Part shown: piece by piece, positions 1-64,000 of the stretch
Layout: every line of letters begins with the position of its first letter
Position numbering within the stretch: position 1 is the stretch's first letter
Assembly (NCBI GenBank): GCA_964574915.1
Contig: CAZNOW010000002.1
Coordinates: 32,328-96,327 of the forward strand
Direction of reading: 5' to 3'
Length of the DNA stretch: 64,000 bases
Origin: an uncultured Candidatus Saccharibacteria bacterium
Lineage (GTDB): Bacteria; Patescibacteriota; Saccharimonadia; Saccharimonadales; UBA4665
The notes under the pieces: model-generated
Database searches by the model: none
Told to the model about the DNA's origin: nothing
Seen by the model: the letters and a program-made list of their open reading frames with translations, nothing else
Translations under genes and position numbers: made by a program

Positions 1-83
1 TTATGGCCTGCCTGTCTGAGTGCGGATTAGACAGTTTTAGCTACCTAGTGCAATCGAGTCGCCTGTTAGTTTAAAATAAGTGC

Positions 84-446
84 ATGGATGAATATTCGAG
101 TCTTCTTGACGGATATGATGCGGCGGTTCTTTACGTTAGAGAAATTAGAAAAGTTCCAGATTTAGACAAAGAACATGAGAAAAAATTACTTCAACTTGCT
201 AAAACGGGTGATAAAAAGGCAATTGATAAACTAATCGAACCCTGTTTGAAAAAAACCATTCCCATTGCCATTGAATATTACAAGCGCAAGCCAAAAACAG
301 ATACAAGAGATCTTCTTGATTTGCTGCTTACGGGCAGTACCGGACTCTTAAGGGCTGGCTATGAGCTTAATGGCCATAAAGTTAATGACTTTTGGCGATA
401 TGCTTCGGGTTTTGTTCACCGAGAAATCGAGATTATTCCTAGATAA
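84..446 (+). CDS. stand-alone sigma-70 region 1.2/2-like protein lacking regions 3 and 4
   Basis: 120 aa. Aligns by eye with the RpoD encoded at 34857..35990 (VLYVREIRKVPDL...LLDLLLTGSTGLLRAGYEL versus [14 protein letters not shown]...[19 protein letters not shown]). The ORF stops before regions 3/4, and 447..643 shows no coding continuation. Confidence 0.5.
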   Translation: MDEYSSLLDGYDAAVLYVREIRKVPDLDKEHEKKLLQLAKTGDKKAIDKLIEPCLKKTIPIAIEYYKRKPKTDTRDLLDLLLTGSTGLLRAGYELNGHKVNDFWRYASGFVHREIEIIPR

Positions 447-643
447 ATAATAATACAAGAGCTAACGTTTGATCGGGTTCAACAATAATAACAGCTAATG
501 GTACATTTGTCTGAACAAAGTTTGAGTGGATTTCATTATTTAAACTATTAAGGCATTGTTAAGCTCGATGGTCTCAAGTCTTAACAAGTAGTTTATTAAC
601 TATTTGATAATTTGTAGCGAAGATCAAAGAGTGGCATTATTAG

Positions 644-1747
644 ATGTATATGGGACCAACAGACCAAAGTTATTCACCGAATCTGGCTTCAAATACCAAC
701 TCAAACTCGGCAACCCCTCTCCAATTTAATCAGAATCAATCTGCCCAAACGTCTCCTAAAACAGCTGTTGATTACAGCGCTTTTAGCCAGAAGCTTTTAG
801 TAAACCGAATATGGCTCATCATGGGCATCTTTGGTTTAGTAGTTATAATTATTAGTTATTTTCTGTTTTCGCACTTTTCGGCCACCGACCAAACCGCGCT
901 TAGTTTTCTGGGTGTTATCGGAGTCATTGGCGGATTAGTGCTAGCAGTCGTTTCCCTTTCCTTATACGCTTATAAATATCACAAGGCAGTTGTTGAACGT
1001 TTACAGCTGTTTTTAGCTGCTAACAACTGGATTTGGACTAATAGTAGATCATTTGATAATGTCGCTACTTCTCTTTTAGGAGTTGGTTATGGTCAACGGG
1101 TCAAACAAGAATTTTCCGGTGAATATCGTGGGCTACCCATGAGTACCGTGATTTACGAATACGTTACCGGCGAAGGTAAAAATCAACGGACTCATTATTT
1201 TTCCGATTTACATCTAACTCTACGTAAACCATATCCACTTGTGGTGCTTGATGATAAGAAAAATAGCATGCTTTTTTTCAGAGATTTACCAGAACGAATT
1301 AAGGGCGGCCAGTCCCTGCAGCTGGAGGGAGATTTCAATAGCCGATTCAACTTAACAGTTATGCCCGGTAGCCAGCAAGACGTTCTGCAACTGTTAACGC
1401 CGAATTTTATGGCCGAGTTGATGGATTGTCCTTCACATGCTGATGTTGAGCTGGAGGCCAATAAGCTCTATTTAATCAATCACCATGGCGCCAATAGTTT
1501 TAATGAACAGAACTTGCGGATGATGTTCACTATGGCCGATGTTGTGATTAAAAATATCAGTGAAGACTCGGCTGTTTGGCAAGCGTCCAGTTCGGCAGAG
1601 ACCATCCAAGCTATGGCCAACAGTGCGCTGGCAGCTCGTAATGAGACTCTCTTGCACCCGCGACGAGTTACCATTGCAAGTATAGTAATCGCCGTTGTTT
1701 ATGTTATTTATCAGATAGCCGTACACGCAATATCACATAACAGCTAG
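644..1747 (+). CDS. membrane protein with two N-terminal TM helices and one C-terminal TM helix (possibly DUF3137-like)
   Basis: 367 aa ORF. Hydrophobic segments IWLIMGIFGLVVIIISYFLF, LSFLGVIGVIGGLVLAVVSLSLY and IASIVIAVVYVIYQIAV. The family guess is from memory only. Confidence 0.5.
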   Translation: MYMGPTDQSYSPNLASNTNSNSATPLQFNQNQSAQTSPKTAVDYSAFSQKLLVNRIWLIMGIFGLVVIIISYFLFSHFSATDQTALSFLGVIGVIGGLVLAVVSLSLYAYKYHKAVVERLQLFLAANNWIWTNSRSFDNVATSLLGVGYGQRVKQEFSGEYRGLPMSTVIYEYVTGEGKNQRTHYFSDLHLTLRKPYPLVVLDDKKNSMLFFRDLPERIKGGQSLQLEGDFNSRFNLTVMPGSQQDVLQLLTPNFMAELMDCPSHADVELEANKLYLINHHGANSFNEQNLRMMFTMADVVIKNISEDSAVWQASSSAETIQAMANSALAARNETLLHPRRVTIASIVIAVVYVIYQIAVHAISHNS

Positions 1748-1839
1748 CTAATCCTACCCCCATTAGTCCATTGTCTGGTGCATCCCTAAACTCTTCAGTT
1801 TTTTAGCCAATCTTATAGTGGTTCACAATACGATACGAG

Positions 1840-2250
1840 CTAAGACCCTTTTCCATGTACTACGTCGAATTCAATCTGCATTTCTTGTATTCTCGATTTA
1901 AGCTTGGATTTGTCTACTGATTGCATGAAACCGACCGAATGTACACGATCTGATATTTCATCAACAGTCATATGCCCCAAAACGGTTACTGATGACGGTC
2001 CACCAAGATACTCTGTGCTACCTGGTGAGCAGTGATCGCTAATTAATACTCCGTCTGCATTGATCATACCGTCTTTGTCTTTTTGCCAACCTTCCACAAT
2101 CAGGCTAGAGCCTTCTGGCCTATCACTGTCGGGTGGTAGTTTGATGATATCTCCAAATTGTAAATCTTCAGGACGGATATTTAATGGGTAATCGGTTCTT
2201 TCTGCAGTGTTAGGTTGAAAGTTTGCTGGTGCAAACGAGAATTCAGACAT
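1840..2250 (-). CDS. hypothetical protein (last cassette of the array)
   Basis: 136 aa ORF with no recognisable motif. Its start-proximal leader is shared with the gene at 5984..6709. Confidence 0.45.
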   Translation of the reverse strand: MSEFSFAPANFQPNTAERTDYPLNIRPEDLQFGDIIKLPPDSDRPEGSSLIVEGWQKDKDGMINADGVLISDHCSPGSTEYLGGPSSVTVLGHMTVDEISDRVHSVGFMQSVDKSKLKSRIQEMQIEFDVVHGKGS

Positions 2251-2288
2251 AAGTAAACATTAGCATAATTTAGTGTATTTGGCAAGTA

Positions 2289-2317
2289 TGGCATACCGTA
2301 ATCAGCGACGTTGGAGC
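2289..2317 (-). repeat. cassette-flanking direct repeat, copy R1
   Basis: Plus strand TGGCATACCGTAATCAGCGACGTTGGAGC. Matches the family consensus TGGTACACCGTAGTCAGCGATGTTCGGACC. Lies 50 nt 3' of the stop of 2368..3699. Confidence 0.7.
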
Positions 2318-2367
2318 TTGTCAATTCCTTGCGAACTAGCCTTTAAGTTTCTTATAGAGTGATCTAA

Positions 2368-3699
2368 TTATTGAGTAATCTGTACCTTACTATTTAGCAC
2401 CGCAGTCAATGTATAGGAGCTAGGATTTACGAGGGCATTCTTGAATATGTAATTAGTGTATGAGTATTGAGTTGGATCTGACCCAAATGGAGGGATGGTA
2501 ACTGCTCCTAATTCGGTATTACCAGCTAGCGTGACAGTGCCAGTGAATGTTACAACAGCTGGAGTGCCTTGCCCCGGTAAATTACCGACACAATCCATTG
2601 GTCCACTGATACAGCTAGTTATTGCTCCCGTTATGTCCCCAGTTGTATTGGTTAAATCATATGCTAAACCATTACCGCTCATAGTTATATTATTCGTAAT
2701 AGTCATTGCCAGAGTTTGATTATTACCTTCTATACTACCCATAGAATCGATATCCAGACTACCGCCGTTTTGTATATCAATTTCACTATTACCCAGTCCA
2801 TCAGGAGTACCAAGAGTGGCACCATTCTCAACACCGAGGATGTTATTGGCCAGGTCAACTATCGCACCAGAGCCAATTGTTACTTGGCTATCCAAATTAG
2901 GGCTAGTAATTGCAAATTGAACGCAAGAATTATCACTAATATAAATCGGGCCGCTACCGCTTAACGAGTTGTTGAATTGAATTGTGCTGAGAGGTAGTGG
3001 TGTCGGGTTATTACTGCTATCCACACAGCCCGTCTTCATGTTAACAATTGAGGATTTAGGGATTGTAACGACGCCGCTAATAACAAGCGTACCAGCTTGA
3101 GTATTAGTGATGATTATGTTGCCGTCCAAATCTAAGTTATTATCGATTTCAGGGCTGGCTCCCTCGTTAAGGATTTGGTTTTTTATGGTAAGACCATTAC
3201 CCTTAACATCTATAAATTTACTTGAGCCATTAAATATTAGCTCGTTAATCACTAACCCGTTAATATTGTTATTAATTGATGTTATTACGTTCCCGTCACT
3301 ATCTTTGGTGGTTTTAATATTACTTAAATCTATATCCAAATTTTGTCCGTTTTGGGGTACGCCTAAACTCCAGTTGCTCGCACTATCCCAATTAGTATTA
3401 TTACCCTTGCCGACCCATGTGTTGGTGGTCGGCGTGGTGGTTGAAGTAGGAGTATTTGTAGTTTTATGATAATTCTTATAAACATACCAACCGCCGACAG
3501 CAATAAGAACAACCACCAATATAATCAATACCGATATTAAAGTTTTATGAGTATTATTTTTTTGTTGCCTTGGCTGTTCTGAAGATATTACAGATTGAGA
3601 TGGGGTTGGATCGATCAGTTGCGCAGGCGGTGTGTTTATGGGTAACGGTGTTGACGTAGGTGTAGGTAAAGGGTCAGTATTGTTTGTATTAGGTTCCAT
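2368..3699 (-). CDS. membrane-anchored surface protein with a beta-helix-type repeat region (autotransporter-associated beta-strand-repeat-like)
   Basis: 443 aa. P/T-rich N-terminus, one TM helix (LISVLIILVVVLIAVGGWYVY) and a T-rich linker. Then WVGKGNNTNWDSASNWSLGVPQNGQNLDI followed by G/N/T/I-rich repeats. Confidence 0.55.
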   Translation of the reverse strand: MEPNTNNTDPLPTPTSTPLPINTPPAQLIDPTPSQSVISSEQPRQQKNNTHKTLISVLIILVVVLIAVGGWYVYKNYHKTTNTPTSTTTPTTNTWVGKGNNTNWDSASNWSLGVPQNGQNLDIDLSNIKTTKDSDGNVITSINNNINGLVINELIFNGSSKFIDVKGNGLTIKNQILNEGASPEIDNNLDLDGNIIITNTQAGTLVISGVVTIPKSSIVNMKTGCVDSSNNPTPLPLSTIQFNNSLSGSGPIYISDNSCVQFAITSPNLDSQVTIGSGAIVDLANNILGVENGATLGTPDGLGNSEIDIQNGGSLDIDSMGSIEGNNQTLAMTITNNITMSGNGLAYDLTNTTGDITGAITSCISGPMDCVGNLPGQGTPAVVTFTGTVTLAGNTELGAVTIPPFGSDPTQYSYTNYIFKNALVNPSSYTLTAVLNSKVQITQ

Positions 3700-3771
3700 A
3701 TCATGTTCAGCATAAACAATATTAATATTTATGTAAATGAAATGATATCAAATACAAATAATTTTATTCTT

Positions 3772-3796
3772 TGGTGCACCAAGATTTGGAGGATTC
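3772..3796 (-). repeat. cassette-flanking direct repeat, degenerate copy R2
   Basis: Plus strand TGGTGCACCAAGATTTGGAGGATTC. Shares the TGGT.CACC head. Lies 34 nt 3' of the stop of 3831..4328. Confidence 0.4.
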
Positions 3797-3830
3797 ATAT
3801 CTGTCGGATTAATATGCAGTAAAGGCGATA

Positions 3831-4328
3831 CTAGAACTTGCCTTCTAACTGGATAGCTTCGACTTCATTCATGGATTTAAAGGTTTTATCACCATTAAAA
3901 TGAATGATAAATCCCAATGGATAATTTGCGGTATCTGATAATACTTTGGGTATCCATAATCTATCAGCTGGCCACATGTCATTAAATGGTAGTTGGTTTG
4001 GCTGAAAGAGCTGAGGACGCATTTCTTCTGTCTCAGCCGGCTCACCCGTAAAATCACATGAATATGCGCGACTTACAACACCTAGTGCACCATCAAAATA
4101 GAAATGTAGATTAGCTAAATGTAGCAGGTTACTAATATGTAAACCGACCTCTTCAAGCGTTTCGCGTCTTGCTGAATCTTCATAAGATTCGTTATTGAGT
4201 AATTTCCCGCCAAAACCATTCCACCAACCTTCGCCAAACCCCCTCTTCTTCATGCCCAGCAAAATACCTTTTGTATTTTGGGGAAAAACAATAGTCGTTC
4301 TTTGATAACCAACCTCGACATTAGCCAT
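3831..4328 (-). CDS. NUDIX hydrolase (MutT/MTH1-like)
   Basis: Nudix box GKLLNNESYEDSARRETLEEVGL fits GX5EX7REUXEEXGU. Paralog of 11836..12300. Confidence 0.8.
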   Translation of the reverse strand: MANVEVGYQRTTIVFPQNTKGILLGMKKRGFGEGWWNGFGGKLLNNESYEDSARRETLEEVGLHISNLLHLANLHFYFDGALGVVSRAYSCDFTGEPAETEEMRPQLFQPNQLPFNDMWPADRLWIPKVLSDTANYPLGFIIHFNGDKTFKSMNEVEAIQLEGKF

Positions 4329-4372
4329 AGGATAATATTAGTACTGAAGTTTATAACATAAAAGCGTAAGCA

Positions 4373-4405
4373 TGGCGGCGCCGTAGTCAGCAAAGATGAA
4401 AACTC
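4373..4405 (-). repeat. cassette-flanking direct repeat, copy R3 (subfamily ending AAACTC)
   Basis: Plus strand TGGCGGCGCCGTAGTCAGCAAAGATGAAAACTC. Lies 15 nt 3' of the stop of 4421..4810. Confidence 0.65.
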
Positions 4406-4420
4406 TATGATTGATGCGGT

Positions 4421-4810
4421 TTATTTAATCTCTGGGTAACGGTCACTATTTTTACGATAATACTCAACCCACTTGTTATCTTTATCCACCTCAACATAGT
4501 CAACATATAGTCCTTCTTTAAAAGCACCATTCTTGTCGAGTTTAATCTTCTGTGCCTTAGCTATATCCATATCTGTTAAACCATATTTTTGTTTAAGGTC
4601 ATCGAGTGCTTGCTGTACATCTGCAATTTCTCCTGCTACCTCTTCAGGCTTTGCCTGTGTAATTTCTTTCGTTTCTTCAATAATTTTGAGAATTAGCGCT
4701 TGCTTGTGCCTTTTGTCGTCTAGGTGGTGGTATTTAGGTTTTGCTCCTGAAGCTATTTGATTCTCAACGATTTTATCTCTTACCAATTTGGCGAATTTAA
4801 ACTTAGGCAT
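4421..4810 (-). CDS. MazG-like nucleoside triphosphate pyrophosphohydrolase
   Basis: 129 aa. N-terminal KLVRDKI, then an EE..E...E..D helical pattern (IIEETKEITQAKPEEVAGEIADVQQAL). Confidence 0.55.
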   Translation of the reverse strand: MPKFKFAKLVRDKIVENQIASGAKPKYHHLDDKRHKQALILKIIEETKEITQAKPEEVAGEIADVQQALDDLKQKYGLTDMDIAKAQKIKLDKNGAFKEGLYVDYVEVDKDNKWVEYYRKNSDRYPEIK

Positions 4811-4893
4811 ACATGTACTATAACAATGTCGTTAAAGAAATTATTATTACTAAGAACTATATGAATTAGCAGTGAACAATTTACAGTAGCTTA

Positions 4894-5733
4894 CTATTGG
4901 TATTGTCCGATTGTAGGCAGTTGGTTGTTATTGTTTTCTTGATATGGGGGTTGATTTGGTTGGGGAGTAATTGGGTTGGCAGCTTGTGGATATGTTGGAC
5001 TAGGTATTGGAGGAGTGGGGCTATACGCAGTAGGTTGTGTGGTTTGAGGTGCAGTAGATGGATTAGTTGGATAAGGTGAGCTACTGATTGGTTGCGATGG
5101 AGCATAGGGTATTGTGGGCTGTTGCGGCATAAGTGGTTGAGCTGGCATAGTCATACTAGGTTGGACAGATTGTTGGAAAGGTTGGGTTTGCTGAGGCCAA
5201 GGTTCGGCCGTAGGAGCTGCAGAAGCCATCGGCCCCATATTGTAGATAGTCGATCCTGGTGCAATACCGGCATCAAGCATGTCATTGAAAGTGTCCTGAA
5301 CAATAGCTACACCAATGAGGTGTAGTAACCACAATAGTAAGAAAGTTATGCCGGTTCCGGATTTACCATTCGTGTATACATTAACTGCTTTAGAGAACTT
5401 AAAGAACCAATAAAAGGAAATTAACACGGATGCAATTAAGGAAACGACGGCAACAAGTAATCCAATTATCCCAGTACCGTTTATACTTGTACTGCTGGTA
5501 GCTATAGAGCCGCTAGCTGTAAATGTTGTCTGTGTTGATTGGTTGGTTACTGCAATTACAATAGTTGCAACTATGAAAATAATGATAGGAGAAAACAACA
5601 ACCAAATAGTTGGAGTATGAATTTTAGTCTTTTTGTTTAACTCAGTTTTAGTTTTAACTAACCAATAAATGTCATAGATTCCAAATGTAATAATACTTAG
5701 ACAAAACACTGCTAAGGGATTTCGGCGTTTCAT
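4894..5733 (-). CDS. DUF4234-like membrane protein with a P/Q-rich C-terminal tail
   Basis: N-terminal RNPLAVFCLSIITFGIYDIYWLVKT motif and several TM helices. The C-terminal ~110 aa are rich in P, Q and T. Confidence 0.55.
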   Translation of the reverse strand: MKRRNPLAVFCLSIITFGIYDIYWLVKTKTELNKKTKIHTPTIWLLFSPIIIFIVATIVIAVTNQSTQTTFTASGSIATSSTSINGTGIIGLLVAVVSLIASVLISFYWFFKFSKAVNVYTNGKSGTGITFLLLWLLHLIGVAIVQDTFNDMLDAGIAPGSTIYNMGPMASAAPTAEPWPQQTQPFQQSVQPSMTMPAQPLMPQQPTIPYAPSQPISSSPYPTNPSTAPQTTQPTAYSPTPPIPSPTYPQAANPITPQPNQPPYQENNNNQLPTIGQYQ

Positions 5734-5854
5734 AATGTTTGTTTAATACTCTTTTACGATTAATTTTTATTATTCTACCATAAGCAGTTAGGTTTTTAAA
5801 GTGTTACATGTCTAACACCATCCTCTAACCGGGCCTAGAAACAAAACAAACGAA

Positions 5855-5883
5855 AGTACATCACCTTATACGATGTTCGGACA
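5855..5883 (-). repeat. cassette-flanking direct repeat, copy R4
   Basis: Plus strand AGTACATCACCTTATACGATGTTCGGACA. Preceded by the CCTCTAACCGGGCCTAGAA module (5822..5840). Lies ~100 nt 3' of the stop of 5984..6709. Confidence 0.55.
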
Positions 5884-5983
5884 GTTTTATGTGACGAATT
5901 TTGCTAATAATACACTTGCCAATAGTCGGCTAAATTAACAAATTGTACAAAGAATTCAGGCTCTATTGATTATTGCCCGATTA

Positions 5984-6709
5984 TTAGGCTACTGCACTTT
6001 CGGGTATAACTAAATTTCCAATTTGTTGAGCTACATCTGTACGTTGCTCTTCTGGCCGTAGGTAATTCCATCTTGCACTATTTTGTGCATCGTCAAGTAA
6101 ACCAAGATATCCTTGTGCTACATCCAGTATCATTACATTGCCGCCATGCGAAGTATAACGAACCCACGCGTGACCATCTAATTCACTATTGGGCTGCCAG
6201 ACGGCATTTCTGTCAACGCTGATATCTCCTCTAATATAACCTTCGTCTTTAAACGATTGGAGTAATACTGCACATGCTAATGCTTGGTGACGACACACAC
6301 CAGCATGATTTTCCATGAAAACACCCAGATCAATTTTACTTCCATCAGGAAACTGTGGCAGTCCTTTTGCTTTACCTATATCATTCAAAATGGAATCAAC
6401 TTTTTCTTGTGAATAAGGCATTTCAGTTGAAACTGTATCGAACACAGCCTGTAATACTTTTGACCGCTGTATTTTGCCGTTTTCGATAGCGCGTTGTTTA
6501 GCTTTTTCGAAATATAAACGGTATTGCTCTGGATTCTTTGACGGGTCTACAACAATTGCCTCACCTTTATAGGTGCCATAATATACTCCACCACGGACAT
6601 CCATATCTCTACCGATTAGTTGTCGACCTTGGTAGATAGAACCAAATTCTTTACGTGCCGTGGTAGTGTACCCCCAGTCGGTAGGTAAATCTTTTTCTTT
6701 TTCAGGCAT
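5984..6709 (-). CDS. transglutaminase-like (papain-fold Cys-His-Asp) protein
   Basis: 241 aa. GVCRHQALACAVLL (Cys), DGHAWVRY (His) and ILDVAQ (Asp) occur in the order and spacing typical of transglutaminase-like cysteine peptidases. Confidence 0.5.
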   Translation of the reverse strand: MPEKEKDLPTDWGYTTTARKEFGSIYQGRQLIGRDMDVRGGVYYGTYKGEAIVVDPSKNPEQYRLYFEKAKQRAIENGKIQRSKVLQAVFDTVSTEMPYSQEKVDSILNDIGKAKGLPQFPDGSKIDLGVFMENHAGVCRHQALACAVLLQSFKDEGYIRGDISVDRNAVWQPNSELDGHAWVRYTSHGGNVMILDVAQGYLGLLDDAQNSARWNYLRPEEQRTDVAQQIGNLVIPESAVA

Positions 6710-6747
6710 AGATAAACATTAGCATATTCTTGTTTATAAGTCAATCT

Positions 6748-6795
6748 TGGTGTACCCGTAGTAATAGGAGAATGCTGGAAATGTTGCAAAGGTCC
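6748..6795 (-). repeat. cassette-flanking direct repeat, degenerate copy R5a
   Basis: Plus strand TGGTGTACCCGTAGTAATAGGAGAATGCTGGAAATGTTGCAAAGGTCC. No ORF lies between it and copy R5b. Confidence 0.5.
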
Positions 6796-6881
6796 TGAGT
6801 TTTATACGGTTATGTATGTGCCTATATTTTTGGACTTCAACTTCTAATCATGCCTAACATAAATAACATATAAAATAATCG

Positions 6882-6911
6882 TGGTACACCGTAGTCAGCG
6901 ATGTTGGGACC
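6882..6911 (-). repeat. cassette-flanking direct repeat, copy R5b (extended unit about 6840..6911)
   Basis: Plus strand TGGTACACCGTAGTCAGCGATGTTGGGACC. Its last base overlaps the stop codon of 6911..7138. Upstream module CTTCTAATCATGCCTAAC. Confidence 0.85.
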
Positions 6912-7138
6912 TATTTACTAGCCGAATGTTCGTCAGCAATTTCTGAAATTTGACCACGCTCTTCGTTAGTAATTTTGCGTGCTACACCTACACCATCTAA
7001 GGCTAAACCACCTATTTCGACTGGTGCCCATCCAAAATCATAAGCTACGCCAGCTGCCCTAAGTGGGAGCCAATGCTCTTTACCTGCAATTAACATTTTA
7101 TAAAGAGGGAATACATTATCTGGGGTTGTTTCTGCCAT
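6911..7138 (-). CDS. hypothetical protein
   Basis: 75 aa ORF bounded on both sides by repeat copies. No motif recognised. Confidence 0.4.
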   Translation of the reverse strand: MAETTPDNVFPLYKMLIAGKEHWLPLRAAGVAYDFGWAPVEIGGLALDGVGVARKITNEERGQISEIADEHSASK

Positions 7139-7229
7139 AACATAAATTATCGATTATTTATTGTTATAGAGCAAGCAACAGCACTTTAGGTTCTAACGTC
7201 TAATCAGGGTTAACAGAAATAACAGATGA

Positions 7230-7259
7230 TGGTACACCGTAGTCAGCGATGTCGGAACC
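7230..7259 (-). repeat. cassette-flanking direct repeat, copy R6 (extended unit about 7189..7259)
   Basis: Plus strand TGGTACACCGTAGTCAGCGATGTCGGAACC, 28/30 identical to R5b. Upstream module GGTTCTAAC. Confidence 0.85.
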
Positions 7260-7280
7260 GCTTTATATGTGAATATTGCC

Positions 7281-7877
7281 TTAGGATGTTGCTCGTGAAC
7301 TTCTTAATGGTTTGGCTCTTCTCCCTAGTAGAATTGCCGCCACGATGGCTATGTTAAACAAAAATACGTACATTGGGGCGGCTAATAGAGATGGATCAAG
7401 CTTTCCGACCGCTAGCATATTGAATAACGTAGAAGCAATCCCCACATACCACATGAATATTGTTTCTGTTTGCGGATGCTTATAAGACTTGACGACTATT
7501 AATAAAGCTCCGATGCCGTCGGCAATTATGGTACAGATCAGGGCCGTTAGCGGTGAGTTATCTATCTTCCAAAGCGCAATCGCTAGTATAGCTACACCAA
7601 AACTGGCCACATTGACAAGGTTAACATCTCCGTAGCCTCCGCCCTTCCGCATTGATAGACTAAACAAAATAACATTGTTAATCACGGTCCAGCCGTAAAA
7701 AAATAGTGACGCCCGAGCACCTAGTTGTAGCTGGCTAGTAAAGAATAGAACGCTGAGTATTAAGAAAATTAACCAGGATATACGATGTGGTTTTGTCTTA
7801 CGGCGGTAGGTGTTGTAGATATAAGGTATTGCTCCGATAATGCATAAACAACCAGAGATCAAACCGAAAACGTACAT
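7281..7877 (-). CDS. polytopic membrane protein
   Basis: 198 aa, about 6 hydrophobic helices, basic C-terminus. Confidence 0.55.
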   Translation of the reverse strand: MYVFGLISGCLCIIGAIPYIYNTYRRKTKPHRISWLIFLILSVLFFTSQLQLGARASLFFYGWTVINNVILFSLSMRKGGGYGDVNLVNVASFGVAILAIALWKIDNSPLTALICTIIADGIGALLIVVKSYKHPQTETIFMWYVGIASTLFNMLAVGKLDPSLLAAPMYVFLFNIAIVAAILLGRRAKPLRSSRATS

Positions 7878-7960
7878 GCTTAAATATTAACTCACGCTAT
7901 TAAAAAGCAATAGCGTCTTGGTTCTAACTTCAATTAAGGCTAAAGAAAAATAGCAGATGA

Positions 7961-7990
7961 TGGTACACCGTAATAAAGGATGTTCAAACT
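7961..7990 (-). repeat. cassette-flanking direct repeat, copy R7 (extended unit about 7920..7990)
   Basis: Plus strand TGGTACACCGTAATAAAGGATGTTCAAACT. Shares CAGATGATGGTACACCGTA and GGTTCTAAC with R6. Confidence 0.8.
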
Positions 7991-8032
7991 TCGTTTGTTT
8001 ATGATTATCAGATGAGACTTACTAGTAATTCC

Positions 8033-8350
8033 TTAGTACGATAAGCAACCCGGCAAAGGGTTTATTACTCGTCCGTTAGATACATAAGGCCCCATATTAA
8101 TATCATCGACAACTAAACTCTCGTTCTCTTTGCCCCTAACTATTACACAGCTAGCAGTACAACCCAATCGCTGGCATCTCATCATTAATCTATCAATCAG
8201 CTTATCCCTTGTAAGCCCCTTACCATAGATGGATTCATGGAGAGCTTGAACAACATCATCATCCAAATTGCATTCAAAGTCGCAGTCAACCTCAAGTACA
8301 ACATCATTCAGGCAAGCCGGGCTACTTAAATCAGATTCTCGTCTCTTCAT
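8033..8350 (-). CDS. Cys-rich hypothetical protein, translationally coupled to the upstream VOC gene
   Basis: I favour the ATG at 8348..8350, which overlaps the TGA of 8347..8715 in an ATGA arrangement. The ORF track starts it at 8371. Confidence 0.45.
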   Translation of the reverse strand: MKRRESDLSSPACLNDVVLEVDCDFECNLDDDVVQALHESIYGKGLTRDKLIDRLMMRCQRLGCTASCVIVRGKENESLVVDDINMGPYVSNGRVINPLPGCLSY

Positions 8351-8715
8351 TGAATCTTTTGCCAAAAGCATAGCTTATAGCCATCAGGATCTTTTAGGAT
8401 AAACTCTCGATTACCCCAATCCCAATCCTTTGGTTCTGTAGCTGGTTTAAGCCCTGAACTGACTAGCTCTTTGTACTTTAAGTCAACATTATCAACACTG
8501 ATGTAAAGATACATTCCTCGACCCTTATCTGTAGACATTGAATCTTTTGAAAATATCTCTTCGTCACGCATATTAACTAATGTAATTTCAAAACCAGATA
8601 ATGACACTACAGAGTGGGTATCATCGGACTCTTTAACTTCAAAGCTAAGCTTCTTGTAAAATTTCTCTGAAAGCTTATTCTCCTGAACCCACAGCAGTAA
8701 ACTTGTTATTTTCAT
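8347..8715 (-). CDS. VOC family protein (glyoxalase/bleomycin-resistance fold)
   Basis: 122 aa with the typical size and pattern: FYKKLSFEV, then W..REFILKDPDGYKLCFWQ at the C-terminus. Confidence 0.7.
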   Translation of the reverse strand: MKITSLLLWVQENKLSEKFYKKLSFEVKESDDTHSVVSLSGFEITLVNMRDEEIFSKDSMSTDKGRGMYLYISVDNVDLKYKELVSSGLKPATEPKDWDWGNREFILKDPDGYKLCFWQKIQ

Positions 8716-8782
8716 ACAGCTATTGTCTAACAGAAGTAAATGGATTCAAAGTTATATTTACAACAATGTGACGTAGGTAAGA

Positions 8783-8812
8783 TAGCACACCTGCCCGAAC
8801 AATGTTCGGACA
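8783..8812 (-). repeat. cassette-flanking direct repeat, copy R8
   Basis: Plus strand TAGCACACCTGCCCGAACAATGTTCGGACA. Contains the palindrome CCGAAC-AAT-GTTCGG. A TCTAAC module lies at 8726..8731. Confidence 0.6.
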
Positions 8813-8846
8813 ATTCTTTTGTTGACTGATTTAACCTATATAAGGC

Positions 8847-9563
8847 TTAAAAGGGTGGTTGCTCTTCCCCGCAAGACTCATCGAATACTAACCAGCTGGC
8901 ATTCGCTAGGTATTCAGGGAAGCCCTCAGGGTCAATTTTCGGATATTGTGTTCTTGCCTCATCTATATAATAATTTCTCCACCACTTGTAGCCTTGCGGA
9001 CTTTTTTCTTTCAACAACTCAATCGCCTCGCGGCCTAGCACTGAAACACCGGGTTCCTGTTGACCGCGGACTGGTAAAGTAACACCAACCCATTCTTTAC
9101 GGATTTCCTCGGGGGCAAACCCGGGTGGTGTGCTGGTGATGGCAAATTGCCAGCGGGCTGGAGCAATATCATCAAGACGTGCTCGCAGGCGGTCAAAGTC
9201 TGGGGTTAGCCAGTCGCCGCTGAGTTGTAATAATCTACTAATATCATCTGGGCTTGGTGGTGAATATGAATCTCGCATGTTGGGCTGACGTCGTAATATG
9301 GGCAGATTCTTGCGGGTGGCAACTATACCCTGTCTGGCGGCATTAAGCAGCACTCTGCCTAGAAATTCTTCCATGAGCTCGTCATGTTCCTGAAGTCCCC
9401 ATTCACCGCTCATTAGGTGATGTAATATATGATAGGCACCAACCCTATGAGTGCCTTGTGTTTTATAGCTGACACCTGTATCTGGCATTATCTCAGGGGT
9501 TAATATGTTAGCTATAGATTCGTCCTTCATTTGTCCAGCACTGTGCCTACTCATCAATTTCAC
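8847..9563 (-). CDS. hypothetical protein
   Basis: 238 aa ORF with no motif recognised. By eye it looks richer in G+C than neighbouring cassettes. Confidence 0.5.
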   Translation of the reverse strand: MKLMSRHSAGQMKDESIANILTPEIMPDTGVSYKTQGTHRVGAYHILHHLMSGEWGLQEHDELMEEFLGRVLLNAARQGIVATRKNLPILRRQPNMRDSYSPPSPDDISRLLQLSGDWLTPDFDRLRARLDDIAPARWQFAITSTPPGFAPEEIRKEWVGVTLPVRGQQEPGVSVLGREAIELLKEKSPQGYKWWRNYYIDEARTQYPKIDPEGFPEYLANASWLVFDESCGEEQPPF

Positions 9564-9673
9564 TCCCCGATATTGTTAGTCATAATTTTATATGTAAGAT
9601 AAATCAATGCAAGCAGCAGCATTTTGTCCGAGCTTCTAACCAGGCCTAACTAAATTAATAGATACAAAAATCG

Positions 9674-9703
9674 TGGTACACCACGCTGAACGATGTTCGG
9701 ACC
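9674..9703 (-). repeat. cassette-flanking direct repeat, copy R9 (extended unit about 9632..9703)
   Basis: Plus strand TGGTACACCACGCTGAACGATGTTCGGACC. Upstream module GCTTCTAACCAGGCCTAAC. Confidence 0.8.
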
Positions 9704-9891
9704 ACCTATCTTGCGAGGATTGTTTGACTTAACCTAAACTCTAAACGATTTCAGGATTTGAGTTAAGTGACAGAGTGGTTGGTGGTGTTGTGGAGGATTG
9801 AGAGCCCTAGCGGCGGGGAGCAATGACACACTTGTGTCTATGCTATGGGCAAACCCACGACCCCGCCACTTTTTGGGCAACCCTCAAGGGA

Positions 9892-10281
9892 TCAGAAGTA
9901 AGCAACCCACCCTAGGTCACTGTAGCTGAAGATGTTCTCCATTGTTGTTTCCAGTCGATCGTCGTCTGACCAAGGGTTTAACTCTTCTCCGAAGAGGACT
10001 ACCGCCAATCTGCCGATGGGGAGGACGTGCTCTTCAATCCACCGTCTGATCAGCTCTTCAAGCGCATGATCTGAAAGGAAGCCTTTATTGGATTCAACTG
10101 GTGTCAGTTTGGCCGCTGATGCCTCCTTGTGGAATACCCCACCTTCTTCAAGGGAGAAAACTTCGGATGGGATGCGTACGATCTTGGGCCTCACACCTTT
10201 CCGCAACAGTTTCAGACGAGTTGTCTGATACTGCTTGCTGCTGACGCTGCCGATGCACAGAATAACGTTACGCTGTGGCAC
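9892..10281 (-). CDS. hypothetical protein (GTG start)
   Basis: 129 aa. GTG at 10279..10281 is preceded by GGAGG about 10 nt upstream (minus sense GGAGGCAGCCTACCGTG). G+C-rich relative to its surroundings. Confidence 0.5.
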   Translation of the reverse strand: MPQRNVILCIGSVSSKQYQTTRLKLLRKGVRPKIVRIPSEVFSLEEGGVFHKEASAAKLTPVESNKGFLSDHALEELIRRWIEEHVLPIGRLAVVLFGEELNPWSDDDRLETTMENIFSYSDLGWVAYF

Positions 10282-10464
10282 GGTAGGCTGCCTCCTAATA
10301 ACTGCAACTGGAATCTCCAGTTTAGCTAGCAGCCTGCAAAGTATCTTAAGTTACAGACTATTAGCCAAACTAGAGTATCCACTCTGTCAATGTTCTTCGG
10401 AGATAGAGATATCCACCTCAACGAATTATAACTACTTTAGCATAATAACTATCAACAGTCAAAT

Positions 10465-10494
10465 TGGTACACCATAATAGAGTAGGTTCGAACT
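10465..10494 (-). repeat. cassette-flanking direct repeat, copy R10
   Basis: Plus strand TGGTACACCATAATAGAGTAGGTTCGAACT. This copy is closest to the tRNA-Arg 3' end (TGGTAC.CC head and TTCGAAC T-loop block). Confidence 0.75.
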
Positions 10495-10527
10495 TGTAAT
10501 AATTTATTTTCAATCAAAAATGATGAC

Positions 10528-11115
10528 TTAATTAGATAAATATTTCTTTTTCCAATTTTCAAGTTCTTCAATTGTTTTAACATTCCCTTGGAGGACAGCT
10601 TTATAAATCATGACAGAGTAAAATCCATTAGGATAGCGCCCCTGTTCGATGAGGTTTGCTTTTAAAAATATTATCGTATCTTTTTGAGATTCTGTGAGCT
10701 TACTATCCCAACCAACATAAAAGTTTTCTGCATCTAGTTGGTCTTCGGGTTTCATTACATGTGCATCAATTTGCCAAAGTACATTTTGCCATATTGGTTT
10801 AAACCCAATATAAAGACTTTTAGGGACATTGACATCCTTAGGCCAAATATACTGATTATGTATAGATACTTTACCAACCCCATCCATTAACATAATTTTG
10901 CTTGCAATATTCACCAAAGATTCAAGTGTCGGATTTGAATTGTAAATCAGAAAATCAATGTCGGGCTTAGCCATTAATCCATATCGAAAACTTCCGACTC
11001 TATGTATTTCACCCAGAGGTTTTAATAATTCTTCAACGTGATAATGGTCTAATATCTTTTGGGCAGTAGCCTGCAAATTTGCTTGATTTCTTTTAGCTTC
11101 CTCAAGTGTAATCAT
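10528..11115 (-). CDS. Pol-beta-superfamily nucleotidyltransferase-domain protein
   Basis: 195 aa. GSFRYGLMAKPDIDFLIY fits the G[SG]-x9-13-DxD nucleotidyltransferase signature. Confidence 0.55.
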   Translation of the reverse strand: MITLEEAKRNQANLQATAQKILDHYHVEELLKPLGEIHRVGSFRYGLMAKPDIDFLIYNSNPTLESLVNIASKIMLMDGVGKVSIHNQYIWPKDVNVPKSLYIGFKPIWQNVLWQIDAHVMKPEDQLDAENFYVGWDSKLTESQKDTIIFLKANLIEQGRYPNGFYSVMIYKAVLQGNVKTIEELENWKKKYLSN

Positions 11116-11179
11116 GGATTAATCATAGCAAAAACCAACAAATAAAATCTCAGAAGGAGCCTCTAATAACGCTTAAGCT

Positions 11180-11211
11180 TGGTACAGCGTAGTCCGAGAA
11201 GTCAGAAACTC
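11180..11211 (-). repeat. cassette-flanking direct repeat, copy R11 (subfamily ending AAACTC)
   Basis: Plus strand TGGTACAGCGTAGTCCGAGAAGTCAGAAACTC, preceded by CCTCTAATAAC. Confidence 0.75.
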
Positions 11212-11283
11212 TATTATGGCTGATTGTTATGTCGAACTATACGGTTATTAAAGAGATAGATTGTGTCTAGTTACCTACCTATA

Positions 11284-11511
11284 CTAGAGGTGGCTAATTA
11301 GTTCTTCGACTGTAATTCCTAAAGGATTGAGTATACCTTTCTTAAGGGTGCCTGGTTTAATTACTTTATGGTTTGGAATAATAGCAGTTCTACCTTTATT
11401 ATCTTTCATCTTGATATGACTACCTTTTTGGCTGACTTTAGTAAAACCCATTTTCTGTAGGGTTTTAATTAATTCATTGGCTGATAGTACTGGTTGCCTA
11501 GGCATGAGCAA
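11284..11511 (-). CDS. hicA: type II toxin HicA (mRNA interferase)
   Basis: 75 aa. LQKMGFTKVSQKGSHIKM...IPNH...LKKGIL is the HicA/YcfA signature. Overlaps hicB by 14 nt. Confidence 0.85.
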   Translation of the reverse strand: MLMPRQPVLSANELIKTLQKMGFTKVSQKGSHIKMKDNKGRTAIIPNHKVIKPGTLKKGILNPLGITVEELISHL

Positions 11512-11743
11512 GTTTAACGGGTACTACGAATTGACGTTTGTAGTCATAGTCGTTAGTAGCTTCTATTGCTGGGCTATCTTCTAAATAGAGTTCAATGGCT
11601 TCTTTAATGTTCTCAAGTGCTTCTTCAATAGTTTCTCCTTGTGAAGCACAGCCTGGCAGGTCAGGAACCCACACAGAATAACCACCGTCCTTTTCTTCCT
11701 GAAAGACTGCTTGATATTCAACTGATGAACGACTAATTTTCAT
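11498..11743 (-). CDS. hicB: HicB-family antitoxin (UPF0150 N-terminal domain only)
   Basis: 81 aa. YQAVFQEEKDGGYSVWVPDLPGCASQGETIEEALENIKEAIELYLE is the HicB-like fold motif. Confidence 0.8.
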   Translation of the reverse strand: MKISRSSVEYQAVFQEEKDGGYSVWVPDLPGCASQGETIEEALENIKEAIELYLEDSPAIEATNDYDYKRQFVVPVKLAHA

Positions 11744-11752
11744 ACTTTATAT

Positions 11753-11784
11753 TATAACACCGTAGTCTGAGAAGTAAGAGACTC
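11753..11784 (-). repeat. cassette-flanking direct repeat, copy R12 (subfamily ending GACTC)
   Basis: Plus strand TATAACACCGTAGTCTGAGAAGTAAGAGACTC. Very similar to R11. Lies 10 nt upstream of the hicB start and between hicB and the divergent NUDIX gene. Confidence 0.7.
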
Positions 11785-11835
11785 CATAATTAATGATTTA
11801 AGTGTCTTTCTTTCTTCTGCCTTATAATTGTATTC

Positions 11836-12300
11836 ATGAAACAGGCAACTCTTCTTTTCCTGTTAGATGACAGTCGAATACTCTTAGCTATGAAAAAACG
11901 TGGGTTTGGAGTAGGAAGATGGAATGGCGTTGGTGGGAAGCCAGATAAAGAAGAAGCTATCGATAAAGCTGCTGTTCGAGAATGCCAAGAAGAGATTAAT
12001 GTTACACCTAAAGATATCATAGAGGTAGCAACCCTCAATTTTTATTTTCCTGATAATAAGAAAGAATGGGACCAACAGGTGATTGTATTTACCTGTAAAA
12101 CTTGGAGTGGAGAACCTACAGAGACCGAAGAGATGTCTCCCCAATGGTTTCAGATAAATGAAATCCCTTACGATAAAATGTGGTCAGACGACAAGTATTG
12201 GCTACCGAAAGTTATTGAAGGTAAATATGTGAAAGCTGACTTTCATTTTGACGACAATGATAATTTACTGAAATATAACATAAAGCCCCAACAGGATTAG
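11836..12300 (+). CDS. NUDIX hydrolase (MutT/MTH1-like), second paralog
   Basis: MKKRGFGVGRWNGVGGKPDKEEAIDKAAVRECQEEINV closely parallels [38 protein letters not shown] in 3831..4328. Confidence 0.8.
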   Translation: MKQATLLFLLDDSRILLAMKKRGFGVGRWNGVGGKPDKEEAIDKAAVRECQEEINVTPKDIIEVATLNFYFPDNKKEWDQQVIVFTCKTWSGEPTETEEMSPQWFQINEIPYDKMWSDDKYWLPKVIEGKYVKADFHFDDNDNLLKYNIKPQQD

Positions 12301-12392
12301 AACTAATCTCAATCTGTTAACAAAAAATAGAGATGAAAGATAAGAAATATCAGAACCGTCTGAAAAGTGTATTAGAGACTAAATTCCTATGT

Positions 12393-12470
12393 GGTACGCC
12401 CGATAGGATTCGAACCTACGACCTCATCCTCCGCAAGGATGCGCTCTAATCCAGCTGAGCTACGGGCGCG
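12393..12470 (-). tRNA. tRNA-Arg (anticodon GCG), CCA encoded
   Basis: Minus strand GCGCCCGTAGCTCAGCTGGATTAGAGCGCATCCTTGCGGAGGATGAGGTCGTAGGTTCGAATCCTATCGGGCGTACCA. Acceptor stem of 7 bp with G1-U72. D arm GCTC/GAGC. Anticodon stem CATCC/GGATG with loop TTGCGGA. T arm GTAGG-TTCGAAT-CCTAT. Confidence 0.9.
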
Positions 12471-12582
12471 AGTATTACAACAGAGGTAATCCTAACATAT
12501 TAATTCTTTACTTTCCACCTTGTATCCAAATGTTACTACCTAACTTAATCTGATAGAATAATTGTGCATCAATTTGTAATCA

Positions 12583-12673
<91 letters not shown>

Positions 12674-12689
12674 ATATAAGGTTTAGCTT

Positions 12690-13085
12690 ATGCCTGATTC
12701 AATATTTACAAAAATTATCAAAGGTGAAATTCCCTGTTATAAGATATACGAAGACGAAAGCACCCTTGCCTTTTTAGATATCCACCCAATCCTGCCAGGG
12801 CACACTTTAGTAGTCCCTAAAAAACAGGTTGAATTTGTTTGGGATTTGAGTAACAAAGATTACCTCGCGCTTATGGCAACAGCCAAACTTGTAGCCCAGC
12901 GCTTAAGACATGTATTCCCTGAAAAAACTCGGGTGGCGATGATAATTGAGGGGTTAGATGTAGCCCATGCACATTTAAAGATATTCCCCTTTAATACTGA
13001 TAGTGAATTTCGTAATACACCCGATTTAACTGCTGAGCCAGATCATAAAATGCTAATGGATATTGCCAGTAAGTTGGCATTCTGA
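12690..13085 (+). CDS. HIT family protein
   Basis: N-terminal IFTKIIKGEIPCYKIYEDE and a histidine-triad region in which the usual HxHxHxx reads AHAHLKIF, so the third His is Lys. Confidence 0.8.
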   Translation: MPDSIFTKIIKGEIPCYKIYEDESTLAFLDIHPILPGHTLVVPKKQVEFVWDLSNKDYLALMATAKLVAQRLRHVFPEKTRVAMIIEGLDVAHAHLKIFPFNTDSEFRNTPDLTAEPDHKMLMDIASKLAF

Positions 13086-13097
13086 TTTGATATAAGA

Positions 13098-13280
13098 ATG
13101 TCATCTTTTATCGTTGCCCTAGTATGTGCTATCGGTGCCGGAGTTTTTACATGGTCTCAGCTGGAGCGAGTTTCCGGTAACGCCGACCCCAAGAAAATTA
13201 TTATTAGCTCGGCAATCAGCGGCTTAATTGTTTTTATCTTTCTTTTCACCTTACTCAAGTGGATGCTCCATATCGGTTAA
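13098..13280 (+). CDS. small two-TM membrane protein
   Basis: 60 aa with two hydrophobic helices. No other support. Confidence 0.35.
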   Translation: MSSFIVALVCAIGAGVFTWSQLERVSGNADPKKIIISSAISGLIVFIFLFTLLKWMLHIG

Positions 13281-13409
13281 TCTTCCTTAAGCCCGCCATT
13301 TCATACTAAGTAACTTCAATTTTAGGCTCGTAGTTGGTACTATAAGGCTATAATTAAGGACGGGAATTGATTACTGGCGTGAGCCAAGGAGTTTTTATGG
13401 GGGTGGTAG

Positions 13410-14270
13410 ATGAGTCAGATCAGTGAAAAAAATATGGGTGCTAAATTACAACTTGCCCGCCAAAAAGCCGGTCTGACTCAGCAGGCTCTCTGTCAGAAGG
13501 CGGGACTGAGTTACTCGACTTTGGCCAAGATTGAACGAGGCGCCATCAAATCACCTTCCATTTTTACGATCCAGAGCATTGCGGCGGCTATTGGAGTTGG
13601 GCTAGATGAGTTAATTGGCGTGCCGCAGATTAATGCTCATAAACGCCGATTACACTCTAAAAGCGGTGTTAATTTTGTGTATTTCGATATTAACGGTTGT
13701 CTGGTTCATTTTTATCATCAAGCTTTTACTAAAATAGCCATTGATTGTGACCAACCTTCAGATGTAGTGGAAACGGCCTTTTGGCATTACAACGACCAGA
13801 TATGTCGAGGTGAAATTACAACCGCGGAATTTAATCGGGCAATGGGTGAGCGTTTATTTATGCCTAGCTTTGACTGGGATAAATACTATTTGTCAGCTGT
13901 TAAACCGGTACCGCATATGAAAGAGTTGATTAGCTGGGTTGATAAATATTACGGCGTTGGGCTTTTAACCAACATCATGCCCGGATTAATCGAGCAGCTA
14001 CGTCAACGAAACATAATTCCAAACATTCCCTACGATGTGGTTATCGACTCCTCTGAGGTACATATCCTAAAGCCAGAAAAGAAGATTTACGAGCTAGCCA
14101 TAGAGCATGCTAACACCTCGTCAAATGAAATATTATTCGTAGATGATGCGCGAACAAATTTAATGGCTGCCGAAAAATTTGGCTGGCACGTACTTTGGTT
14201 TGATGATCTTCACCCCGACGAATCGATTGCTCATATCCGCGAAGCACTCGAGCCGGCCGAAGAATCATAG
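13410..14270 (+). CDS. XRE-type HTH domain fused to a HAD-superfamily hydrolase domain
   Basis: N-terminal LQLARQKAGLTQQALCQKAGLSYSTLAKIERG. C-terminal HAD motifs: VYFDINGCL (DxD-like position), LLTN, K, and FVDDARTN. Confidence 0.7.
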   Translation: MSQISEKNMGAKLQLARQKAGLTQQALCQKAGLSYSTLAKIERGAIKSPSIFTIQSIAAAIGVGLDELIGVPQINAHKRRLHSKSGVNFVYFDINGCLVHFYHQAFTKIAIDCDQPSDVVETAFWHYNDQICRGEITTAEFNRAMGERLFMPSFDWDKYYLSAVKPVPHMKELISWVDKYYGVGLLTNIMPGLIEQLRQRNIIPNIPYDVVIDSSEVHILKPEKKIYELAIEHANTSSNEILFVDDARTNLMAAEKFGWHVLWFDDLHPDESIAHIREALEPAEES

Positions 14271-14279
14271 CCTTACATC

Positions 14280-16847
14280 TTAAGTACGGTTTACCGGGCG
14301 GAAGCGTTCGTATTCTTGATTGATAGCTTGAAGTTGAGATTCGGCCTCTGTTAACTGATCTTTGGTTTGCTTAACGATGTCTTTGGGAGCTTTAGTCAGA
14401 TACTTTTTATCGCCCAACCGCTTCTTTAGACGATCCACTACGACCTTTTGCGTGGCGAGCTTAGTCGCTAACTGTTTAAAATACTGGCTGGTGGCTGACG
14501 GCTCAATATCTAACCAACAGCGGTAAGGAGTGGATATTAAATATAATCCGGTTCCATCACGGACTTCGCTGACATTTGCTAAATGTGCGAGCCGTTTGAT
14601 TAACTTAGCGTTTTCCGCCAGAAACGGAACATCCGTGTAGTACAAGGTAGCATCGGCTACGCCCAGGGTCTTAGTAATAAAGCGGGTCTCAGTTACGATC
14701 GGCTGGATATCAGCGAACGCCCTGGCCTTCTTTTCATCAACTTTCAAGCTTTCCGGCCAGAGTTGGCTAGCCAGGATACTATCCCCTGTCCAAGCAAGTG
14801 TTTGCCAAATAGTCTCGGTGACAAACGGCGCAAAGGGGTGCGCGATAATAAGAACATCTTCCAGAACTTTCATGAGTAGCGGAACATTAGGTCCGGTTTT
14901 GCTAGTTTCGATATACCAATCAGCCAAATCATCCCATATGAAGTGATAAATTCGGTCGTAGGCTTCAGCGAAACGATAATACTCAAAATCACGCTCTAAC
15001 CCTCGTTGTAATTGTTGTAAATTGCTTAATACCCAATGATCAGCTGCCGTAACCGGTTTTACGTCTTTTCGTTTTGAGGCACCTTCGCTCACTCCCTCGA
15101 TATAGCGCGAGATATTCCACAGTTTATTGCAGAAATTACGGGCATCTTCGACTTTGCGATGGTCATAGCCTCGGTTGACCGCCGGTATCCGACCGGAAAT
15201 AATTCCCATCCGAAGCGCATCTGACCCATAACGATCAATAGCCTGCATGGCATCAATCGCACTGCCTTGCGATTTGCTCATCTTGGTACCATCTTCAGCC
15301 ATCACATATCCGTGAATATAAACTGCTTTAAAGGGAATTTCACCAGTCACATATAGCCCAAGCATCAGCATCCGACTGACCCAGGGATATAATATTTCAC
15401 CACCGGTTTCCATCAAGCTTAACGGGTAATACGTCTTGAAATCCGTTCCGTTCGGATAATCTAAGGTGGCATAGGGCCAAGAGCTGCTCGAAAACCAGGT
15501 ATCAAAGACATCCGGGTCCCGCCGGTAGGATTTACCTTTTACGGTAATTAGTTCTTCGGTAACTCGTTCGTCATAGATCCAGTCTTCAGGGTCATCGACA
15601 TTTTGGAACGCTGGTATCGGAATCCCCCAGGCAATCTGGCGACTAATATTCCAATCCTTCAGACCGCGCAGGTAATTAATCAGCTGATCTCGTTTGGCTT
15701 TGGGATAAAAGGTAATCTTCCCGGCTTTGAGGACTTCGATGGCCCGCTGGGCCAGCGGATACATATCGACGAACCACTGTTCTCGAAGTAAAGGCTCGAT
15801 CGGATTGTCGCACTTATAGCAGTGGCCGACGTTATGCTTATAATCCTCAGTTTTAACTAAGTACCCCTGCTCTGTTAAATCTTTAACGACTTTGTTCCGG
15901 CCTTCGTTAACGGTTAAGCCGACATAAGCTTCGGGCACTTCATGGGTTAATTTGCCTTCGTTATCGATGACCGTAATAAGCGGTAGATCGTGTCTCTTAC
16001 CGGCTTCGAAATCTTCCTGATCATGGGCCGGAGTCAGTTTGACGGCCCCCGTTCCGAAGGATGTGTCGACGAAGGAGTCGGCTAAAATCGGAATCTCCCG
16101 CTGGGTTAAAGGCAGCTTGACGGTCTTGCCAATCAAGGCCTGATATTTTTTATCATCAGGATGGACAGCTACAGCCGTATCGCCGAACATCGTTTCCGGT
16201 CGGGTAGTCGCGACTACGATATCGCCGCTGCCATCAGTCAGCGGATAACGGATATACCATAACTTCCCCTGCTCTTCTTTGTAAATTACCTCAATATCCG
16301 CAAAGGCCGTCCCGTGGAATGTACAGTAATTTACCAGTCTTTCACCTCTGTAAATTAAACCTTCGTCCCACATTTTACGGAAAGTGGCATAGGCTCGGCG
16401 AATTATTTTATCATCCAGCGTAAAAGTGTAACGGCTCCAATCCACACCGCCGCCGAGTCGGCGGAATTGCTCCTCAAATCCTTTGCGATTATTGGCTACA
16501 AAATCCCAGATCTGTTGGTAAAGTTCTTCCCTGGTAAAATCGAAACGGCTCTTCCCTTCTGCAGCTAGTTTTTTCTCATAGACAGCTTGAGTTTCAAAAC
16601 CGGCATGATCAGCACCTGGTAAAAAAAGCGTCCGCTTCCCTCTTTGCCGTTGATAACGGATGGCTATGTCTTGGAGGCTCATGGTTAGTGCGAAGCCGAT
16701 ATGGAGATTAGCATTGGCGTTGGGTGGTGGTACTACAATACTATAAGCTTCACCTTTATTTTTAGGGGTGAAAACGCCACTTTTTTCCCATAAGGCGTAA
16801 ATATCAGCCTCATACTGACCAGGCTCATAAGCTTTTGGTAGCTTCAT
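14280..16847 (-). CDS. valS: valine--tRNA ligase
   Basis: 855 aa. PPPNANANLHIGFAL (HIGH region), KMSKSQG, an editing-domain insert and a C-terminal coiled coil. Confidence 0.93.
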   Translation of the reverse strand: MKLPKAYEPGQYEADIYALWEKSGVFTPKNKGEAYSIVVPPPNANANLHIGFALTMSLQDIAIRYQRQRGKRTLFLPGADHAGFETQAVYEKKLAAEGKSRFDFTREELYQQIWDFVANNRKGFEEQFRRLGGGVDWSRYTFTLDDKIIRRAYATFRKMWDEGLIYRGERLVNYCTFHGTAFADIEVIYKEEQGKLWYIRYPLTDGSGDIVVATTRPETMFGDTAVAVHPDDKKYQALIGKTVKLPLTQREIPILADSFVDTSFGTGAVKLTPAHDQEDFEAGKRHDLPLITVIDNEGKLTHEVPEAYVGLTVNEGRNKVVKDLTEQGYLVKTEDYKHNVGHCYKCDNPIEPLLREQWFVDMYPLAQRAIEVLKAGKITFYPKAKRDQLINYLRGLKDWNISRQIAWGIPIPAFQNVDDPEDWIYDERVTEELITVKGKSYRRDPDVFDTWFSSSSWPYATLDYPNGTDFKTYYPLSLMETGGEILYPWVSRMLMLGLYVTGEIPFKAVYIHGYVMAEDGTKMSKSQGSAIDAMQAIDRYGSDALRMGIISGRIPAVNRGYDHRKVEDARNFCNKLWNISRYIEGVSEGASKRKDVKPVTAADHWVLSNLQQLQRGLERDFEYYRFAEAYDRIYHFIWDDLADWYIETSKTGPNVPLLMKVLEDVLIIAHPFAPFVTETIWQTLAWTGDSILASQLWPESLKVDEKKARAFADIQPIVTETRFITKTLGVADATLYYTDVPFLAENAKLIKRLAHLANVSEVRDGTGLYLISTPYRCWLDIEPSATSQYFKQLATKLATQKVVVDRLKKRLGDKKYLTKAPKDIVKQTKDQLTEAESQLQAINQEYERFRPVNRT

Positions 16848-16951
16848 ACGCCTATCATGATAACACCTCTTATGATGAATCGTAAACAGAGGTGGGATTA
16901 TTGCTAATTAACCTTAAATTATGACTACCAAAAGGGGTGTGATTTGGGCGG

Positions 16952-18013
16952 CTACATACTTAAATTCGGCTGTATTTCAAGCGTGTAAGGATCAGCAATT
17001 GGTTGGTTATGTTTAACCTTGAAACAACCCAGTGTGGCAATCATCGCTCCGTTATCGGTACATAGCTTCGGATCGGTGTAGGCAATAGTAATCGGTAACC
17101 GTTCGGATAGTTGACGGCGCAGCTCCAGATTAGAAGCCACGCCTCCGGCGATGACTACCGAAGCCGGCTGAAATTCGTGATAAGCCTGAATTGTTTTATC
17201 GACGACCGTTTCCATGGCAATTCGTTGGAAACTAGCCGCAATGTTGGCTTTCTGAGCTTCAGACAGGCGTTTTGAGACGTCTTTGGATGGGAAGGTGAAA
17301 CTTTCCCCGATTTCTTTTTGGGCTAGCCTTAGAACGGCTGTTTTTAGTCCAGAAAACGAAAAGTCATATTTGGCGTCCAGTTTGGCTTTAGGTAACGGAT
17401 AAGCCAAAGCGTTGCCCTCCAAAGCTTTGGCACTGATACTGGGGCCGCCAGGGTAGGGTAGGCCGATAATTTTAGCGACCTTATCAAAAGCTTCGCCGAG
17501 AGCATCGTCATGGGTTTGGCCGAGTAAGGTGTAATCGAAGTGGTTCCGGAATAAAACTAATTGGCTATGCCCGCCGGATACGATCAGCGCCAGCATCGGG
17601 AAATTCGGCTGGTTTTTAGGTAAAGAATATTCGCTTAGTTCTGTATCTGTTAAGAAGTTAGCGTAGACATGGCCCTCCACATGGTTAATTGCATATAGCG
17701 GTTTATCATAGGCGATCGCCAGAGTCCGAGCTGTCAAAACGCCGATTAACAGGCTACCGCCTAAACCGGCTCCATAAGTTACGGCGATAGCGTCAATATC
17801 TTTCCAACCTAACGATGAATCCACAAAAGCTTGCTGAATAATTGGGATAATTACTTCAATATGGCTGCGGGCGGCGATCTCTGGGACAATCCCACCGAAG
17901 TTTACATGGAAGCTCGATGAACTAGCTACCGCACTGGATAGTAGGTAGTGTCCGTCTTGGACAACTGCCGCTGCCGTTTCATCACAACTCGTCTCTATAC
18001 CTAAAACTTTCAT
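16952..18013 (-). CDS. tsaD: tRNA N6-adenosine threonylcarbamoyltransferase
   Basis: MKVLGIETSCDETAAAV start (ATG at 18011..18013; the ORF track extends 6 codons further). VNHVEGH and SGGHS motifs. Confidence 0.9.
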   Translation of the reverse strand: MKVLGIETSCDETAAAVVQDGHYLLSSAVASSSSFHVNFGGIVPEIAARSHIEVIIPIIQQAFVDSSLGWKDIDAIAVTYGAGLGGSLLIGVLTARTLAIAYDKPLYAINHVEGHVYANFLTDTELSEYSLPKNQPNFPMLALIVSGGHSQLVLFRNHFDYTLLGQTHDDALGEAFDKVAKIIGLPYPGGPSISAKALEGNALAYPLPKAKLDAKYDFSFSGLKTAVLRLAQKEIGESFTFPSKDVSKRLSEAQKANIAASFQRIAMETVVDKTIQAYHEFQPASVVIAGGVASNLELRRQLSERLPITIAYTDPKLCTDNGAMIATLGCFKVKHNQPIADPYTLEIQPNLSM

Positions 18014-18112
18014 CACCTTACAACATAGCACATACCGCCAATATTTATAGAGGTGTATGAATCTTTGCTCACTAGATATTCAGTCCGAGGCACCGTATAC
18101 TCCAAGTAGGTT

Positions 18113-19411
18113 ATGCGTGCATTCGTCAAGAAATTTATTCCCAAGAAGTTATTTCAAATAATAGAGCCTTATGGCCATCTTATTGAAGCGATTATCTTAA
18201 ATTTACGCTATGGTTTTCCAGCAAGGCATTTAAAGGTGATTGGCGTTACCGGGACAAACGGCAAGACGACTACGGCTTATTTTATCTATCACATTCTCAG
18301 AAGAGCCGGTTACCGCGTCGGACTGATGACTACCGTAGCTTACGGCGTAGACGAAAATATCAAACCGCAAGTTCATCACATGACCAATGTGCCAGTTAAA
18401 GAGCTGATGCAGCGTCTCACGTGGATGAAGCGGCAGGGAATTGATTGGTTGGTACTGGAAACTACCAGCCATGCTTTAGCCCAAAACCGCATCTGGGGTG
18501 TACCTTATAGCGTGGCAGTAATGACTAACGTCACGCATGAGCATCTGGATTACCACCAGACATTTGAACGTTACCGGAGCGCTAAAGTAAAACTGTTCAA
18601 ACTGGCAGCCCGTAATCATAGCGGGTTACGCACTGGCGTAGCCAACGCTGACGATCCATCTTGGAGATTTTTTACTGATGTAGTGCCGGTATTCGTTACT
18701 TACGGATTGGAACACGGTGAACTGCAAGCTACCAATATCCATCTAGACTCTTCGGGAAGCGACTATGAACTGAAGTATAAAGATATGCGCTTACCGATCA
18801 AAGTTAACATGCCCGGTAAATTTAATATCGAGAATTCGCTGGCCGCCGCTGCCACCGGAATAGTCATCGGTTTATCTGATAAGCAAATCATCAACGGTAT
18901 CGCCGATCTAAAAAATGTTGAAGGGCGCATGACAACTATTGACGAAGGTCAGGATTTTACGGTGATCGTTGATTTTGCCCATACCCCCGATAGCTTCGAG
19001 AAGTTATTTAAAGATATCAAGTCGGTCGTTAAAGGTAAGCTGATTGTTATGTTCGGCAGTGCCGGTCGCCGCGATGAAACCAAACGAGCAGAGCAGGGTA
19101 GATTAGCCGGTGAATACGCTGATGAAGTAATTGTGACCGAGGAAGATGACCGCGATGTTGATGGACAGGTAATCATGGATCAAATAGCCGAGGGCGTCGA
19201 ACGAACCGGCAAGATACGTGATAAGGACTTATTTTTGGTACACGACCGGACAGAAGCCATTAACTTTGCCATTCAACGGGCCCAGATCAATGACGTGGTC
19301 TTGTTACTAGGTAAGGGTCATGAAAAAACTATCGAACGATCCGGTGGCGAGCAACCCTGGGATGAATCACAAGTGGCACGTCAAGCTTTACAGCATAGAC
19401 GTAGTATCTAG
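18113..19411 (+). CDS. murE: Mur ligase (MurE-like UDP-MurNAc-tripeptide synthetase), short form
   Basis: GVTGTNGKTTT P-loop, and central and C-terminal Mur ligase domains (GKGHE near the C-terminus). Only 432 aa with a minimal N-terminal domain. The usual DNPR position reads EEDDRD. Confidence 0.7.
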   Translation: MRAFVKKFIPKKLFQIIEPYGHLIEAIILNLRYGFPARHLKVIGVTGTNGKTTTAYFIYHILRRAGYRVGLMTTVAYGVDENIKPQVHHMTNVPVKELMQRLTWMKRQGIDWLVLETTSHALAQNRIWGVPYSVAVMTNVTHEHLDYHQTFERYRSAKVKLFKLAARNHSGLRTGVANADDPSWRFFTDVVPVFVTYGLEHGELQATNIHLDSSGSDYELKYKDMRLPIKVNMPGKFNIENSLAAAATGIVIGLSDKQIINGIADLKNVEGRMTTIDEGQDFTVIVDFAHTPDSFEKLFKDIKSVVKGKLIVMFGSAGRRDETKRAEQGRLAGEYADEVIVTEEDDRDVDGQVIMDQIAEGVERTGKIRDKDLFLVHDRTEAINFAIQRAQINDVVLLLGKGHEKTIERSGGEQPWDESQVARQALQHRRSI

Positions 19412-20311
19412 CTAGACGTTATCGAGAGTTAGACTAACGCAGCGAATATAGCCGCCGCCTTTGATCAGCTCCTGGATTTGAGGCGTATAGACTGTAAAAC
19501 CATGGCTTTCAAGATCATGGCGCAGTTTAGGTGCATGGGAAGTCATAATGACCGATTGACCGGTCGATACCAGGTTGCAGGCGTATCTTTTTTGCGCTTC
19601 ATGTCGAGAAACTTCAATGGTTTCAATGTCGAGCAAACGAATTTTGGCTTGGCTGGACGGCGTAAAGGCTTTAGGACACCATGCAATCAGACCCCGTTTA
19701 GTTTTGCTTGGAGCCCGCAGCACAGCCAGGGCTAAGTCAATATCATAGAAAAAACTATCCGGCCAACCAGTCACACGGTTTTTAGCAACCGGTCCCAGCC
19801 CGAAGATGCTACGTTTGGGAATTGTCTGAAGACTGATTACTTCGTAACCTAAAATATCAGCTACCAATTGATGTGCCTGGGGATCGGTCCGATAGGATGT
19901 TCCCATAAACAACAGGTTACCGCAGGGCAGAGCATCACCCTGACCGCTAAAACGAACCTCATCGGGTAATTTAATGATTCGTTTACCAAGGTCGCGCAAG
20001 ACTTTTTCGGCGTAAGACTCTTCATTTTTTCGCTTGTTGGGTAGTCGCGACATTATGACCGTATCGCCTCGGCATAGTCCCCAATTAGCGGTGTAAACAC
20101 CGTCTTGACAGGCCACCGGAGCCGAGACTTTTATAACCGTTACGCCAGCTTGTTCTAAGGTTTTTTGAATAGCGTCATGTTCATGAGCTGCCAAAGAGCG
20201 GTTAACTGGAATTCGGTTATCCATATAGGCGTTAATGGCATAAATGTCATCAAAGTATTCGGCGCCAGACATCAAGACGGTGCTGTTAATTAATGGTTTG
20301 GTCATGACCAT
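19412..20311 (-). CDS. amidinotransferase/DDAH/arginine-deiminase-fold (guanidino-group modifying) enzyme
   Basis: 299 aa. C-terminal GGGYIRCVSL with the catalytic-Cys context typical of this superfamily. Confidence 0.6.
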   Translation of the reverse strand: MVMTKPLINSTVLMSGAEYFDDIYAINAYMDNRIPVNRSLAAHEHDAIQKTLEQAGVTVIKVSAPVACQDGVYTANWGLCRGDTVIMSRLPNKRKNEESYAEKVLRDLGKRIIKLPDEVRFSGQGDALPCGNLLFMGTSYRTDPQAHQLVADILGYEVISLQTIPKRSIFGLGPVAKNRVTGWPDSFFYDIDLALAVLRAPSKTKRGLIAWCPKAFTPSSQAKIRLLDIETIEVSRHEAQKRYACNLVSTGQSVIMTSHAPKLRHDLESHGFTVYTPQIQELIKGGGYIRCVSLTLDNV

Positions 20312-20329
20312 AAATTATAGCTCACCTTC

Positions 20330-20359
20330 TTGACAGACTCGCTAAGACAACAGTATGAT
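20330..20359 (+). promoter_or_regulatory. sigma-70-type promoter of groES-groEL
   Basis: TTGACA (20330..20335), 18-nt spacer, TATGAT (20354..20359). Confidence 0.7.
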
Positions 20360-20370
20360 TAAAGTCAGAG

Positions 20371-20397
20371 TTGGCACTCTACTAACTAAAGTGCTAA
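20371..20397 (+). promoter_or_regulatory. CIRCE operator (HrcA binding site)
   Basis: TTGGCACTC-N9-AAGTGCTAA versus the consensus TTAGCACTC-N9-GAGTGCTAA. Sits between the promoter and groES. Confidence 0.85.
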
Positions 20398-20441
20398 CAA
20401 ACTGAGGGATCTACTCGTAAGAAAGGAGTCATAATATTGCT

Positions 20442-20708
20442 ATGAGCGCAAAAATTAATCCACTTTCCGAATATGTAGTGGCAATTAGCGAAGAGCCGGA
20501 GACAAAAACCGCCAGCGGCTTATATTTGCCCGATAAGGCAGCTGAAAAGCCAAAAGTTGCCAAAGTTAAAGCAGTCGGTAAGGACGTTAAACAAGTAAAG
20601 ATCGGTGATCGGATAGTTTATAAAAGTTACAGTACAACTGAGATTAAGGTTGATAACGAGGAATATATTTTGGTCAAAGAAGAAGATATCCTCGCGACCA
20701 TTCAATAA
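20442..20708 (+). CDS. groES: co-chaperonin GroES
   Basis: 88 aa. ASGLYLPDKA mobile loop and GDRIVYKSY. Confidence 0.93.
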   Translation: MSAKINPLSEYVVAISEEPETKTASGLYLPDKAAEKPKVAKVKAVGKDVKQVKIGDRIVYKSYSTTEIKVDNEEYILVKEEDILATIQ

Positions 20709-20725
20709 CGAAGGAGTAAAACGAG

Positions 20726-22372
20726 ATGGCTAAGAAAGTTTTATATGATGAAATCGCCAGAAAGCGTCTGCTAGAAGGCGCTGAAATTTTATACAATGCC
20801 GTAAAGATGACCATGGGACCCAAGGGGCGAAATGTTGTCATCGACAAGTCTTACGGTGCACCAACTGTCACGCATGACGGCGTAGCGGTGGCAAAAGCCG
20901 TGGAACTGGGTGATGTTGACGATGAGACCTTAGGTTATAAGGTCGGCGCGGAACTTATTAAACAAGCCGCTTCCAAAATGAACGACGTGGCTGGTGACGG
21001 GACTACAACTGTCACTGTTTTGACATACCACATCCTCAGTGAAGCCAATAAATTAATTGCCGCTGGGCATAATCCGATGCTGCTTCGTAAAGGTCTGGAG
21101 TCGGCCGCTCTGCAAGTCATCGCCAAACTGGGGACGATGAGTGAAGATGTTGAGAATAAAAAGAACCGAGTAGCCGAAGTAGCTACCATTTCGGCTGGTG
21201 ACCCCGATATTGGCAAACTGATTGCCGACGTGATGGCGGCTATCGGTAAAGACGGGGTAGTGACAGTAGAAGAGGGCCAAGGGTTGGCCATGGAAAGTGA
21301 AGTGGTGGAAGGATTTACCTTCGATCGAGGCTTCGTCAGTGCTTATATGGTAACCGATACCGGCCGGATGGAAGCAGTTTATGATAAGCCGGCTATTGTG
21401 ATTACTGATAAAAAAATATCTAATATTGCCGAATTTCTGCCGTTGCTCGAAAAATTAGCTCAAGCCGGGAAAAAAGACTTAGTTTTGATTGCCGAAGATG
21501 TCGAAGGCGAAGCTTTAGCTACCTTAATTTTGAACCGTTTGAAAGGTGTATTTAATACTGTTGCCATTAAAGCTCCAGCCTTTGGCGACCGACGTAAAGA
21601 TGCCCTCAATGATATTGCTATCCTAACGGGTGCTGAAGTCATTACTGAAGACCGCGGCATGACCTTTGAAAATGCCGAATTAGACGTTGTGGGCTCAGCT
21701 AGAAAAGTGATAGTGAACAAAGACCAAACCACCATTATTGAAGGCGGTGGTTCTTCAACTGAAGTTAATGCTCGCATTGATCAGATTAATAAACAGATTG
21801 AGGCTGCTACAAGCGAGTATGACAAGGAAAACCTTGAAAAACGACGCGCTTCCTTAAGCGGTAAAGTTGCGGTCATTAAAGTTGGTGGTGCAACCGAAAC
21901 CGAAATTGAAGAAAAGAAGTTTCGGGTTGACGATGCCGTAGCTTCGGTTAAATCAGCCTTAAGCGAAGGTATTGTACCTGGTGGTGGAGTGACCCCCATT
22001 AACCTAACCAGTGCCATTGCTACCGATACCAAAGATGACACATCGGTAAGTGCTGGCCGTCAATTACTGGTTAAAGCCCTGGAACAGCCATTTCGCATTT
22101 TACTGACTAACGCTGGATTAAATGCTGACGAATGGTTACCTAAGGTTAAAAGTGCTAAAGAAGGTTTTGGTGTTGACGTTAATCACCCCGGTAAATTAGT
22201 TGATATGAAACTAAGTGGCATCGTTGACCCGACACGCGTTACCAAAGAAGCGGTGCTCAATGCCGTTAGTATTGCCGGTACGGCTATGACCATGGGTGCG
22301 CTAGTAGTTGAAATACCCAAAGAAGAAAAAGCCGGTCAGCCAGATATGGGCGGCGGCATGGGTATGATGTAA
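20726..22372 (+). CDS. groEL: chaperonin GroEL
   Basis: 548 aa. AGDGTTTVTVL motif and GGM-rich C-terminus. Confidence 0.97.
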   Translation: MAKKVLYDEIARKRLLEGAEILYNAVKMTMGPKGRNVVIDKSYGAPTVTHDGVAVAKAVELGDVDDETLGYKVGAELIKQAASKMNDVAGDGTTTVTVLTYHILSEANKLIAAGHNPMLLRKGLESAALQVIAKLGTMSEDVENKKNRVAEVATISAGDPDIGKLIADVMAAIGKDGVVTVEEGQGLAMESEVVEGFTFDRGFVSAYMVTDTGRMEAVYDKPAIVITDKKISNIAEFLPLLEKLAQAGKKDLVLIAEDVEGEALATLILNRLKGVFNTVAIKAPAFGDRRKDALNDIAILTGAEVITEDRGMTFENAELDVVGSARKVIVNKDQTTIIEGGGSSTEVNARIDQINKQIEAATSEYDKENLEKRRASLSGKVAVIKVGGATETEIEEKKFRVDDAVASVKSALSEGIVPGGGVTPINLTSAIATDTKDDTSVSAGRQLLVKALEQPFRILLTNAGLNADEWLPKVKSAKEGFGVDVNHPGKLVDMKLSGIVDPTRVTKEAVLNAVSIAGTAMTMGALVVEIPKEEKAGQPDMGGGMGMM

Positions 22373-22489
22373 AATCATCACCCCCCAAAAAAAACAAATT
22401 TTTAATTCCGGATCGATAACATTCTAATATCAGTTTAAAGTAAAGTTCTTATGCTTTATATCTGTTGATAGCAGCGTTAAACTGTAGTT

Positions 22490-22960
22490 ATGTGGCTATT
22501 TGGTAAAAAATCCAATCAGCAGTCCACTAAACCTGACGTACCACCCGAACTGCAACCTTTTTATCAGCAGGATGCGGACAGAAGGTTACTGATTCGACGT
22601 TTGATAGCTATCTTAGTTGTCGTCATTATAATTGCGGCGGTCGTATTTGGGAGCTTGTGGCTACACGCCAGAAATAACCATAATCATCTAAATATAGCAT
22701 CGTCTCAGACTACCCAGTCTACTAAACACAAGCAAACTACCCCTAAAACTCAAACGACCACCCCACCGAGCAATCAAACCAGCTCTTCATCGACGCCTAG
22801 TTCAACGTCTAATTCCCCTACCACACCTAGTAATATTCCCAACACCGGTCCAGGTAGTGATATATATTGGATAGCACTAGCAGCCGCAGCGCTGGGTGCA
22901 GTTTTTTACCATATCCGCCAGGTTAGAACTCTAAATCTAAAATCAGGGAAAAAGTATTAA
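22490..22960 (+). CDS. S/T/P-rich protein with an N-terminal TM helix and a C-terminal sortase-type sorting signal (IPNTG, TM helix, basic tail)
   Basis: IPNTG at 22835..22849, followed by IYWIALAAAALGAVFYHI and RQVRTLNLKSGKKY. Confidence 0.55.
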   Translation: MWLFGKKSNQQSTKPDVPPELQPFYQQDADRRLLIRRLIAILVVVIIIAAVVFGSLWLHARNNHNHLNIASSQTTQSTKHKQTTPKTQTTTPPSNQTSSSSTPSSTSNSPTTPSNIPNTGPGSDIYWIALAAAALGAVFYHIRQVRTLNLKSGKKY

Positions 22961-23439
22961 CTGACTTTTTGTGAGTGAAAATAATTTATCTCGTTAATCA
23001 CATCTAGTAGTGCTTGAGCCTGAGTTTTTTCATCGCTGATATCATTAGCGGCTTCGTAGGCGGCCGGTATCAGACTTTGGTCATCTGAAGCCTGGATCAT
23101 CATCATATTAGTTCGGAAGCGTTCTTCGGGAGTTTGGTCCAAGTGGCCGACTAGCGGTTTAAGTTGTTGCAAGGCTTTTTGTTTAATACTTAATAAATCA
23201 TCCAAATTATCGGTAGCAGGGACTGAGTTTCGTGAACTTGGTTCACTGGAATCATGTTGATTTGATGGGGGCGGTACGGGGACTATCTCATCTGTAGATG
23301 ATGTAGTAGGTTCGGTTGGTTGACTAGTAGAATTATCGTCATTAGCCGGCGAACCCAGCATGCCGTCATCAACAGGTTCGGTTGCCGTATATCCTTGGTC
23401 ATTATTTGTTTTTGAATTATCTTCCCCTACCCCAAACAT
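22957..23439 (-). CDS. acidic hypothetical protein
   Basis: 160 aa ORF with a D/E/S/T-rich N-terminal half. Convergent with 22490..22960, with a 4-nt overlap. Confidence 0.45.
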   Translation of the reverse strand: MFGVGEDNSKTNNDQGYTATEPVDDGMLGSPANDDNSTSQPTEPTTSSTDEIVPVPPPSNQHDSSEPSSRNSVPATDNLDDLLSIKQKALQQLKPLVGHLDQTPEERFRTNMMMIQASDDQSLIPAAYEAANDISDEKTQAQALLDVINEINYFHSQKVS

Positions 23440-23508
23440 TTGTTCCCCTCGACGTTAGTAATTAAACTATACTATATACAACTAGGATTAAAGCACAAGG
23501 ATTAACAT

Positions 23509-24534
23509 ATGCTAGATGATCTTAAATACATTCACGAACGCGATGCGGCTGATGCTCTGGGAATTGCCGAAAAACAGTGCCAACAATTAAGCTATGACTT
23601 TCAAACTACGCAGGCAGAATTAGACGTCGACAATATCGTATTGGTAGGGATGGGCGGATCGGCGCTAGCTGGCTTAATCAGCCAAAGTTGGCCGACCTAT
23701 TCCAAACCGTTTGAGCTGGTTCGTAATTATGATATCCCGGCATATGTGTCGCCTAGAACTTATTTCATTGCCAGTAGTTATTCCGGCGATACCGAAGAAA
23801 CGCTGACAGCGCTGGCTCAGGCAGAAGCAAAAGGTGCTCAAATCGCCGTTATCGCCGATGGCGGTCAATTGGCGGAGATTGCTAAAGAGAAAAATTACCC
23901 CCTAGCTTTAATACCCAAAACCGAACAACCTCGCTACGCGGTGTTTTATAGTCTCAAAGCACTACTTTCACTTTTAGCAGCAGCTAAACTACTCAGCGCT
24001 GAATTACTCCAAGAGTTAACCGCCTGCGAAGGGCAACTAAAATCGGCAGTCAGCCAGTGGTTGCCAACAGTTCCGACCGCCTCTAACCCGGCCAAGAAGT
24101 TAGCTTTAGAGTGTATCGGCAAATCAGTCGTAATTTACGCCGGTCCAAAGCTGTTTCCGGCAGCCTATAAATGGAAAATCAGCTTTAACGAAAATGCCAA
24201 ACAAATCGCCTGGGTTAATCAGTTCCCCGAATTTAATCACAATGAATTTATTGGCTGGAGCAAACAACCCGTCAATAAACCCTATACGATCATCGAGCTA
24301 AGAAGCAACTTAGAACATGAACGGATTCAAAAACGCTTTGTTACTTCTGAAAAACTGCTTTCCGGACTTTGGCCACACCCCTATATCGTTAACGCCGAAG
24401 GTCAATCATTAATCGAGCAGCTGCTTTGGACGATTATGTTTGGTGATTTTGTGACCCTTTACACAGCTTTGCTTAACGGTTTAAATCCGGCCCCGGTTGA
24501 TCTGATCGAATCCTTCAAACGAGAACTGGCATAG
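23509..24534 (+). CDS. bifunctional phosphoglucose/phosphomannose isomerase (SIS domain)
   Basis: 341 aa. VGMGGSALAG and SYSGDTEET SIS motifs, with the size typical of the PGI/PMI family. Confidence 0.75.
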   Translation: MLDDLKYIHERDAADALGIAEKQCQQLSYDFQTTQAELDVDNIVLVGMGGSALAGLISQSWPTYSKPFELVRNYDIPAYVSPRTYFIASSYSGDTEETLTALAQAEAKGAQIAVIADGGQLAEIAKEKNYPLALIPKTEQPRYAVFYSLKALLSLLAAAKLLSAELLQELTACEGQLKSAVSQWLPTVPTASNPAKKLALECIGKSVVIYAGPKLFPAAYKWKISFNENAKQIAWVNQFPEFNHNEFIGWSKQPVNKPYTIIELRSNLEHERIQKRFVTSEKLLSGLWPHPYIVNAEGQSLIEQLLWTIMFGDFVTLYTALLNGLNPAPVDLIESFKRELA

Positions 24535-24544
24535 AAGAGGCTAA

Positions 24545-25276
24545 ATGGTGATATTACCTGACCTCAAGGGGCGGGTTGTTATAATAAATAGCGATATGCG
24601 TGGGCGTTTAGCTATGACTCCGTGGACCCAATTTGTGGCTGCGCTATTTTTGGCAACAATGGTCAGTATTGGGCTGCTGGCAGTTGACGATATTATTAAC
24701 CGCAGTTTTGTCGAAAACTACCTGTTTATTAACTTATTACTGGCTTGGGTGCCTTTAGGTTTGGCCTTCTGGCTTCAAAAGTGCTTACAGCGCAAACTCT
24801 GGTCGAGCTGGGAAGGCCTAATCTTAAGTGCACTCTGGTTGATATTTCTGCCCAACACGTTTTACATGATTAGCGATTTTATTCATCTGGTAGAAGTTAA
24901 TTCTCAGCAGTTGCTATACAGCGCGGTCATGTTCACTTCGTTTATCTATACCGGTGTACTGCTTGGTTTTAGTAGTTTATATATTATCCACCAGGAATTT
25001 AGGAAACGTTTTTCAGTCCGGTCGACAACTATAGCCATCGGCCTGATACTATTGAGCTGTAGTTTTGCGATCTATATCGGGCGGGATCTACGCTGGAATA
25101 CCTGGGACATCGCCACTGATCCAGCTGGCCTGATATTTGAGATATCCACCCGATTATTGCATCCGTCGCAGTATCCTCAGGTCCTGTCAGTCATTACCCC
25201 GTTTTTTGTGCTATTAGCTAGTATGTATATGGTAGCGCAACGGGGTATGACACTCTTAAAACTGGATAAAGGATAA
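24545..25276 (+). CDS. DUF1361-like integral membrane protein
   Basis: Multi-TM protein with FLPNTFYMISDFIHL and GRDLRWNTWD motifs, recalled from DUF1361. The start codon is uncertain. Confidence 0.55.
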   Translation: MVILPDLKGRVVIINSDMRGRLAMTPWTQFVAALFLATMVSIGLLAVDDIINRSFVENYLFINLLLAWVPLGLAFWLQKCLQRKLWSSWEGLILSALWLIFLPNTFYMISDFIHLVEVNSQQLLYSAVMFTSFIYTGVLLGFSSLYIIHQEFRKRFSVRSTTIAIGLILLSCSFAIYIGRDLRWNTWDIATDPAGLIFEISTRLLHPSQYPQVLSVITPFFVLLASMYMVAQRGMTLLKLDKG

Positions 25277-25288
25277 CCTGATATACTG

Positions 25289-26953
25289 ATGGCCATGAGG
25301 TCAGATCTTGAATCGGCTATAACCGAAACCTGTAAAACCTTATTTAACGTGGACGCTGTCGTCAAACTGTTCCGTCCGGATGAGCAGTTTGGCGATTATG
25401 CCACTAATATTGCTTTGCAGTTAGGAGTTAAACTGAACCGTCAGCCTCAAGAAATTGCCAATACTTTAGCGGCTAAATTACGCGAAAGTCTGCGTGACTC
25501 GGTATCTGAAGTAACTGTTGCAGCCCCGGGATTTATTAATTTACGCTTAAATGATCAGTGCTTAATTCAAAACGCTCAAAATCGGAAACCTTCAGTTGAT
25601 TCCTCCGGTCAGATTGTTGTTATTGAAACCAATAACCCGAACCCGTTCAAAGACATTCATATTGGCCATGCCTTTAATTCGATCATTGCCGACACCCTAG
25701 CCAATCTGTTGGAAGCCGGGGGCGCCCAAACCCACCGAGTCAGTTATCACGGAGATGTCGGTCTACACGTCGGCAAATCGATGTGGGCCATATTGCGGTA
25801 TCTTGACGGTGACGTGCACAAATTAGATCAAATAGCCGCGGCCGAAAGACCTAAGTTTCTAAGTGAAAAATACGCCGAAGGAGCGGCTGCTTATGAGCAG
25901 GATGATCTAGCAAAGCAAGAAATTGAGAAGCTCACCAGCGAATCCTTCAGCTTTAATGACCCGCTTTTTAAACAAGTTTATGATATCTGTAAAACCTGGA
26001 GTTTTAGTTATTTTGATCAGGTACTTGATAATTTAGGCTGCCAGAACGTAGAACGGCGTTATCTGGAAAGCGAAGCCGACAAAGCCGGACGGGAAGTTGT
26101 TGAACAACATCTGGGCGATATCTTTGAAAAATCCGACGGAGCGATTATTTTCCCTGGAGAAAAATACGGTGTACACACCCGGGTGTTTATCTCTAGCCGC
26201 AATACCACACTATATGAAGCCCGGGACTTAGGGTTAATCCAGTTAAAGCAGCGTGATTTTAATCCCCAAGCTAGCTATATTGTGACGGCCGCAGAACAAA
26301 AGGAATACTTTCAAGTTGTGCTTAAAGCGGCTGAATTGGCCTTGCCTAATCTGGCCGGTATTACTAAAAATATTCCAACCGGTATGGTGAAGCTGTCGAC
26401 CGGTAAAATGAGTTCGCGCCAAGGAACGGCCGTCAATATCGGTTGGCTTTTGGAAGCGGTGGAAACGGCCTTGAAGGCGCGCGGGGCAGAAGAAAGTAGC
26501 CTGCACCCCGGTTTAGTGGCGGCGATAAGATACGCTTTTCTAAAAAACGGCATCGGTAGTGACGTTATTTTTGATATTAACGAGGCTATTAGTCTTGAAG
26601 GTAACAGCGGTATTTATCTTCAGTATGCCCATGTGCGAGCGCGAAGCATTATCAGTAAAAGCCAAATGCAACCGGCCGACTCGTTCAGTAATCTTGAACC
26701 TGATGAGCGTAGTTTATTACGAAAAATCACCGAATATCCGGATATTGCCAACCGGGCAATCACCGAATTAGCACCGCATCATATCTGTAACTATTTGTAT
26801 GAGTTAGCCCAGTTATTTAATCATTTCTATGAGCACAATCGGGTTATCGGTAGCGAACGGGAAGCGTCACGTTTAGTATTAGTGGCTGATTATGCGCAGG
26901 TGCTTAAAGACGGGTTGGAACTGTTAGGTATTCCGGCTCCTCAACAGATGTAA
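25289..26953 (+). CDS. argS: arginine--tRNA ligase
   Basis: 554 aa. NPNPFKDIHIGHAFN (HIGH), a KMSSRQG-like MSK region and a DALR-type C-terminus ending in M. Confidence 0.92.
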   Translation: MAMRSDLESAITETCKTLFNVDAVVKLFRPDEQFGDYATNIALQLGVKLNRQPQEIANTLAAKLRESLRDSVSEVTVAAPGFINLRLNDQCLIQNAQNRKPSVDSSGQIVVIETNNPNPFKDIHIGHAFNSIIADTLANLLEAGGAQTHRVSYHGDVGLHVGKSMWAILRYLDGDVHKLDQIAAAERPKFLSEKYAEGAAAYEQDDLAKQEIEKLTSESFSFNDPLFKQVYDICKTWSFSYFDQVLDNLGCQNVERRYLESEADKAGREVVEQHLGDIFEKSDGAIIFPGEKYGVHTRVFISSRNTTLYEARDLGLIQLKQRDFNPQASYIVTAAEQKEYFQVVLKAAELALPNLAGITKNIPTGMVKLSTGKMSSRQGTAVNIGWLLEAVETALKARGAEESSLHPGLVAAIRYAFLKNGIGSDVIFDINEAISLEGNSGIYLQYAHVRARSIISKSQMQPADSFSNLEPDERSLLRKITEYPDIANRAITELAPHHICNYLYELAQLFNHFYEHNRVIGSEREASRLVLVADYAQVLKDGLELLGIPAPQQM

Positions 26954-26963
26954 ATGAGGTATA

Positions 26964-27383
26964 ATGCAGATTATGGCAGATAATAACATCCAATCACCAG
27001 CATCCTCAAACACTTCACAGAGCACCCGCCGGCAACGTGTCAAAGTTGTATCTAAGGGCTTAACCCAACCGGTCAGCGGTTTTACTGCTTTTTTGCGGCA
27101 AAACGCCATTGTCGGATTGGCTGTCGGGTTTGTGGTTGGTACCCAAGTTCAAGGTGTTGTTAAACAGCTCATAGCCAGCTTTATTGACCCGCTCTCGGCC
27201 TTATTGTTTGGCGGTGTGGCCCTCAGTACCCGAACCTTCACACTACATTTTAATCATCAGTACGCTAATTTTGGCTGGGGATCTTTTGTTTACGCATTAA
27301 TGGATTTTATCTTCGTTTTAATAGTTATTTATGCCATTATCAAACTTTTCAAATTAGACAAATTAGACAAGCCGAAAAGTTAA
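26964..27383 (+). CDS. mscL: large-conductance mechanosensitive channel
   Basis: FLRQNAIVGLAVGFVVGTQ...LIASFIDPL, two TM helices, 139 aa. Confidence 0.85.
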   Translation: MQIMADNNIQSPASSNTSQSTRRQRVKVVSKGLTQPVSGFTAFLRQNAIVGLAVGFVVGTQVQGVVKQLIASFIDPLSALLFGGVALSTRTFTLHFNHQYANFGWGSFVYALMDFIFVLIVIYAIIKLFKLDKLDKPKS

Positions 27384-27429
27384 CAGGTAGTTTTAGCTTA
27401 CCGACCATAAACTAGCTTGAAGGTAACTC

Positions 27430-28293
27430 TTAAGCTTGACCATCTAAAATATCCTGAAAAACGAGTCGGCTGATTTGTTGAATTAAATTAACCTGATCGT
27501 TATATTCATCTGTTGTACCGTCTTGGTTATTGGTGAATATTACTAATGCATATTGATGACCTTGATAATTAACTATCGCTGCGTCGTTTAAATATCCCCA
27601 CAGTTGGCCGTATTTATGATAAACGGTTGCGGTTGGTGGCAGAACGGCCTGGATAAGATTAGTGGACGTAGTATTTGCCATATAACCTAGAAGTAATGAC
27701 TGATCGGTATTGTCGAGTAATTTGCCACGATAAAACATAGCCAATAATTTAGCCATGTCTGATGATGTCATAGTATTGTACTCACCCCCAGTGAAGCTGG
27801 ATAGACCAAGCTGATTGGCATAATTTTGCTGCTGGTCGCCTAAATAATTATCAATATCTGCCCAGGCATTATCGTCGCTGACCTCAATCATCTGCTGAAT
27901 TAATTGCGTGGCAGCCGTACCATCAATCTGTTGATCTAAACTTGCCTGACCTTCCTCGACTTCATGGAGGTAATCGATAGCAGCCAGTATTTTGGCGGTG
28001 GAAGCTGCCTTAAATAGGGTAGTGGTCGCACCGGCTTCAAAATCTTGATTTGAGTTTAAATCGATAATACTGACAGCAGTGCTTAGACCATCAGGGTCGT
28101 CAGCGATAACACTATTAATCGAAGAAGTTACAGCTGTTGCATTGCTGCTTAAGACCGTCTTAGCGCTCTTAGTATCTGATGTTGAATTAGTCTTTTGGCT
28201 GTCCTTGGCTGAGACTTGCTCGAAACTTTTCAGAGTCACGGTTATTAAGACCAGAACTAACAAGATCACACCAAACCACTTCATGAGTTTCAT
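27430..28293 (-). CDS. secreted class-A beta-lactamase-like serine hydrolase
   Basis: Signal/anchor helix and an SxxK motif (ASTAKI). Size and layout match class A penicillin-binding folds. Confidence 0.6.
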   Translation of the reverse strand: MKLMKWFGVILLVLVLITVTLKSFEQVSAKDSQKTNSTSDTKSAKTVLSSNATAVTSSINSVIADDPDGLSTAVSIIDLNSNQDFEAGATTTLFKAASTAKILAAIDYLHEVEEGQASLDQQIDGTAATQLIQQMIEVSDDNAWADIDNYLGDQQQNYANQLGLSSFTGGEYNTMTSSDMAKLLAMFYRGKLLDNTDQSLLLGYMANTTSTNLIQAVLPPTATVYHKYGQLWGYLNDAAIVNYQGHQYALVIFTNNQDGTTDEYNDQVNLIQQISRLVFQDILDGQA

Positions 28294-28401
28294 AAAGTTA
28301 AGTTAGTTCAGAATAATTAGAATAAGCTGATAACCTAAATACTTATTAGATGTTAAAAATAACATTTCATATGATATCCCCCGGCATATTAAAATATATC
28401 T

Positions 28402-28788
28402 ATGGCCACCGAGGATCAATGGAAAGCTAAATTAAATCACGAGCAGTATCGTATTTTGCGTGAGAAAAGAAATGAAGCACCTTTTAGCGGTGCACTATTG
28501 CATAATTACGCCACTGGAGATTACTTGTGTGCAGCTTGCCAGAATGTCGTTTTTCAAAGTGGCACCAAATTTGATTCTGGTACGGGATGGCCCAGTTTTT
28601 ATGATGTTGCCAATCGGCGAGCCGTAAGACTAGTCGAAGATCTTAGTGAAGGGATGCACCGGGTTGAGGTGCAGTGCGCTGAGTGCGGTAGCCATCTCGG
28701 ACACGTTTTTAATGACGCTCCTGATCAGCCAACTGGTATGCGCTTTTGTATTAATTCGGCGGCTTTACAGTTTAAGAAGCGAGACTAG
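28402..28788 (+). CDS. msrB: peptide-methionine (R)-S-oxide reductase
   Basis: CxxC ... CxxC zinc site (CAAC, CAEC), GWPSF and RFCINS motifs. Confidence 0.92.
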   Translation: MATEDQWKAKLNHEQYRILREKRNEAPFSGALLHNYATGDYLCAACQNVVFQSGTKFDSGTGWPSFYDVANRRAVRLVEDLSEGMHRVEVQCAECGSHLGHVFNDAPDQPTGMRFCINSAALQFKKRD

Positions 28789-28817
28789 TCTTGTCTTAAT
28801 GTATATTTATCAGAGTG

Positions 28818-29168
28818 TTAAGATTGACGACAATACTTACTGCCCCAAGCCGCCATTTGCTCCAGAACCGGGATCAGGTCATGACCCTTTTGGGTTAAGG
28901 TGTATTCGACCCGCGGCGGGATTTCCGCAAAACTTTGTTTAGTAATAATACCCTGTGCCTCCAAATCATCCAGGCGTTTGGAGAGAGTTCGAGGGTTAAT
29001 ATTGCCTACCGATTTTTCTAAGACACAAAAGCGTTGCGACCCCTTGGTTAAATCGCGCAAAATTAGAGCCGTCCACTTGTTGCCGATAATTTCCATAGTG
29101 CCAGCAATACAGCCTATCCTAGGTTCGATCGCCTTTTTTGTTGCCTGATTGGTATCAAATAATTTCAT
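28818..29168 (-). CDS. HxlR family transcriptional regulator
   Basis: 116 aa. IIGNKWTALILRDL ... RTLSKRLDDLEAQGII ... PRVEYTLT. Confidence 0.85.
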   Translation of the reverse strand: MKLFDTNQATKKAIEPRIGCIAGTMEIIGNKWTALILRDLTKGSQRFCVLEKSVGNINPRTLSKRLDDLEAQGIITKQSFAEIPPRVEYTLTQKGHDLIPVLEQMAAWGSKYCRQS

Positions 29169-29235
29169 ACTTTACAAAATATAGTATTATGCATATATTA
29201 AATAGTATACAAAGTATACTATAAAGAGGAAGCAT

Positions 29236-29817
29236 ATGAAAGTACAAATAATTATCGGCAGCACCAGACCTAACCGTGTTACACACCGAGTAGCCAAGTG
29301 GGTGGCAAAAGAGGCTCAAAACTTGTCTGATACAACGGTTGAGTTGGTTGATCTAGCGGATTATCCATTGCCGCTTCTAGATGAACCGCTTTCACCGCAA
29401 TTTAATCCCAATCGCCAACCGAATGCAGTTACTAAAAAATGGCTGGCTAAAATCGCCGACAGCGATGCTTACGTTTTAGTTACGCCGGAATATAACCGAT
29501 CATATTCGGCCGTTCTGAAAAATGCGCTTGATTATATCGATTATCAATTCGCTAAAAAGCCGGTTGCTCTTGTCTCTCATGGTTCAACCGGCGGCGCCCA
29601 GGCTATCGGGCACTTGCGAGGAGTACTGCCAGGATTACAGGCAGTAACCATACCGCGAGCCACCTTTGTCATCGGCCGAGCTGCTGAATTAATCAGCGAA
29701 GCTGGACTTTTACAAGAAGACCTCCGAAAGGCTGCTTACGGACCGCAAAGCGCACTGAAAGCGATGCTTGAAGATCTGAAGTGGTATAGCGATGCTTTGG
29801 CTAAAGCCAGAGGTTAA
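29236..29817 (+). CDS. NAD(P)H-dependent FMN reductase family oxidoreductase
   Basis: GSTRPNR, TPEYNRSYS and SHGSTGG motifs. Divergent from the HxlR regulator gene. Confidence 0.8.
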   Translation: MKVQIIIGSTRPNRVTHRVAKWVAKEAQNLSDTTVELVDLADYPLPLLDEPLSPQFNPNRQPNAVTKKWLAKIADSDAYVLVTPEYNRSYSAVLKNALDYIDYQFAKKPVALVSHGSTGGAQAIGHLRGVLPGLQAVTIPRATFVIGRAAELISEAGLLQEDLRKAAYGPQSALKAMLEDLKWYSDALAKARG

Positions 29818-29844
29818 TCTTAGTATTACGCTATAATCAGACTA

Positions 29845-30414
29845 ATGTTTGATAAGCATGCCATCCCGACTAGATTACTGTGGGTTGATCTGGAAACTAC
29901 CGGTTTAGATCCGCAAAAAGATGTCATTCTAGAAGTGGTGGCACTAGTCACGGATTTCAATTTTAAAATACTGGCAAGCTATAAAGCCTTAATAAAGCAA
30001 GATCAAAAAACTGTTGAACAGCGCATGCAACTAAATAATTGGTGGGAAAAATATCCCAAGAATCGGAAATTATTTTTACGGAGCATCAAAAACGGTGTCC
30101 CATTAAAGCAGGCGGAACAAGATCTCATTAAATTAATTGATCAGTATTTTAAGGCAGAACCGGCGATCCTGGCCGGAAATTCTATTCATTACGACCGGAC
30201 ATATATCAGGCATTGGTGGCCGGCACTTAATCAAAAATTACACTACCGAATGTTAGATGTCACTACTCTTAAAATTATCATGCAGGGCAAATATGGCATA
30301 GATTTCAAAGGCAAAGAAACTCACCGTGCTTTAGACGATATCCAAGAATCAATTACCGAACTGCGTTATTACCTGAAATGGTTGAGAAAAGACTGTGACA
30401 AAAATCAATCGTAA
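29845..30414 (+). CDS. orn: oligoribonuclease (DEDDh exonuclease)
   Basis: LLWVDLETTGLDP, GNSIHYDRTYI and HRALDDIQESI motifs. Confidence 0.85.
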   Translation: MFDKHAIPTRLLWVDLETTGLDPQKDVILEVVALVTDFNFKILASYKALIKQDQKTVEQRMQLNNWWEKYPKNRKLFLRSIKNGVPLKQAEQDLIKLIDQYFKAEPAILAGNSIHYDRTYIRHWWPALNQKLHYRMLDVTTLKIIMQGKYGIDFKGKETHRALDDIQESITELRYYLKWLRKDCDKNQS

Positions 30415-30499
30415 CACTTTAAGTAGTAAAAATTTACACTAACACTTAGCACTTTCACCCCTAAAATATAGCCTACAACTTATTAATAAGGGGGTAAAA

Positions 30500-31087
30500 A
30501 TGCTTAGTATTCGAAATATCAACCCCATGGTTAGAGCAATTGCAACCATGGGAGCTATAGCCGCTTTAGTTGGCGGCGTGACGTTCGCGCAGTTGACATC
30601 AAATACAGTGGCACTAACTTCAAACTCTATTGATAGTGCCACAGCAACTCTACAAATTAGTAATGACAATTCAACGTATAGCAACAGTGCTACCGGCTTT
30701 ACGTTCTCCGGGGTAGTGCCAGGCGGTGCGGCTTCGCCAAATCAAACATTTTATTTAAAAAATACAGGATCTACGGATTTAACTCTTAGTTCATCCATAA
30801 CCGCGTTACCAACTTGGAGTGGGACGGTTAACAATAGTTTAGTGCGCCTAAATGTGACTTGTACTTCGTTAATTGCGGGCGGTCCAACCATAGCGCTTCT
30901 TAACCCAGGCAATGATACGATGACGCTCTATAACACCGGAGATACTTTTACTAATAGTGGAGTAATCAAATCCGGAGATGTTGACCAATGTACCATTAAT
31001 GTATCAATGGATTCTGGTGCGTTTACGGGCAGTGGGGTTACCCAAACTAATACCTTTGACCTAGATATGTCTGGCACATCATCATAA
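30500..31087 (+). CDS. secreted protein with a SipW-dependent (TasA/camelysin-type) signal peptide
   Basis: N-terminal MVRAIATMGAIAALVGGVTFAQLTSNTVAL resembles the TasA/CalY signal (..GGGTFAFF.D..). T/S/N-rich beta-type mature region. Lies directly upstream of a SipW-like peptidase gene. Confidence 0.65.
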   Translation: MLSIRNINPMVRAIATMGAIAALVGGVTFAQLTSNTVALTSNSIDSATATLQISNDNSTYSNSATGFTFSGVVPGGAASPNQTFYLKNTGSTDLTLSSSITALPTWSGTVNNSLVRLNVTCTSLIAGGPTIALLNPGNDTMTLYNTGDTFTNSGVIKSGDVDQCTINVSMDSGAFTGSGVTQTNTFDLDMSGTSS

Positions 31088-31129
31088 AAATAGAAAATTT
31101 AATATAGCTAACTAATTTAAGCGAGTTAG

Positions 31130-31987
31130 ATGAATATACTTAGACGGTTCTCAACAAGTTTAAGTGTAGTGATACTGGTGGTAAGTTGTGGTGCTTTATT
31201 GCTTTTTGGATGGTCAGGTACGGGCTGGAAGGCCCTGATTGTTCCAACCGCTAGCATGCGCCCGGCTATACCACCAGGCTCATTAATACTGACGCATCGG
31301 GTATCCACAGCTTCGCTAGAAGTTGGGGATATTATTACCTATGTTAACCCGCTTAATCCTAAGACAACCATTTCGCATAGGATTATTCGGGAATATTTAA
31401 TTGGCAATAAGGTACCCGCCTTCATTACGAAAGGTGATGCCAATAAAAGCCCTGATAGGCCTTTAACTGCATCAAGTGTAGTTGGCAAAGTTATCTGGCA
31501 TATTCCTAATGTTGGTTCTTGGTTACTATTTATAAAGCGACCAATCGTCATATTGCCGGTAATATATCTCGCGGCTTTAATATTGATGATTGAAGAAGTG
31601 CGGCGATTAAGCGATTATCTAAAACTTCGACAACCATATCGTATATTGGGTTATCGAAGATATCTTCAGCATCAAACCGGTATAGCCCAGAGATTTACAT
31701 TCGGAGTTATAATGAGCATTTTTTCTCTGGTTTTAATCGGATCATTTACTGGGTCAACAGCATTGGCGTCGATCAAAAGCAACCCAGTGTCACTGACTGG
31801 TAATAAAATCTCAGCGGTTGCCGCTAATCAATGCTCGGAAAATAATAACTCGGTAATTATTAATAATAACTCTAGTCAAACGGCGACTTCCGGTAGCGCT
31901 AGCGGAGGAAATGCCAGTAGTGGCAGTGTCAGCAATCAGAACTCTACCAATGTCAACGTCTCGATTAGCAATTCAAATTGTTCGTAA
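31130..31987 (+). CDS. archaeal/ER-type signal peptidase I (SipW-like) with a long C-terminal extension
   Basis: PTASMRPAIPPGSLILT, GDIITY, SHRII and TKGDAN match SipW blocks (SGSMEP..GSLILV, GDVITF, THRIV, TKGDNN). Followed by 2 TM helices and an N/S-rich tail. Confidence 0.8.
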   Translation: MNILRRFSTSLSVVILVVSCGALLLFGWSGTGWKALIVPTASMRPAIPPGSLILTHRVSTASLEVGDIITYVNPLNPKTTISHRIIREYLIGNKVPAFITKGDANKSPDRPLTASSVVGKVIWHIPNVGSWLLFIKRPIVILPVIYLAALILMIEEVRRLSDYLKLRQPYRILGYRRYLQHQTGIAQRFTFGVIMSIFSLVLIGSFTGSTALASIKSNPVSLTGNKISAVAANQCSENNNSVIINNNSSQTATSGSASGGNASSGSVSNQNSTNVNVSISNSNCS

Positions 31988-32018
31988 AAAACTAAAAAAT
32001 AAGCGGTGTCGTTTTATA

Positions 32019-32366
32019 ATGAAGGCCATGAATCAGGCTGAAGTTGAAAAATATGTTTTGAGTTTCCCAAACGCCGTCCGTGAATATCCTTTTGGCGAAG
32101 GTCTGGCAGTCTATAAAGTTGGCGGTGAAATTTTTGCCATTATTAAAGAAGGCAAAAACCCAGTCCAGATCAGCTTAAAATGTGACCCCCTGTTATCAAA
32201 AGTGTTGCGCCAAAGATATGAAAGCGTCATGCCCGGTGACCATCTTCATAAAAAATACTGGAATACGCTTGTATTAAGCGGCCAGTTGAACTGGCAAGAG
32301 GTACAGGACCTAATTCGCCATTCCCACGATTTGGTGGTGGCCCAATTAACTCCCAAAATCAGTTAG
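32019..32366 (+). CDS. MmcQ/YjbR family protein
   Basis: Start moved to the ATG at 32019 (MKAMNQAEVEKYVLSFPNAVREYPFGE...). The longer ORF-track start overlaps the SipW-like gene. Confidence 0.7.
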   Translation: MKAMNQAEVEKYVLSFPNAVREYPFGEGLAVYKVGGEIFAIIKEGKNPVQISLKCDPLLSKVLRQRYESVMPGDHLHKKYWNTLVLSGQLNWQEVQDLIRHSHDLVVAQLTPKIS

Positions 32367-32374
32367 TTGTAAGT

Positions 32375-33019
32375 TTATTCGGTTTGGTTACTTTGCTGCA
32401 GTAATAATTGAGCTTGGTTATAGGCGGTGCTCAGTAGTTGTCTTTCGGTCATACTGCTGGTTTTCGGGTATGCCTGCTGTAGGGAATGTTCGTAAGTCGT
32501 TAGTTCAGATTTTGCAATTGTTAGATAGGTTTGATCGTAAGTCCCGTTATTTTTAGCAGTAAGAAGCGTTGAATCGGTTCCGGAGTTACGGGTGGCCTGT
32601 AAAACACTGCTGCTGGGGCTGCTACCCAAACCGTGCAAGAAATTTATAAAGGCCTGTTGTTCGGTTAATAAGCTAAGCTCGGTAGTGATAGCAAAATTTT
32701 GAGTCGGCTGTTCGGTAGCGACTTGCGACGCCGCCAATGAAACGCGCGCCATTTCGTTTTGTTGTTGAGTGATGGAAACTAAAGGAGTGGTGGCTGTACC
32801 GCCGGAACTAGTTATTAAGGCCACTAAAATCCAAATGATAATAATCAAGAAAATACCGCCGGCACCAGCTACCATCAGCCGAGTTTTAAGCGAGGAATTA
32901 TTGATTGAAAATAGCTGGTTCGGATGTCGGTGCTTCCCGTAATTGACGATAAAATCATAATTATCAGGGTTTGGTCCCGCGGGAGTATTACCGTAGGGTT
33001 GTAATGGGGGCATAGCCAT
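32375..33019 (-). CDS. single-pass membrane protein, hypothetical
   Basis: 214 aa with one TM helix (LMVAGAGGIFLIIIIWILVALI). No motif recognised. Confidence 0.5.
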   Translation of the reverse strand: MAMPPLQPYGNTPAGPNPDNYDFIVNYGKHRHPNQLFSINNSSLKTRLMVAGAGGIFLIIIIWILVALITSSGGTATTPLVSITQQQNEMARVSLAASQVATEQPTQNFAITTELSLLTEQQAFINFLHGLGSSPSSSVLQATRNSGTDSTLLTAKNNGTYDQTYLTIAKSELTTYEHSLQQAYPKTSSMTERQLLSTAYNQAQLLLQQSNQTE

Positions 33020-33084
33020 ATTTAATCATAAGCATTGTAACTGTGCCAAAATTGCCGACAATTACTTGAGACCCAAAAGAGTAA

Positions 33085-34854
33085 ATGGCGTACAATATTT
33101 CTACAATGGATGCAATGGACGAGATCAGGACTCGATTGAGTATCGAGGATGTTATCAGTGAGTATGTCCAGCTGAAACGATCAGGCCGCAATTGGCGCGG
33201 TCTAAGCCCCTTTACAAACGAAAAGACACCGAGCTTCATGGTTAGCCCGGAGAAGCAAATTTGGCATGACTTTTCATCTGGAAAAGGCGGCAATATGTTC
33301 AGCTTTGTCATGGAGATGGAAGGGTTGGACTTTAAAGGAGCACTCGAACTATTAGCCCGTAAAGCCGGCATTGATCTGGAACAGTTTCGCCAACCCGATC
33401 GCGGTTTTGGGCCCAATAAGGCTCGATTACACGAGCTACTGGAATGGAGTGCTAAATTTTATCAACACCATTTGACTAAATATCGGCCCGCTTTGGATTA
33501 TGTTTTTCAAGAACGTAAGTTTACTCGAGAAACTGTTTTAACTTGGAAAATCGGATACGCACCAAGAGGCGGTAATGAACTAACGGCATTCTTAAAGAGC
33601 AAGGGCTTTAATGATGCGGAAATCAAACAAGCCGGACTGAGTACCCAGCGATACCGGGATTCAGCTGATATGTTCCGTGATCGCTTAATGATTCCGCTGC
33701 AAGATTCGTTTGGAGCAATTATCGGCTTTACCGCTCGCATTCTTGGAGATAATCCCAATGCTCCAAAATATATCAATACTCCCCAAACGGTGCTTTACGA
33801 CAAATCGCGTCACGTTTACGGTTTGCATCTGGCTAAAGAAGCTATCCGAAAAAATAATTTCGCCGTTTTTACCGAAGGCAACCTAGACGTTATCGCCAGT
33901 CACCAAGCCGGTGTCCATCAGGTAGTGGCCGTTGCCGGAACGGCTATGACCGAGCAACATCTTAAAATTACAAGTCGGCTAACCGGCGATATCAGGCTTT
34001 GTTTTGATAATGATAAGGCCGGCTTAGCGGCTACCGAAAGAGCTATCCCGATTGCCAGCAAAATCGGTATTTCGCTAAGTATTATTGATATCCCCCAAGG
34101 TAAAGACCCTGATGAGTTAATCCGTCAGAATCCGGAACTCTGGCAAACCGCCATAACCAAACATAGCTATGCGCTTGACTGGCTGATGAAGCGTTATCAG
34201 CAGCTAATAGATATTCAGAGTGCACCAGGCAAGCGCCAATATACTGATGTTTTGCTGCCGCTAGTTCGCCGTTTACAAGATAGCGTCGAACAAGATCATT
34301 ATCTTAATTTAATTGCTTCAACGATCGGCATCAGCCACGAGGCGATAGTTACCAAACTGCATGCCGGTCCGGATAGTAAGGTGCTGCGAAAACCGATCCG
34401 CAACCAGCCGGTACTTCCAAGTGCCGAACTAGTTGAATACGGCAAGCTTCAGGATCATCTTCTGGCGCTGGCGCTTAAAGTGCCCAGTTTACGCGACCAG
34501 ATTAAATTCATTACTGCCGACATGTTATTGAGCGATGAAGCCAAAAAACTACTGGAAATTATTAAAACTAACCCTGATCTGAAAGAGGATGACGCCAACA
34601 GATTGAAATCGATTACCGAATATGTTAAAATCTTAGAATTAGAGTATGAAGAGCTCTACCAGGATGTCGAGCTACCCGAACTGGGATATGAAGCTACTCG
34701 ACTACAGACTAGACTGGTTGAAGTTTACGTGAAAACTCAAAAGCAAAAATTAGCTGCACAATTAGACACGGCCAACGAAGCCCAAACTGCTCCGTTGTTA
34801 AAACAGGTTAAACAGCTCGATTTATTACTCAATCAAGTGACAGAAGGAGTTTAA
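33085..34854 (+). CDS. dnaG: DNA primase
   Basis: Zinc-binding-region context ([30 protein letters not shown]) and TOPRIM domain (EGNLDV, DNDKAG). Confidence 0.93.
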
Positions 34855-34856
34855 GG

Positions 34857-35990
34857 ATGCCCAACAACAAACCGGTAGAAGTTAAATCCAAAGAAGAATT
34901 AGAGGCGGTTAAAACCCGTCTTGCTGAACAGGCTAAAAAAGACGGCCATATCGGTCAAAAAGAGATATTACTAGCCATTCCCGAAGTACCGGAAAATGCT
35001 GAACTACTCGACAAACTTTATACCGAACTAGCTGATGCTAATGTGGAAGTAACTTTAGCTGAACCCGACGCCGAGAACTTTAGTGATGAATGGATACTGG
35101 AAGAAGAGGAAGAAGAAGCTGTCACTCCAGAAGCCTCCGGTTATTTGGACGATGATATTGCCGATGATTCGGTTAGGTTGTATTTAAGAGAAATCGGTAA
35201 AATCCCATTGCTTACGGCCGAGGAAGAATTAGAACTAGCTAAACGGGTTTCTTCCGGCGATAAAATTGCCAAAGATAAAATGGCTGAAGCCAATATGCGT
35301 TTGGTAGTATCGATTGCCAAGCGTTATGTCGGCCGAGGATTGGATCTGCTTGATTTAATTCAAGAAGGCAACACCGGACTACTTAGAGCTGTTGAAAAAT
35401 TTGACCCCAATAAGGGATTTAAATTCTCCACTTATGCGACCTGGTGGATCCGACAAGCCATTACCCGGGCTATTGCCGATCAAGCCCGCACTATCCGTAT
35501 CCCGGTCCATATGGTTGAAACTATTAATAAACTGCTCCGGACTCAGCGCCGTTTGACTCAAAAACTTAACCGCGAACCGACTAACGAAGAAATTGCCAAA
35601 GAAATGGAAATCGACGTCGATAAAGTCGAACATATCATGAAAATCAAGCAAGATATCTCCAGCCTCGATGCTTCAATCCGCGACGACGAGGATGACTCGG
35701 TTTTAGCTGATTTTATCGAAGACGAAGATACCGTTACTCCTGAAGAGTCGGCTACCAGTCAGCTGCTTAAAGAGCAGGTCAAAGACATGCTGAATGCCTT
35801 GACTGAGCGCGAACAGAAAATTATCAAGCTGCGTTTTGGTCTAGAAGACGGCAAAAGTCACACCCTCGAAGAAGTTGGGCAGGAGTTTGCGGTGACTCGT
35901 GAACGGATACGCCAGATTGAAGCAAAAGCCTTAGCCAAACTGCGCAAGCATCGCGACGCCAAAAAACTGCACGACTACATTAAAGGTTAA
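34857..35990 (+). CDS. rpoD: RNA polymerase sigma factor RpoD
   Basis: Regions 1.2 to 4 are present: [55 protein letters not shown]. Confidence 0.95.
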
Positions 35991-35993
35991 TTA

Positions 35994-38837
35994 CTAAATC
36001 CTGGCCGTTGAGGTTTTACCGTGAACTTCCCGGTGAAGTTTAATCACGGCTAGGCGGGTGTGCTTACGGGTATGCCGTTGGAATAAACGGATGCCCAGAT
36101 AAATCGTGGCCGCTCCGATAGCCGTCAGCCAATCGGCCAAGTTTAACGATCCGGTATGGAAAAATGACTGGATGACGGGGTTGTAGAGGATATTGAGTAG
36201 GCAAAATAGCGATATACCAAAAGCAATCAGCAGCTTTTTGTTAGACCATAGAAATTTGGTGAACAAGCTGTTGTGCTTATCGGCTCTGACAAGCAGCAAA
36301 TTCATAAATTGGCAGAGCACGATTGTTACAAAGGCCAAAGTGACAGCTTGGGCATACAAACTGCTGCTGGAATCGATGTATGCCGGACTTAATCCTCTGC
36401 GGGTAAAAAATAACAAAAAATTAATGTAAGCCAAAACGGCCGATAAAAAGCCAAACAAGATAAACTCCCTCACGGCCGCATTGTTAATGACGTGATCTTT
36501 ATAACGGCTAGGGTGATTATGCATTAAATTGCCCAGCGGTTTATCCCAGCTGAGAGCCGAGAGCGGGAAGACTTGGATAAGGGCATTCATAGCTAATACC
36601 TGGATGGCCGTAATCGCCATTGGAACATGAAACATTACTTGACCGACCAAACTAAATAGCACGGCGAAAAATAGGCTGCAGTTATCGGTCAAAGCACAGC
36701 CGATAGTCTTTTTGAGGTTATTGAAAGTAATTCGTCCCTGTTCAATGGCCGAAACCAGGGCGCTGATATGATTGTCGAGCAGTGTAATTTCAGCGGCATC
36801 GTTTGTAGCATCGGTACTAGTTTTAGCTAAGGCGACGCCGATATCGGCCTGTTTGAGAGCCGGCAGATCAATCAAACTTTCGCCGGTGACTGTCACGATT
36901 TGGCCGCTGGCTCTGGCGATCTCAACAATTCGCAGTTTATCTTCAGCGGTAGCTCGGGAAAAGATGACGCCGCCGCCATCGATAAGTTGCATAATCTGGC
37001 TATCTGATAAGGCCGCCAATTCGTCGGCAGTCACCACTTTAACCTGGTTTTGGTGGGCTGCCAGGTGGGCTTTAACTGCTAAGGCTTTAGCACTAGCCGG
37101 ATAATCACTGGTGATTACAGAAACCTGGATATATGCCCGTTGTGCGGTGGATATAGCCGCCGGAACAGCTTCGCCCAGCGGATCGTTAACGCTAATCATG
37201 CCTAAGAAAATTAGATTTTGTTCGGCTTCGCTAAAATCCAGTTTTTCCAGATTAGTAGAAACCGGCAGGATACGGTAGGCTAAAGCAATATTATCCAGAC
37301 CGTTTTGCTCTTCGGTTTCTTGATAATGACTGAAATAGCTTTGATCGGCAGTGGTCAAACGCCGGACATGGCCGTGATCCCAAAGTTTGGTACTGTGTTC
37401 CAGCACCACCTCGGGCGCGCCCCTAACAAAAACCATGACTTGATCACCTGAACGTCTGACTGAACTCATCAGCTGACGGCTGGCATCGTAAGGGAATTCC
37501 CGTAATTCGGGATAGGTCAGGGGTAATCTCTCGGTGTTTAGCCCGGCCTTACGGGCTACGGTTAAAATAGCCCCTTCGACCGGCTCGCCAATCACATACC
37601 AGTCCTGGTGCTGGGCATCGGGTTGGCTGACCTTGGCATTACAAGCCAGTACTCCGGTAGTAAAAAAGAGCGTCATGGCTTCCAAGGCTTGATTGGTAAG
37701 CGGTTTTTGCTGATCGTTTAAGATAAATCCGCTAGGTTCATAACCAGTACCGCTAGTCCGATAAGGCGTGCGTCCGATCAGTAGCTGATTGACGGTCATT
37801 ACCTTATTCGACAGCAGGCTGGATTTATCAGTCAGGATAATATTAGTCGCACCGAGTGTTTCTAGAGCTGCCAGCTGATTAACTGAGACCCGAGATTTAA
37901 CTAAACTGCGGGCGGTTTGAGTCAAGCTAAAAAAGAGCTCGGCAAACAGGCCGCTGGGGAAGATAGCTACGCCGAATGCTATGGCAAATAGTAAGGCCGT
38001 TTTCAGTCCTAGATTGGCTTGCCAGGCTACTACGGCCAGGATAGCCGCTAAAACCAATGAACCTTGGAAAAGACGAACGGTCAGCTGCTTCATCTCAGCT
38101 TGCCAGGACGATGTATTACCGGGCATGATCTGACATAGCGAAGCCACCCGGCCAAGTTCAGTGTGCATTCCGGCGCCGATAACAATGCCGTGAGCTTTGC
38201 CGCTAGCTACCGTGGTCCCCATGAAAACCAAATTATGCCGGTTGGGCAGCGGCACGGCGACCGACAAAGCATGGGCAAACTTACGACAGGGGCCATACTC
38301 GCCGGTTAATGCATAATCGTTCGTACTAAGTTCGACTTCATCTAAAATGCGTAAATCAGCCGGTACTAGGTCGCCCTCTTCGATAACCACGATATCGCCT
38401 AAGACCAGTTTGGCGGAATCGATTGTTTTGGTGTCGCCGTTACGGATGACTTTGGCCCGGGGCGAAATTAAATCATCCAATTTTTCAAATAAGGTTTCCG
38501 CTTTCTGATCCTTGTTAAAACCAAGAATCATAATTACAAGGGAAATGAGGATTAGCAAAAAAGCGGTTTGGCTAGCTTGTAAATAGACAGCCCCGACAGT
38601 ACTGATCAGAAAAACAATAACCATTATATTTTTGAATTGGCTGAAAAAGGTCTCTAGCGCGGAGTGATGACGGACCTGATATAACAAATTCGGTCCCAGT
38701 TGGTCATAGCGGCGAGCAGCTTCGGCATTAGTTAGCCCCATCTTATGGCTCCGCAATTCAGCAATAACATCCGCCGGCAACATCCGGTAGTAATTTAAAC
38801 GCCTATCTGATCCCACCGTATTCATCTTCAGGCTCAT
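35994..38837 (-). CDS. P-type ATPase homolog (P2-like, about 10 TM helices) with degenerate catalytic motifs
   Basis: Overall P-type architecture (cation-ATPase N-terminal LTNAEAARRY, RGAPE, 10 TM helices). However DKTGT reads DKSSL (37815..37829), TGD reads TSD, and GDGVND reads GESLID (36867..36884). Start moved to the ATG at 38835..38837 to avoid overlap with polA. Confidence 0.75.
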   Translation of the reverse strand: MSLKMNTVGSDRRLNYYRMLPADVIAELRSHKMGLTNAEAARRYDQLGPNLLYQVRHHSALETFFSQFKNIMVIVFLISTVGAVYLQASQTAFLLILISLVIMILGFNKDQKAETLFEKLDDLISPRAKVIRNGDTKTIDSAKLVLGDIVVIEEGDLVPADLRILDEVELSTNDYALTGEYGPCRKFAHALSVAVPLPNRHNLVFMGTTVASGKAHGIVIGAGMHTELGRVASLCQIMPGNTSSWQAEMKQLTVRLFQGSLVLAAILAVVAWQANLGLKTALLFAIAFGVAIFPSGLFAELFFSLTQTARSLVKSRVSVNQLAALETLGATNIILTDKSSLLSNKVMTVNQLLIGRTPYRTSGTGYEPSGFILNDQQKPLTNQALEAMTLFFTTGVLACNAKVSQPDAQHQDWYVIGEPVEGAILTVARKAGLNTERLPLTYPELREFPYDASRQLMSSVRRSGDQVMVFVRGAPEVVLEHSTKLWDHGHVRRLTTADQSYFSHYQETEEQNGLDNIALAYRILPVSTNLEKLDFSEAEQNLIFLGMISVNDPLGEAVPAAISTAQRAYIQVSVITSDYPASAKALAVKAHLAAHQNQVKVVTADELAALSDSQIMQLIDGGGVIFSRATAEDKLRIVEIARASGQIVTVTGESLIDLPALKQADIGVALAKTSTDATNDAAEITLLDNHISALVSAIEQGRITFNNLKKTIGCALTDNCSLFFAVLFSLVGQVMFHVPMAITAIQVLAMNALIQVFPLSALSWDKPLGNLMHNHPSRYKDHVINNAAVREFILFGFLSAVLAYINFLLFFTRRGLSPAYIDSSSSLYAQAVTLAFVTIVLCQFMNLLLVRADKHNSLFTKFLWSNKKLLIAFGISLFCLLNILYNPVIQSFFHTGSLNLADWLTAIGAATIYLGIRLFQRHTRKHTRLAVIKLHREVHGKTSTARI

Positions 38838-38910
38838 TATACACTTTGGGATAGCCTGTTGCGCGAGGTTTAAATAGAGCCGTTTAGGTGACTGAGCTAT
38901 ACTAAATAAT

Positions 38911-41583
38911 ATGAATGAGCCATCAGAGAAGCGTAAGAAGTTTGTCATTATTGATGGCAAAAGTGTTTTTTACCGCGGCTATTACGCCATGCCGAATTTA
39001 ACCACCAAAGAAGGCATCCCAACCGGAGGAGTATTCGGTTTTGCTACCATGGCACTAGAAGTTCTGCGCCGATTGAAACCAGATTATGTGGCAGTTGCTT
39101 GGGACAAGCCCAAAACCAATATCCGCCGCCGGCTGAAGTTATACCCGGAATATAAAGCTGGCCGCAAATCGCCGCCGCCGGATTTTTATGAGCAGGTTCC
39201 GATTCTTCAGGAACTGCTGAAAGCTTTCGGCTGGCCGCTATACGAAATGGATGATTACGAATCCGATGATCTGATGGGGACATTGGCCGTTCAGGCTACT
39301 AAAAAAAAGATTGAAACTTTGCTGGTCACCAGTGATCTGGACATGCTACAGCTGGTTGATCCTTATGTGCATGTCTATGTTTTAAAACACGGGCTGAGTA
39401 ATATCGATCTGTATTCGCCGGAAAGTTTTACCGCTAAATACGGTCTGAAAGCTGAACAATTTTTAGATTTTAAAGCCCTTAAGGGTGATTCTTCAGACAA
39501 TATACCGGGTGTTCCCGGGATCGGCGAAAAAACGGCCATGGAACTGCTGCTGCAGTTTAAAACCCTTGACGGAGTCTATGACAATCTGGCGCTGATTAAA
39601 CAATCGGTCCGCGATAAATTAGTTGCCGGTAAAAAACTCGCTCAGCTGAGTAAAGAATTAGCCCGGATTTGGACGGATGCGCCCTTGAAGCTTAATTTAA
39701 CAGAAGTCGACGGCAGTAAAATCCAGCCGGCTAAGTTACAGGAGCTGTTACAGAAATTGGAGTTTCGCACCCTGGCTCGCCAATTGCCGGAAATTATGCA
39801 AGTAGCGATTTCTAATCATAACGAGACGCTGGCTAAAAGCGAGCATCATTTGCCGGTCGGTAAATGCGAGGTCATCGATAGCGACTCCAAACTAGCCGCA
39901 CATAAACTCAAAGACATTGCGCAACTTTACGTTTACTCCTGGTCAAAAGGGGAGCACGGCAACGGTCCTTTGATGCTTTTACTAAGTCCAGACGGGTTAA
40001 CGGTTTACGCCCTTGATCTGAAACGGCTTGACCCCAAAAAGGTCATTAGTTTACTGCAGACGGCACCGCCGCTGATCGGGCACGACGTTAAAGCAACACT
40101 CGAAGTACTGCTGGCCTTAGGTAGCGCTAAACTGCCGGCAGTTGCTCACGATGTGCTCATAGGCGCTTTTATTTTAAATTCATTACGCCGCGAACAAACC
40201 CTGACCGATTTAGCGGAAGCAGATTTGAAATATCAAGGGCCGGCTTTTGAAAATCTTGAGCCGTCACAATATGTTACCCGGGCGCCAGAAATTATAGCTG
40301 TCATTAAGACGCTATACGAACAGCAGCTCAAAGAGCTTCACTCCATTCCGAAATTAACCGATCTGGCCCGAGATATCGAATGGCCGGTTATACCGGTACT
40401 GGCCCGGATGGAATACGAAGGTATTCAGCTGGATACGGCCTATTTAAAGCAAATGGCCGGGGAAATTAATAAAGATATTGCCAGTATTGAACGGCAAATC
40501 TATGTTCAAGCCGGCGAAGTATTTAATATCGGCAGCCCCAACCAGTTAGCCGACATTTTATTTAACAAATTGCATTTAGGTCTGTCCACCGCCGGGATTA
40601 AAAAGGGTAAAACCGGTTACAGTACTGCCGCCAGCGAGCTGGATAAGCTCAAAGGCCAACACCCGATTATTGAATTAATCAGCCAGTGGCGGGAAGTCAC
40701 TAAACTGAAAAATACTTATGTCGATACTCTGCCGCTTTTAGTTGATAAAAAATCCCGGCTCCATACCACTTTCAATCTGACAATTGCGCAAACCGGACGG
40801 CTTTCCAGTACCGACCCCAATCTGCAAAATATTCCGGTCCGAACCGATCTGGGCCGAAAAATTAGAACTGCCTTTGTGGCTGGGCCGGGCTATAAACTGG
40901 TTAGCGCTGACTATAGCCAGTTTGAGCTGAGGCTCAGTGCGGCTATGAGCCAAGATAAGCAGCTGATCGATATGTTTAATCGGGATGTTGATATCCACTC
41001 CGCGACCGCGGCTTTAGTCTACGGCCGTCAGCTAGAAGACGTCACCAAACAAATGCGCCGGACCGCCAAAATAGTTAATTTCGGCATTTTATACGGTATG
41101 AGCCCGCACGGTTTGTCGGTAGCCACTGGCATGACTTACGAGCAGTCCCAACGTTTCATAACCGAATATATGGCTATCCGTAAACCGTTGATCGCCTACC
41201 TTGATAACTTAAAAGAGCGGGCCCTTAAAGACGGATACGTGGAAACGCTTTTCGGACGCCGCCGGCCGATGCCGGATATTCATTCGTCTAATTATGCCGT
41301 CCGGGCTGCTGCCGAAAGGGCCGCCATGAATATGCCGATTCAAGGAACGGAAGCGGACCTGATGAAATTAGCTATGACCAAGATCGATAAGCAATTGACG
41401 GAGTTAGACAGCAATTGCCGCATGTTACTGCAGATTCATGATTCTATTTTGGTGGAATGTCCGGAGAAATATGCCGACAAAGTGGCCGGCTTACTGAAAC
41501 TGACAATGGAAAACATCTATCCTCAACTGCCCATTAAGTTAACTGTCGATACCAGTATGGGCAATAATTGGGGCGAGTTGTAA
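38911..41583 (+). CDS. polA: DNA polymerase I
   Basis: 890 aa. 5'-nuclease domain (GGVFGF, SDNIPGVPGIGEKTA) and polymerase motifs (DYSQFELR, RRTAKIVNFGILYG, QIHDSI). Confidence 0.95.
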   Translation: MNEPSEKRKKFVIIDGKSVFYRGYYAMPNLTTKEGIPTGGVFGFATMALEVLRRLKPDYVAVAWDKPKTNIRRRLKLYPEYKAGRKSPPPDFYEQVPILQELLKAFGWPLYEMDDYESDDLMGTLAVQATKKKIETLLVTSDLDMLQLVDPYVHVYVLKHGLSNIDLYSPESFTAKYGLKAEQFLDFKALKGDSSDNIPGVPGIGEKTAMELLLQFKTLDGVYDNLALIKQSVRDKLVAGKKLAQLSKELARIWTDAPLKLNLTEVDGSKIQPAKLQELLQKLEFRTLARQLPEIMQVAISNHNETLAKSEHHLPVGKCEVIDSDSKLAAHKLKDIAQLYVYSWSKGEHGNGPLMLLLSPDGLTVYALDLKRLDPKKVISLLQTAPPLIGHDVKATLEVLLALGSAKLPAVAHDVLIGAFILNSLRREQTLTDLAEADLKYQGPAFENLEPSQYVTRAPEIIAVIKTLYEQQLKELHSIPKLTDLARDIEWPVIPVLARMEYEGIQLDTAYLKQMAGEINKDIASIERQIYVQAGEVFNIGSPNQLADILFNKLHLGLSTAGIKKGKTGYSTAASELDKLKGQHPIIELISQWREVTKLKNTYVDTLPLLVDKKSRLHTTFNLTIAQTGRLSSTDPNLQNIPVRTDLGRKIRTAFVAGPGYKLVSADYSQFELRLSAAMSQDKQLIDMFNRDVDIHSATAALVYGRQLEDVTKQMRRTAKIVNFGILYGMSPHGLSVATGMTYEQSQRFITEYMAIRKPLIAYLDNLKERALKDGYVETLFGRRRPMPDIHSSNYAVRAAAERAAMNMPIQGTEADLMKLAMTKIDKQLTELDSNCRMLLQIHDSILVECPEKYADKVAGLLKLTMENIYPQLPIKLTVDTSMGNNWGEL

Positions 41584-41585
41584 GA

Positions 41586-42161
41586 ATGACCAGAGCGATC
41601 ATCTTTGATTGCTACGGAGTGTTAGTAACGGACGGGTTGTTACCGTTTATCGATAAATATTTTGATGGTCATATCAAAAACAAACAGCAAGCACTAGCTT
41701 TAATTGCCGATGTTGACCGGGGCCAGCTCAGCCAAACTGATTTCAATCATCAATTAGCTACTCTGGCGGGCCTAAGTGAGGTGGCAGTTGAAAGCGAGAT
41801 ATTACAGCATCGGCCAAATCAACCGTTACTTGACTACATTAAAATCTCCCTCAAGCCTAGGTATAAAATCGGCGTGCTATCTAACGCCGGCAGTAATCGG
41901 CTCAATGAATTGCTGGGTGACGACCATGTTTCGCTGTTTGATTCGGTCACTTTATCTTACGAATCGGGCTTTATTAAACCGGATCCGGGGGCATTTGCCA
42001 CAGCTGCCAACCGCCTTGGTGTCAAACCGTCAGGATGCATTTTTATTGACGATCAAGCTAGGCACTGTGCTGGTGCCCGCACCATCGGCATGCCAGCTAT
42101 TCTTTATCGGTCGTTTGATCAAATGAAAAACGACTTAGGACAATTATTAGATAATAACTAA
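41586..42161 (+). CDS. HAD-superfamily hydrolase
   Basis: MTRAIIFDCYGVL (DxxG variant of motif I), LSNAG, K and FIDDQ motifs. Start taken at the ATG at 41586. Confidence 0.7.
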   Translation: MTRAIIFDCYGVLVTDGLLPFIDKYFDGHIKNKQQALALIADVDRGQLSQTDFNHQLATLAGLSEVAVESEILQHRPNQPLLDYIKISLKPRYKIGVLSNAGSNRLNELLGDDHVSLFDSVTLSYESGFIKPDPGAFATAANRLGVKPSGCIFIDDQARHCAGARTIGMPAILYRSFDQMKNDLGQLLDNN

Positions 42162-42643
42162 TCTTTGATAGTCGGCCGCCGCCGGTTGCGCAGCTTAACC
42201 ACCCGACCGCCTTTAGCTCGAGACAGCCGCCAGGCTAGAATAATCACCCAAATAGATAACAAGCAGGATATTAAGTTTGTCAGCCGTTCGAGTATGTTAG
42301 TCGCGTGTTGGGTATCGTATAAGAAAATAAAAGCTGCGATTATTTCCGAGGCGATTAAGAATTTGGCTAACCGGCTGCTACGACGCTCTTGAGCGGCATA
42401 ACCTAACACCAGCAAAAACCCCAGCGCGAAAATAATTAAGATAATTAAAACCAGCGACACTAATGTATTACTGATACAAGCACCGTTTACACCGCTAGTA
42501 CAGCCGGCAACTATCGAGATGATGGTATTTAAAAAGCTTAAACTGCTGGTTACGATAAATTGCACCATTGTGCCGATGCCGGTTTCATAACGTAAACGCA
42601 TAAGCACTATTGTAGCGAAAAATTGCTCCGCGCATAGTTGCAA
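42158..42643 (-). CDS. membrane protein, hypothetical
   Basis: 161 aa with 4 hydrophobic helices and a basic C-terminus. Confidence 0.45.
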   Translation of the reverse strand: MQLCAEQFFATIVLMRLRYETGIGTMVQFIVTSSLSFLNTIISIVAGCTSGVNGACISNTLVSLVLIILIIFALGFLLVLGYAAQERRSSRLAKFLIASEIIAAFIFLYDTQHATNILERLTNLISCLLSIWVIILAWRLSRAKGGRVVKLRNRRRPTIKD

Positions 42644-42693
42644 AAATAGTAATTTATGATATCATAATAATCGTTTATAGAGAGTTTTGAGAA

Positions 42694-43245
42694 ATGACAC
42701 GTTATATAATCGGTTTTTTACTGGCTGTCGGTTTGATTATTATTGTGATAATTCTGATTATTCACGCCCTGAGTGGTACTCCCCAGCAGCCGCTTAACTT
42801 AAATAGCTATGTCAATTCTGGCGCAACCGTTCAATATACTATCGATTCGCCGGTATCCGCCGAGACAACCCATCATGACATTATTATCAATGTCGGTAGT
42901 GCTCAGTCCTCAATTGAAGTCACTCAAGGATATGAGGGTCAAGTTGTCACTCTCAATACTTATCCAATGAGTACCAATGCCTATGCTGTCTTTCTGAAAG
43001 CTTTGGCTCTAAATGGTTTTACTAACGGCAACAATAACCCGGCTTTAAGCGATGAACGCGGTCATTGTGCCTTAGGCGACCGCTATATCTTCCAAGTGAT
43101 TAATAGTAATAGCAGCAATCTGGAACGTTATTGGTATTCATCTTGTGGAACCGGCACGTTTCAGGGAGATGTATCGGTGATTCAGCAGCTATTTATTGAT
43201 CAGATACCGGATTACAGTACGGTCACTGCCAATATTACGCTGTAA
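42694..43245 (+). CDS. membrane-anchored or secreted hypothetical protein
   Basis: 183 aa with an N-terminal TM helix (IIGFLLAVGLIIIVIILII). Confidence 0.5.
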   Translation: MTRYIIGFLLAVGLIIIVIILIIHALSGTPQQPLNLNSYVNSGATVQYTIDSPVSAETTHHDIIINVGSAQSSIEVTQGYEGQVVTLNTYPMSTNAYAVFLKALALNGFTNGNNNPALSDERGHCALGDRYIFQVINSNSSNLERYWYSSCGTGTFQGDVSVIQQLFIDQIPDYSTVTANITL

Positions 43246-43251
43246 TTTTGG

Positions 43252-43491
43252 TTATTTTGTGCGAAGGACAATCCGTTTATCTGTTTGGGCAATGGCTTGT
43301 AATTGCGGAATTTGATAACGGAGAGTACTGGTTAGGGCGGCACTCGGGGTGATAATAATCAGATCGTGACCGCGAACGAGCGCTTCCACGCTAACCTGAT
43401 ATTTATCCTGAACGTATTTTTTAATCGCCACCGCTTCCTGGGGATCACTAAAATCCTTTTGACTTAATATAGATGAGAGTGATTCGGTCAT
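43252..43491 (-). CDS. small hypothetical protein (possibly DUF721/DciA-like)
   Basis: 79 aa. The family guess is weak and rests on size and pattern only. Confidence 0.35.
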   Translation of the reverse strand: MTESLSSILSQKDFSDPQEAVAIKKYVQDKYQVSVEALVRGHDLIIITPSAALTSTLRYQIPQLQAIAQTDKRIVLRTK

Positions 43492-43524
43492 AGTCTTATT
43501 CTAACAGGTATAATAGAGTGTACT

Positions 43525-44412
43525 ATGCCCGAATTACCAGAGGTGGAAACGGTGTGTATTGGTCTGAACCGGCTTCTGTCTGGTTTGGTTTTTAAATCCG
43601 TTGACGTGCTTAATTCCAAAAGTTTTATCCAAGAAGCTGGTTTTAAAAAATCATTTCTGATCGGAGCTTCGGTTTTAGGCGTTAAACGCCGAGCCAAGGT
43701 TATATTAATCGCACTGTCTAATCGGTACTCGCTGGTAATTCATTTGAAAATGACTGGCCAATTGGTGTTTCAAGGCCAAACAGTTCGCTTCGGAGCCGGG
43801 CATCCGACTGATTCACTGGTCGGTCAACTGCCGGATAAATCTACCCGGATAATCTTTAGTTTCGTTGACGGCAGCCGGCTGTTTTTTAACGATCAGCGGA
43901 AATTCGGCTGGATAAGGCTACTGCCGACGCTAGAAATACCTAATATTAATTTCATCCAAAAACTGGGCCCAGAACCGCTGGAGCCGGAATTTACTTGGCA
44001 GATTTTCAAGCACCAACTGCAAAGGCGGGTAAAATCAAATATTAAAGCGGTGCTTCTTGATCAAACAGTCATCGCTGGGGTAGGGAATATCTATGCCGAC
44101 GAATCATTATGGGAGGCTAAGATACACCCCGAAACGCTGGTTAATCAGCTGACTGATAAGCATATCCAAACGCTGCAGTTGTCTTTAGTTAAAATACTGC
44201 AGATTGGTATTGATAAAGGCGGTTCTACCGATCGTAACTACGTTGACGCTGAAGGGCGAAAAGGCAGTTATTTGCAATTTGCCAAGGTTTTTCGGCGCAA
44301 CGGCCAAGCCTGCCCCCGCTGCGGCACCGAAATTATAAAAATTAGGGTTGCCGGAAGAGGAACACATCTTTGTCCGCATTGCCAAAAACGGCCTCGGAAT
44401 CTATCGAAATGA
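43525..44412 (+). CDS. mutM: formamidopyrimidine-DNA glycosylase
   Basis: MPELPEVETV N-terminus, H2TH region and C-terminal zinc finger CPRCG...CPHCQ. Confidence 0.93.
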   Translation: MPELPEVETVCIGLNRLLSGLVFKSVDVLNSKSFIQEAGFKKSFLIGASVLGVKRRAKVILIALSNRYSLVIHLKMTGQLVFQGQTVRFGAGHPTDSLVGQLPDKSTRIIFSFVDGSRLFFNDQRKFGWIRLLPTLEIPNINFIQKLGPEPLEPEFTWQIFKHQLQRRVKSNIKAVLLDQTVIAGVGNIYADESLWEAKIHPETLVNQLTDKHIQTLQLSLVKILQIGIDKGGSTDRNYVDAEGRKGSYLQFAKVFRRNGQACPRCGTEIIKIRVAGRGTHLCPHCQKRPRNLSK

Positions 44413-44466
44413 TCATTAAAATCTGCCTAACCAAGAAAACTCAGTTTTTCACTTATAATTAAGGCG

Positions 44467-45387
44467 ATGATTACCACGCTAACTGGAGCAAACGGGTTTG
44501 CGATAAGATCAGAACTAGATAATCTAGTAGCTGCTTTTATTGCCAGTTATGGGGATATTGCCGTTGAACGGCTTGAGGGACAAGAAGTCGAGTTTGACCG
44601 AATAAGAGAAAGCCTTCAAAGTACGCCTTTTTTAGCAGATAAAAAACTAGTCGTCATCACTAACGCCAGCGCCAACCAACGGTTTGTTGAACAAGCCGAG
44701 AAACTGTTGCGTGAGCTTCCGGAAACAACCGATCTCATCTTAGTGGAACCGACTCTGGATAAACGGCTGACTTATGCCAAGTTTCTAAAAGCAAACTCGG
44801 CTTTCCATGAATTAAACGAATTAGATGAAAACTACCTGGCGAGGTGGATGATCGATTTAGTTAAAGCAAAAGACGGCACTTTAAGTTCGGCGGACGCCCG
44901 TCTGCTGATTGAGCGCATCGGTATGAATCAACAATACCTGGCTAATGAAATCGAAAAGCTGCTGCTCTATAATCCGCAAATCACCCAAAGCTCGATCAAC
45001 TTATTAACCGAACAAACGCCGCAAAGTACCATCTTTGAACTGCTGGATGCCGCTTTCAGCGCTCACCCTGAACAGGCTATGGCTATCTACCGCGAACAGC
45101 GTGAGCAAAAGATTGAGCCAGCCCAAATAATCGCCATGCTGACTTGGCAGTTACGGGTTATGGCTATCATTAAAACGGCCGGTGACCGCTCCACCGAAGC
45201 GATTATCAAAGATTCTAAACTTAATCCTTACACCGTCCGCAAATGTCAAAAAGCCGCTTCCTTAATCAGTTTTGTTCGTTTAAAACAATTAATTACTGAT
45301 CTAGTAGCCATAGATATGCGCTCCAAACTCGAAAACATCGATTTAGACGAAGCACTACAGCTATTCTTAATTAAGATTACTTCTTAG
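44467..45387 (+). CDS. holA: DNA polymerase III subunit delta
   Basis: 306 aa with typical HolA layout and motifs (LVVITNAS..., IFELLDA). Confidence 0.7.
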   Translation: MITTLTGANGFAIRSELDNLVAAFIASYGDIAVERLEGQEVEFDRIRESLQSTPFLADKKLVVITNASANQRFVEQAEKLLRELPETTDLILVEPTLDKRLTYAKFLKANSAFHELNELDENYLARWMIDLVKAKDGTLSSADARLLIERIGMNQQYLANEIEKLLLYNPQITQSSINLLTEQTPQSTIFELLDAAFSAHPEQAMAIYREQREQKIEPAQIIAMLTWQLRVMAIIKTAGDRSTEAIIKDSKLNPYTVRKCQKAASLISFVRLKQLITDLVAIDMRSKLENIDLDEALQLFLIKITS

Positions 45388-45739
45388 ATGGCGATGAACG
45401 TTTCTTGGCAGCTGGTTTTTTAGTGGTAGTCGTTTTCTTAACGGTGGTTTTCTTGACAACTTTTTTAGCAGTCGATTTCTTGCCGGCAGCCGTATTAGTG
45501 GAAGCAGTTTTGGCTTTAGCGGCTAATTGTTTTTTCATCCGAGCTGCCTTATTTTTGGAAATTAATCTTTTCTTAACGGCGGTATCAATCGCACTTTGAG
45601 CGCTGCTTAATGAATCTGAAGACATTTTTTTAATGAAAAGTTTAATTGTACTTCGAATCGCGCGTTTGGTTTTACTATTACGAATAGTAGCTTTACGGGC
45701 GGTTCGAACTCGCTTTTTAGCAGATTTAATAATGGGCAT
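45377..45739 (-). CDS. rpsT: 30S ribosomal protein S20 with a K/T/A-rich C-terminal extension
   Basis: MPIIKSAKKRVRTARKATIRNSKTKR N-terminus. 120 aa, with the tail KKSTAKKVVKKTTVKKTTTTKKPAAKKRSSPSKK. Confidence 0.88.
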   Translation of the reverse strand: MPIIKSAKKRVRTARKATIRNSKTKRAIRSTIKLFIKKMSSDSLSSAQSAIDTAVKKRLISKNKAARMKKQLAAKAKTASTNTAAGKKSTAKKVVKKTTVKKTTTTKKPAAKKRSSPSKK

Positions 45740-45886
45740 AACTTTCCTTCGAGTTTAATCTGATTTCCAAGTGACTATAACAGATTAGCGCCCATCTTGT
45801 AAAGCAAATTGCCCGACTAATCGACCGCTTATGGACAAGTGTAATTATTTGTGTTAAGCTCACGCTAAAGGTTAAAATAAACAAGT

Positions 45887-47641
45887 ATGGAAAACGCAGA
45901 ACAGCAAGTTATTGAACGCTTGAAACAGGCTCGTAATATCTTAGTGACCGTTCGGAATAATCCCAATGTCGATTTGCTTAGCTCCTGTATCGGGCTGGCC
46001 CTCGGGTTGGATAAAATGGAGAAACACGTGGCCGCTGTTTTTAGCGGTGAAGTGCCGAGTACTTTGGAATTTTTAAAGCCCGAAGAAACTATTGAGCAAA
46101 ACCCAGACAGTTTGCGAGATTTTATAATTGCCTTAGATAAATCCAAAGCTGATAAACTGCGCTACAAAGTCGAAGATAAAGTAGTTCGCATTTTTATAAC
46201 GCCATATAAAACTAGCCTAAGCCAAGAAGATTTAGAATTTAGCCAGGGTGATTTTAATGTTGACGCTGTCATCGCACTAGGGGCGCATGAGCAGCAAGAA
46301 CTTGACCAAGCTATCACTACCCACGGCCGAATCCTGCATGACGCCACAGTTATTTGTATCAATAACACCGCCAACGGCAACCTCGGGTCAATCAATTGGC
46401 AAGATACCAGTGCCAGTTCAGTGTCTGAGCTAGTTACCATGCTGCTCAAAGATCTGGACAAAAGCGTCCTAGACGAGCAAATTGCGACCGCACTACTAAC
46501 CGGGATTGTGGCCGAGACAGCCCGGTTTAGTAACGAAAAAACTACGCCTAGAACTATGAGTTTAGCTGGGGACTTAATGTCAGCCGGGGCCAACCAGCAA
46601 TTAGTTGCCACCCAATTAGAAGAGGGAGGTGACTTAAAGACTGCACAGCCCAATACTAACCCAACCGATAACCAATCATCTGCTACTCCAAGCCCCGCCG
46701 GCGAATTGCCAAAACCCGAAGATGGAACATTGGAAATTAGTCACCAATTACCTGAAGTACCGGCTCAGCCCGGTCCAGCCTCTGAAGTTCCGGACCGGGA
46801 TATGTTGAATATTCCGGAGCCCCCGAAAATCTCGGGCGTATATAGTACATCGACCAACGATAACCCGTTCAGTGCCGAGTTGGAAAAGGAAAATGATGAT
46901 GATACTCCGACCGCCGGACACGATTATCTGATTGATGAACCAGCAGTGCCTGGCAGTATACCGTCAACGAGTAGCCGGGTACAGCCGAGTAATGCTAATC
47001 CGTTCGATCTACCGCCCCAAGAACCTACCGAACCGTTAATGTCGCAAGCAGGTGTAAGTCCGACGGCTCAATTTGGTCAGCCGACCGAATTACCCGAGCC
47101 ACCTTTACCAACATCTTCTCCCGCCTCGCCAGCCAATAACCCATTTGCCCCCGCAGCTCCGTACTCACCGGCAGCACCGTTAACATCTGCTAGTGATACC
47201 GAAACGCTGGAAAAAATCGAACAAGATGTGCATAGTCCGCACTTAAATGAAGAACAGGTCACAGCCAAAACTGATGTGGATAATGCCCGGCAGGATGTAC
47301 TTCAAGCCCTGCAAAGCAGTAAAGAACCCCTAAAACCGGTTGACTCACTCGGTGCCAGCCCACTAGGCAGTCCGTTACATGCTGATCAGGACCCAACTAC
47401 GGCTCTCCATCATCATGAAGTGGAAATCGACCAAGACGGTAATTTAACGACTAAAAAAATTACTCCACCAAGCGAACTAGTCCCCCCGGAAGATGACAGT
47501 AATATTAACGGTAATCCGCCGCTAGATATGCCTTTACCCCCTGAAGTCCCGGGGCAGCCTCCGATGCCGCCAGCCGCTCCTAATGATTCCACCCCGCCTC
47601 CGACCGTACCGCCGCCATTCATGCCGCCACATAACTTTTAG
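45887..47641 (+). CDS. DHH-fold (NrnA-like) homolog lacking the DHH motif, with a long proline-rich tail
   Basis: The N-terminal ~250 aa parallel NrnA blocks, but DxD reads NPNVD and DHH reads NNT (46361..46369). The C-terminal ~330 aa are P/S/T-rich. Confidence 0.55.
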   Translation: MENAEQQVIERLKQARNILVTVRNNPNVDLLSSCIGLALGLDKMEKHVAAVFSGEVPSTLEFLKPEETIEQNPDSLRDFIIALDKSKADKLRYKVEDKVVRIFITPYKTSLSQEDLEFSQGDFNVDAVIALGAHEQQELDQAITTHGRILHDATVICINNTANGNLGSINWQDTSASSVSELVTMLLKDLDKSVLDEQIATALLTGIVAETARFSNEKTTPRTMSLAGDLMSAGANQQLVATQLEEGGDLKTAQPNTNPTDNQSSATPSPAGELPKPEDGTLEISHQLPEVPAQPGPASEVPDRDMLNIPEPPKISGVYSTSTNDNPFSAELEKENDDDTPTAGHDYLIDEPAVPGSIPSTSSRVQPSNANPFDLPPQEPTEPLMSQAGVSPTAQFGQPTELPEPPLPTSSPASPANNPFAPAAPYSPAAPLTSASDTETLEKIEQDVHSPHLNEEQVTAKTDVDNARQDVLQALQSSKEPLKPVDSLGASPLGSPLHADQDPTTALHHHEVEIDQDGNLTTKKITPPSELVPPEDDSNINGNPPLDMPLPPEVPGQPPMPPAAPNDSTPPPTVPPPFMPPHNF

Positions 47642-47688
47642 TGACAATTTATAACTGATATCTTGCTAACTTTAGTACAATTGCTAGC

Positions 47689-48384
47689 ATGCAAGGTGTT
47701 TTATTAGTCGATAAGCCCAAAGGCTGGACCTCTTTTGATGTGGTTAATTATGTACGCAAGCTACTTGCTCAAGCCTTAAGTGTAAAGCCCAAAACCCTGA
47801 AAGTCGGACATACCGGCACTCTCGACCCGCTAGCCAGCGGATTATTAATTGTGCTGATCGGATCTCATTATACCCGCCGGGCTCAGGAACTTAGTCATCT
47901 GGATAAAACGTACGATGTTTACGCCCGTCTCGGCCAGACCAGTTCTACAGGTGACGAGGAAGGCGAAAAGCAGCTAATCAGTGACCGGGTACCGTCAACC
48001 AATGAGATCAGTGCAGTGCTCCAAAATTTTAGCGGCGAGCTGCAGCAAACCCCGCCGATTTATTCGGCCATTAAAGTTCAGGGGCAACGGGCTTATCAGC
48101 TGGCTAGGGCCGGCCAGTCAGTCAGCTTAGAGCCGCGGACCGTTAAGATTTATCAGAACAAATTAATCAGTTATCAGTATCCGTTAGTTCATTTTCAAAG
48201 CACGGTCAGTAGCGGTACCTATATCAGGTCACTGGTTGAAGATATCGGACGGCAGCTGCAAACCGGAGCCTATTTAGCTGACTTATGCCGCACAAATATC
48301 GGGCAATTTACTCTTAAAAATGCCGTGACTGTACAAAATATTCATCCAGAACAACTGGCTAGCCAGCTGGTCACCCTCGATTGA
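47689..48384 (+). CDS. truB: tRNA pseudouridine(55) synthase
   Basis: GVLLVDKPKGWTSFDVV and HTGTLDPLASGLL (catalytic Asp). Confidence 0.92.
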   Translation: MQGVLLVDKPKGWTSFDVVNYVRKLLAQALSVKPKTLKVGHTGTLDPLASGLLIVLIGSHYTRRAQELSHLDKTYDVYARLGQTSSTGDEEGEKQLISDRVPSTNEISAVLQNFSGELQQTPPIYSAIKVQGQRAYQLARAGQSVSLEPRTVKIYQNKLISYQYPLVHFQSTVSSGTYIRSLVEDIGRQLQTGAYLADLCRTNIGQFTLKNAVTVQNIHPEQLASQLVTLD

Positions 48385-48409
48385 ATACTTTATTATCTCA
48401 ATAGCTATC

Positions 48410-48438
48410 TTGTGGACTTCGGTAGCTTCTGGTATAAT
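48410..48438 (+). promoter_or_regulatory. candidate promoter of rpsO
   Basis: TTGTGG (48410..48415), 17 nt, TATAAT (48433..48438). The -10 element ends 9 nt before the rpsO ATG. Confidence 0.45.
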
Positions 48439-48447
48439 GTGCCCAAC

Positions 48448-48714
48448 ATGATAACACGTGAGAAAAAACAGGCTGCTATTGCTGGAGTTCAGGCTCATAA
48501 AACAGATACCGGCGGATCTGCTAATCAAGCAGCAATGGCTACTGAGCGCATCAAAGAATTAACCGAGCATCTGAAAGTCCATAAAAAAGATTTTGCCGCC
48601 CGACGCGGGTTACTGCAATTGGTCGGTCAACGCCGTCGCCATCTGAAATACATCGCCACTCGCAATAGCCAAACCTATCTTGAGCTGATTAAAAAACTAG
48701 GTATTCGTCGCTAA
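48448..48714 (+). CDS. rpsO: 30S ribosomal protein S15
   Basis: MITREKKQAAIAGVQAHKTDTGGS ... RRGLLQLVGQRRRHLKYI. Start taken at the ATG at 48448 rather than the GTG at 48412. Confidence 0.9.
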   Translation: MITREKKQAAIAGVQAHKTDTGGSANQAAMATERIKELTEHLKVHKKDFAARRGLLQLVGQRRRHLKYIATRNSQTYLELIKKLGIRR

Positions 48715-48914
48715 CAGCGCATAGACCAGCCCCCTCAATAACCGAGGACGCCAGCTTGTGCACTTTAAAACATCGATTATTTTAATGTGCTCGTAAATAG
48801 AGCTACAGATATACCAGCCGATATTATTAAGCACAAGGATAGCTGGATATTTGCACTCTGCTTACGAGGACAAAAATACCACTCTGATGTAGTAGAAAGG
48901 TCAGAAATAACCTT

Positions 48915-51053
48915 ATGGGACAGACAATTAACCCTTCAGGTAAATCAATCATAAAAATTAAAACCGAATTTTGCGGTCGACCCTTGACGCTTGAAGTCGG
49001 GCGACTCGGTTTCCGCAGTTCAGCTGCGGTCATGGCCAGTTATGGCGATACCGTTGTTTTAGGTACGGTCATGGTCGGCAATACCGCCGCCACCGGGATG
49101 GATTATTTTCCGCTGAGTATCGATTATGAAGAACGATTTTATGCCGCCGGCAAGATTAGCGGCAGCCGTTATATTAAACGGGAAGGTCGTCCGTCAGACG
49201 AAGCCATCCTGACCGGGCGTATTATCGACCGGCCGATCCGTCCGCTCTGGCCGAAAGGTTATCGCAATGAAGTGCAAGCTATTGCCACTGTTTTAAGTTG
49301 CGATCCTGACTTTCGTCCGGACGTTATCGCCATGATCGCCGTGAGTGCGGCCTTAATGCTGACCGGAGCGCCATTTGAAGGACCGGTTGCCGGTGTCCGC
49401 GTCGGCCTAAAAGACGGCAAACTGACCGCTTTTATGTCTAGCGATGAGCTAGCCAGCAGTTCGCTTGATTTAGTTGTAGCTGGTACCGAGCAGGCCATTA
49501 CCATGGTCGAAGCCGGAGCCAAAGAAGTCAGTGAAGATCAAATTGCCGAGGCCCTCGAATTTGCTTATAAAGCAATTCAGCCGGCCATAGCTTTGCAACA
49601 AGAATTAGTGAAAAAAGTCGGCGTCACGCCTCAGGTATATGAGCTGGAGCTGATCGATAGCGACATTCAGCAGCGGGTAGAAACCTGGCTCGAAGGACGC
49701 CTCGGAACCGGCTTGCGAGCACCTTATCCGGAACGAAACGATCTGCTTAGGGATCTACAGGCCGCTATGTTTAGTCACTTTGAAGAAGAAATCGGTCCGG
49801 AATTTTCTGAAGTTAAATCAAAATATGCAGAAGCCTTTACCATGGCAGTCCATAAGGACGTACGCCAGGGAATTATCAAAGACGGTATCCGTCCCGACGG
49901 ACGAGCCCTGACCGATGTCCGGCCGCTATCCAGCGAAGTCGGAGTTCTGCCGCGGGCCCACGGGTCCAGTATATTTACCCGCGGCCTAACCCAGGCTCTG
50001 AATATCGTGACCTTGGCACCTCCTTCATACGCTCAATTAGTCGACACCATGGAACATAGTGGCGAACGGCGTTATATGCATCATTACAACGCTCCGGGTT
50101 ATACCGTCGGTGAGGTCCGTCGGCTGGGCAGTCCCGGCAGGCGCGAAATCGGTCACGGCTATTTAGCGGAACGGGCTTTACTGCCGGTTATGCCTGACGA
50201 AACGGTTTTTCCTTATACTGTCCGGTCGGTTACGGAAATCATGAGCCAAAACGGCTCAACCAGTATGGCCGCCACCTGCTCCAGTTGTCTGGCACTGATG
50301 GATGCCGGAGTACCGATCAAAGCCCCGGTCAGTGGGATTGCCATGGGCTTAATCATGGATGATAAAAAAACCTTTATCTTAAGTGATTTAGCGGATGCCG
50401 AAGACTTTGCTGGCGATATGGATTTTAAAGTTGCCGGCACCAAAGACGGTATTACGGCCCTGCAAATGGATATGAAAGTCCACGGTTTACCGGTAGAGAT
50501 ACTGAAAAAAGCCTTACTTCAAGCCAAAGAAGGCCGGGCTTTGATTCTCAAGCATATGCTTACTACTCTGGAAAAACCGCGCGATGAACTTAGTCCTTAT
50601 GCGCCTCGAGTCGAGTCGATTCACATCAATCCGGAAAAGATCCGTGAAGTTATCGGTAAAGGCGGCGAGACGATTAATAAAATCATTGCCGCTACCGGAG
50701 CCGAAATTGATATTAAAGATGACGGCACGGTCTTAATTGCCAGTCCTGATAAAAAATCAATCGACGGGGCCATTCAATTTATCCAAACTCTGACTGCCGA
50801 ACCGGAAGTTGGTAAGATTTACCAAAATTGCCGAGTAGTTAGTGTTCTGGATTTCGGGGTATTTGTAGAGATACTGCCAGGCAAAGAAGGTCTGGTTCAT
50901 GTCAGTGAAATGCAAGACAGCCGAGTCAACAAACCGAGTGACATACTCAAAGAAGGTGATCACGTAGACGTCAAACTGGTGGCGGTCGATGACCGTGGCC
51001 GGCTGGTTTTAAGTATGAAAGCTGCTCAACACGAGCTTCAAGACAAGAAGTAG
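48915..51053 (+). CDS. pnp: polyribonucleotide nucleotidyltransferase
   Basis: 712 aa with two RNase PH domains, a KH domain (GKGGETINKI) and an S1 domain. Confidence 0.95.
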   Translation: MGQTINPSGKSIIKIKTEFCGRPLTLEVGRLGFRSSAAVMASYGDTVVLGTVMVGNTAATGMDYFPLSIDYEERFYAAGKISGSRYIKREGRPSDEAILTGRIIDRPIRPLWPKGYRNEVQAIATVLSCDPDFRPDVIAMIAVSAALMLTGAPFEGPVAGVRVGLKDGKLTAFMSSDELASSSLDLVVAGTEQAITMVEAGAKEVSEDQIAEALEFAYKAIQPAIALQQELVKKVGVTPQVYELELIDSDIQQRVETWLEGRLGTGLRAPYPERNDLLRDLQAAMFSHFEEEIGPEFSEVKSKYAEAFTMAVHKDVRQGIIKDGIRPDGRALTDVRPLSSEVGVLPRAHGSSIFTRGLTQALNIVTLAPPSYAQLVDTMEHSGERRYMHHYNAPGYTVGEVRRLGSPGRREIGHGYLAERALLPVMPDETVFPYTVRSVTEIMSQNGSTSMAATCSSCLALMDAGVPIKAPVSGIAMGLIMDDKKTFILSDLADAEDFAGDMDFKVAGTKDGITALQMDMKVHGLPVEILKKALLQAKEGRALILKHMLTTLEKPRDELSPYAPRVESIHINPEKIREVIGKGGETINKIIAATGAEIDIKDDGTVLIASPDKKSIDGAIQFIQTLTAEPEVGKIYQNCRVVSVLDFGVFVEILPGKEGLVHVSEMQDSRVNKPSDILKEGDHVDVKLVAVDDRGRLVLSMKAAQHELQDKK

Positions 51054-51108
51054 GGTGAATAAACCAAGAGACATGTCGTTAAAGTGTTTAACAACTTAGG
51101 AATAGCCG

Positions 51109-51342
51109 ATGCAGGTACGTTCAATATTGGTTAACATTTCTAAATGGCATCAGACAGCTGGGGGTCTAAGTGTTTTTGCGGCCGCCGAGCTGCTATTGGC
51201 CTACGGTTTTGCCTCACTGGCTATCGACCGCGGCAGCTGGTGGTGGTACGGCTTAATGCTGATTACTTTTATCGGAACACTGCGAAATTTCATCAGACTA
51301 ATACGGAAAATATTCCATGTCCACCAATCAACAAAAGCTTGA
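51109..51342 (+). CDS. small two-TM membrane protein
   Basis: 77 aa with two hydrophobic helices. Overlaps the start of the UDG gene by 26 nt. Confidence 0.35.
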   Translation: MQVRSILVNISKWHQTAGGLSVFAAAELLLAYGFASLAIDRGSWWWYGLMLITFIGTLRNFIRLIRKIFHVHQSTKA

Positions 51343-51943
51343 CCTGGTTCAAGCCAAAATCATCAGCGATCAGATCTGTCCGGAACTGGCCAAAAGCGCC
51401 ATCCAGCTGGTTTTTGGCGACGGTAATCCGCAGGCAGAACTGATGTTTGTCGGCGAAGCGCCCGGTAAAAACGAAGACGAACAAGGTAAGCCGTTTGTCG
51501 GTGCGGCCGGCCGTTTTCTAAATGAAATGCTGGGGATGATCGGCTTAAAGCGAGAGGATGTCTATATTACCAACATCGTTAAATACCGACCGCCGAACAA
51601 TCGGGAACCTGAACCGACCGAAAAGCGGGCTTTTTTACCCTATTTACAAGCTCAATTAGAAATCATTAAACCGAAAGTCTTAATTACCCTTGGCAGTCAT
51701 AGCCTAAGCTGTTTTATACCAGACATCGCTATCAGCTTATGCCATGGCCAGCCCAAACGAATACGTCTTAATTTTAAACCGGAGAAATCAACCGCTGCAA
51801 AAGCGGATAAAGGTTATCCGTTGGTCATACTACCGCTTTTTCACCCGGCTGCTGCTTTATATAACGGCGGGATGCGTCAGACTCTGATCGACGATTTTGC
51901 CAAAATCCCAGCAGTCCTTAAACAAGCTTCTAACGCTACATAA
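51317..51943 (+). CDS. uracil-DNA glycosylase, family 4
   Basis: GEAPGKNEDEQGKPFVGAAGRFL and HPAAALYN motifs. Confidence 0.85.
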   Translation: MSTNQQKLDLVQAKIISDQICPELAKSAIQLVFGDGNPQAELMFVGEAPGKNEDEQGKPFVGAAGRFLNEMLGMIGLKREDVYITNIVKYRPPNNREPEPTEKRAFLPYLQAQLEIIKPKVLITLGSHSLSCFIPDIAISLCHGQPKRIRLNFKPEKSTAAKADKGYPLVILPLFHPAAALYNGGMRQTLIDDFAKIPAVLKQASNAT

Positions 51944-51975
51944 AACATTAATATTAGATAACTCAAGGAGAACTA

Positions 51976-54012
51976 ATGAACCCAAACAACAATCACAATT
52001 TTAACCAACCGCCCAGACCGGGGAATAATCTGCCGACTATGCCATCCCAGCCGCATTTAAGTACGTCGCGGGGTCAAGCCGTCAGGGCCCAAAAGAAATC
52101 ACAAATGGATGCCCAACGCATCGCCGATCAATATACGGCGGCAATCCCACAACCAGATACTCAGCGCCGGGCTAATCTTATCGACGACCGCCCCCGGCTG
52201 AAGATTATCGGCTTAGGCGGAATGGACGGCGGCGGATCAAAGAATATGCTTCTCGTCGAATATCAGGACGATGCCGTAGTTTTAGACTGCGGTAATGATT
52301 TGGGTGTCGATTTACCCGGCATTAATTACGGTATTGCCGATACGACTTATCTCGAACAGATCAAACATAAGCTGCGTGCCTATATTATTACGCACGGCCA
52401 TCTAGATCATATCGGCGGTTTGCCGCACATCGTTCCGCGTATCCCGGCGCCGATTTACGGCTCCCGGTTTACTATCGGCATGATTCAAAAAGTATTTGAA
52501 GGCTTTAGCCTGCCGTTTCCCGAAGGTTTCCAGCTGCGTACCATCATCATGAATGAAGAAACCCATGAACGGCTAAAAATCGGTCCGTTTTTTGTCGAAC
52601 TGGTCCGAGTGACTCACTCCATTCCTGGCAGTACCAGTGTCATCTTAGATACCCCGGTCGGCCGGATCATTAATACTGGCGACTTTCGTCTGGACCCCAA
52701 TCCGTTAGATCATGAGCGTAGCGACACCGATCGCTTAAAGCAGCTCGGTAACGAAGGGGTACTGCTATTAATGTCAGACAGTACGACTTCCGAGCGGGCT
52801 GGCCGAACACCGTCGGAAAGCACCATTGAACCAACCTTTATTGATTTAATGGGTAAATGTCCTGGCCGTGTCTTTATTGCCATCTTCTCAACAAACATCA
52901 ACCGCATTCAGATGGTTGTTAATGCGGCTACCCATCACGGACGCAAAATTGCCATGGATGGGCGAAGCATGATGAGTACCCTTGAAGTGGCAGTCAAACT
53001 GGGCATGATTCGAATCCCGAAGGGTACTTTCGTACCAATTGCCAGCGTCGCTAACTTACGTGATGACGAAGTTGTAGTCGTCTGTACCGGATCACAAGGC
53101 GAACCCAGCTCAGCACTGCAGCGCATGTCGACTGGTGATCACAAACACATCAAGCTAAAAGACCAGGATTCAGTTATTTTATCGAGTACGCCAATTCCAG
53201 AAAGCGGCAACGATAAATTAATTGGCGACATGGTCGATCAGTTAATGAAAATGGGAGTCCATGTTTATCGTCATACCACGCATGATTTAGACGGCTGCGG
53301 ACCGCTGCACGTTTCTGGTCACGCCAGTTTGGATGAATACGGCGAAATGATCGATATGATTAAGCCGAAGTTCTTTGTGCCGATTTATGGTGCCTTCCGG
53401 GCTAAAAAATATCATATAGAAGAGGCTGTCCGGCGCGGCATACCACGGGCCAATTGTCTGAATGCCGGCAATGGTCAAATCATTGCTTTAACTCCCGATA
53501 AAATGGAGATGATCGGGGAGGTGCCGCACGGTACCATTTTAGTCGATGAAACCAGTGCCATCGTTTCTAACGTCGTGGTTAAAGACCGGGTACTGCTCAG
53601 TGAGGAAGGGCTGGTAGCCGTAGTTCTGACGATCGATAAACGAACCGGCAATTTACTAACCAGTCCGGACATTATCAGTCGCGGATTTATCTATATGCGC
53701 GACAATGAAGATCTGATGAACGGGCTGCGCACCGAACTGCGCCGAGCCACCCAACAGCGCTTTAAGCGAGTGGATTTGGATCGGTTTAAGGTTGAGCTGA
53801 AGGATCATGTCACTCATTATTTGTTTGACCAAACCCAGCGCAGCCCGATTGTCATCCCGGTAGTCAATGTCATTGGAGCTAAGGGTGAAGTAAGTACCAG
53901 CTCAAATGGTAACGGTAATACGAAGTCGGGAGAAGAGATTGTAGCGGAGCAGGAGCGGCGTTTCCAAGAGATGCGCGCTCGATTACTGACCCAAGATCCA
54001 AGGGTTGATTAA
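51976..54012 (+). CDS. rnj: ribonuclease J
   Basis: Metallo-beta-lactamase HGHLDH motif, beta-CASP and C-terminal domains. About 70 aa of N/P/Q-rich N-terminal extension. Confidence 0.88.
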   Translation: MNPNNNHNFNQPPRPGNNLPTMPSQPHLSTSRGQAVRAQKKSQMDAQRIADQYTAAIPQPDTQRRANLIDDRPRLKIIGLGGMDGGGSKNMLLVEYQDDAVVLDCGNDLGVDLPGINYGIADTTYLEQIKHKLRAYIITHGHLDHIGGLPHIVPRIPAPIYGSRFTIGMIQKVFEGFSLPFPEGFQLRTIIMNEETHERLKIGPFFVELVRVTHSIPGSTSVILDTPVGRIINTGDFRLDPNPLDHERSDTDRLKQLGNEGVLLLMSDSTTSERAGRTPSESTIEPTFIDLMGKCPGRVFIAIFSTNINRIQMVVNAATHHGRKIAMDGRSMMSTLEVAVKLGMIRIPKGTFVPIASVANLRDDEVVVVCTGSQGEPSSALQRMSTGDHKHIKLKDQDSVILSSTPIPESGNDKLIGDMVDQLMKMGVHVYRHTTHDLDGCGPLHVSGHASLDEYGEMIDMIKPKFFVPIYGAFRAKKYHIEEAVRRGIPRANCLNAGNGQIIALTPDKMEMIGEVPHGTILVDETSAIVSNVVVKDRVLLSEEGLVAVVLTIDKRTGNLLTSPDIISRGFIYMRDNEDLMNGLRTELRRATQQRFKRVDLDRFKVELKDHVTHYLFDQTQRSPIVIPVVNVIGAKGEVSTSSNGNGNTKSGEEIVAEQERRFQEMRARLLTQDPRVD

Positions 54013-54048
54013 AGTAATCTTAGCAGGTCGGTGATAAGCGTCAGCTTT

Positions 54049-54077
54049 TTGACAACTGATGTAAAATTTGCTATAAT
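54049..54077 (+). promoter_or_regulatory. consensus sigma-70 promoter upstream of ftsK
   Basis: TTGACA (54049..54054), 17 nt, TATAAT (54072..54077), with TGc immediately upstream of the -10 (extended -10). Confidence 0.75.
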
Positions 54078-54166
54078 ATTGTTACAATTAACTAATTAAC
54101 CAGATACCTCATCGGTTTTAAGCTACCTAGACCATAAGAAGTAACGAGGGTATAATCGAGGAAGCT

Positions 54167-56365
54167 ATGGCAGTTAAAAATAAAAGACGTCCTAAGAAAA
54201 AACTAACGGTTTTAAACGATAACGAAGAAAAATCACCGTTTAAGGCGTTAGCTGTCGGTACATTACTGTGTTTGCTGGCTATATTTTTGCTGCTCGGCGG
54301 CTTTAACAGCGGCGGACCTTTACCGGTTAATTTATTTCATGCTGGCTATGTTGTTTTTGGTTGGGCCGCTTATTTAGTCCCGGTAGCCTTAGTCTATTGG
54401 GGAGTGGTGTTATTCGTCAGCGAAGAACATAACCTTTCATTGTCTAAATTTGCCGGTATGGCCTGTATTTTAATTTTTTCGGCCAGCCTGCTATATGTTG
54501 GGTTTGTAACAAAACTAATTAGTGGTATCTGGCAGGGGGGTCATGGCGGGGTCATCGGCAAAATTTTAGGTACCGGCACCTTAAGTGTTCTGGATAAACT
54601 GCCGGCGACCTTTTTATTTCTAGTACTAACTATCCTGGCCATATTTTTTGCTTTCGGTATCACGCCGAAAGTACTGGCGCGTTTCTTTAGATTGTTTATC
54701 CATCAAAAAAATGAAGAAGATGAAGCTAATGATTTGGCTGCCTTAAAAGCCAAAGCTGACGGCTTTAAGCTAAATGAAGGTGTGCCGATTGTCCATCACG
54801 ATGCCCAACATATGGCCGAGTTAAGAAACGCCACGCAGAAATTAGTGCCGGCTACCCAACAGGGAGCCCTTACAACCACTGGCGATCCGGACTGGCAATT
54901 TCCGAGTATCAGTTTGCTCGATCAAAAACAAGATAAAGCCGACGCCGGCAATATTAATACCAATGCCGCAATCATTCGGGATACCTTAGCCAATTTCAAT
55001 ATTGAAGTCGAAATGGAAGGGGCCAATGTCGGGCCCCGGCTGACTCAGTACACCTTAAAACCGCCAGCCGGCATCAAACTAGGTCGGATCACTGCGCTGG
55101 ATAATAATTTAGCACTAGATTTGGCGGCTCATTCCATTCGGATTGAGGCTCCGATTCCCGGCAAACGGGCGGTTGGTATCGAAGTGCCTAATTTAAAGGC
55201 CGCTACCGTTCGCTTAAGTTCCATTTTTGCTTCTCATGAGTGGCAGTACCTAACCAGTCCGCTGGGTTTTGCGATCGGTAAAGACATATCCGGCGCACCA
55301 ATTGTGGCTGATCTGGATACTATGCCGCATCTCATGATCGCCGGGCAAACCGGCGCCGGCAAGTCAGTTATGATCAATGCCGTATTAACTAGTTTGTTAT
55401 TTAGAAATTCGCCGTCTGATTTAAAGCTGATTCTAGTTGACCCGAAGCAAGTCGAACTCAAGCCTTATGATGATATTCCGCACCTACTGGCCCCGGTCAT
55501 TACCGAACCGGAAAAGTGCATCAGCGCCTTAAAGTGGGCGACTGTTGAAATGGAGCGTCGTTACCGGGCCTTATCGGAGGTCGGGAAACGCAATATTAGA
55601 GAATACAACGCCCTCAAAAGAGAAGAAGGTATGCCTTATATCGTTATTGTCATCGATGAGCTGGCAGAGTTAATGATGCTGGCCGCCCGCGATGTTGAAG
55701 CGCTGGTCGTCCGGATTGCTCAAAAAGCCCGAGCTGTGGGTATCCATTTAGTAATTGCCACCCAACGACCGAGTGTTGACGTGATTACCGGACTAATCAA
55801 GGCCAATTTCCCGGCCCGTATTGCCTTTACTACAGCTTCACAAGTTGATTCTCGGACGATTATCGATCAAGTCGGCGCTGAAAAACTGCTTGGCCAAGGC
55901 GATATGTTACTGCTCACTGCTGAAATGGCTAAACCAAAGCGTGTCCAAGGCGCTTTTATTGGTGAAGAAGAAACTACCAGAGTGACCGATTTCATCCGCG
56001 CCCAGCGTCCGCCGCAGTATAACGATGAAGTGGTCAGTCAGCAGGTCACCCTCAATGGCCGGGGTAGTGTCGTGACCGATTATGGTACTTATGACGCTGA
56101 TGATGACATGTTTAAAGATGCTGTCCGCTGTGTGATTGAAGGACGAAAAGCCAGTACTAGCTTATTGCAAAGGCGCCTGCGGATCGGCTATGGTCGGGCC
56201 GCTCGTTTAATTGAAGCCATGGAAGAGCAGGGAATAGTTGGACCGGCCGACGGCTCGCGTCCCCGAGAAGTATTAGTCGGAAGCATGGATGCCGTATTTG
56301 GTAGTAATGGTACTGCGTCAGAGTCGGATGACTCATCAAGTGACGACATCTATTCAGAGTTATAG
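54167..56365 (+). CDS. ftsK: DNA translocase FtsK
   Basis: N-terminal TM helices, motor domain (IAGQTGAGKSV, VIVIDELAEL) and gamma domain (TSLLQRRLRIGYGRAARLIE). Confidence 0.93.
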   Translation: MAVKNKRRPKKKLTVLNDNEEKSPFKALAVGTLLCLLAIFLLLGGFNSGGPLPVNLFHAGYVVFGWAAYLVPVALVYWGVVLFVSEEHNLSLSKFAGMACILIFSASLLYVGFVTKLISGIWQGGHGGVIGKILGTGTLSVLDKLPATFLFLVLTILAIFFAFGITPKVLARFFRLFIHQKNEEDEANDLAALKAKADGFKLNEGVPIVHHDAQHMAELRNATQKLVPATQQGALTTTGDPDWQFPSISLLDQKQDKADAGNINTNAAIIRDTLANFNIEVEMEGANVGPRLTQYTLKPPAGIKLGRITALDNNLALDLAAHSIRIEAPIPGKRAVGIEVPNLKAATVRLSSIFASHEWQYLTSPLGFAIGKDISGAPIVADLDTMPHLMIAGQTGAGKSVMINAVLTSLLFRNSPSDLKLILVDPKQVELKPYDDIPHLLAPVITEPEKCISALKWATVEMERRYRALSEVGKRNIREYNALKREEGMPYIVIVIDELAELMMLAARDVEALVVRIAQKARAVGIHLVIATQRPSVDVITGLIKANFPARIAFTTASQVDSRTIIDQVGAEKLLGQGDMLLLTAEMAKPKRVQGAFIGEEETTRVTDFIRAQRPPQYNDEVVSQQVTLNGRGSVVTDYGTYDADDDMFKDAVRCVIEGRKASTSLLQRRLRIGYGRAARLIEAMEEQGIVGPADGSRPREVLVGSMDAVFGSNGTASESDDSSSDDIYSEL

Positions 56366-56550
56366 CTCCGTTGTTCATAATACAAAACAATTTTCTTGAG
56401 AGTTTGACGAAACTTGCTTATGCTATGTGTATAAAATAAGTCCCAAAAAACGAGCAGGTGACGGAGACAAACCATAAACATTGGCAAATAGATAAATGGG
56501 CTGGCTACTGCTTAGTAATTAAAGTCGATCAACCAGCAAAGGCGAGCAAT

Positions 56551-56582
56551 AAACTTCTATCTAAATTTGATAGAAGTTTTTT
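56551..56582 (+). terminator. rho-independent terminator-like hairpin
   Basis: AAACTTCTATC-taaattt-GATAGAAGTTT forms an 11-bp stem. It runs into a T tract ending at 56582. Confidence 0.65.
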
Positions 56583-56595
56583 AATTATTAAAGAT

Positions 56596-56619
56596 ATCGA
56601 GTCTAGAACATGACTCGAT
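56596..56619 (+). promoter_or_regulatory. hairpin enclosing the start codon of 56610..57383
   Basis: ATCGAGTC (56596..56603) pairs perfectly with GACTCGAT (56612..56619). The ATG at 56610..56612 sits at the loop/stem junction, and no Shine-Dalgarno sequence is visible. Confidence 0.45.
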
Positions 56620-57383
56620 CAACTGAACATTTAATGCCGACGCCAGTTGACGATTTATATGGTATTCCACTCCCATTGCATCCTGAGTCAACTTGGCCAG
56701 CTAAAACACGCGTTGCAGTGACGAGTAAATCGCCCGAAGAAGACTGGCACCACGCTTTTCATCCCAGAGCAGATGTCGTTAATCTTGATCCGATTGCCGG
56801 GCTGGCCCTGAGAACCTGCCGACAACAATGGGGCGATTATAGGTTGCATCACAATCGATACCACCATTTTTTTCGTGGTCCGGACCTACCGAGTAATATG
56901 CAACCAGAAGATATTTTTACCAGGGTAGTGTGGGCGACGATCGGCGTAATTCCAGACCAAGCAATTAATTTTGATCCCGACGGTTATCCTGAATTGTTAC
57001 CGCTAACTCCAAATCAGCGAACCATGATGCTAAAATGCGGGAAAATTTGTGTCGAACGTACCAAACCAGTCAGAGTTTTTTTACTAGCCTATGCCGCCTT
57101 ACATGGCCAGCCTGCCGTTACTGATGTGGATATTGGTAAATTCCTGGACACCAAAGATAGGGCAACTAAAGATGCGCTTTGTTCTAAATTAATTGAATTA
57201 GCTTGTCAGGCCGCCACTCAACCGCTTCGAGAAAAATATGAACTTGCCGAAAAACGACGGCTAGTACCGCGTCGGCAGCAAGATATCGGTAGTGTAGTCT
57301 GTGGCACGTTAATCCCGCACGATTTTTCGGTAGTGAATTACTATAGTGAGCCACTCTTGGAAGAACTGTTTACGGTCTCTTGA
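56610..57383 (+). CDS. hypothetical protein with a His-rich motif
   Basis: 257 aa. DWHHAFHPRADVVNL...LHHNRYHHFF is loosely reminiscent of a His-Me/HNH finger but cannot be assigned. Confidence 0.45.
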   Translation: MTRSTEHLMPTPVDDLYGIPLPLHPESTWPAKTRVAVTSKSPEEDWHHAFHPRADVVNLDPIAGLALRTCRQQWGDYRLHHNRYHHFFRGPDLPSNMQPEDIFTRVVWATIGVIPDQAINFDPDGYPELLPLTPNQRTMMLKCGKICVERTKPVRVFLLAYAALHGQPAVTDVDIGKFLDTKDRATKDALCSKLIELACQAATQPLREKYELAEKRRLVPRRQQDIGSVVCGTLIPHDFSVVNYYSEPLLEELFTVS

Positions 57384-57470
57384 TTAACAGAGGTAAATAA
57401 GTTACAATGAGCCCATATTAACTCAGCTGGTGACTATCAGGTACGCCGGCATTAACCAAAGGAGATTATC

Positions 57471-57860
57471 TTGAATCAATACGAAATTGCCGTGTTGTAT
57501 CATCCTGATCTGGAGATCGATCTGGAGAAGGCTAGTAAACGCGTCGAAAAATTATTTAGCGACAACGGCGGTAAAGTTACCAACGTCGATAATTGGGGCA
57601 AGCGAAAATTAGCTTATCCTATTAAAGGCAATGAACACGCTATCTATCTTTTCTATAGTGTCGAATTTCCATCAACTAACCTACAAAAAGTTGAGAACAC
57701 TTTAAATATCACCGATGAGGTCATTCGCTTTTTAATTACAAAGCCGGATCTGAAGGCGATTGCTAAAGCTGACGCCGAAAAAGCTAAGCTGCTAGCCAAA
57801 CATGCTGAGGCCGAAGAAGAGGATGTTAGTGATAATGAAGAAGATAGCGATGAGCAGTAA
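57471..57860 (+). CDS. rpsF: 30S ribosomal protein S6 (TTG start) with an acidic tail
   Basis: NQYEIAVLYHPDLE ... NWGKRKLAYPI. Operon order rpsF-ssb-rpsR. Confidence 0.9.
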   Translation: MNQYEIAVLYHPDLEIDLEKASKRVEKLFSDNGGKVTNVDNWGKRKLAYPIKGNEHAIYLFYSVEFPSTNLQKVENTLNITDEVIRFLITKPDLKAIAKADAEKAKLLAKHAEAEEEDVSDNEEDSDEQ

Positions 57861-57898
57861 GCAAGCGTACAATCGATTAAGAATGGAGGAGAGAGACA

Positions 57899-58348
57899 GT
57901 GGCAAAAGGATTTAATAAAGTTATCCTGATGGGTAATCTGACGCGTGATCCAGAAACACGCACCACACCAAACGGTCAGAATGTAACTAGTTTTACGTTG
58001 GCCGTCAATCGTACTTGGCGCGGCCAAGACGGTACATCTCAAGAGAGTGTTAGCTATATTGATTGTGTAGCTTGGGGTAAAGCGGGCGATGTGATTGCCC
58101 AGTACCTTCAGAAAGGCCGGGCCTTCTTAGTTAGTGGCCATTTAGACCAGAGAAGCTGGGAAGATAAGGAAAGCGGTCAAAAGCGCTCAAAAATCGAAGT
58201 TATTGTCGAAGATTTTAACTTTGTCGATAGCCGGGGAGCGGCACCGACAACGACAACCGATCAACCTAAGCCGACCAAATCAGACACCGATGTGGTGATT
58301 GAAGATATTGGTGATGAGCCGATTAATCTGGACGACATACCTTTTTAA
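57899..58348 (+). CDS. ssb: single-stranded DNA-binding protein (GTG start)
   Basis: FNKVILMGNLTRDPE OB fold and C-terminal DDIPF tip. Confidence 0.92.
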   Translation: MAKGFNKVILMGNLTRDPETRTTPNGQNVTSFTLAVNRTWRGQDGTSQESVSYIDCVAWGKAGDVIAQYLQKGRAFLVSGHLDQRSWEDKESGQKRSKIEVIVEDFNFVDSRGAAPTTTTDQPKPTKSDTDVVIEDIGDEPINLDDIPF

Positions 58349-58385
58349 TTGATCTAGGGACAGAAAGAAAGGAGTTAATTTAACT

Positions 58386-58589
58386 ATGGCGAAAATTTTT
58401 AAACCTAAAACCGATGTTGCTTTTTTTGACTACAAAGACTTTAAGACTTTACAGCGCTACATTGATACTTACGGACAAATTGAGGCTCGCAAAAAAACCG
58501 GCCTGAACGAAAGTCAGCAGCGCCACTTAGCGCGGGCCATTAAACGCGCCCGGCATATCGGGCTGTTACCGTTTGTAACTAGTAATTAG
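58386..58589 (+). CDS. rpsR: 30S ribosomal protein S18
   Basis: 67 aa. DYKDFKTLQRYI ... QQRHLARAIKRARHIGLLPF. Confidence 0.9.
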   Translation: MAKIFKPKTDVAFFDYKDFKTLQRYIDTYGQIEARKKTGLNESQQRHLARAIKRARHIGLLPFVTSN

Positions 58590-58674
58590 AAGACTTTAGA
58601 TACTAATATTTTCAGTAAACGGATGTATTGGAGTAGATAATTATTATTTTTACGCCCCAATTTAGGTAATTTAC

Positions 58675-59007
58675 ATGACCCAATCATCACCTTATCTAAT
58701 GGCTAAAAGCCTTGAACAAACTATCACCAGTATCTTAGCTGGGATTGATGTTTATAGTCTGGACCGGCCAGCAGCTAAGGGTGTTGGGACGATTAAAAAA
58801 CAATTAATTGAATCCCGGTTGCAAGTCCGCGATTACGAATTATCCGAAACCAGGGAAGAGCAGCTAAAGCATCAGAAAATTGCCCGAAAAAGACTAGAAG
58901 AAATCAGAAATAGTATATTAACTCTTAGTGAGTACAATATTTTTAACCCGGTTGACGTAGCTCAGCTATCGGCTCAAGTCGAAATGATAGCCGAACGATT
59001 AGAGTAA
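58675..59007 (+). CDS. hypothetical protein
   Basis: 110 aa helical ORF with no motif recognised. Confidence 0.45.
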   Translation: MTQSSPYLMAKSLEQTITSILAGIDVYSLDRPAAKGVGTIKKQLIESRLQVRDYELSETREEQLKHQKIARKRLEEIRNSILTLSEYNIFNPVDVAQLSAQVEMIAERLE

Positions 59008-59017
59008 GGAGAAGAAC

Positions 59018-59584
59018 ATGGCGTTAAGTATTACCGATCTTAAAAAAGGAACTATTTTTCAGCTTGAAGGCATCCCCTACCGAGTAGTGGAATATTCGCA
59101 AAAAGTCATGGGGCGGGGCGGTTCCATCGTCAATGTCCGTATTAAAAGTTTGCTCGACGGACGGGTACTGCCTAAAACATTCAAGGGCAATGAACAATTA
59201 GAAGCCGCCAACATTACCAATCAAAATGTTCAATATCTTTATAACGACGGAAAAATATTTTTCTTTATGAACCAAACCAGCTTTGAACAGTTTACCGTTC
59301 CGACCGAACTGATCGGCGATAGCGCCGGTTTTATTAAAGAAGGCGATATCGTTAATCTGCAGTTTTTTGCCGGTAATCCAATCAATGTGGATTTGCCCAA
59401 AAACGTGCCGTTATCAGTAGTCCATACCGAAGCGGCCGTGAAAGGCGATACCAGTACGGCCGTGACTAAAAATGCCACTCTGGAGACCGGAATAACCATT
59501 AAGGTGCCGGCTTTTATCAAAACCGGAGACGTTATATCAGTCGATACCACTACCAGTGCTTACCGTGAGCGGGTGAAGGGCTGA
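59018..59584 (+). CDS. efp: elongation factor P
   Basis: DLKKGTIFQLEGIPYRVVEYSQKVMGRGGSIV and a three-domain length of 188 aa. Confidence 0.92.
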   Translation: MALSITDLKKGTIFQLEGIPYRVVEYSQKVMGRGGSIVNVRIKSLLDGRVLPKTFKGNEQLEAANITNQNVQYLYNDGKIFFFMNQTSFEQFTVPTELIGDSAGFIKEGDIVNLQFFAGNPINVDLPKNVPLSVVHTEAAVKGDTSTAVTKNATLETGITIKVPAFIKTGDVISVDTTTSAYRERVKG

Positions 59585-59585
59585 T

Positions 59586-60059
59586 GTGCAAGTTGGCGAC
59601 CGTTTAATTTGTATCTTTATTGAGCCCGTTCAACCAGGTTTGCGTTTTGTCGAGTGGCCCCTGCATATAACCCTTATTCCGTGGTTTAGAGCTAAATTAT
59701 CCTCAGATGAACTAGCCGAAGCTATTAGGCAAAAACTGCAAGCGGTTAACTCCTTTACGTTGACCGTCTCTGAAGATGCGCATTTTGGCTACCGAGGCCA
59801 AAAAATAGTCAGTCTGATTCAACTTCCCAGCCCGCTAGAGGCTATTGCACTAAAACTGCGTCAAATATTAAAAACCCAAAAGGCCTGGTTGGTAGACGAA
59901 TCCACCAAAGCGGTTTTTAGTTTTCGACCTCATATTACAGTGCAAGGGAACAAACGCTTATCTAAGGGCGACAGTTTTATGTGTCATATGGTAGCGATCG
60001 TTGAACAAAAAGGTGATTATAAAGAAGTGGTAGCGGAAGTTGAGTTAAAAAATGGCTAG
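59586..60059 (+). CDS. 2H phosphoesterase superfamily protein (LigT-like)
   Basis: Two HxT motifs (HITLIPW and RPHITVQG) in a 157-aa protein. GTG start. Confidence 0.6.
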   Translation: MQVGDRLICIFIEPVQPGLRFVEWPLHITLIPWFRAKLSSDELAEAIRQKLQAVNSFTLTVSEDAHFGYRGQKIVSLIQLPSPLEAIALKLRQILKTQKAWLVDESTKAVFSFRPHITVQGNKRLSKGDSFMCHMVAIVEQKGDYKEVVAEVELKNG

Positions 60060-60768
60060 AATGCGATTAGCCCGCGTGATGATCTTACGCAGCTTAGTGA
60101 CGTCCAGGCGTCAGGCCGAAAGTTTAATTAAACTCGGTGCCGTTAAAATTAATAACCGGATTATCATCGATCCTAACAGTCTAGTAAACGATTCCGACCG
60201 CATTGAAATTGAAACTGCCGAGCGCTATGTGAGCCGAGCCGCTCTCAAACTAGCCAGTGTCGTTTCTAAAATGAAACTTGAATTTAGGGATAAGCGGGTC
60301 TTAGACGTCGGCAGTTCCACCGGCGGCTTTACTGATTACGCCCTGCAACACGGCGCCAAGTCAGTAGTGGCCATTGATGCCGGCACTAAACAGCTGCATA
60401 CCAAGCTCAGAAAACATCCCAAAGTCGAATTACACGAGAAAACTGACATCCGTGATTTTAAGACCAATCAGCAATTTGACATGATTTTAGTTGATGTATC
60501 GTTTATCTCACTGCGAAAAGTGCTACCACATATTGCGACGCTAGCTTCAGACGGTACAGATATCTTAGTTATGGTCAAACCGCAGTTTGAAACATACGGT
60601 TCAGTCCAAAAAAATATGGGCATTATTAAAAACGACCGCATCAGAAGAGAAATACTCAAAGAATTTGAAGCTTGGGCTAAAAGCCGCTTTGTAGTGCGGG
60701 CCAAAGCCGATTCGGAAATCCTTGGTTCAAAAGGCAACCGCGAGCGGTTTTATCTACTTTCAAAGTAA
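60052..60768 (+). CDS. tlyA: TlyA family rRNA (cytidine-2'-O)-methyltransferase
   Basis: S4-like N-terminus (SRRQAESLIKLGAVKINN) and an FtsJ-type SAM domain (VLDVGSSTGGFTD, VDVSFISL). Confidence 0.85.
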   Translation: MARMRLARVMILRSLVTSRRQAESLIKLGAVKINNRIIIDPNSLVNDSDRIEIETAERYVSRAALKLASVVSKMKLEFRDKRVLDVGSSTGGFTDYALQHGAKSVVAIDAGTKQLHTKLRKHPKVELHEKTDIRDFKTNQQFDMILVDVSFISLRKVLPHIATLASDGTDILVMVKPQFETYGSVQKNMGIIKNDRIRREILKEFEAWAKSRFVVRAKADSEILGSKGNRERFYLLSK

Positions 60769-60847
60769 AATAAATTTTTTGTTCGCTAAGGCTTAACCTG
60801 CCCAATAGAATCTTCGACAGTATCCTTCTTAATGCTAGACTAAGCAT

Positions 60848-61504
60848 ATGTACTTCGCGAGTCGAGCCCAAGCGGGACGTATGTTAGCTAATCGGATGCT
60901 GCCTAAGTACCGGTATGAAAACTGCGCCGTCGTAGCACTCGGTGACGGAGGGGTAGTGGTCGGCGCTCAAATCGCCATGGCCTTGCACTGCGTCCTGTCA
61001 CTGCTCTTAAGTGAAGATATAACCTTGCCGAGGGAGCTGGAAGCGGTAGAAGGTATCAGCCAGGACGGATCGATATCTTTTAATTCGACATATTCGCCGG
61101 GAGAGCTGGACGAATTAATCGGTGAATATTACCAATACATTGAACAAGAAAAATTAGAGAAACTTCAGGAATTACACCACTTACTGGGAAAAGGTAATAC
61201 CGTGGATAAGCGTCTCTTGGTAGGGCGAAATGTGATTTTAGTTTCCGACGGACTCAGTAGCGGTTTTGCTATTGACCTGGCAGCTGCTTTTTTAAAAACC
61301 ATTCCGATTGAAAAGATGATTGTTGCCACACCTTTAGCCAGCGTCCAAGCAGTCGATCGGCTGCATATCGCGGCTGATGAAATCTTTTGCTTAAGCGTCG
61401 TTGAAAGTTATATTTCGACCGATCATTACTACGATCAGCGGGATATTCCGCCGCACGACAAGATTATCCAAATTATCGAGCGCATTATTTTTAGCTGGAA
61501 GTAG
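60848..61504 (+). CDS. phosphoribosyltransferase-domain protein
   Basis: PRPP-loop-like VILVSDGLSSGFA. 218 aa. Confidence 0.6.
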   Translation: MYFASRAQAGRMLANRMLPKYRYENCAVVALGDGGVVVGAQIAMALHCVLSLLLSEDITLPRELEAVEGISQDGSISFNSTYSPGELDELIGEYYQYIEQEKLEKLQELHHLLGKGNTVDKRLLVGRNVILVSDGLSSGFAIDLAAAFLKTIPIEKMIVATPLASVQAVDRLHIAADEIFCLSVVESYISTDHYYDQRDIPPHDKIIQIIERIIFSWK

Positions 61505-62168
61505 GTTTAATCAGGCTAGACAAATAAGCTTGCAGGCTTTGGGTGTCTTTTAGAAGAAAATGCGACGATTCGTTAACAACTAATCCTTTATGCTCTAATA
61601 TCGAAAGTTCTCGGCTGGTTGTCTCGCGCGATGAGTTGATGGAACTGGCAATATCCTGATGTCTTAAAGGGACATCGATTAACAAGCCGGCGGACGTTTC
61701 GACGCCAAAGCGCTGCGACATCGTCAGTAGGAATGAAATAACCCGTTCCCGGACGGTCCGGTATTCTAAGTTGATGATATGTTCGCTGTGCAGCCGGTAC
61801 ATTTCGATCGTCATATCCATCAGCGGAGCCATTATTTCAGGGTTTTTTCGCATGAAAGCGATAAAGACTGGGCGATCGACCCGAAAAGTGGTAGTGGCGG
61901 CCAGGGTGCGGTAAATAATCTGTCTTTCCTGTCCGGTTATGGCCCAGATTAAGGGAAAGACCTCGTTCTTTTTACGAATAATCAGCAGGTTCTCTTCGCC
62001 ATAATGGGTGACGTTGTAAGCTTTGACCAGCCCTTCAGAAATATAAAAAACACCCGGCGGTAGCTCGCCGGGTTTGATAACAAAATCACCCTTCTGGTAG
62101 ATTTCTTGACGGCCTATTTTGCGGAAGAACTCTACCAGTATCGTTGTTTGCCTCACAGTCGCAAGCAT
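61491..62168 (-). CDS. Crp/Fnr family transcriptional regulator
   Basis: cNMP-binding beta-roll followed by a C-terminal HTH (HQDIASSINSSRETTSRELSILEHKGLV). Confidence 0.8.
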   Translation of the reverse strand: MLATVRQTTILVEFFRKIGRQEIYQKGDFVIKPGELPPGVFYISEGLVKAYNVTHYGEENLLIIRKKNEVFPLIWAITGQERQIIYRTLAATTTFRVDRPVFIAFMRKNPEIMAPLMDMTIEMYRLHSEHIINLEYRTVRERVISFLLTMSQRFGVETSAGLLIDVPLRHQDIASSINSSRETTSRELSILEHKGLVVNESSHFLLKDTQSLQAYLSSLIKPTSS

Positions 62169-62256
62169 AGTTTAACTATATCTGTAATTGTCATAGAGAA
62201 CAAGGCGTTAGCAGTATGAAACCTAGCTTATAACAGATGTTTAATGGGCAGAAATG

Positions 62257-63354
62257 CTACTTGCGAACATTAAACTTAAACTCGACGACGTCGTCTGGTT
62301 TCATGACATAATCCTTACCCTCAGTCCGGGCTTTTCCGGCTGAGCGGACAGCCGTTTCTGAGCCGGCGTCAATCAAATCCTGATAATTAATGATCTGAGC
62401 GGCAATGAAACCGCGTTCAAAATCACTATGAATGGTGCCAGCGGCTTGAGGAGCGGTGGCACCTTTAGCTATTGTCCAGGCTCTGACTTCTTTAGGTCCA
62501 GCCGTTAAAAAGCTTTGGAGACCCAAAACATCAAAGGCCGTATGAATCAACTGGACTAACCCGGACTCAGTAACGCCGTAACTGGCCAGTAGTTCCTGAG
62601 AATCGGACTCATCTAAATCTCTAAGCTCACTTTCCAATTTTGCGCAGATAAACAGTGCCTTGTTGGGAGCCACCAAATCAGACATTTGCTGCTTCTTATG
62701 ATCATCAGTTAAATCCTGCTCGTTGACATTAAACACGTAAATCACTGGCTTAAGAGTCAGTAGTTGCAGTTCTTTTTGCAACCATTCACTGGGTTTTGAC
62801 CATTCTTTGGAAGCCGAAAGCGGGATACCGCTATCGAGTGTTTTTTTAGCTTCTGATAATTCTTCAAATAATGGGCGCAGTTTGGGATCGGCTTTTACTT
62901 CTTTCTCCAAGCGGGGGAGTCGTCTATCGATAGTTTGTAAATCAGCCAAAATAAGCTCGGTATTGACCACGTCAATGTCTTTTTTAGGGTTAGGTTGATC
63001 GCCGACGTAAGTGACGTTGTTATCTTCGAAAGATCGCACTACCTGAACAATAGCGTTGGTTGTCCGGATATGACTTAAGAACTGATTACCTAAGCCTTCA
63101 CCTTGACTGGCTCCTTTGACCAGTCCGGCTATATCTACAAAGGTTACTGTCGCGGGGATAATCTTTTCTGTTTTATATATCTCGGCCAATCTTATAAGAC
63201 GACTATCCGGCACTGGCACAATACCGGTATTGGGATCGATGGTAGCAAAAGGATAATTAGCCACCAATACATGATTATTAGTTAGGGCATTAAACAAAGT
63301 TGACTTACCGACATTTGGCAGACCGACAATACCACATGAGACCGAGAGAGACAT
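62257..63354 (-). CDS. ychF: redox-regulated ribosome-binding ATPase YchF
   Basis: GIVGLPNVGKSTLFNALT, DIAGLVKGAS and a TGS-like C-terminus (EGKDYVMKPDDVVEFKFNV). Confidence 0.93.
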   Translation of the reverse strand: MSLSVSCGIVGLPNVGKSTLFNALTNNHVLVANYPFATIDPNTGIVPVPDSRLIRLAEIYKTEKIIPATVTFVDIAGLVKGASQGEGLGNQFLSHIRTTNAIVQVVRSFEDNNVTYVGDQPNPKKDIDVVNTELILADLQTIDRRLPRLEKEVKADPKLRPLFEELSEAKKTLDSGIPLSASKEWSKPSEWLQKELQLLTLKPVIYVFNVNEQDLTDDHKKQQMSDLVAPNKALFICAKLESELRDLDESDSQELLASYGVTESGLVQLIHTAFDVLGLQSFLTAGPKEVRAWTIAKGATAPQAAGTIHSDFERGFIAAQIINYQDLIDAGSETAVRSAGKARTEGKDYVMKPDDVVEFKFNVRK

Positions 63355-63398
63355 GCTTTAAATATAACAGATTGGAGTATAAACTTGTGAAAGAATAA

Positions 63399-63436
63399 AG
63401 CGTTAATATGAATAGCAAAAGCCTAATATTAACGCT
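63399..63436. promoter_or_regulatory. 11-bp inverted repeat with a third direct half-site, operator-like
   Basis: AGCGTTAATAT (63399..63409) and ATATTAACGCT (63426..63436). A third GCGTTAAT at 63451..63458 lies inside the spacer of the candidate Fic promoter. Confidence 0.5.
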
Positions 63437-63439
63437 ATA

Positions 63440-63468
63440 TTGCCAAAATAGCGTTAATTTGCTATACT
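63440..63468 (+). promoter_or_regulatory. candidate promoter of the Fic gene
   Basis: TTGCCA (63440..63445), 17 nt, TATACT (63463..63468). The -10 element ends 6 nt before the GTG at 63475. Confidence 0.45.
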
Positions 63469-63474
63469 ACAAAC

Positions 63475-64000
63475 GTGTCTACTCCTGCTGTATATAAGTA
63501 CCGCATACAAGAGCTTAAACGAGAGTTTGAGAAACTTAGAAGTGGCAAAGATCAATTACTAAACTTGATTGACGAATCTGAAATACCTGAAAGTGTATAC
63601 AACTCTAACGCTATTGAAAACTCGACCTTAACACTTAAAGAAACTGAAAAAATACTGCTTGAAATGCAAGTTACTCGTAATGTAGACATTCGTGAAGTTT
63701 ATGAAGCAATAAATCTTGGCCGAGTGGTTGAATATTTACGCAACAAAAGCAAATCAGAAGACATAACAAAGGACATCATATTATTAATGCACCAAATGTT
63801 GATTAGTGGTATTGATGATTCAATAGCTGGTAGGTTTCGTCGTGCAAATGAATATGTTAGGGTTGGAACGCAGATTGCTCCGGCACCCGAACATATTATA
63901 CGTATGATAGATCAAACATTAATAGATTATAAATCCGATCATCAAACTTTTTTTACAGATAAGATTGCCAAGTTTCATCTAGAATTTGAGATGATTCACC
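63475..64000 (+). CDS. Fic/DOC family protein, partial (runs off the window end)
   Basis: My own translation from the GTG at 63475: ...SVYNSNAIENSTLTLKETE ... GRFRRANEYV ... IAKFHLEFEMIH, i.e. the start of the HPFxDGNGR block. The frame is open from 63433. Absent from the ORF track because there is no stop codon. Confidence 0.75.
   Translation, partial: MSTPAVYKYRIQELKREFEKLRSGKDQLLNLIDESEIPESVYNSNAIENSTLTLKETEKILLEMQVTRNVDIREVYEAINLGRVVEYLRNKSKSEDITKDIILLMHQMLISGIDDSIAGRFRRANEYVRVGTQIAPAPEHIIRMIDQTLIDYKSDHQTFFTDKIAKFHLEFEMIH

Follow-up and report, generated by a model that had tools for sequence, protein, structure and literature searches.

What is a row of about 14 single-gene cassettes adjoining a tRNA-Arg gene in a Saccharimonadia (candidate-phyla-radiation) genome, and how might it have been built? 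The window, meaning the whole stretch of DNA analysed, spans 64,000 nt of Candidatus Saccharibacteria contig CAZNOW010000002.1 (GCA_964574915.1), positions 32,328-96,327. In a sequence-only reading, the locus had been likened to an integron: an array of cassettes anchored at a tRNA-Arg gene, separated by a repeat other than attC, and with no recombinase in view. This description was supported overall, and we further found that the repeat mimics the tRNA 3' end and that the tRNA end is itself the first site. The explanation we favour, with a probability of roughly 0.6, is a hot spot of gene capture that works much like an integron: a tRNA-anchored cassette array whose primary site would be the tRNA 3' end and whose recombinase would act in trans.

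Anatomy of the array

From 0.46 to 11.8 kb of the window, nearly all genes are followed by a 30-nt element on the minus strand (Table 1). The units, 0.35-1.5 kb long, hold a single gene or a coupled pair and carry the site 10-70 nt past the stop codon, and the G+C content of the array is 0.38-0.43 versus ~0.45 in the core. All genes from 1840 to 11743 lie on the minus strand, as originally reported, and the tRNA-Arg anchor was confirmed. The cargo was also as described, including HicAB, two NUDIX proteins and a VOC protein, with a DUF4234 protein additionally identified; the 195-aa protein previously called a nucleotidyltransferase, however, had no Pfam match. The repeat family is real, as a repeat search grouped the copies at 2289, 6882, 7230, 7961, 9674 and 10465 into one family and those at 4382, 11188 and 11761 into a second, and also found longer versions of 64-71 nt.

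The array reaches further left than had been proposed, as a further copy (site F) was missed, hence the variable region continues past the earlier start coordinate. At the other end, the plus-strand NUDIX gene between the tRNA and site K is itself a cassette. The claim that a repeat follows each gene or coupled pair held for most units, but no copy occurs between the MazG-like and DUF4234 genes, and several cassettes have degenerate sites or none; among the copies listed as weaker, those at 1776, 3772 and 6748 are indeed weak. The stop codon of the 75-aa ORF is overlapped by site A.

Table 1. Features of the tRNA-Arg array, in order from the tRNA gene, with positions in the window.
Feature	Position	Strand	Content and remarks
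tRNA-Arg(GCG), anchor and proposed primary site	12392..12469	-	3' end ...GGGCGTACCA; GTACCA at 12392-12397; G1:U72 wobble pair
Cassette 1	11753..12391	-	MutT-type NUDIX gene 11836-12300 (plus strand, inverted relative to array)
Site K (cassette 1)	11753-11784	-	Truncated, without ACCA
Cassette 2	11180..11752	-	HicB 11498-11743; HicA 11284-11511; site J 11180-11211 (TTC-TCGGACTAC subtype)
Cassette 3	10465..11179	-	195-aa protein 10528-11115; site H 10465-10494
Cassette 4	9674..10464	-	GC-richer; 129-aa ORF 9892-10281 with long leader; ends in site D (core 9674-9703)
Structured RNA-like region (cassette 4)	9795-9885		
Cassette 5	8783..9673	-	Conserved long-type extension of site D 9606-9673; 238-aa ORF 8847-9563; site G 8783-8812
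Cassette 6	7961..8782	-	VOC/glyoxalase gene 8347-8715 overlapping 112-aa ORF 8033-8371; site C 7961-7990
Cassette 7	7230..7960	-	Site C extension 7920-7960; 198-aa membrane protein 7281-7877; site B 7230-7259
Cassette 8	6882..7229	-	Site B extension 7189-7229; 75-aa ORF 6911-7138; site A 6882-6911
Remnant without ORF	6748..6881	-	Site A extension 6832-6881; degenerate site X3 (...CTACGGGTACACCA); read from sequence
Cassette 9	5855..6747	-	241-aa ORF 5984-6709; site E 5855-5883
Site E extension	down to ~5810		Within the next unit
Two-gene unit	4373..5854	-	DUF4234 protein 4894-5733; MazG-like 129-aa protein 4421-4810; no internal site; degenerate site L 4373-4405
Cassette	3772..4372	-	NUDIX gene 3831-4328; weak site X2 3772-3796 (...TTGGTGCACCA)
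Cassette	2289..3771	-	443-aa secreted or membrane protein 2368-3699; site I 2289-2317
Cassette	1776..2288	-	136-aa ORF 1840-2250; very weak site-like stretch X1 1776-1797
Site F	458..521	-	Degenerate long-type copy between plus-strand ORFs 84-446 and 644-1747

A conserved site and the tRNA ends it resembles

The site has the 30-nt consensus GGTTCGAAC-ATC-N9-GGTGTACCA, with two invariant blocks, a T-loop box GGTTCGAA and the acceptor-end-like GGTGTACCA, which are conserved across genera. Allowing up to 3 mismatches, the 30-mer occurred twice versus 0 expected. Searching with a profile of the core returned eight minus-strand matches at E<0.01, every one of them within 2289-10494 of the window; 12.5-64 kb and the 10-kb left flank gave none. 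Copies J, K and L (11180, 11753, 4373) represent a TTC-TCGGACTAC subtype, which also occurs in relatives. The same element was detected in same-orientation arrays in ~25 other Saccharimonadia contigs, while matches outside Saccharimonadia had no secondary copies (by our own estimate, the search pattern should match the genome collection ~17 times by chance) and viral, phage and plasmid collections gave no matches. Thus in the window, its left flank and the related contigs the motif is confined to arrays rather than scattered.

Wherever a target tRNA was in view, the array lay directly downstream of it. The five targets are tRNA-Arg GCG, CCG, TCG and TCT and tRNA-Leu CAA, and at loci showing both a site and tRNA-Arg or tRNA-Leu(CAA) the sites were always downstream and in the orientation of the tRNA. 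Each of the five carries a 3'-terminal GTACCA and an unusual G1:U72 pair, whereas the tRNAs for Ser, Val, His, Lys and Gly at these loci have C72 and lack sites. The site likewise closes with GTACCA, six bases identical to the 3' end of the target tRNAs (G71-U72-A73-C74-C75-A76), and TGGT-GT-ACCA forms a 4+2+4 palindrome centred on G71-T72. The tRNAs at arrays are intact, with the breakpoint immediately after ...GTACCA. The stretches shared by site and tRNA are only GGTTCGA and GTACCA, and block 1 lies 5 nt further from GTACCA in sites than the T-loop does from the 3' end in tRNAs.

Cassette turnover among relatives

Comparison of the orthologous tRNA-Arg locus in relatives, which the sequence-only reading had proposed, revealed the same repeat with entirely different genes. 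This result and the confinement of the motif to arrays both favour that reading's interpretation. Locus L063 retains core synteny (BrkB ... NUDIX, tRNA-Arg, tRNA-Ser, HIT, ValS) but has a completely different cassette set from that of the window, with PIN, Fic, MazE, YafQ and ParE genes. Such an exchange of cassettes at the same tRNA spot is integron-like behaviour. Cassettes also recur at other positions. At tRNA-Arg(GCG), both in the window and in L063, the NUDIX cassette occupies the first position, but it is internal to a tRNA-Arg(TCG) array in L066-69, in all three contexts with the same inverted orientation and its own site, which is intact in L063. The 129-aa MazG-like gene is 82% identical to the second cassette of L042.

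The cassette boundaries coincide with the repeat. Where homologous cassettes occur in different contexts, homology begins at GTACCA, of either the tRNA end or a site, and ends at the cassette's own ...GGTGTACCA. A patatin cassette (92% identical) adjoins tRNA-Arg in L019 and a site in L041, with homology from GTACCA to its own GGTGTACCA, and the variable spacer moves with the upstream cassette. Loci L035 and L042 are 100% identical through tRNA-Arg to ...GTACCACAA and then unrelated, and the homology between L006 and L031 likewise stops at GGTGTACCA. In the window's own population, the cassette order was the same in ~10 contigs from several samples, so movement is slow or has stopped.

Proposed gene capture, its alternatives and known systems

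Under the capture model, each cassette is a small DNA unit that opens with a putative extended -10 promoter of its own, recognised by eye, and a nearly leaderless ORF; 10-70 nt past this ORF it closes with the conserved double-stranded site of ~30 bp. A site-specific recombinase, encoded at some other place in the genome, would join the site of a circular cassette to the tRNA 3' end or to a resident site, with the crossover within GGTGTACCA. Recombination would regenerate the tRNA, and cassettes would stack head to tail downstream with the newest next to the tRNA. Several observations count against this model, namely the fixed order in the population, the degenerate or absent sites, the 5-nt spacing mismatch to the tRNA, and the lack of a recombinase, of circles and of matches in viral, phage or plasmid collections in our searches. 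Neither the window nor its left flank nor the ~25 related loci yielded a recombinase of any kind, which for the window agrees with the earlier claim. XerC, XerD and lambda Int queries against six-frame ORFs of the window and related loci (up to 639 kb) gave best E-values of 0.17 (profile) and 0.27 (single queries), Pfam scans were also negative, phiC31 Int and PinE had no homologue in the loci, and no circular cassette contigs were seen. A simple ACCA crossover also does not explain why long-type sites share 86-89% identity over ~100 nt although the genes on both sides differ.

This last feature would suit homologous recombination after DNA uptake, with sites and tRNA as short homology anchors through which cells would swap cassettes, and no dedicated recombinase, as the long-type sites offer such homology whatever the neighbouring genes and no recombinase was found in the loci. 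We consider this improbable, since tRNA/site junctions share only 6 nt yet have exact breakpoints, and both the cross-genus conservation of the two-block sequence and the exclusive use of GTACCA-ending tRNAs would be left unexplained. A more credible alternative, although still unlikely, is the accretion of decayed tRNA-targeting integrative elements, whereby ordinary elements with an integrase would have inserted time and again at the tRNA 3' end, the repeats would be leftover att scars and the genes deletion survivors that are not independently mobile. The anchor at a tRNA 3' end, the single orientation, the regenerated tRNA with its common GTACCA, the many degenerate sites and the order fixed within the population would all be expected, and fit the tycheposon-built growth of islands at tRNAs described for Prochlorococcus (Hackl et al., bioRxiv 10.1101/2020.12.28.424599). 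Accretion does not, however, predict units that are uniformly one gene or coupled pair with a site 10-70 nt after the stop codon, nor the reappearance of a given single-gene unit, along with its site, at different ranks and different tRNAs. Furthermore, the 639 kb of loci contained no integrase or integrase remnant, and the repeats do not copy the adjacent tRNA, being 5 nt longer and more alike across the arrays at five tRNAs than any is to a tRNA.

The tRNA-like blocks could instead point to RNA, with the repeat as a mimic of a tRNA 3' end (T-loop box plus ACCA) by which each mRNA is terminated, stabilised or processed, or by which transcripts are tagged for reverse transcription and insertion behind the tRNA CCA end. 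Units do end exactly at CCA, and a potential ACATC/GGTGT stem has a T-G wobble that pairs on the sense strand only. This is very improbable: single-stranded folds of sites A-D, on both strands, ranged from -1.2 to -7.5 kcal/mol and were no better than shuffles (z +1.5 to -0.9), 23 independent copies held 0 compensatory changes, and no T-arm stem, U-tract, Rfam match or reverse transcriptase was found for the sites or in view of them. Promoter sequence ahead of the start codon also appears to belong to the cassette itself, and in L006 and L041 ORFs run in both directions, some antisense to the sites, while the sites keep one orientation, which argues for a DNA-level site and not a 3'-UTR element. 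The folds and the lack of compensatory changes bear equally on a canonical integron array without integrase (CALIN) with divergent attC sites, for which the co-oriented 3' sites of the single-ORF units, the typical cargo, the imperfect terminal inverted repeats of long-type sites and the downstream GTTRRRY boxes (GTTAGGC or GTTAGAC, in 6/15 sites) might speak. Chances of this seem slim in the extreme, given that the inverse core RYYYAAC was present at the 5' arm of 0/15 sites, the spacer moves with the upstream cassette, the junction is at GGTGTACCA and not at an R' box, no IntI-like protein was found in the loci searched, and the literature searched yielded no report of integrons in this phylum; the earlier statement that the repeat is not a canonical attC therefore stands. 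REP or MITE repeats have dispersed intergenic copies genome-wide, and terminators have a hairpin and U-tract. The element is short, intergenic, partly palindromic and often just upstream of a promoter-like box, as a generic repeat, terminator or shared transcription-factor operator might be, but its distribution already largely refutes this, and we regard it as scarcely tenable. No copy occurs in the 52 kb core or the 10-kb flank, the terminator signature (fold, U-tract) is absent, the distance to the next start codon varies from ~20 to >150 nt, and at the first cassette the tRNA end stands in for the element.

Returning to the capture model, the array can be compared with several known systems. 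With tRNA islands (Islander-type, tycheposon) it shares insertion at a tRNA 3' end with a regenerated tRNA, one-way accumulation distal to the tRNA, direct repeats at unit boundaries, and the highest variability between relatives there. It differs in its single-gene units without integrase or replication modules, in repeats that are one conserved family across five-tRNA arrays and not displaced copies of the adjacent tRNA, and in having no integrase inside the element or near the tRNA in ~25 loci. Staphylococcal SCC elements also form tandem cassettes at the 3' end of a conserved gene, rlmH (orfX), with short direct repeats, and some units rely on recombinases in trans; SCC units span many kb, however, and their Ccr recombinases, large serine recombinases acting at a site with a central dinucleotide, are usually carried on one unit. 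With its central dinucleotide, TGGT-GT-ACCA is a palindrome of the kind that would suit a serine recombinase, but none is in view here, where the target is a tRNA and units have one gene each. The pdif modules of Acinetobacter plasmids are likewise small gene modules bounded by short recombination sites, moved by the host Xer recombinase that they do not encode, but dif has an 11-6-11 architecture with an ATAA...TTAT core and successive pdif sites alternate in orientation, whereas the array sites are direct repeats anchored at tRNA ends with no dif similarity or core in the consensus.

Integrons are the closest analogue, having IntI, a tyrosine recombinase, adjacent to the array, or elsewhere in the case of CALINs with attC sites. 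The attC site is an imperfect single-strand hairpin with R'' (RYYYAAC) and R' (GTTRRRY) at its ends and the crossover in R'. As in integrons, single-ORF cassettes each with a 3' recombination site lie in one orientation beside a fixed primary site, many of them encode toxin-antitoxin, NUDIX, VOC, acetyltransferase or unknown proteins, and the platform is common to relatives while the cassettes are not. Unlike integrons, the array has no intI beside it or elsewhere in view, its site is a two-block sequence of ~30 bp conserved as such rather than a structure-defined hairpin, several arrays occur per genome at up to five tRNAs, and the cassettes seem to carry their own promoters. By analogy only, and not as a member of the integron family, the locus behaves like an integron system with neither integron sites nor a visible recombinase. 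Nothing similar was found in the literature searched for this phylum; if our reading is true, genes would be captured here with a tRNA 3' end, in place of the integron's own primary site, and by a recombinase acting in trans.

The repeated site and the array beside tRNA-Arg

The source contig recurs across several metagenome assemblies, and its nearest public matches are Saccharimonadales MAGs. Between 12.5 and 64 kb the window carries a housekeeping core (ValS, TsaD, GroEL, PolA, PNPase, RpoD, FtsK) with a G+C content of ~0.45, compared with 0.38-0.43 in the array left of tRNA-Arg. All array ORFs from 1840 to 11743 lie on the minus strand and include HicB/HicA, two NUDIX and a VOC/glyoxalase gene, hence the gene orientation and accessory cargo described in the sequence-only reading are borne out. 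Further cargo comprises a third NUDIX gene, a DUF4234 membrane protein, a MazG-like protein and several proteins without known family.

Cassettes, each a single gene or coupled pair, end in a ~30-nt element (the site) with the consensus GGTTCGAAC-ATC-N9-GGTGTACCA on the minus (sense) strand. A repeat search recovered the repeat family first noticed by eye, plus longer 64-71-nt versions, and the exact 30-mer occurred twice at <=3 mismatches where none was expected. A core profile gave eight window matches at E<0.01, all on the minus strand (2289-10494), with none in the other 52 kb of the window, as had been claimed for the core, and none in the 10 kb to its left. The family is thus real, but three of the copies originally listed are weak (1776, 3772, 6748), a further copy at 458-521 had been missed, leaving the proposed extent and copy list incomplete, and the claim of a site after every gene fails for one pair with no site between its members (Table). 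Copies J, K and L (11180, 11753, 4373) form a TTC-TCGGACTAC subtype, which is also present in relatives.

The sequence logo has two near-invariant blocks, GKTYCGAAC-ATC and YGGTGTACCA, flanking a variable 8-9-nt spacer; this looks like the pattern expected of a protein-recognised recombination site. Long-type sites, found in the window and in relatives, consist of the 30-nt core, an AT-rich stretch, an arm with GTTAG(G/A)C that forms the inverted complement of the 5' arm specific to each subtype, and then TGCTGnTGCTTGC. These elements (~100 nt) show 86-89% identity between genomes, with unrelated genes on both flanks.

Coordinates of features in the window and in compared contigs (L-numbers; mostly related Saccharimonadia)
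Feature	Sequence	Position	Strand	Remark
tRNA-Arg(GCG)	window	12392-12469	minus	tRNA-Ser beside it
Third NUDIX	window	11836-12300	plus	adjoins tRNA
Long-type site	window	458-521
Long-type site	window	~5810-5883
Long-type site	window	6832-6911
Long-type site	window	7189-7259
Long-type site	window	7920-7990
Long-type site	window	9606-9703
Long-type site	L029	8313-8441
Long-type site	L035	1262-1378
Long-type site	L022	2428-2536
Gap within gene pair lacking a site	window	4811-4893
Structured stretch	window	9795-9885	minus	95 nt
ORF of GC-richer cassette	window	9892-10281
Hairpin of GC-richer cassette	window	10306-10384
TGnTAnnnT boxes (examples)	window	2251-2275, 6710-6735, 11744-11760	minus	by eye
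Paired sites	L038	4583-4664
Paired sites	L026	270-340
Second site and partial NUDIX duplicate	L063	~9100-9233
IS200-type Y1 transposase gene	L015	1573-2052
Pilin-like gene cluster	L001	1-2500		~7-9 kb left of window start
23-nt repeats	L058	1537-1559, 2425-2447		unrelated organism

One GC-richer cassette has a long leader containing a hairpin, and an AGGAGG ribosome-binding site, which its neighbours lack. Inside it, 3' of the ORF, a stretch folds on the minus strand into a three-way junction (-49.7 kcal/mol, z = -3.8; 0/200 shuffles as good; opposite strand z = -0.5) with no Rfam match. A TGnTAnnnT box lies 6-8 nt before many cassette ORF starts, which suggests that cassettes may carry extended -10 promoters and give leaderless mRNAs. 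Generic promoter (sigma-70) and terminator scans showed no enrichment, hence the promoter claim rests on reading of the sequence. To the left of the window, five tandem T4SS-pilin/TrbC-like genes are followed by HSP20 and two tRNA-Ser genes.

Distribution and association with tRNA genes

Scanning 185,579 genomes with a degenerate pattern returned 20 matches against ~17 estimated by chance; ~10 of the 20 were in Saccharimonadia/Patescibacteria MAGs, the sole ones with additional copies close by. Metagenomes added 21 loci. In ~25 independent contigs the site formed arrays with 2 to 8 or more copies, all pointing one way. Sites occurred only in arrays, and the spread of the motif through intergenic regions that would mark a generic dispersed repeat was not seen. 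Wherever a site and tRNA-Arg or tRNA-Leu(CAA) were both in view, the sites had the orientation of the tRNA and were located just downstream of it.

The array-associated tRNAs (Arg-GCG, Arg-CCG, Arg-TCG, Arg-TCT and Leu-CAA) share a ...GTACCA end and an unusual G1:T72 (U72) wobble atop the acceptor stem (observed in the window and in L009, L013, L014, L015, L019, L022, L027, L032, L035, L037, L063 and L066), while Ser, Val, His, Lys and Gly tRNAs at the same loci have G1:C72 and no sites, hence the site looks like a tRNA 3' end. Common to both are a T-loop box, GGTTCGAA, and the terminal GGTGTACCA, the distance between the two being 5 nt longer in sites than in the tRNA. T72 may be imposed by a recombination core GT/ACCA, and the pattern hints that mobile DNA, through this site, has left its mark on the acceptor stem of host tRNAs. 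In the unrelated L058, a 23-nt terminator-like sequence directly after tRNA-Lys is repeated 888 nt downstream (96% identity); the two copies flank one ORF heading a long run of small accessory genes.

Cassette turnover and unit boundaries

Close relatives show turnover of cargo. Orthologues of the locus (BrkB/VTT ... tRNA-Arg, tRNA-Ser, HIT, HTH-HAD, ValS) are kept in L013/L029, L019/L045, L022, L035, L042 and L063, and the comparison of relatives called for in the sequence-only reading showed that the stretch from the distal flank to the tRNA holds entirely different genes. L063 has a NUDIX gene 84% identical to that of the window, but its other cassettes are PIN, Fic, MazE, YafQ and ParE instead. 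Through the tRNA and as far as ...GTACCACAA, L035 matches L042 at 100% identity; beyond that point the two are unrelated. The tRNA-Arg(TCG) array of L066-69 has a 77%-identical NUDIX among its internal cassettes, likewise inverted and carrying its own site, and the neighbouring tRNA-Arg(TCT) has one cassette to itself.

A patatin cassette (92% identity over 998 bp) lies beside tRNA-Arg in L019 and beside a site in L041, the homology starting at GTACCA and ending at the cassette's own ...GGTGTACCA; L006/L031 homology likewise ends at GGTGTACCA. The window and L063 NUDIX units are homologous from the tRNA end to GGTG, the site being intact in L063 and lacking ACCA in the window (site K). Sharp junctions at tRNA ends and sites thus indicate that the putative mobile unit is a single gene plus its 3' site, for which tRNA end and site would be interchangeable as left boundary. 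The variable spacer is common to both patatin copies and therefore belongs to the upstream cassette; the predicted crossover must lie 3' of it, within GGTGTACCA. L006 and L041 have ORFs in both directions and sites in one, which argues for a site acting at the DNA level.

Some comparisons carry less information. In the 129-aa cassette that L042 also has, and in the L008/L023 pair, the genes match but the sites have decayed, hence the boundaries are uninformative. The 195-aa cassette protein is uninformative too: its sole relative comes from a stretch of another organism (L058) that has no repeats. Cassette order was identical in all contigs recovered from the window's own population, with no strain-level rearrangement, hence the array is sedentary on that time scale. 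Circular cassettes, proposed as a further sign of mobility, were looked for among contigs and none was circular. Paired sites at a distance of just 53 nt, whose 24-nt spacer (AACAYTTYTTGGKTYACTAAAA) is conserved, look like an empty cassette or excision footprint. L063 has a second site, after which part of the NUDIX cassette start is duplicated (tRNA-trailer-like sequence and a NUDIX 3'-end fragment), evidence of cassette duplication and decay.

Candidate mechanisms and relation to known systems

The view that the repeat is not a canonical attC held up in fold, core-site and covariation tests. Folded as single strands, the 80-90-nt elements do no better than shuffled sequences (z +1.5 to -0.9), the inverse core RYYYAAC is present in 0/15 sites and GTTRRRY in 6/15, and among the 23 copies not picked by the search patterns there are 0 compensatory changes in the ACATCG/CGGTGT inverted repeat. 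A known RNA family was also rejected, the only Rfam matches being two tRNAs, and sites have no U-tract.

No recombinase was found in the window, as previously claimed, nor in related loci or array flanks. Pfam searches of 62 and 75 ORFs of related loci gave no array-linked recombinase among the best 25 matches listed, and those of 10 window and 10 array-flank ORFs gave none either; XerC, XerD, lambda Int, phiC31 Int and PinE detected no recombinase among all six-frame ORFs >=70 aa in 639 kb of loci. Mobile-element genes were limited to one each of IS200 TnpA, IS1595, IS110, a partial rve and a weak Replic_Relax, the IS genes and rve not being recurrent. The first unit after tRNA-Leu(CAA) in L015, preceding the array's first site, is an IS200-type Y1 transposase gene. 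The site had 0 matches in viral contigs, phage records and plasmids, which were searched for a mobile parent element.

On the best-supported reading, a recombinase whose gene lies elsewhere captures single-gene cassettes site-specifically at the 3' end of GTACCA tRNAs. Centred on G71-T72, the 4+2+4 palindrome TGGT-GT-ACCA has a central dinucleotide that would suit a serine recombinase; the 6-bp GTACCA would equally suit the overlap region of a tyrosine recombinase. At somewhat below even odds (about 0.45), we propose that Saccharimonadia have an independent, non-IntI equivalent of the integron. Its enzyme would be a recombinase encoded on the chromosome without linkage to the arrays, perhaps novel or repurposed in type, that inserts and excises promoter-bearing single-gene cassettes at a double-stranded site mimicking the tRNA 3' end; every GTACCA-ending tRNA gene would be an attI-like entry point, and this requirement would have fixed the G1:U72 wobble in these tRNAs.

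Candidate-phyla-radiation bacteria have tiny genomes and an epibiont lifestyle, and to our knowledge their acquisition of accessory genes is poorly understood. If the proposal is true, a cassette platform at up to five tRNA genes per genome would be a main gene-flux route in the lineage, and a second, independently evolved answer to the problem integrons solve. The signature GGTTCGAAC-ATC-N9-GGTGTACCA downstream of GTACCA tRNAs could be used for mining metagenome cassettes and for a recombinase hunt by phylogenetic profiling. In the papers searched, neither integrons nor attC nor tRNA-linked cassette arrays were described for Saccharibacteria/Patescibacteria. Tycheposon-type islands (bioRxiv 10.1101/2020.12.28.424599) have a tRNA anchor and directional growth in common with the array, but differ in their integrase-bearing kb-sized units and tRNA-copy repeats. 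Under this model the array would function as an integron does, but it fails the tests of integron membership.

Follow-up and report, generated by a model that had tools for sequence, protein, structure and literature searches.

A tRNA-Arg-anchored array of short, mostly single-gene units in Saccharimonadales with repeats resembling the tRNA 3' end, candidate recombination sites of integrase-less cassettes

To our knowledge, integrons alone, among systems that stockpile cassettes of one gene each, are well understood, and we know of hardly any reports of them beyond a few phyla. Site-specific accretion of integrase-less modules is seen at other targets as well, in SCC and pseudo-SCC elements at rlmH, in CIMEs at fda and in the pdif modules of Acinetobacter plasmids. 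The known elements that target tRNA genes, a class of integrative elements reportedly treated by Williams in 2002, are several kb in size, encode their own integrase and carry true partial tRNAs (about 40 nt identical). At the RNA level, plant mitochondrial t-elements and mascRNA-type 3' ends fold into acceptor and T-arm-like helices. Among the systems closest to the locus described here are the tRNA-seeded additive islands of Prochlorococcus, which contain partial-tRNA repeats (Hackl et al., bioRxiv 10.1101/2020.12.28.424599), and the CALINs without intI, which are common (Cury et al. 2016, PMC4889954). For Saccharibacteria or Patescibacteria, we found no description in the literature of integrons, of arrays like the one below or of tRNA-Arg islands, and neither Patescibacteria nor CPR occurs in the text of the IntegronFinder 2.0 paper. 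Here, we describe a locus of this lineage whose repeats are, with a probability that we put at roughly 0.55 from sequence comparison, the DNA recombination sites of integron-like, integrase-less cassettes, with the 3' end of a tRNA-Arg gene as their docking site.

The window, that is, the whole stretch of DNA that was analysed (64,000 nucleotides from an uncultured Candidatus Saccharibacteria bacterium), contains a tandem array of short units that abuts a tRNA-Arg(GCG) gene, the proximal anchor of this cassette array (Table 1). The 3' end of the gene begins at 12392, according to both the sequence and ARAGORN, one base before the position, 12393, given in a preceding sequence-only reading of this DNA, and the plus strand from there, TGGTACGCCCGATAGGATTCGAACCTAC, is the reverse complement of the T-loop, the 3' strands of the T-stem and acceptor, A73 and CCA. 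To the right of this gene and of a tRNA-Ser(CGA) gene lie core genes, namely those for HIT, LeuRS, TsaD, a Mur ligase, GroES/EL, ArgRS, DnaG, sigma-70, Fpg, holA, TruB, EF-P and YchF, whereas the 3' side of tRNA-Arg, leftward, is taken up by a 12-kb stretch of low GC content (38-43 % vs 44-49 % in the right-hand core genes). The cargo of the array, as seen from Pfam and the ORFs, comprises HicB/HicA, two NUDIX proteins, a glyoxalase, a DUF4234 protein and several membrane or unknown proteins, mostly encoded on the minus strand. The units are co-oriented and mostly single-gene, with sites that share one strand and are separated by less than 4 kb, which is the make-up of a cassette array. A scan of the array for promoters and terminators gave counts at shuffle level.

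Table 1. Coordinates of the tRNA genes, the array and its repeat units in the window; the first coordinate given for each module A is its plus-strand start.
Feature	Position	Strand	Evidence and remarks
tRNA-Ser(CGA) gene	12583-12673	plus	ARAGORN, Rfam
tRNA-Arg(GCG) gene, intact, CCA encoded	12392-12469	minus	ARAGORN; Rfam tRNA 65.1 bits
Last 25 nt of tRNA-Arg, GGTTCGAATCCTATCGGGCGTACCA	12392-12416	minus	gapped PWM 18.4 bits, 0/2000 shuffles as high
T-loop block of tRNA-Arg mimicked by the repeats	12408-12416	minus	
Terminal block of tRNA-Arg, GGCGTACCA, mimicked by the repeats	12392-12400	minus	
Cassette array, about 14 short units, mostly one ORF each, repeat after each	458-12391	minus	ORFs, Pfam, composition, repeat positions
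Decayed unit, 34 nt past the tRNA-Arg CCA	12295-12357	minus	local alignment p = 0.014
Module A with mutated core GGTGTTATA, first repeat after the tRNA-proximal NUDIX unit	11753-11782	minus	PWM 22.6 bits; nhmmer E = 0.11
Module A, …GCTGTACCA, downstream of HicB/HicA	11180-11209	minus	PWM 29.4 bits; nhmmer E = 4e-4
Module A, AGTTCGAAC…GGTGTACCA, 33 nt past the stop of the 195-aa ORF	10465-10494	minus	PWM, nhmmer
Full unit: module A 9674-9703, module B 9615-9673	9615-9703	minus	PWM; comparison with L038
Module A with variant core GGTGTGCTA	8783-8812	minus	PWM 29.5 bits; nhmmer E = 0.36
Full unit: module A 7961-7990, module B 7920-7960	7920-7990	minus	repeat search, PWM, nhmmer
Full unit: module A 7230-7259, module B 7189-7229, inverted A arm 7189-7200	7189-7259	minus	repeat search, PWM, nhmmer
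Full unit: module A 6882-6911 over the stop codon of the 75-aa ORF, with module B	6836-6911	minus	repeat search, PWM, nhmmer
Unit: module A 5854-5883 (core GATGTACTT) with B-like stretch	5806-5883	minus	PWM, nhmmer
Decayed copy, …GCTGACTACGGCGCCGCCA, between NUDIX ORF and 129-aa ORF	4373-4405	minus	by eye and repeat family D5; below profile thresholds
Possible decayed copy, AATCCGAC…GGTGCACCA, longer internal spacing	3772-3810	minus	by eye only; weak
Module A, core GGTATGCCA	2289-2318	minus	repeat search, PWM, nhmmer
Most distal unit: weak module A 499-528 (leave-one-out 4.5 bits), module B 458-498	458-528	minus	repeat search, PWM, nhmmer

The conserved part of the repeat, module A, is 30 nt long and has, in tRNA sense, the consensus GGTTCTAAC-TTCGT-nnAnTA-YG-STGTACCA. 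Repeat search, PWM and nhmmer profile agree on eleven clear copies within 499-11782, spaced 348-3565 nt apart, and about three more, decayed, occupy remaining intergenic gaps of the array. All eleven lie on one strand and on the 3' side of tRNA-Arg, as had been read from the sequence beforehand, and the variants quoted at that time are present: copies that start with TGGTACACC (6882, 7230, 7961, 9674 and 10465) or TGGTACAGC (11180), and copies that end in GTTCGAAC (10465), GTTCGGAC (5854, 8783 and 9674), GTTGGGAC (6882) or GTTCAAAC (7961). The motif TGGTACRSC occurs 9 times in the window vs 1.3 times expected, a count that 0/100 shuffles reach. PWM and nhmmer detected no module A in the remaining 50 kb of the 64-kb window, and it was absent from the 10 kb to the left of the window (L001, same genome, JGI sample 3300017988); with no copy in these 50 kb of core genes or 10 kb leftward, genome-wide intergenic repeats, such as REP/BIME or uptake sequences, were rejected as an account of module A.

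About half of the module A copies of the window are followed by a less conserved module B of 40-60 nt (TGTTATTTnTGTTAGGCcTGATTAGAaGTTAGAACC). The full unit at 9615-9703 and a unit of the relative L038 share 86 % identity between flanks that are unrelated on both sides. In the unit at 7920-7990, the inverted A 5' arm in which module B terminates lies at 7920-7933 and reads GGTTCTAACTTC on the plus strand. The decayed unit next to tRNA-Arg consists of an A-arm-like GGTTCTGAT that has no GTACCA core and, after it, a module-B-like TCATCTCTATTTTTTGTTAAC, which is identical to module B of the unit at 7230 at 17/21 positions. Reassortment of A and B modules within the window was considered as a sign of recombination and rejected as weak, B type 1 being B type 2 with an 8-nt insertion.

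The sequence-only reading held that the repeats resemble the 3' end of the adjacent tRNA-Arg in two blocks, in the same order, and allowed that this likeness might be chance. Scored against the profile of 40-42 copies, the T-loop 9-mer of tRNA-Arg reached 9.8 bits (P = 2e-4 per random 9-mer), and its last 9 nt reached 13.1 bits (P = 1.7e-5). With one 5-nt gap, the array-adjacent tRNA-Arg genes scored 17-23 bits, whereas Ser, His, Lys, Cys and Leu tRNAs, together with a tRNA-Arg ending in GCGCCA, scored at most 7.8 bits, through the generic T-loop block only; not one of 2000 shuffles attained the score of the tRNA-Arg of the window. The two-block likeness is thus beyond chance, and its specific part is the terminal GGYGTACCA of tRNA-Arg. 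These block scores and tRNA-Arg-specific gapped scores therefore bear out the original observation and contradict the caveat of chance resemblance. Two further caveats were well placed, in that the repeats contain extra nucleotides between the blocks, 5 by our count, and are closer to each other than to the tRNA. The match between repeat and tRNA is limited to the last 6-9 nt and the T-loop-like 9-mer, with 12 unrelated nt in between, and the distance between the T-loop-like block and the core is 5 bp greater in the repeats than in the tRNA.

Copies of module A numbering 42, from twelve loci, can be aligned without gaps. At least 90 % conservation is seen at T3, A8, C9, T11, A17, G22, T24, G25 and A27-A30, and positions 15-16, 18 and 21 vary freely; module A is conserved by sequence, not by pairing. 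This distinction bears on whether the repeats act in DNA or in RNA, the second of two possibilities raised from the sequence earlier. As an RNA element, module A would work within the 3' UTR of every cassette mRNA, where it would mimic the tRNA 3' end or bind a protein and so serve processing, stability or termination, in the way that the 3' end of tRNA-Arg does ahead of its own terminator. Such a role would suit the position of module A, 0-50 nt after stop codons, its ACCA end, and the intrinsic-terminator-like hairpins that come directly after it in L047, L032, L026_1655 and L040_1153, as they do after the L028 tRNA-Arg; moreover, the window subfamily has a 6-bp stem with a 7-nt loop before ACCA that could pass for an acceptor-like microhelix. 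However, the helix 8-13/21-26 is paired in 70.2 % of cells compared to 68.9 % in column shuffles (51/500 as high), the pairs 10-24, 11-23 and 13-21 are broken in 40-69 % of the 42 copies, compensatory changes are not in excess, and the mutual information between columns has no pairing pattern. Whole units fold like shuffled sequence, a T-arm is absent, and Rfam matches only the two tRNAs. An RNA element also fails to explain why the arrays start at tRNA-Arg in one orientation and why the flanks of tRNA and repeat are interchangeable at CCA. With neither a conserved helix, covariation nor a T-arm, the proposed tRNA-like processing or stability element finds no support from structure, and we consider an RNA element quite unlikely, although module A may have a sequence-specific RNA-binding role.

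To survey relatives, we scanned 185,579 species genomes with the pattern CTAAC + TGGTACACC + GTYSRRAC and obtained two records only, both Candidatus Saccharimonadales MAGs (L026 and L027). With a slightly looser pattern, 18 metagenome contigs were obtained, and about half of these have 2-4 copies per contig; the single-copy matches, in the other half or so (L030, L033-L035, L037 and L042-L045), were rejected as chance. Viral contigs scanned with the module A pattern yielded 19 single matches, which is chance level, and no arrays. In L047, the repeat is a diverged variant that ends in GCACCA, and it is absent from L046, L048, L049 and L051, the loci of homologues of the 195-aa and 198-aa cassette proteins.

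All arrays with a visible proximal end (6/6) begin where a tRNA-Arg gene of the same orientation has its 3' end. The anticodon of the anchoring tRNA is GCG in the window, L027, L029 and L038, TCG in L028 and CCG in L031, and all six anchor tRNAs terminate in GGCGTACCA, GGTGTACCA or GGTGCACCA. The close relative L038, whose tRNA is 97.7 % identical and whose HIT protein is 80 % identical to that of the window, has other cassettes at the same site, and the syntenic relative L050 has the same tRNA-Arg 3' end with zero repeats, a site that appears empty. The different cassettes of L038 and the repeat-free L050 therefore identify the array as a variable, lineage-specific addition to a conserved site.

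Across all loci, module A is tied closely to gene ends. A stop codon lies within 12 nt of it in 14/40 copies, compared to 49/720 random positions, a co-oriented ORF of at least 50 codons ends no more than 80 nt upstream in 28/40 copies, and the median spacing from one module A to the next is 723 nt. The cargo is integron-like, with HicAB, RelE/ParE pairs, NUDIX proteins and glyoxalase. This regularity is relevant to the possibility that the repeats are passive scars, that is, decayed att junctions from the serial integration of larger integrase-bearing elements, with no cassette system and no present function. The tRNA-seeded additive islands documented in Prochlorococcus (bioRxiv 10.1101/2020.12.28.424599) provide a precedent, and several copies in the window are decayed. 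Nevertheless, the repeats do not look like partial tRNAs, the central 12 nt and the 5-nt longer spacing being common derived features of twelve loci from different genomes; the repeats come one to a gene, about 0.7 kb apart and right behind the stop codons; and the arrays of the window, L031, L047 and the shorter contigs contain no integrase fragments. On balance, passive scars seem to us an unlikely origin of the repeats.

Comparisons of cassettes and contigs gave no direct sign of movement. No cassette occurs at high identity in two contexts, the homologues of the 195-aa and 198-aa proteins being at most 70 % identical; all-against-all blastn and tblastx searches of the loci recovered common tRNAs and repeats and no common cassettes; and no insertion or deletion polymorphism was found among population contigs with the proteins of the window, all of which are 99.99-100 % identical.

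The position of the presumed exchange can be narrowed down from the flanks of tRNAs and repeats. Past their CCA, the L028 tRNA-Arg and the repeat L040_1153 are followed by 55-nt stretches that share about 90 % identity (local score 71, z = 25), with homology that begins at TACCA and ends past the terminator T-run; upstream of this shared flank, one locus has the tRNA, and the other has module A. Similarly, the flank of the L027 tRNA and that of L027_844 match at 15/17 nt directly after CCA. Furthermore, position 70 of the tRNA is C, which pairs with G3, in the window, L028, L031 and L038, and the repeats of these loci carry T at the corresponding position, so that any recurrent exchange would have to lie 3' of that base, within GTACCA; had it included position 70, the tRNA would have gained a G3-U70 pair. 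The junction is therefore placed by these comparisons, mainly of two locus pairs, in the shared GTACCA core. Past this core, the sequence 3' of CCA varies by genome: it is GTTAG-rich in the window, a TTATGCTTATG-like stretch in L031, L036, L039 and L041, and a terminator-like hairpin in L047, L032, L026 and L040. This lack of conservation between genomes on the right-hand side would be unusual in a simple two-arm core site; such a site, or a dif/Xer-like one, was rejected by eye, as the repeats show neither an 11-6-11 arrangement nor a right arm that is conserved. Transposition of the IS200/IS605 single-strand type was likewise discarded, module A being without a conserved hairpin.

The location of the junction also separates these units from those of an integron remnant, or CALIN, in which the units would be attC hairpins recombined by IntI at the GTT of R' and the nearness of the tRNA would be incidental. 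The anatomy is the same, with single ORFs in one orientation, a 75-95-nt unit behind each of them, and toxin-antitoxin and other small cargo; the units end like R'' (TTCTAAC) and R' (GTTAGAAC or GTTAGGC); and about a quarter of them have an inverted A arm 30-70 nt past CCA (at least 9 bits in 5/36 vs 1/36 controls). Moreover, CALINs that have no intI are a common finding (Cury et al. 2016, PMC4889954). However, DNA folding of 39 units gave a mean z of -0.75, with window copies mostly at 0 or above and only the terminator-hairpin units standing out. The complementarity of R'' and R' is not copy-specific (5.97 matches vs 5.84 for permuted partners, p = 0.145), and, by eye, the variable part of A changes without a compensating change in B. 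Homology breaks at CCA and not at R', neither the 10 kb on the left nor the scanned ORFs on the right yielded an intI, and the abutment of all six arrays on tRNA-Arg would be left unexplained. We therefore regard descent from an integron as very unlikely.

If the repeats are DNA recombination sites of cassettes docking at tRNA-Arg, a cassette would consist of module B at its variable 5' end, usually one ORF, and module A, the conserved 30 nt, at its 3' end, with a module B that may be promoter-like, GTTAG-rich or a terminator hairpin. A free cassette, circular or other, would carry a joined A|B site, and a recombinase provided in trans would join this site to the 3' end of tRNA-Arg or to an existing A module, inside GTACCA. 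Such an insertion would keep the tRNA intact and place module B of the new cassette directly after CCA; each new insertion would push the older cassettes further from the tRNA, and repetition would give rise to a tandem array. The T-loop-like arm and the terminal block of module A might reproduce the contacts that the enzyme makes on the tRNA gene. The comparisons above establish the repeat family, its tRNA-Arg specificity and fixed orientation, its place behind ORFs, the site of the junction and the lack of RNA or attC-type structure; that cassettes move, which enzyme moves them and where exactly it cleaves is what we infer.

This model retains the core of the first possibility raised from the sequence, att sites with serial accretion at the tRNA: six of six arrays abut the 3' end of tRNA-Arg, the core corresponds to its last 6-9 nt, and the flanks of tRNA and repeat are homologous from CCA onward. 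It departs from that possibility in that the units are single-gene and integrase-less, the repeats form a conserved family of their own and do not look like decayed partial tRNAs, and no recombinase was found. Specifically, the scans revealed no recombinase gene on the right-hand side of the tRNAs (most ORFs of at least 120 aa, 12.7-63 kb), none in the 10 kb left of the array, and none in L031 or among the precomputed Pfam hits of L046 and L047. PF00589 or any other recombinase was missing among the 40 ORFs of the window that were scanned and among precomputed Pfam hits in the 10 kb on either side of the window, and no integrase is encoded in the cassettes of the window, L031 or L047. Presumably, a site-specific recombinase encoded elsewhere acts in trans. 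The overlap region of tyrosine recombinases is usually 6-7 bp, and a tyrosine recombinase is the most plausible type because the shared core has this length, 6-7 bp.

Going one step further, the array may represent a distinct, IntI-independent cassette-capture system of Saccharimonadales (CPR/Patescibacteria) with the tRNA-Arg 3' end as its primary attachment site, a proposal that we advance tentatively and at somewhat less than even odds. If true, it would provide an integron-like reservoir of accessory genes for the tiny genomes of Saccharimonadales and help explain the flexible gene pool of these episymbiotic bacteria, which are ultra-small and whose genomes measure about 1 Mb. In addition, one would expect a new site-specific recombinase whose target is compact and well defined.

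Comparison with the known systems sets this locus apart from each of them in a different way. With t-elements and mascRNA-type ends, the repeats share the placement downstream of ORFs and the ACCA end, but they are without the conserved helix. Like SCC elements, CIMEs and pdif modules, the array would consist of recombinase-less modules that follow a conserved gene in tandem from its 3' end onward, are bounded by core sequence and are mobilised in trans; the target gene, the sequence of the site and the enzyme families differ, and the modules here are much smaller, one per gene. In common with tRNA-targeting elements and tycheposons (bioRxiv 10.1101/2020.12.28.424599), the array has grown on the 3' side of a tRNA gene and in its orientation, leaves the tRNA intact and contains direct repeats with the tRNA 3' end. 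Unlike these elements, its units are about 0.7 kb long, with one gene and no integrase, and carry a dedicated conserved site that does not look like a partial tRNA.

Sedentary chromosomal integrons and CALINs (PMC4889954) have in common with the array the tandem, mostly co-oriented and integrase-less single-gene units with a site-like repeat that starts from the stop codon, the content of toxin-antitoxin pairs, small enzymes and unknown proteins in cassettes of roughly 0.35-1.8 kb, and repeat ends that resemble RYYYAAC and GTTRRRY. In contrast to integrons, no IntI and no attI beside an integrase gene were found here, the repeats are conserved in sequence and not as a hairpin, the junction falls at a mid-unit GTACCA and not at the GTT of R', and the anchor of the array is a tRNA-Arg gene, with repeats that mimic its 3' end. 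Should the proposal hold, there would be a second, mechanistically different cassette system that is tRNA-anchored and uses sequence-specific instead of folded sites, and the cassette strategy itself, in which promoter-poor accessory genes are each supplied with one site, would have evolved more than once.

The acceptor stem of the tRNA-Arg(GCG) gene beside the array is topped by a G1-U72 wobble, and because of this pair the tRNA terminus reads GTACCA. The same wobble is common to all array-adjacent tRNA-Arg genes (6/6).

Two NUDIX paralogues, sharing 43-55 % identity over tblastx segments, lie within the window array, the tRNA-proximal copy being oriented opposite to the array. The repeat downstream of this copy carries a core mutated to GTTATA, and the unit may therefore be fixed in place.

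In about one quarter of the units the opening 12 nt of module A (GGTTCTAACTTC) recur in inverted orientation 30-70 nt past the CCA, so that these units are bounded by inverted repeats. Despite this arrangement, the module A/B family overall does not fold. The three B modules of a relative's locus, L032, are long hairpins starting exactly at the CCA (CCAAGAAAA…TTTTCTTGG); all three share an identical stem base, whereas their apical parts diverge yet pair.

Another relative's array, on L047, carries a diverged variant of the repeat with the terminus GCACCA, followed by a terminator hairpin. Metal-resistance genes are abundant in this array, encoding CsoR-like repressors, a P-type ATPase, cation efflux proteins and ArsP, and a 300-nt duplication lies within it.

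Beyond the arrays, two tandem units of ~113 nt are located upstream of the array-free tRNA-Arg(GCG) in L050, a syntenic relative lacking the repeats. Each opens with the tRNA 5' end, GCACCCGTAGC, and continues into unrelated GC-rich sequence; these units may be pseudo-tRNAs or att-like duplications on the 5' side. Separately, directly past the distal end of the window array, in the DNA that precedes the window's first base by 7-10 kb, the same genome (L001) carries a cluster of five T4SS-pilin/TrbC-like genes.

Coordinates of tRNA-Arg, array features and neighbouring elements
Feature	Location	Strand or sense	Remark
tRNA-Arg	window 12392-12469	minus	
NUDIX paralogue 1	window 3831-4328	minus	within array
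NUDIX paralogue 2, tRNA-proximal	window 11836-12300	plus	within array
Inverted copy of module A 5' end	window 7189-7200 and 7920-7933	plus	also in relatives' loci L029 and L040
B modules with long hairpins	L032 92-1200		three modules
Module A with TAACTTCGTATA	L027 (relative) 844-873 and 1691-1720; L032 720-749	tRNA sense	
Array with diverged repeat	L047 1-18669		
300-nt duplication	L047 7268-7567 and 11528-11827		
Tandem ~113-nt units	L050 12684-12970		
T4SS-pilin/TrbC-like cluster	L001 426-3041		

The stretch TAACTTCGTATA, which occupies positions 6-17 of the module A family consensus, matches 12 of the 13 nt of ATAACTTCGTATA, the loxP inverted-repeat arm. At a distance of 8 bp from this stretch of module A there is no second arm in inverted orientation. 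The likeness to loxP may be a coincidence, or it may point to a Cre-like tyrosine recombinase.

What the first reader, a model, noticed from the sequence alone, without database searches (positions are those of the whole stretch)
35994..38837. Full-length P-type ATPase homolog with several degenerate catalytic motifs
The protein keeps the P2-type architecture: N-terminal cation-ATPase domain, about 10 TM helices and an RGAPE nucleotide-domain motif. However the near-invariant signatures are altered:
- DKTGT(L)T reads DKSSLLS (codons at 37815-37829).
- The hinge TGD reads TSD.
- GDGVNDAPAL reads GESLIDLPAL (36867-36884).
- DPPR reads DPLG.
- TGES reads TGEY.

The phosphorylated Asp is retained, but its neighbours and Mg-binding residues are not. 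The ORF is intact over about 950 codons. That argues for selection on a non-canonical function: a pseudo-enzyme, a channel-like protein, a regulator or altered chemistry.
Basis: partly seen in the sequence, partly recalled or inferred. Interest (0 to 1): 0.6.

Follow-up and report, generated by a model that had tools for sequence, protein, structure and literature searches.

The report
Dead ion pump kept by selection
This gene of an uncultured Saccharimonadales (CPR) bacterium encodes a full-length ion-pump look-alike that has very probably lost the residues for using ATP and binding ions, yet selection keeps it intact, and relatives have made the same change independently, so the pump body probably has a second, non-pumping job.

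Summary
The ORF (35994-38825, minus strand, 943 aa) has the full P2-type ATPase architecture. DKTGTLT reads DKSSLLS, TGD reads TSD and GDGIND reads GESLID. KGAPE reads RGAPE and DPLR reads DPLG.

The four other species of the genus have canonical motifs at the same polA/rpoD locus. The change is specific to this gene: 151 lineage-unique replacements at genus-conserved sites against 11 in the sister species. Fourteen flanking genes together show about 131 against 126.

It is not neutral decay:
- There is no indel and no stop (0 of 400 neutral simulations stayed open).
- The replacements are conservative.
- Relaxation is uneven across domains.
- The -10 box is conserved.

The same conversion occurred in other genera of the family, at the same locus. 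One pair that lacks the catalytic Asp has dN/dS of about 0.14. About 30 further degenerate cluster representatives exist.

Best reading (0.7): a non-pumping pseudo-enzyme retained by selection, role unknown.

No paper describing bacterial dead P-type pumps was found. Earlier unchecked notes of this scan report dead P-type pumps on other DNA (Poribacteria, gut Clostridia, Dojkabacteria).

The parts
35994..38825 (-). CDS of the degenerate P2-type ATPase homolog (943 aa plus stop). It is the positional ortholog of canonical pumps in its congeners.
   Evidence: ORF list, Pfam and NCBIfam, synteny with G001, start codon set by ortholog alignment.
38836..38841 (-). TATAAT -10 box ending 10 nt before the ATG. 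It is conserved in canonical and degenerate orthologs and implies a very short leader.
   Evidence: That it functions as a promoter is inferred, not shown.
38784..38825 (-). N-terminal peptide MNTVGSDRRLNYYR. This family-specific motif is kept in nearly all dead relatives.
38295..38306 (-). A-domain motif TGEY (family consensus TGES). The catalytic Glu is kept.
37947..37961 (-). M4 ion-site segment FPSGL (family consensus IPNGL). The downstream AEVNIT reads AELFFS.
37809..37829 (-). Phosphorylation loop DKSSLLS (family consensus DKTGTLT). Asp and Lys are kept; Thr, Gly, Thr and Thr are replaced.
37473..37493 (-). N-domain ATP loop PYDASRQ (family consensus QFDAGRK). Q->P, F->Y and K->Q are the same three changes seen in the independent dead clade D.
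37410..37424 (-). RGAPE (family consensus KGAPE).
37173..37184 (-). DPLG (family consensus DPLR). The Arg is lost.
37104..37112 (-). Hinge motif TSD (family consensus TGD).
36936..36947 (-). AEDK (family consensus PEDK). The conserved Lys, SERCA K684 equivalent, is kept.
36867..36884 (-). GESLID (family consensus GDGIND). The Mg-site Asp is Glu, Asn is Ile, and the last Asp is kept.
36672..36689 (-). M5 segment TDNCSL (family consensus TDNAGE). The membrane Glu is lost.
36573..36590 (-). M6 segment MNALIQ (family consensus IDVIAQ). The membrane Asp is Asn.
35997..36089 (-). C-terminal basic tail RLFQRHTRKHTRLAVIKLHREVHGKTSTARI. None of its 8 genus-invariant sites is changed, and the LH.EVHGK..A.I signature is kept in most dead relatives.

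Best explanation
The gene is the positional ortholog of a canonical P2-like cation pump of family-level Saccharimonadales. In this one species it has stopped being a pump.

What has changed:
- The phosphorylation loop, the TGD hinge and the Mg-binding GDGxND motif.
- Three ATP-phosphate-binding basic residues.
- Both membrane carboxylates.
Together these very probably prevent the ATP-driven phosphoenzyme cycle and ion occlusion.

The protein is nevertheless still made as a full-length, correctly folded ten-helix membrane protein, and purifying selection still acts on it. Selection is strongest on the N-terminal peptide, the A domain, the N domain, helices M7-M10 and the basic C-terminal tail. 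The retained role is therefore inferred to be ATP-independent, such as a scaffold, partner or regulator acting through those parts.

Shown: the motif losses, the gene-specific acceleration, the non-neutrality, and the recurrence and selection in relatives.
Inferred: loss of catalysis (from established mutagenesis and structures of SERCA, PMCA and Na,K-ATPase), expression, and the nature of the role.
For: Motifs and ion-site residues are changed, while 119 homologs and all four congeners are canonical.

Established roles of the affected residues: the gamma-phosphate is contacted by K684, K352, T625, G626 and T353, and Mg2+ is held by D351 and D703 (PMC11208427, read).

Acceleration:
- The ML terminal branch is 0.50 against 0.07 for the sister.
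- There are 151 against 11 unique changes at 641 genus-conserved sites. Fourteen flanking genes give about 131 against 126.

Non-neutrality:
- Neutral drift to the same divergence needs about 381 mutations and gives 10.5 stops on average. None of 400 runs stayed open.
- Observed replacements are conservative: +0.42 against -0.49 +/- 0.13.
- All five orthologs are exactly 943 aa with no gap.
- The share of genus-invariant sites changed differs by domain. It is 43-50% in M1-M4 and the P1 segment. It is 9-17% in the N-terminus, A, N and M7-M10, and 0% in the C-tail (chi-square p = 4e-8).
- TM hydropathy is kept.
- TATAAT lies 10 nt before the ATG, as in the orthologs.

Fold: the AF2 model is confident (pLDDT 85.9; TM 0.87-0.88 to SERCA E2).

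Precedent at the same locus:
- Clade D (G233 = P0109, G232, P0193, P0199, P0200), genus g118 and G270 are all degenerate, full length, and one copy per genome.
- P0199 against P0200 gives dN 0.14-0.15, dS about 1.0, omega about 0.14.
- The same conserved sites are released in the independent lineages (hypergeometric p 1e-4 to 4e-7).
Against:
- Synonymous sites between this species and every congener are saturated. No dN/dS can therefore be given for this lineage itself, and non-neutrality rests on a simple simulation.
- This is the only dead copy in its genus and no closer relative exists in the protein collection. Persistence through a speciation is not shown for this lineage.
- Asp, Lys, TGE, Thr and Asp of TGD, K684 and the last Asp of GDGxND are kept, so residual phosphorylation is not excluded.
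- The pump is dispensable in many relatives: 174 of 310 family genomes have no match at E <= 1e-60. That fits loss in progress.
- No partner or role is identified.
Confidence: 0.7

Rival explanations
1. This is a gene on its way out. The pump became dispensable in this species and is decaying. The open frame reflects weak residual selection, for instance against toxic truncated membrane proteins, or too little elapsed time, and not a retained function.
For: - The dead state is a singleton within its genus.
- Many relatives lack the gene altogether.
- The chance of change is almost flat across conservation classes: 24-31% of sites at 80-100% conservation.
- CPR genomes are reduced.
Against: - 0 of 400 neutral simulations stayed open; Poisson P is about 3e-5 for stops alone.
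- There is no indel across 943 codons.
- Replacements are conservative.
- Relaxation is strongly uneven between domains.
- The -10 box is conserved.
- Dead orthologs persist through speciations in other genera, with omega about 0.14.
Confidence: 0.12
2. It is still an active pump with altered chemistry or substrate. The retained Asp, Lys, TGE Glu, K684 and last Asp of GDGxND still allow phosphoryl transfer, and the remodelled membrane site carries a different cargo.
For: - Those key residues are retained.
- T->S in DKT and D->E in GDG are chemically mild.
- The rapid change in M1-M6 could reflect a specificity shift.
Against: - At least 55 positions that are 99% or more invariant in the family are replaced. 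They include Gly and Thr of DKTGT, Gly of TGD, Asn of GDGxND, Lys of KGAPE, Arg of DPLR and the ATP-loop Lys.
- Both membrane carboxylates are gone and M4 is more hydrophobic.
- The same sites are lost in lineages that also lost the catalytic Asp.
Confidence: 0.08
3. It is a passive channel or facilitator. With the gating cycle uncoupled, the ten-helix domain conducts a solute down its gradient.
For: - The whole TM domain and its length are kept.
- From my own knowledge, P-type pumps can be converted into channels; palytoxin on Na,K-ATPase is the known example.
Against: - Polar and charged residues lining the pathway were replaced by hydrophobic ones: M4 N->S and NIT->FFS, M5 E->L, M6 D->N.
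- M1-M6 are the least constrained parts, which is the opposite of what a conduction pathway under selection would show.
Confidence: 0.05

Closest known systems
Canonical polA-adjacent P2-like ATPase orthogroup of Saccharimonadales (about 930-945 aa; G001-G004, P0003-P0100), uncharacterised
   Same: - Same locus (dnaG-rpoD / ATPase / polA).
- Same length, 943 aa without a gap.
- 60-67% identity to the congeners.
- Same N-terminal MNTVGSDKRLNYYR and C-terminal basic tail.
- Same TATAAT-10 nt-ATG upstream signal.
   Different: The window protein has lost DKTGT, TGD, GDGIND, the Lys of KGAPE, the Arg of DPLR and the M5 and M6 carboxylates. Its branch is about 7 times longer than its sister's.
P2A-type Ca2+/Mn2+ pumps (human SPCA1, 8iwp; Listeria LMCA1, 6zhf/9euq; SERCA1a)
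   Same: - Best sequence matches in the PDB, E about 1e-92.
- Same A/P/N plus ten-helix fold. The AF2 model has TM 0.87-0.88 to SERCA E2 and 0.81 to SPCA1 E2P.
   Different: - Only 22-26% identity.
- It scores 388 bits against a cut-off of 798 for the PMR1-type model.
- Even the canonical family has a different ion-site signature: M4 PNGL, M6 D...Q.
- The window protein lacks the catalytic and ion-binding residues.
Dead-pump lineages of the same orthogroup: clade D (G233 = P0109, G232, P0193, P0199, P0200), genus g118 (G321-G325) and G270
   Same: - Full-length ORFs of 913-943 aa at the same locus, one copy per genome.
- Degenerate catalytic motifs.
- The same classes of sites are released.
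- The N- and C-terminal signatures are kept.
   Different: - They are of independent origin. The window protein is sister to canonical G001, and PolA is about 70% identical to the clade D genomes.
- They are older and more eroded. Several have lost the catalytic Asp and carry a 17-aa P-domain deletion.
- The window protein is an early stage that still has Asp, Lys and TGE.
Pseudoenzymes and transporter-derived non-transporters in general. Examples from my own knowledge, not tested here: the yeast glucose sensors Snf3/Rgt2, UhpC, and the SUR subunit of K-ATP channels.
   Same: A catalytically or transport-inactive homolog kept by selection with its fold intact.
   Different: - Those examples come from other superfamilies and have known signalling roles.
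- No paper describing a bacterial non-catalytic P-type ATPase was found in four literature searches.

Membership tests
P-type ATPase superfamily (HAD-IC; TIGR01494, Pfam E1-E2_ATPase and others) | A, P and N cytosolic domains plus a ten-helix membrane domain; profile score above the curated cut-off | tested here: met
   TIGR01494 scores 150.2 bits against a cut-off of 62.3. Four Pfam domains are above their cut-offs. AF2 gives pLDDT 85.9 with TM 0.87-0.88 to SERCA.
P-type ATPase superfamily (functional enzyme) | DKTGT phosphorylation motif with the Asp nucleophile | tested here: not met
   It reads DKSSL(LS). Asp and Lys are kept; Thr, Gly and Thr are replaced.
P-type ATPase superfamily (functional enzyme) | TGD hinge and GDGxND Mg-binding motif; HAD Hydrolase model | tested here: not met
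   They read TSD and GESLID. PF00702 scores 17.3 bits against a cut-off of 26.4, whereas the record of every listed canonical homolog carries a precomputed PF00702 hit.
P-type ATPase superfamily (functional enzyme) | TGE dephosphorylation motif of the A domain | tested here: met
   TGEY: the Glu is retained and only the fourth residue is changed.
P-type ATPase superfamily (functional enzyme) | ATP hydrolysis with an aspartyl-phosphate intermediate | not testable with these tools
   This needs purified protein and [gamma-32P]ATP or an ATPase assay.
P2A/SPCA-type Ca2+ pumps (TIGR01522, TIGR01116) | Equivalog score above cut-off; the M4 PEGL Glu and the M5/M6 acidic and amide ligands | tested here: not met
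   It scores 387.8 against 798.3 and 289.9 against 703.4 bits. M4 is FPSGL, the M5 Glu is Leu and the M6 Asp is Asn.
Saccharimonadales polA-adjacent P2-like ATPase orthogroup | Positional orthology, tree placement, and shared N- and C-terminal signatures | tested here: met
   Synteny with G001. Sister to G001 with 96-100 support. The termini are conserved.
Pseudoenzyme (inactive homolog retained by selection) | Catalytic residues lost while the sequence remains under purifying selection | tested here: inconclusive
   The losses are shown. Non-neutrality is shown indirectly by simulation, absence of indels, conservative changes and domain heterogeneity. dN/dS for this lineage cannot be measured because dS is saturated. 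It was measured only in an independent dead pair, omega about 0.14.

The most novel reading that the evidence does not exclude
This P2-like pump family of Saccharimonadales may have a second, ATP-independent function. That function would be carried by its conserved N-terminal peptide (M.TVG.DKRLNYYR), its basic C-terminal tail (LQRHTRKH..AV.KLH.EVHGK) and the overall fold. Several lineages of these episymbiotic bacteria have independently switched the pump off while keeping this moonlighting role. The result is a radiation of fast-evolving 'dead pumps' that databases label as active cation ATPases. The window gene would be the youngest such conversion, with a canonical sister species as a natural control.
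Probability: 0.5. Interest if true: 0.75.

Novelty: new variant of a known kind. Interest (0 to 1): 0.6.

Why it matters
P-type ATPases are textbook enzymes whose signature motifs are treated as invariant. Annotation pipelines call every homolog a 'cation-transporting ATPase'.

Here a natural series runs from intact, to recently dead, to long dead, all at one conserved locus. It shows that the pump scaffold can outlive its chemistry under selection. It shows which parts are released first: the phosphorylation loop, M1-M4, and then the ion site. It shows which parts stay constrained: the termini, the A domain and M7-M10.

That gives a direct handle for finding a non-pumping role of a P-type ATPase fold, by comparing the G000 and G001 orthologs. 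It also flags a source of wrong transporter inventories in CPR metabolic reconstructions.

Tried and rejected
I used three-outgroup unique-change counts instead.
- dN/dS for the window lineage could not be obtained. Four-fold sites are saturated against every congener, at 28-38% identity.
- Closer relatives were sought. There is no protein between 67% and 100% identity in 5.8 billion clusters, and the 90% cluster holds only the same sequence with two alternative starts.
- An 'in-frame TAA' in the G009 ortholog, which I first noted as decay in a relative, was only the terminal stop. The ORF is 953 aa and canonical.
- Gene conversion from the dead clade D as the source of the changes was rejected. 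No 40-aa window is meaningfully closer to clade D than to G001; one window differs trivially, 0.45 against 0.40.
- Long-branch attraction as the cause of the P0109/P0193 grouping was rejected. PolA identities (81-85% within the group, about 70% to genus g1) and shared gene order support a real clade.
- A canonical paralog in the same genome was sought. Only a different, canonical 833-aa ATPase (30% identical) is present.
- Four literature searches for bacterial non-catalytic P-type ATPases gave nothing relevant.
Full report
**What is there.**
The ORF runs on the minus strand from 38960 to 35994. Alignment with orthologs puts the start at ATG 38825 (MNTVGSD..., 943 aa). That is the length all five species of the genus share, without a single gap. 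The same box at the same distance precedes every ortholog examined, canonical or degenerate.

Pfam finds Cation_ATPase_N, E1-E2_ATPase, Cation_ATPase and Cation_ATPase_C. The HAD Hydrolase model stays below its cut-off. NCBIfam places the protein in the P-type superfamily (TIGR01494, 150 bits against 62). It falls far below every equivalog cut-off; the best is PMR1-type, 388 against 798 bits. The nearest solved structures are SPCA1 and Listeria LMCA1. An AlphaFold model built on a 50-sequence alignment is confident (pLDDT 85.9, pTM 0.78). It superposes on SERCA E2 states with TM 0.87-0.88.

Residue-level alignments and translation of the coordinates give the following.

| Family consensus | Window protein |
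|---|---|
| TGES | TGEY (Glu kept) |
| DKTGTLT | DKSSLLS (Asp, Lys kept) |
| KGAPE | RGAPE |
| DPLR | DPLG |
| TGD | TSD |
| PEDK | AEDK (Lys kept) |
| GDGIND | GESLID |

- M4 IPNGLVAEVNIT reads FPSGLFAELFFS.
- M5 TDNAGE reads TDNCSL.
- M6 AIDVIAQ reads AMNALIQ.
- The ATP-loop Lys is Gln.

The residues concerned contact the gamma-phosphate and Mg2+ in P-type pumps (PMC11208427). The protein departs from the family consensus at 86 of 348 columns that are at least 95% conserved. The median for 119 homologs is 3.

**The change is specific to this species and this gene.**
The genome is a 1.19-Mb Saccharimonadales assembly. The four other species of the genus carry canonical orthologs at the same dnaG-rpoD / ATPase / polA locus.

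In ML trees the window protein is sister to G001. Its terminal branch is 0.50-0.52 substitutions per site, against 0.07 for G001. I counted sites where three outgroup congeners agree. The window protein has 151 unique replacements and G001 has 11. Fourteen flanking genes sum to about 131 against 126.

The genome holds no canonical paralog of this family. It has only an unrelated, canonical 833-aa P-type ATPase, present on two identical short contigs.

**It is not neutral decay.**
Four-fold sites are saturated against all congeners. The lineage is therefore old and dN/dS cannot be computed. Instead I simulated neutral point mutation from the G001 coding sequence until 24.8% of genus-invariant sites were replaced.
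- This needed about 381 mutations and produced 10.5 stop codons on average. None of 400 runs stayed open.
- Simulated replacements had mean BLOSUM62 -0.49 +/- 0.13, against +0.42 observed.
- No indel has been fixed in 943 codons.

The share of genus-invariant sites replaced differs strongly between domains (chi-square p = 4e-8).

| Region | Genus-invariant sites replaced |
|---|---|
| M1-M2 | 49% |
| M3-M4 | 43% |
| Stalk plus phosphorylation loop | 50% |
| M5-M6 | 29% |
| Rest of P domain | 27% |
| A domain | 17% |
| M7-M10 | 17% |
| N domain | 15% |
| N-terminal segment | 9% |
| C-terminal tail | 0% |

Helix hydropathy is kept or raised. Constraint on the pumping machinery has thus been lifted, while constraint on fold, length and several regions persists.

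**The same thing happened elsewhere in the family.**
Screening the homologs found P0109 (TGKN, DEIGPLT, QGTPD, TAG; ion site intact) and P0193 (catalytic Asp lost). A search with P0193 found P0199 and P0200. A survey of 310 family genomes found G233 (identical to P0109) and G232.

These form one clade, with 100% support at every node, next to canonical P0008. PolA identities (81-85% within the group, about 70% to the window's genus) show the clade is real and separate from the window's lineage. Two congeners by GTDB label, G230 and G231, are canonical.

P0199 and P0200 both lack the Asp and share a 17-aa P-domain deletion. They give dN 0.14-0.15, dS about 1.0 and omega about 0.14. The polA fragment of the same genome pair gives about 0.035.

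Four genomes of genus g118, and G270, are also dead. Within g118 the proteins are only 34-49% identical where PolA is 83% identical, yet all are open and 913-926 aa long. Every one of these proteins, dead or canonical, lies beside polA and rpoD. In the family survey every dead-pump genome has a single match.

A profile of the dead clade against 1.84 billion representatives returned about 30 further full-length proteins with all motifs degenerate. Most keep the N-terminal M.TVG.DKRL.YY(R/Q) and the C-terminal LH.E.HGK..A.I signatures.

The independent lineages release overlapping sets of conserved sites (p 1e-4 to 4e-7). They show the same domain pattern. They even share identical replacements in the ATP loop (Q->P, F->Y, K->Q). 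There is no sign of gene conversion.

**Interpretation.**
The best reading (0.7) is a pump ortholog that has lost catalysis and ion binding and is retained by selection as a non-pumping membrane protein. The window gene is a young, independent instance that still keeps Asp, Lys and TGE. The role is unknown. The parts that stay conserved in all dead lineages are the two termini, the A domain and M7-M10. These are the candidates for a scaffold or regulatory interaction; this is inference.

The rivals are:
- a gene in slow decay (0.12);
- a still-active pump with altered chemistry (0.08);
- a passive channel (0.05).

**Limits.**
- Selection in this very lineage is shown only indirectly.
- The number of independent origins beyond two is not resolved.
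- Four literature searches found no description of bacterial dead P-type pumps.
- Earlier notes of this scan, which are unchecked AI notes, report analogous dead pumps in Poribacteria, gut Clostridia, Giardia and Dojkabacteria. None matches these sequences.

Noticed in passing
window 41568-42161 (+): The HAD-like 197-aa gene after polA is only 36% identical to its positional counterpart in G001, while the neighbouring genes are 65-93% identical. It is either another fast-evolving gene or a non-orthologous replacement.
   Followed up: no
G000:C35 and G000:C37 (L002-L005): Two short contigs carry identical copies of a canonical 833-aa P-type ATPase (SGES, VPEAMP, DKTGTLT, GDGINDAPALK). They look like an assembly duplicate, and the genome's estimated contamination is 4.2%.
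   Followed up: partly
orthogroup (P0003-P0100; L056-L070): The canonical family is itself uncharacterised and below all NCBIfam equivalog cut-offs. It has unusual ion-site signatures: M4 IPNGLVAE, M5 TDNAGE, M6 AIDxxAQ, and DPLR instead of DPPR. A sister canonical subtype in genera g85, g43 and g4 has IPQGLPAE, TSNxAE and IDLxAE.
   Followed up: partly
window 38826-38841 (-) and orthologs: TATAAT ends exactly 10 nt before the start codon in all orthologs, with no evident Shine-Dalgarno sequence. This suggests near-leaderless transcripts.
   Followed up: partly
L021, L022, L026, L031, L064, L065, L071: In several dead-pump genomes an extra sigma-70-like gene (236-471 aa) sits between the ATPase-like gene and polA. 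In the window and in G321 and G322 it does not.
   Followed up: no
P0035, P0298 (metagenomic homologs): P0035 is otherwise canonical but reads YKTGT, with the catalytic Asp replaced by Tyr. P0298 has lost the catalytic motifs but keeps the ion-site residues, like P0109. Both may be very early stages of the same conversion; P0035 could instead be a sequencing error.
   Followed up: no
window 45887-47641 (+): The DHH-like protein flagged by another first-reader note shows balanced lineage-unique changes, 23 against 17 for G001. Whatever is unusual about it is shared by the genus and not specific to this species.
   Followed up: partly
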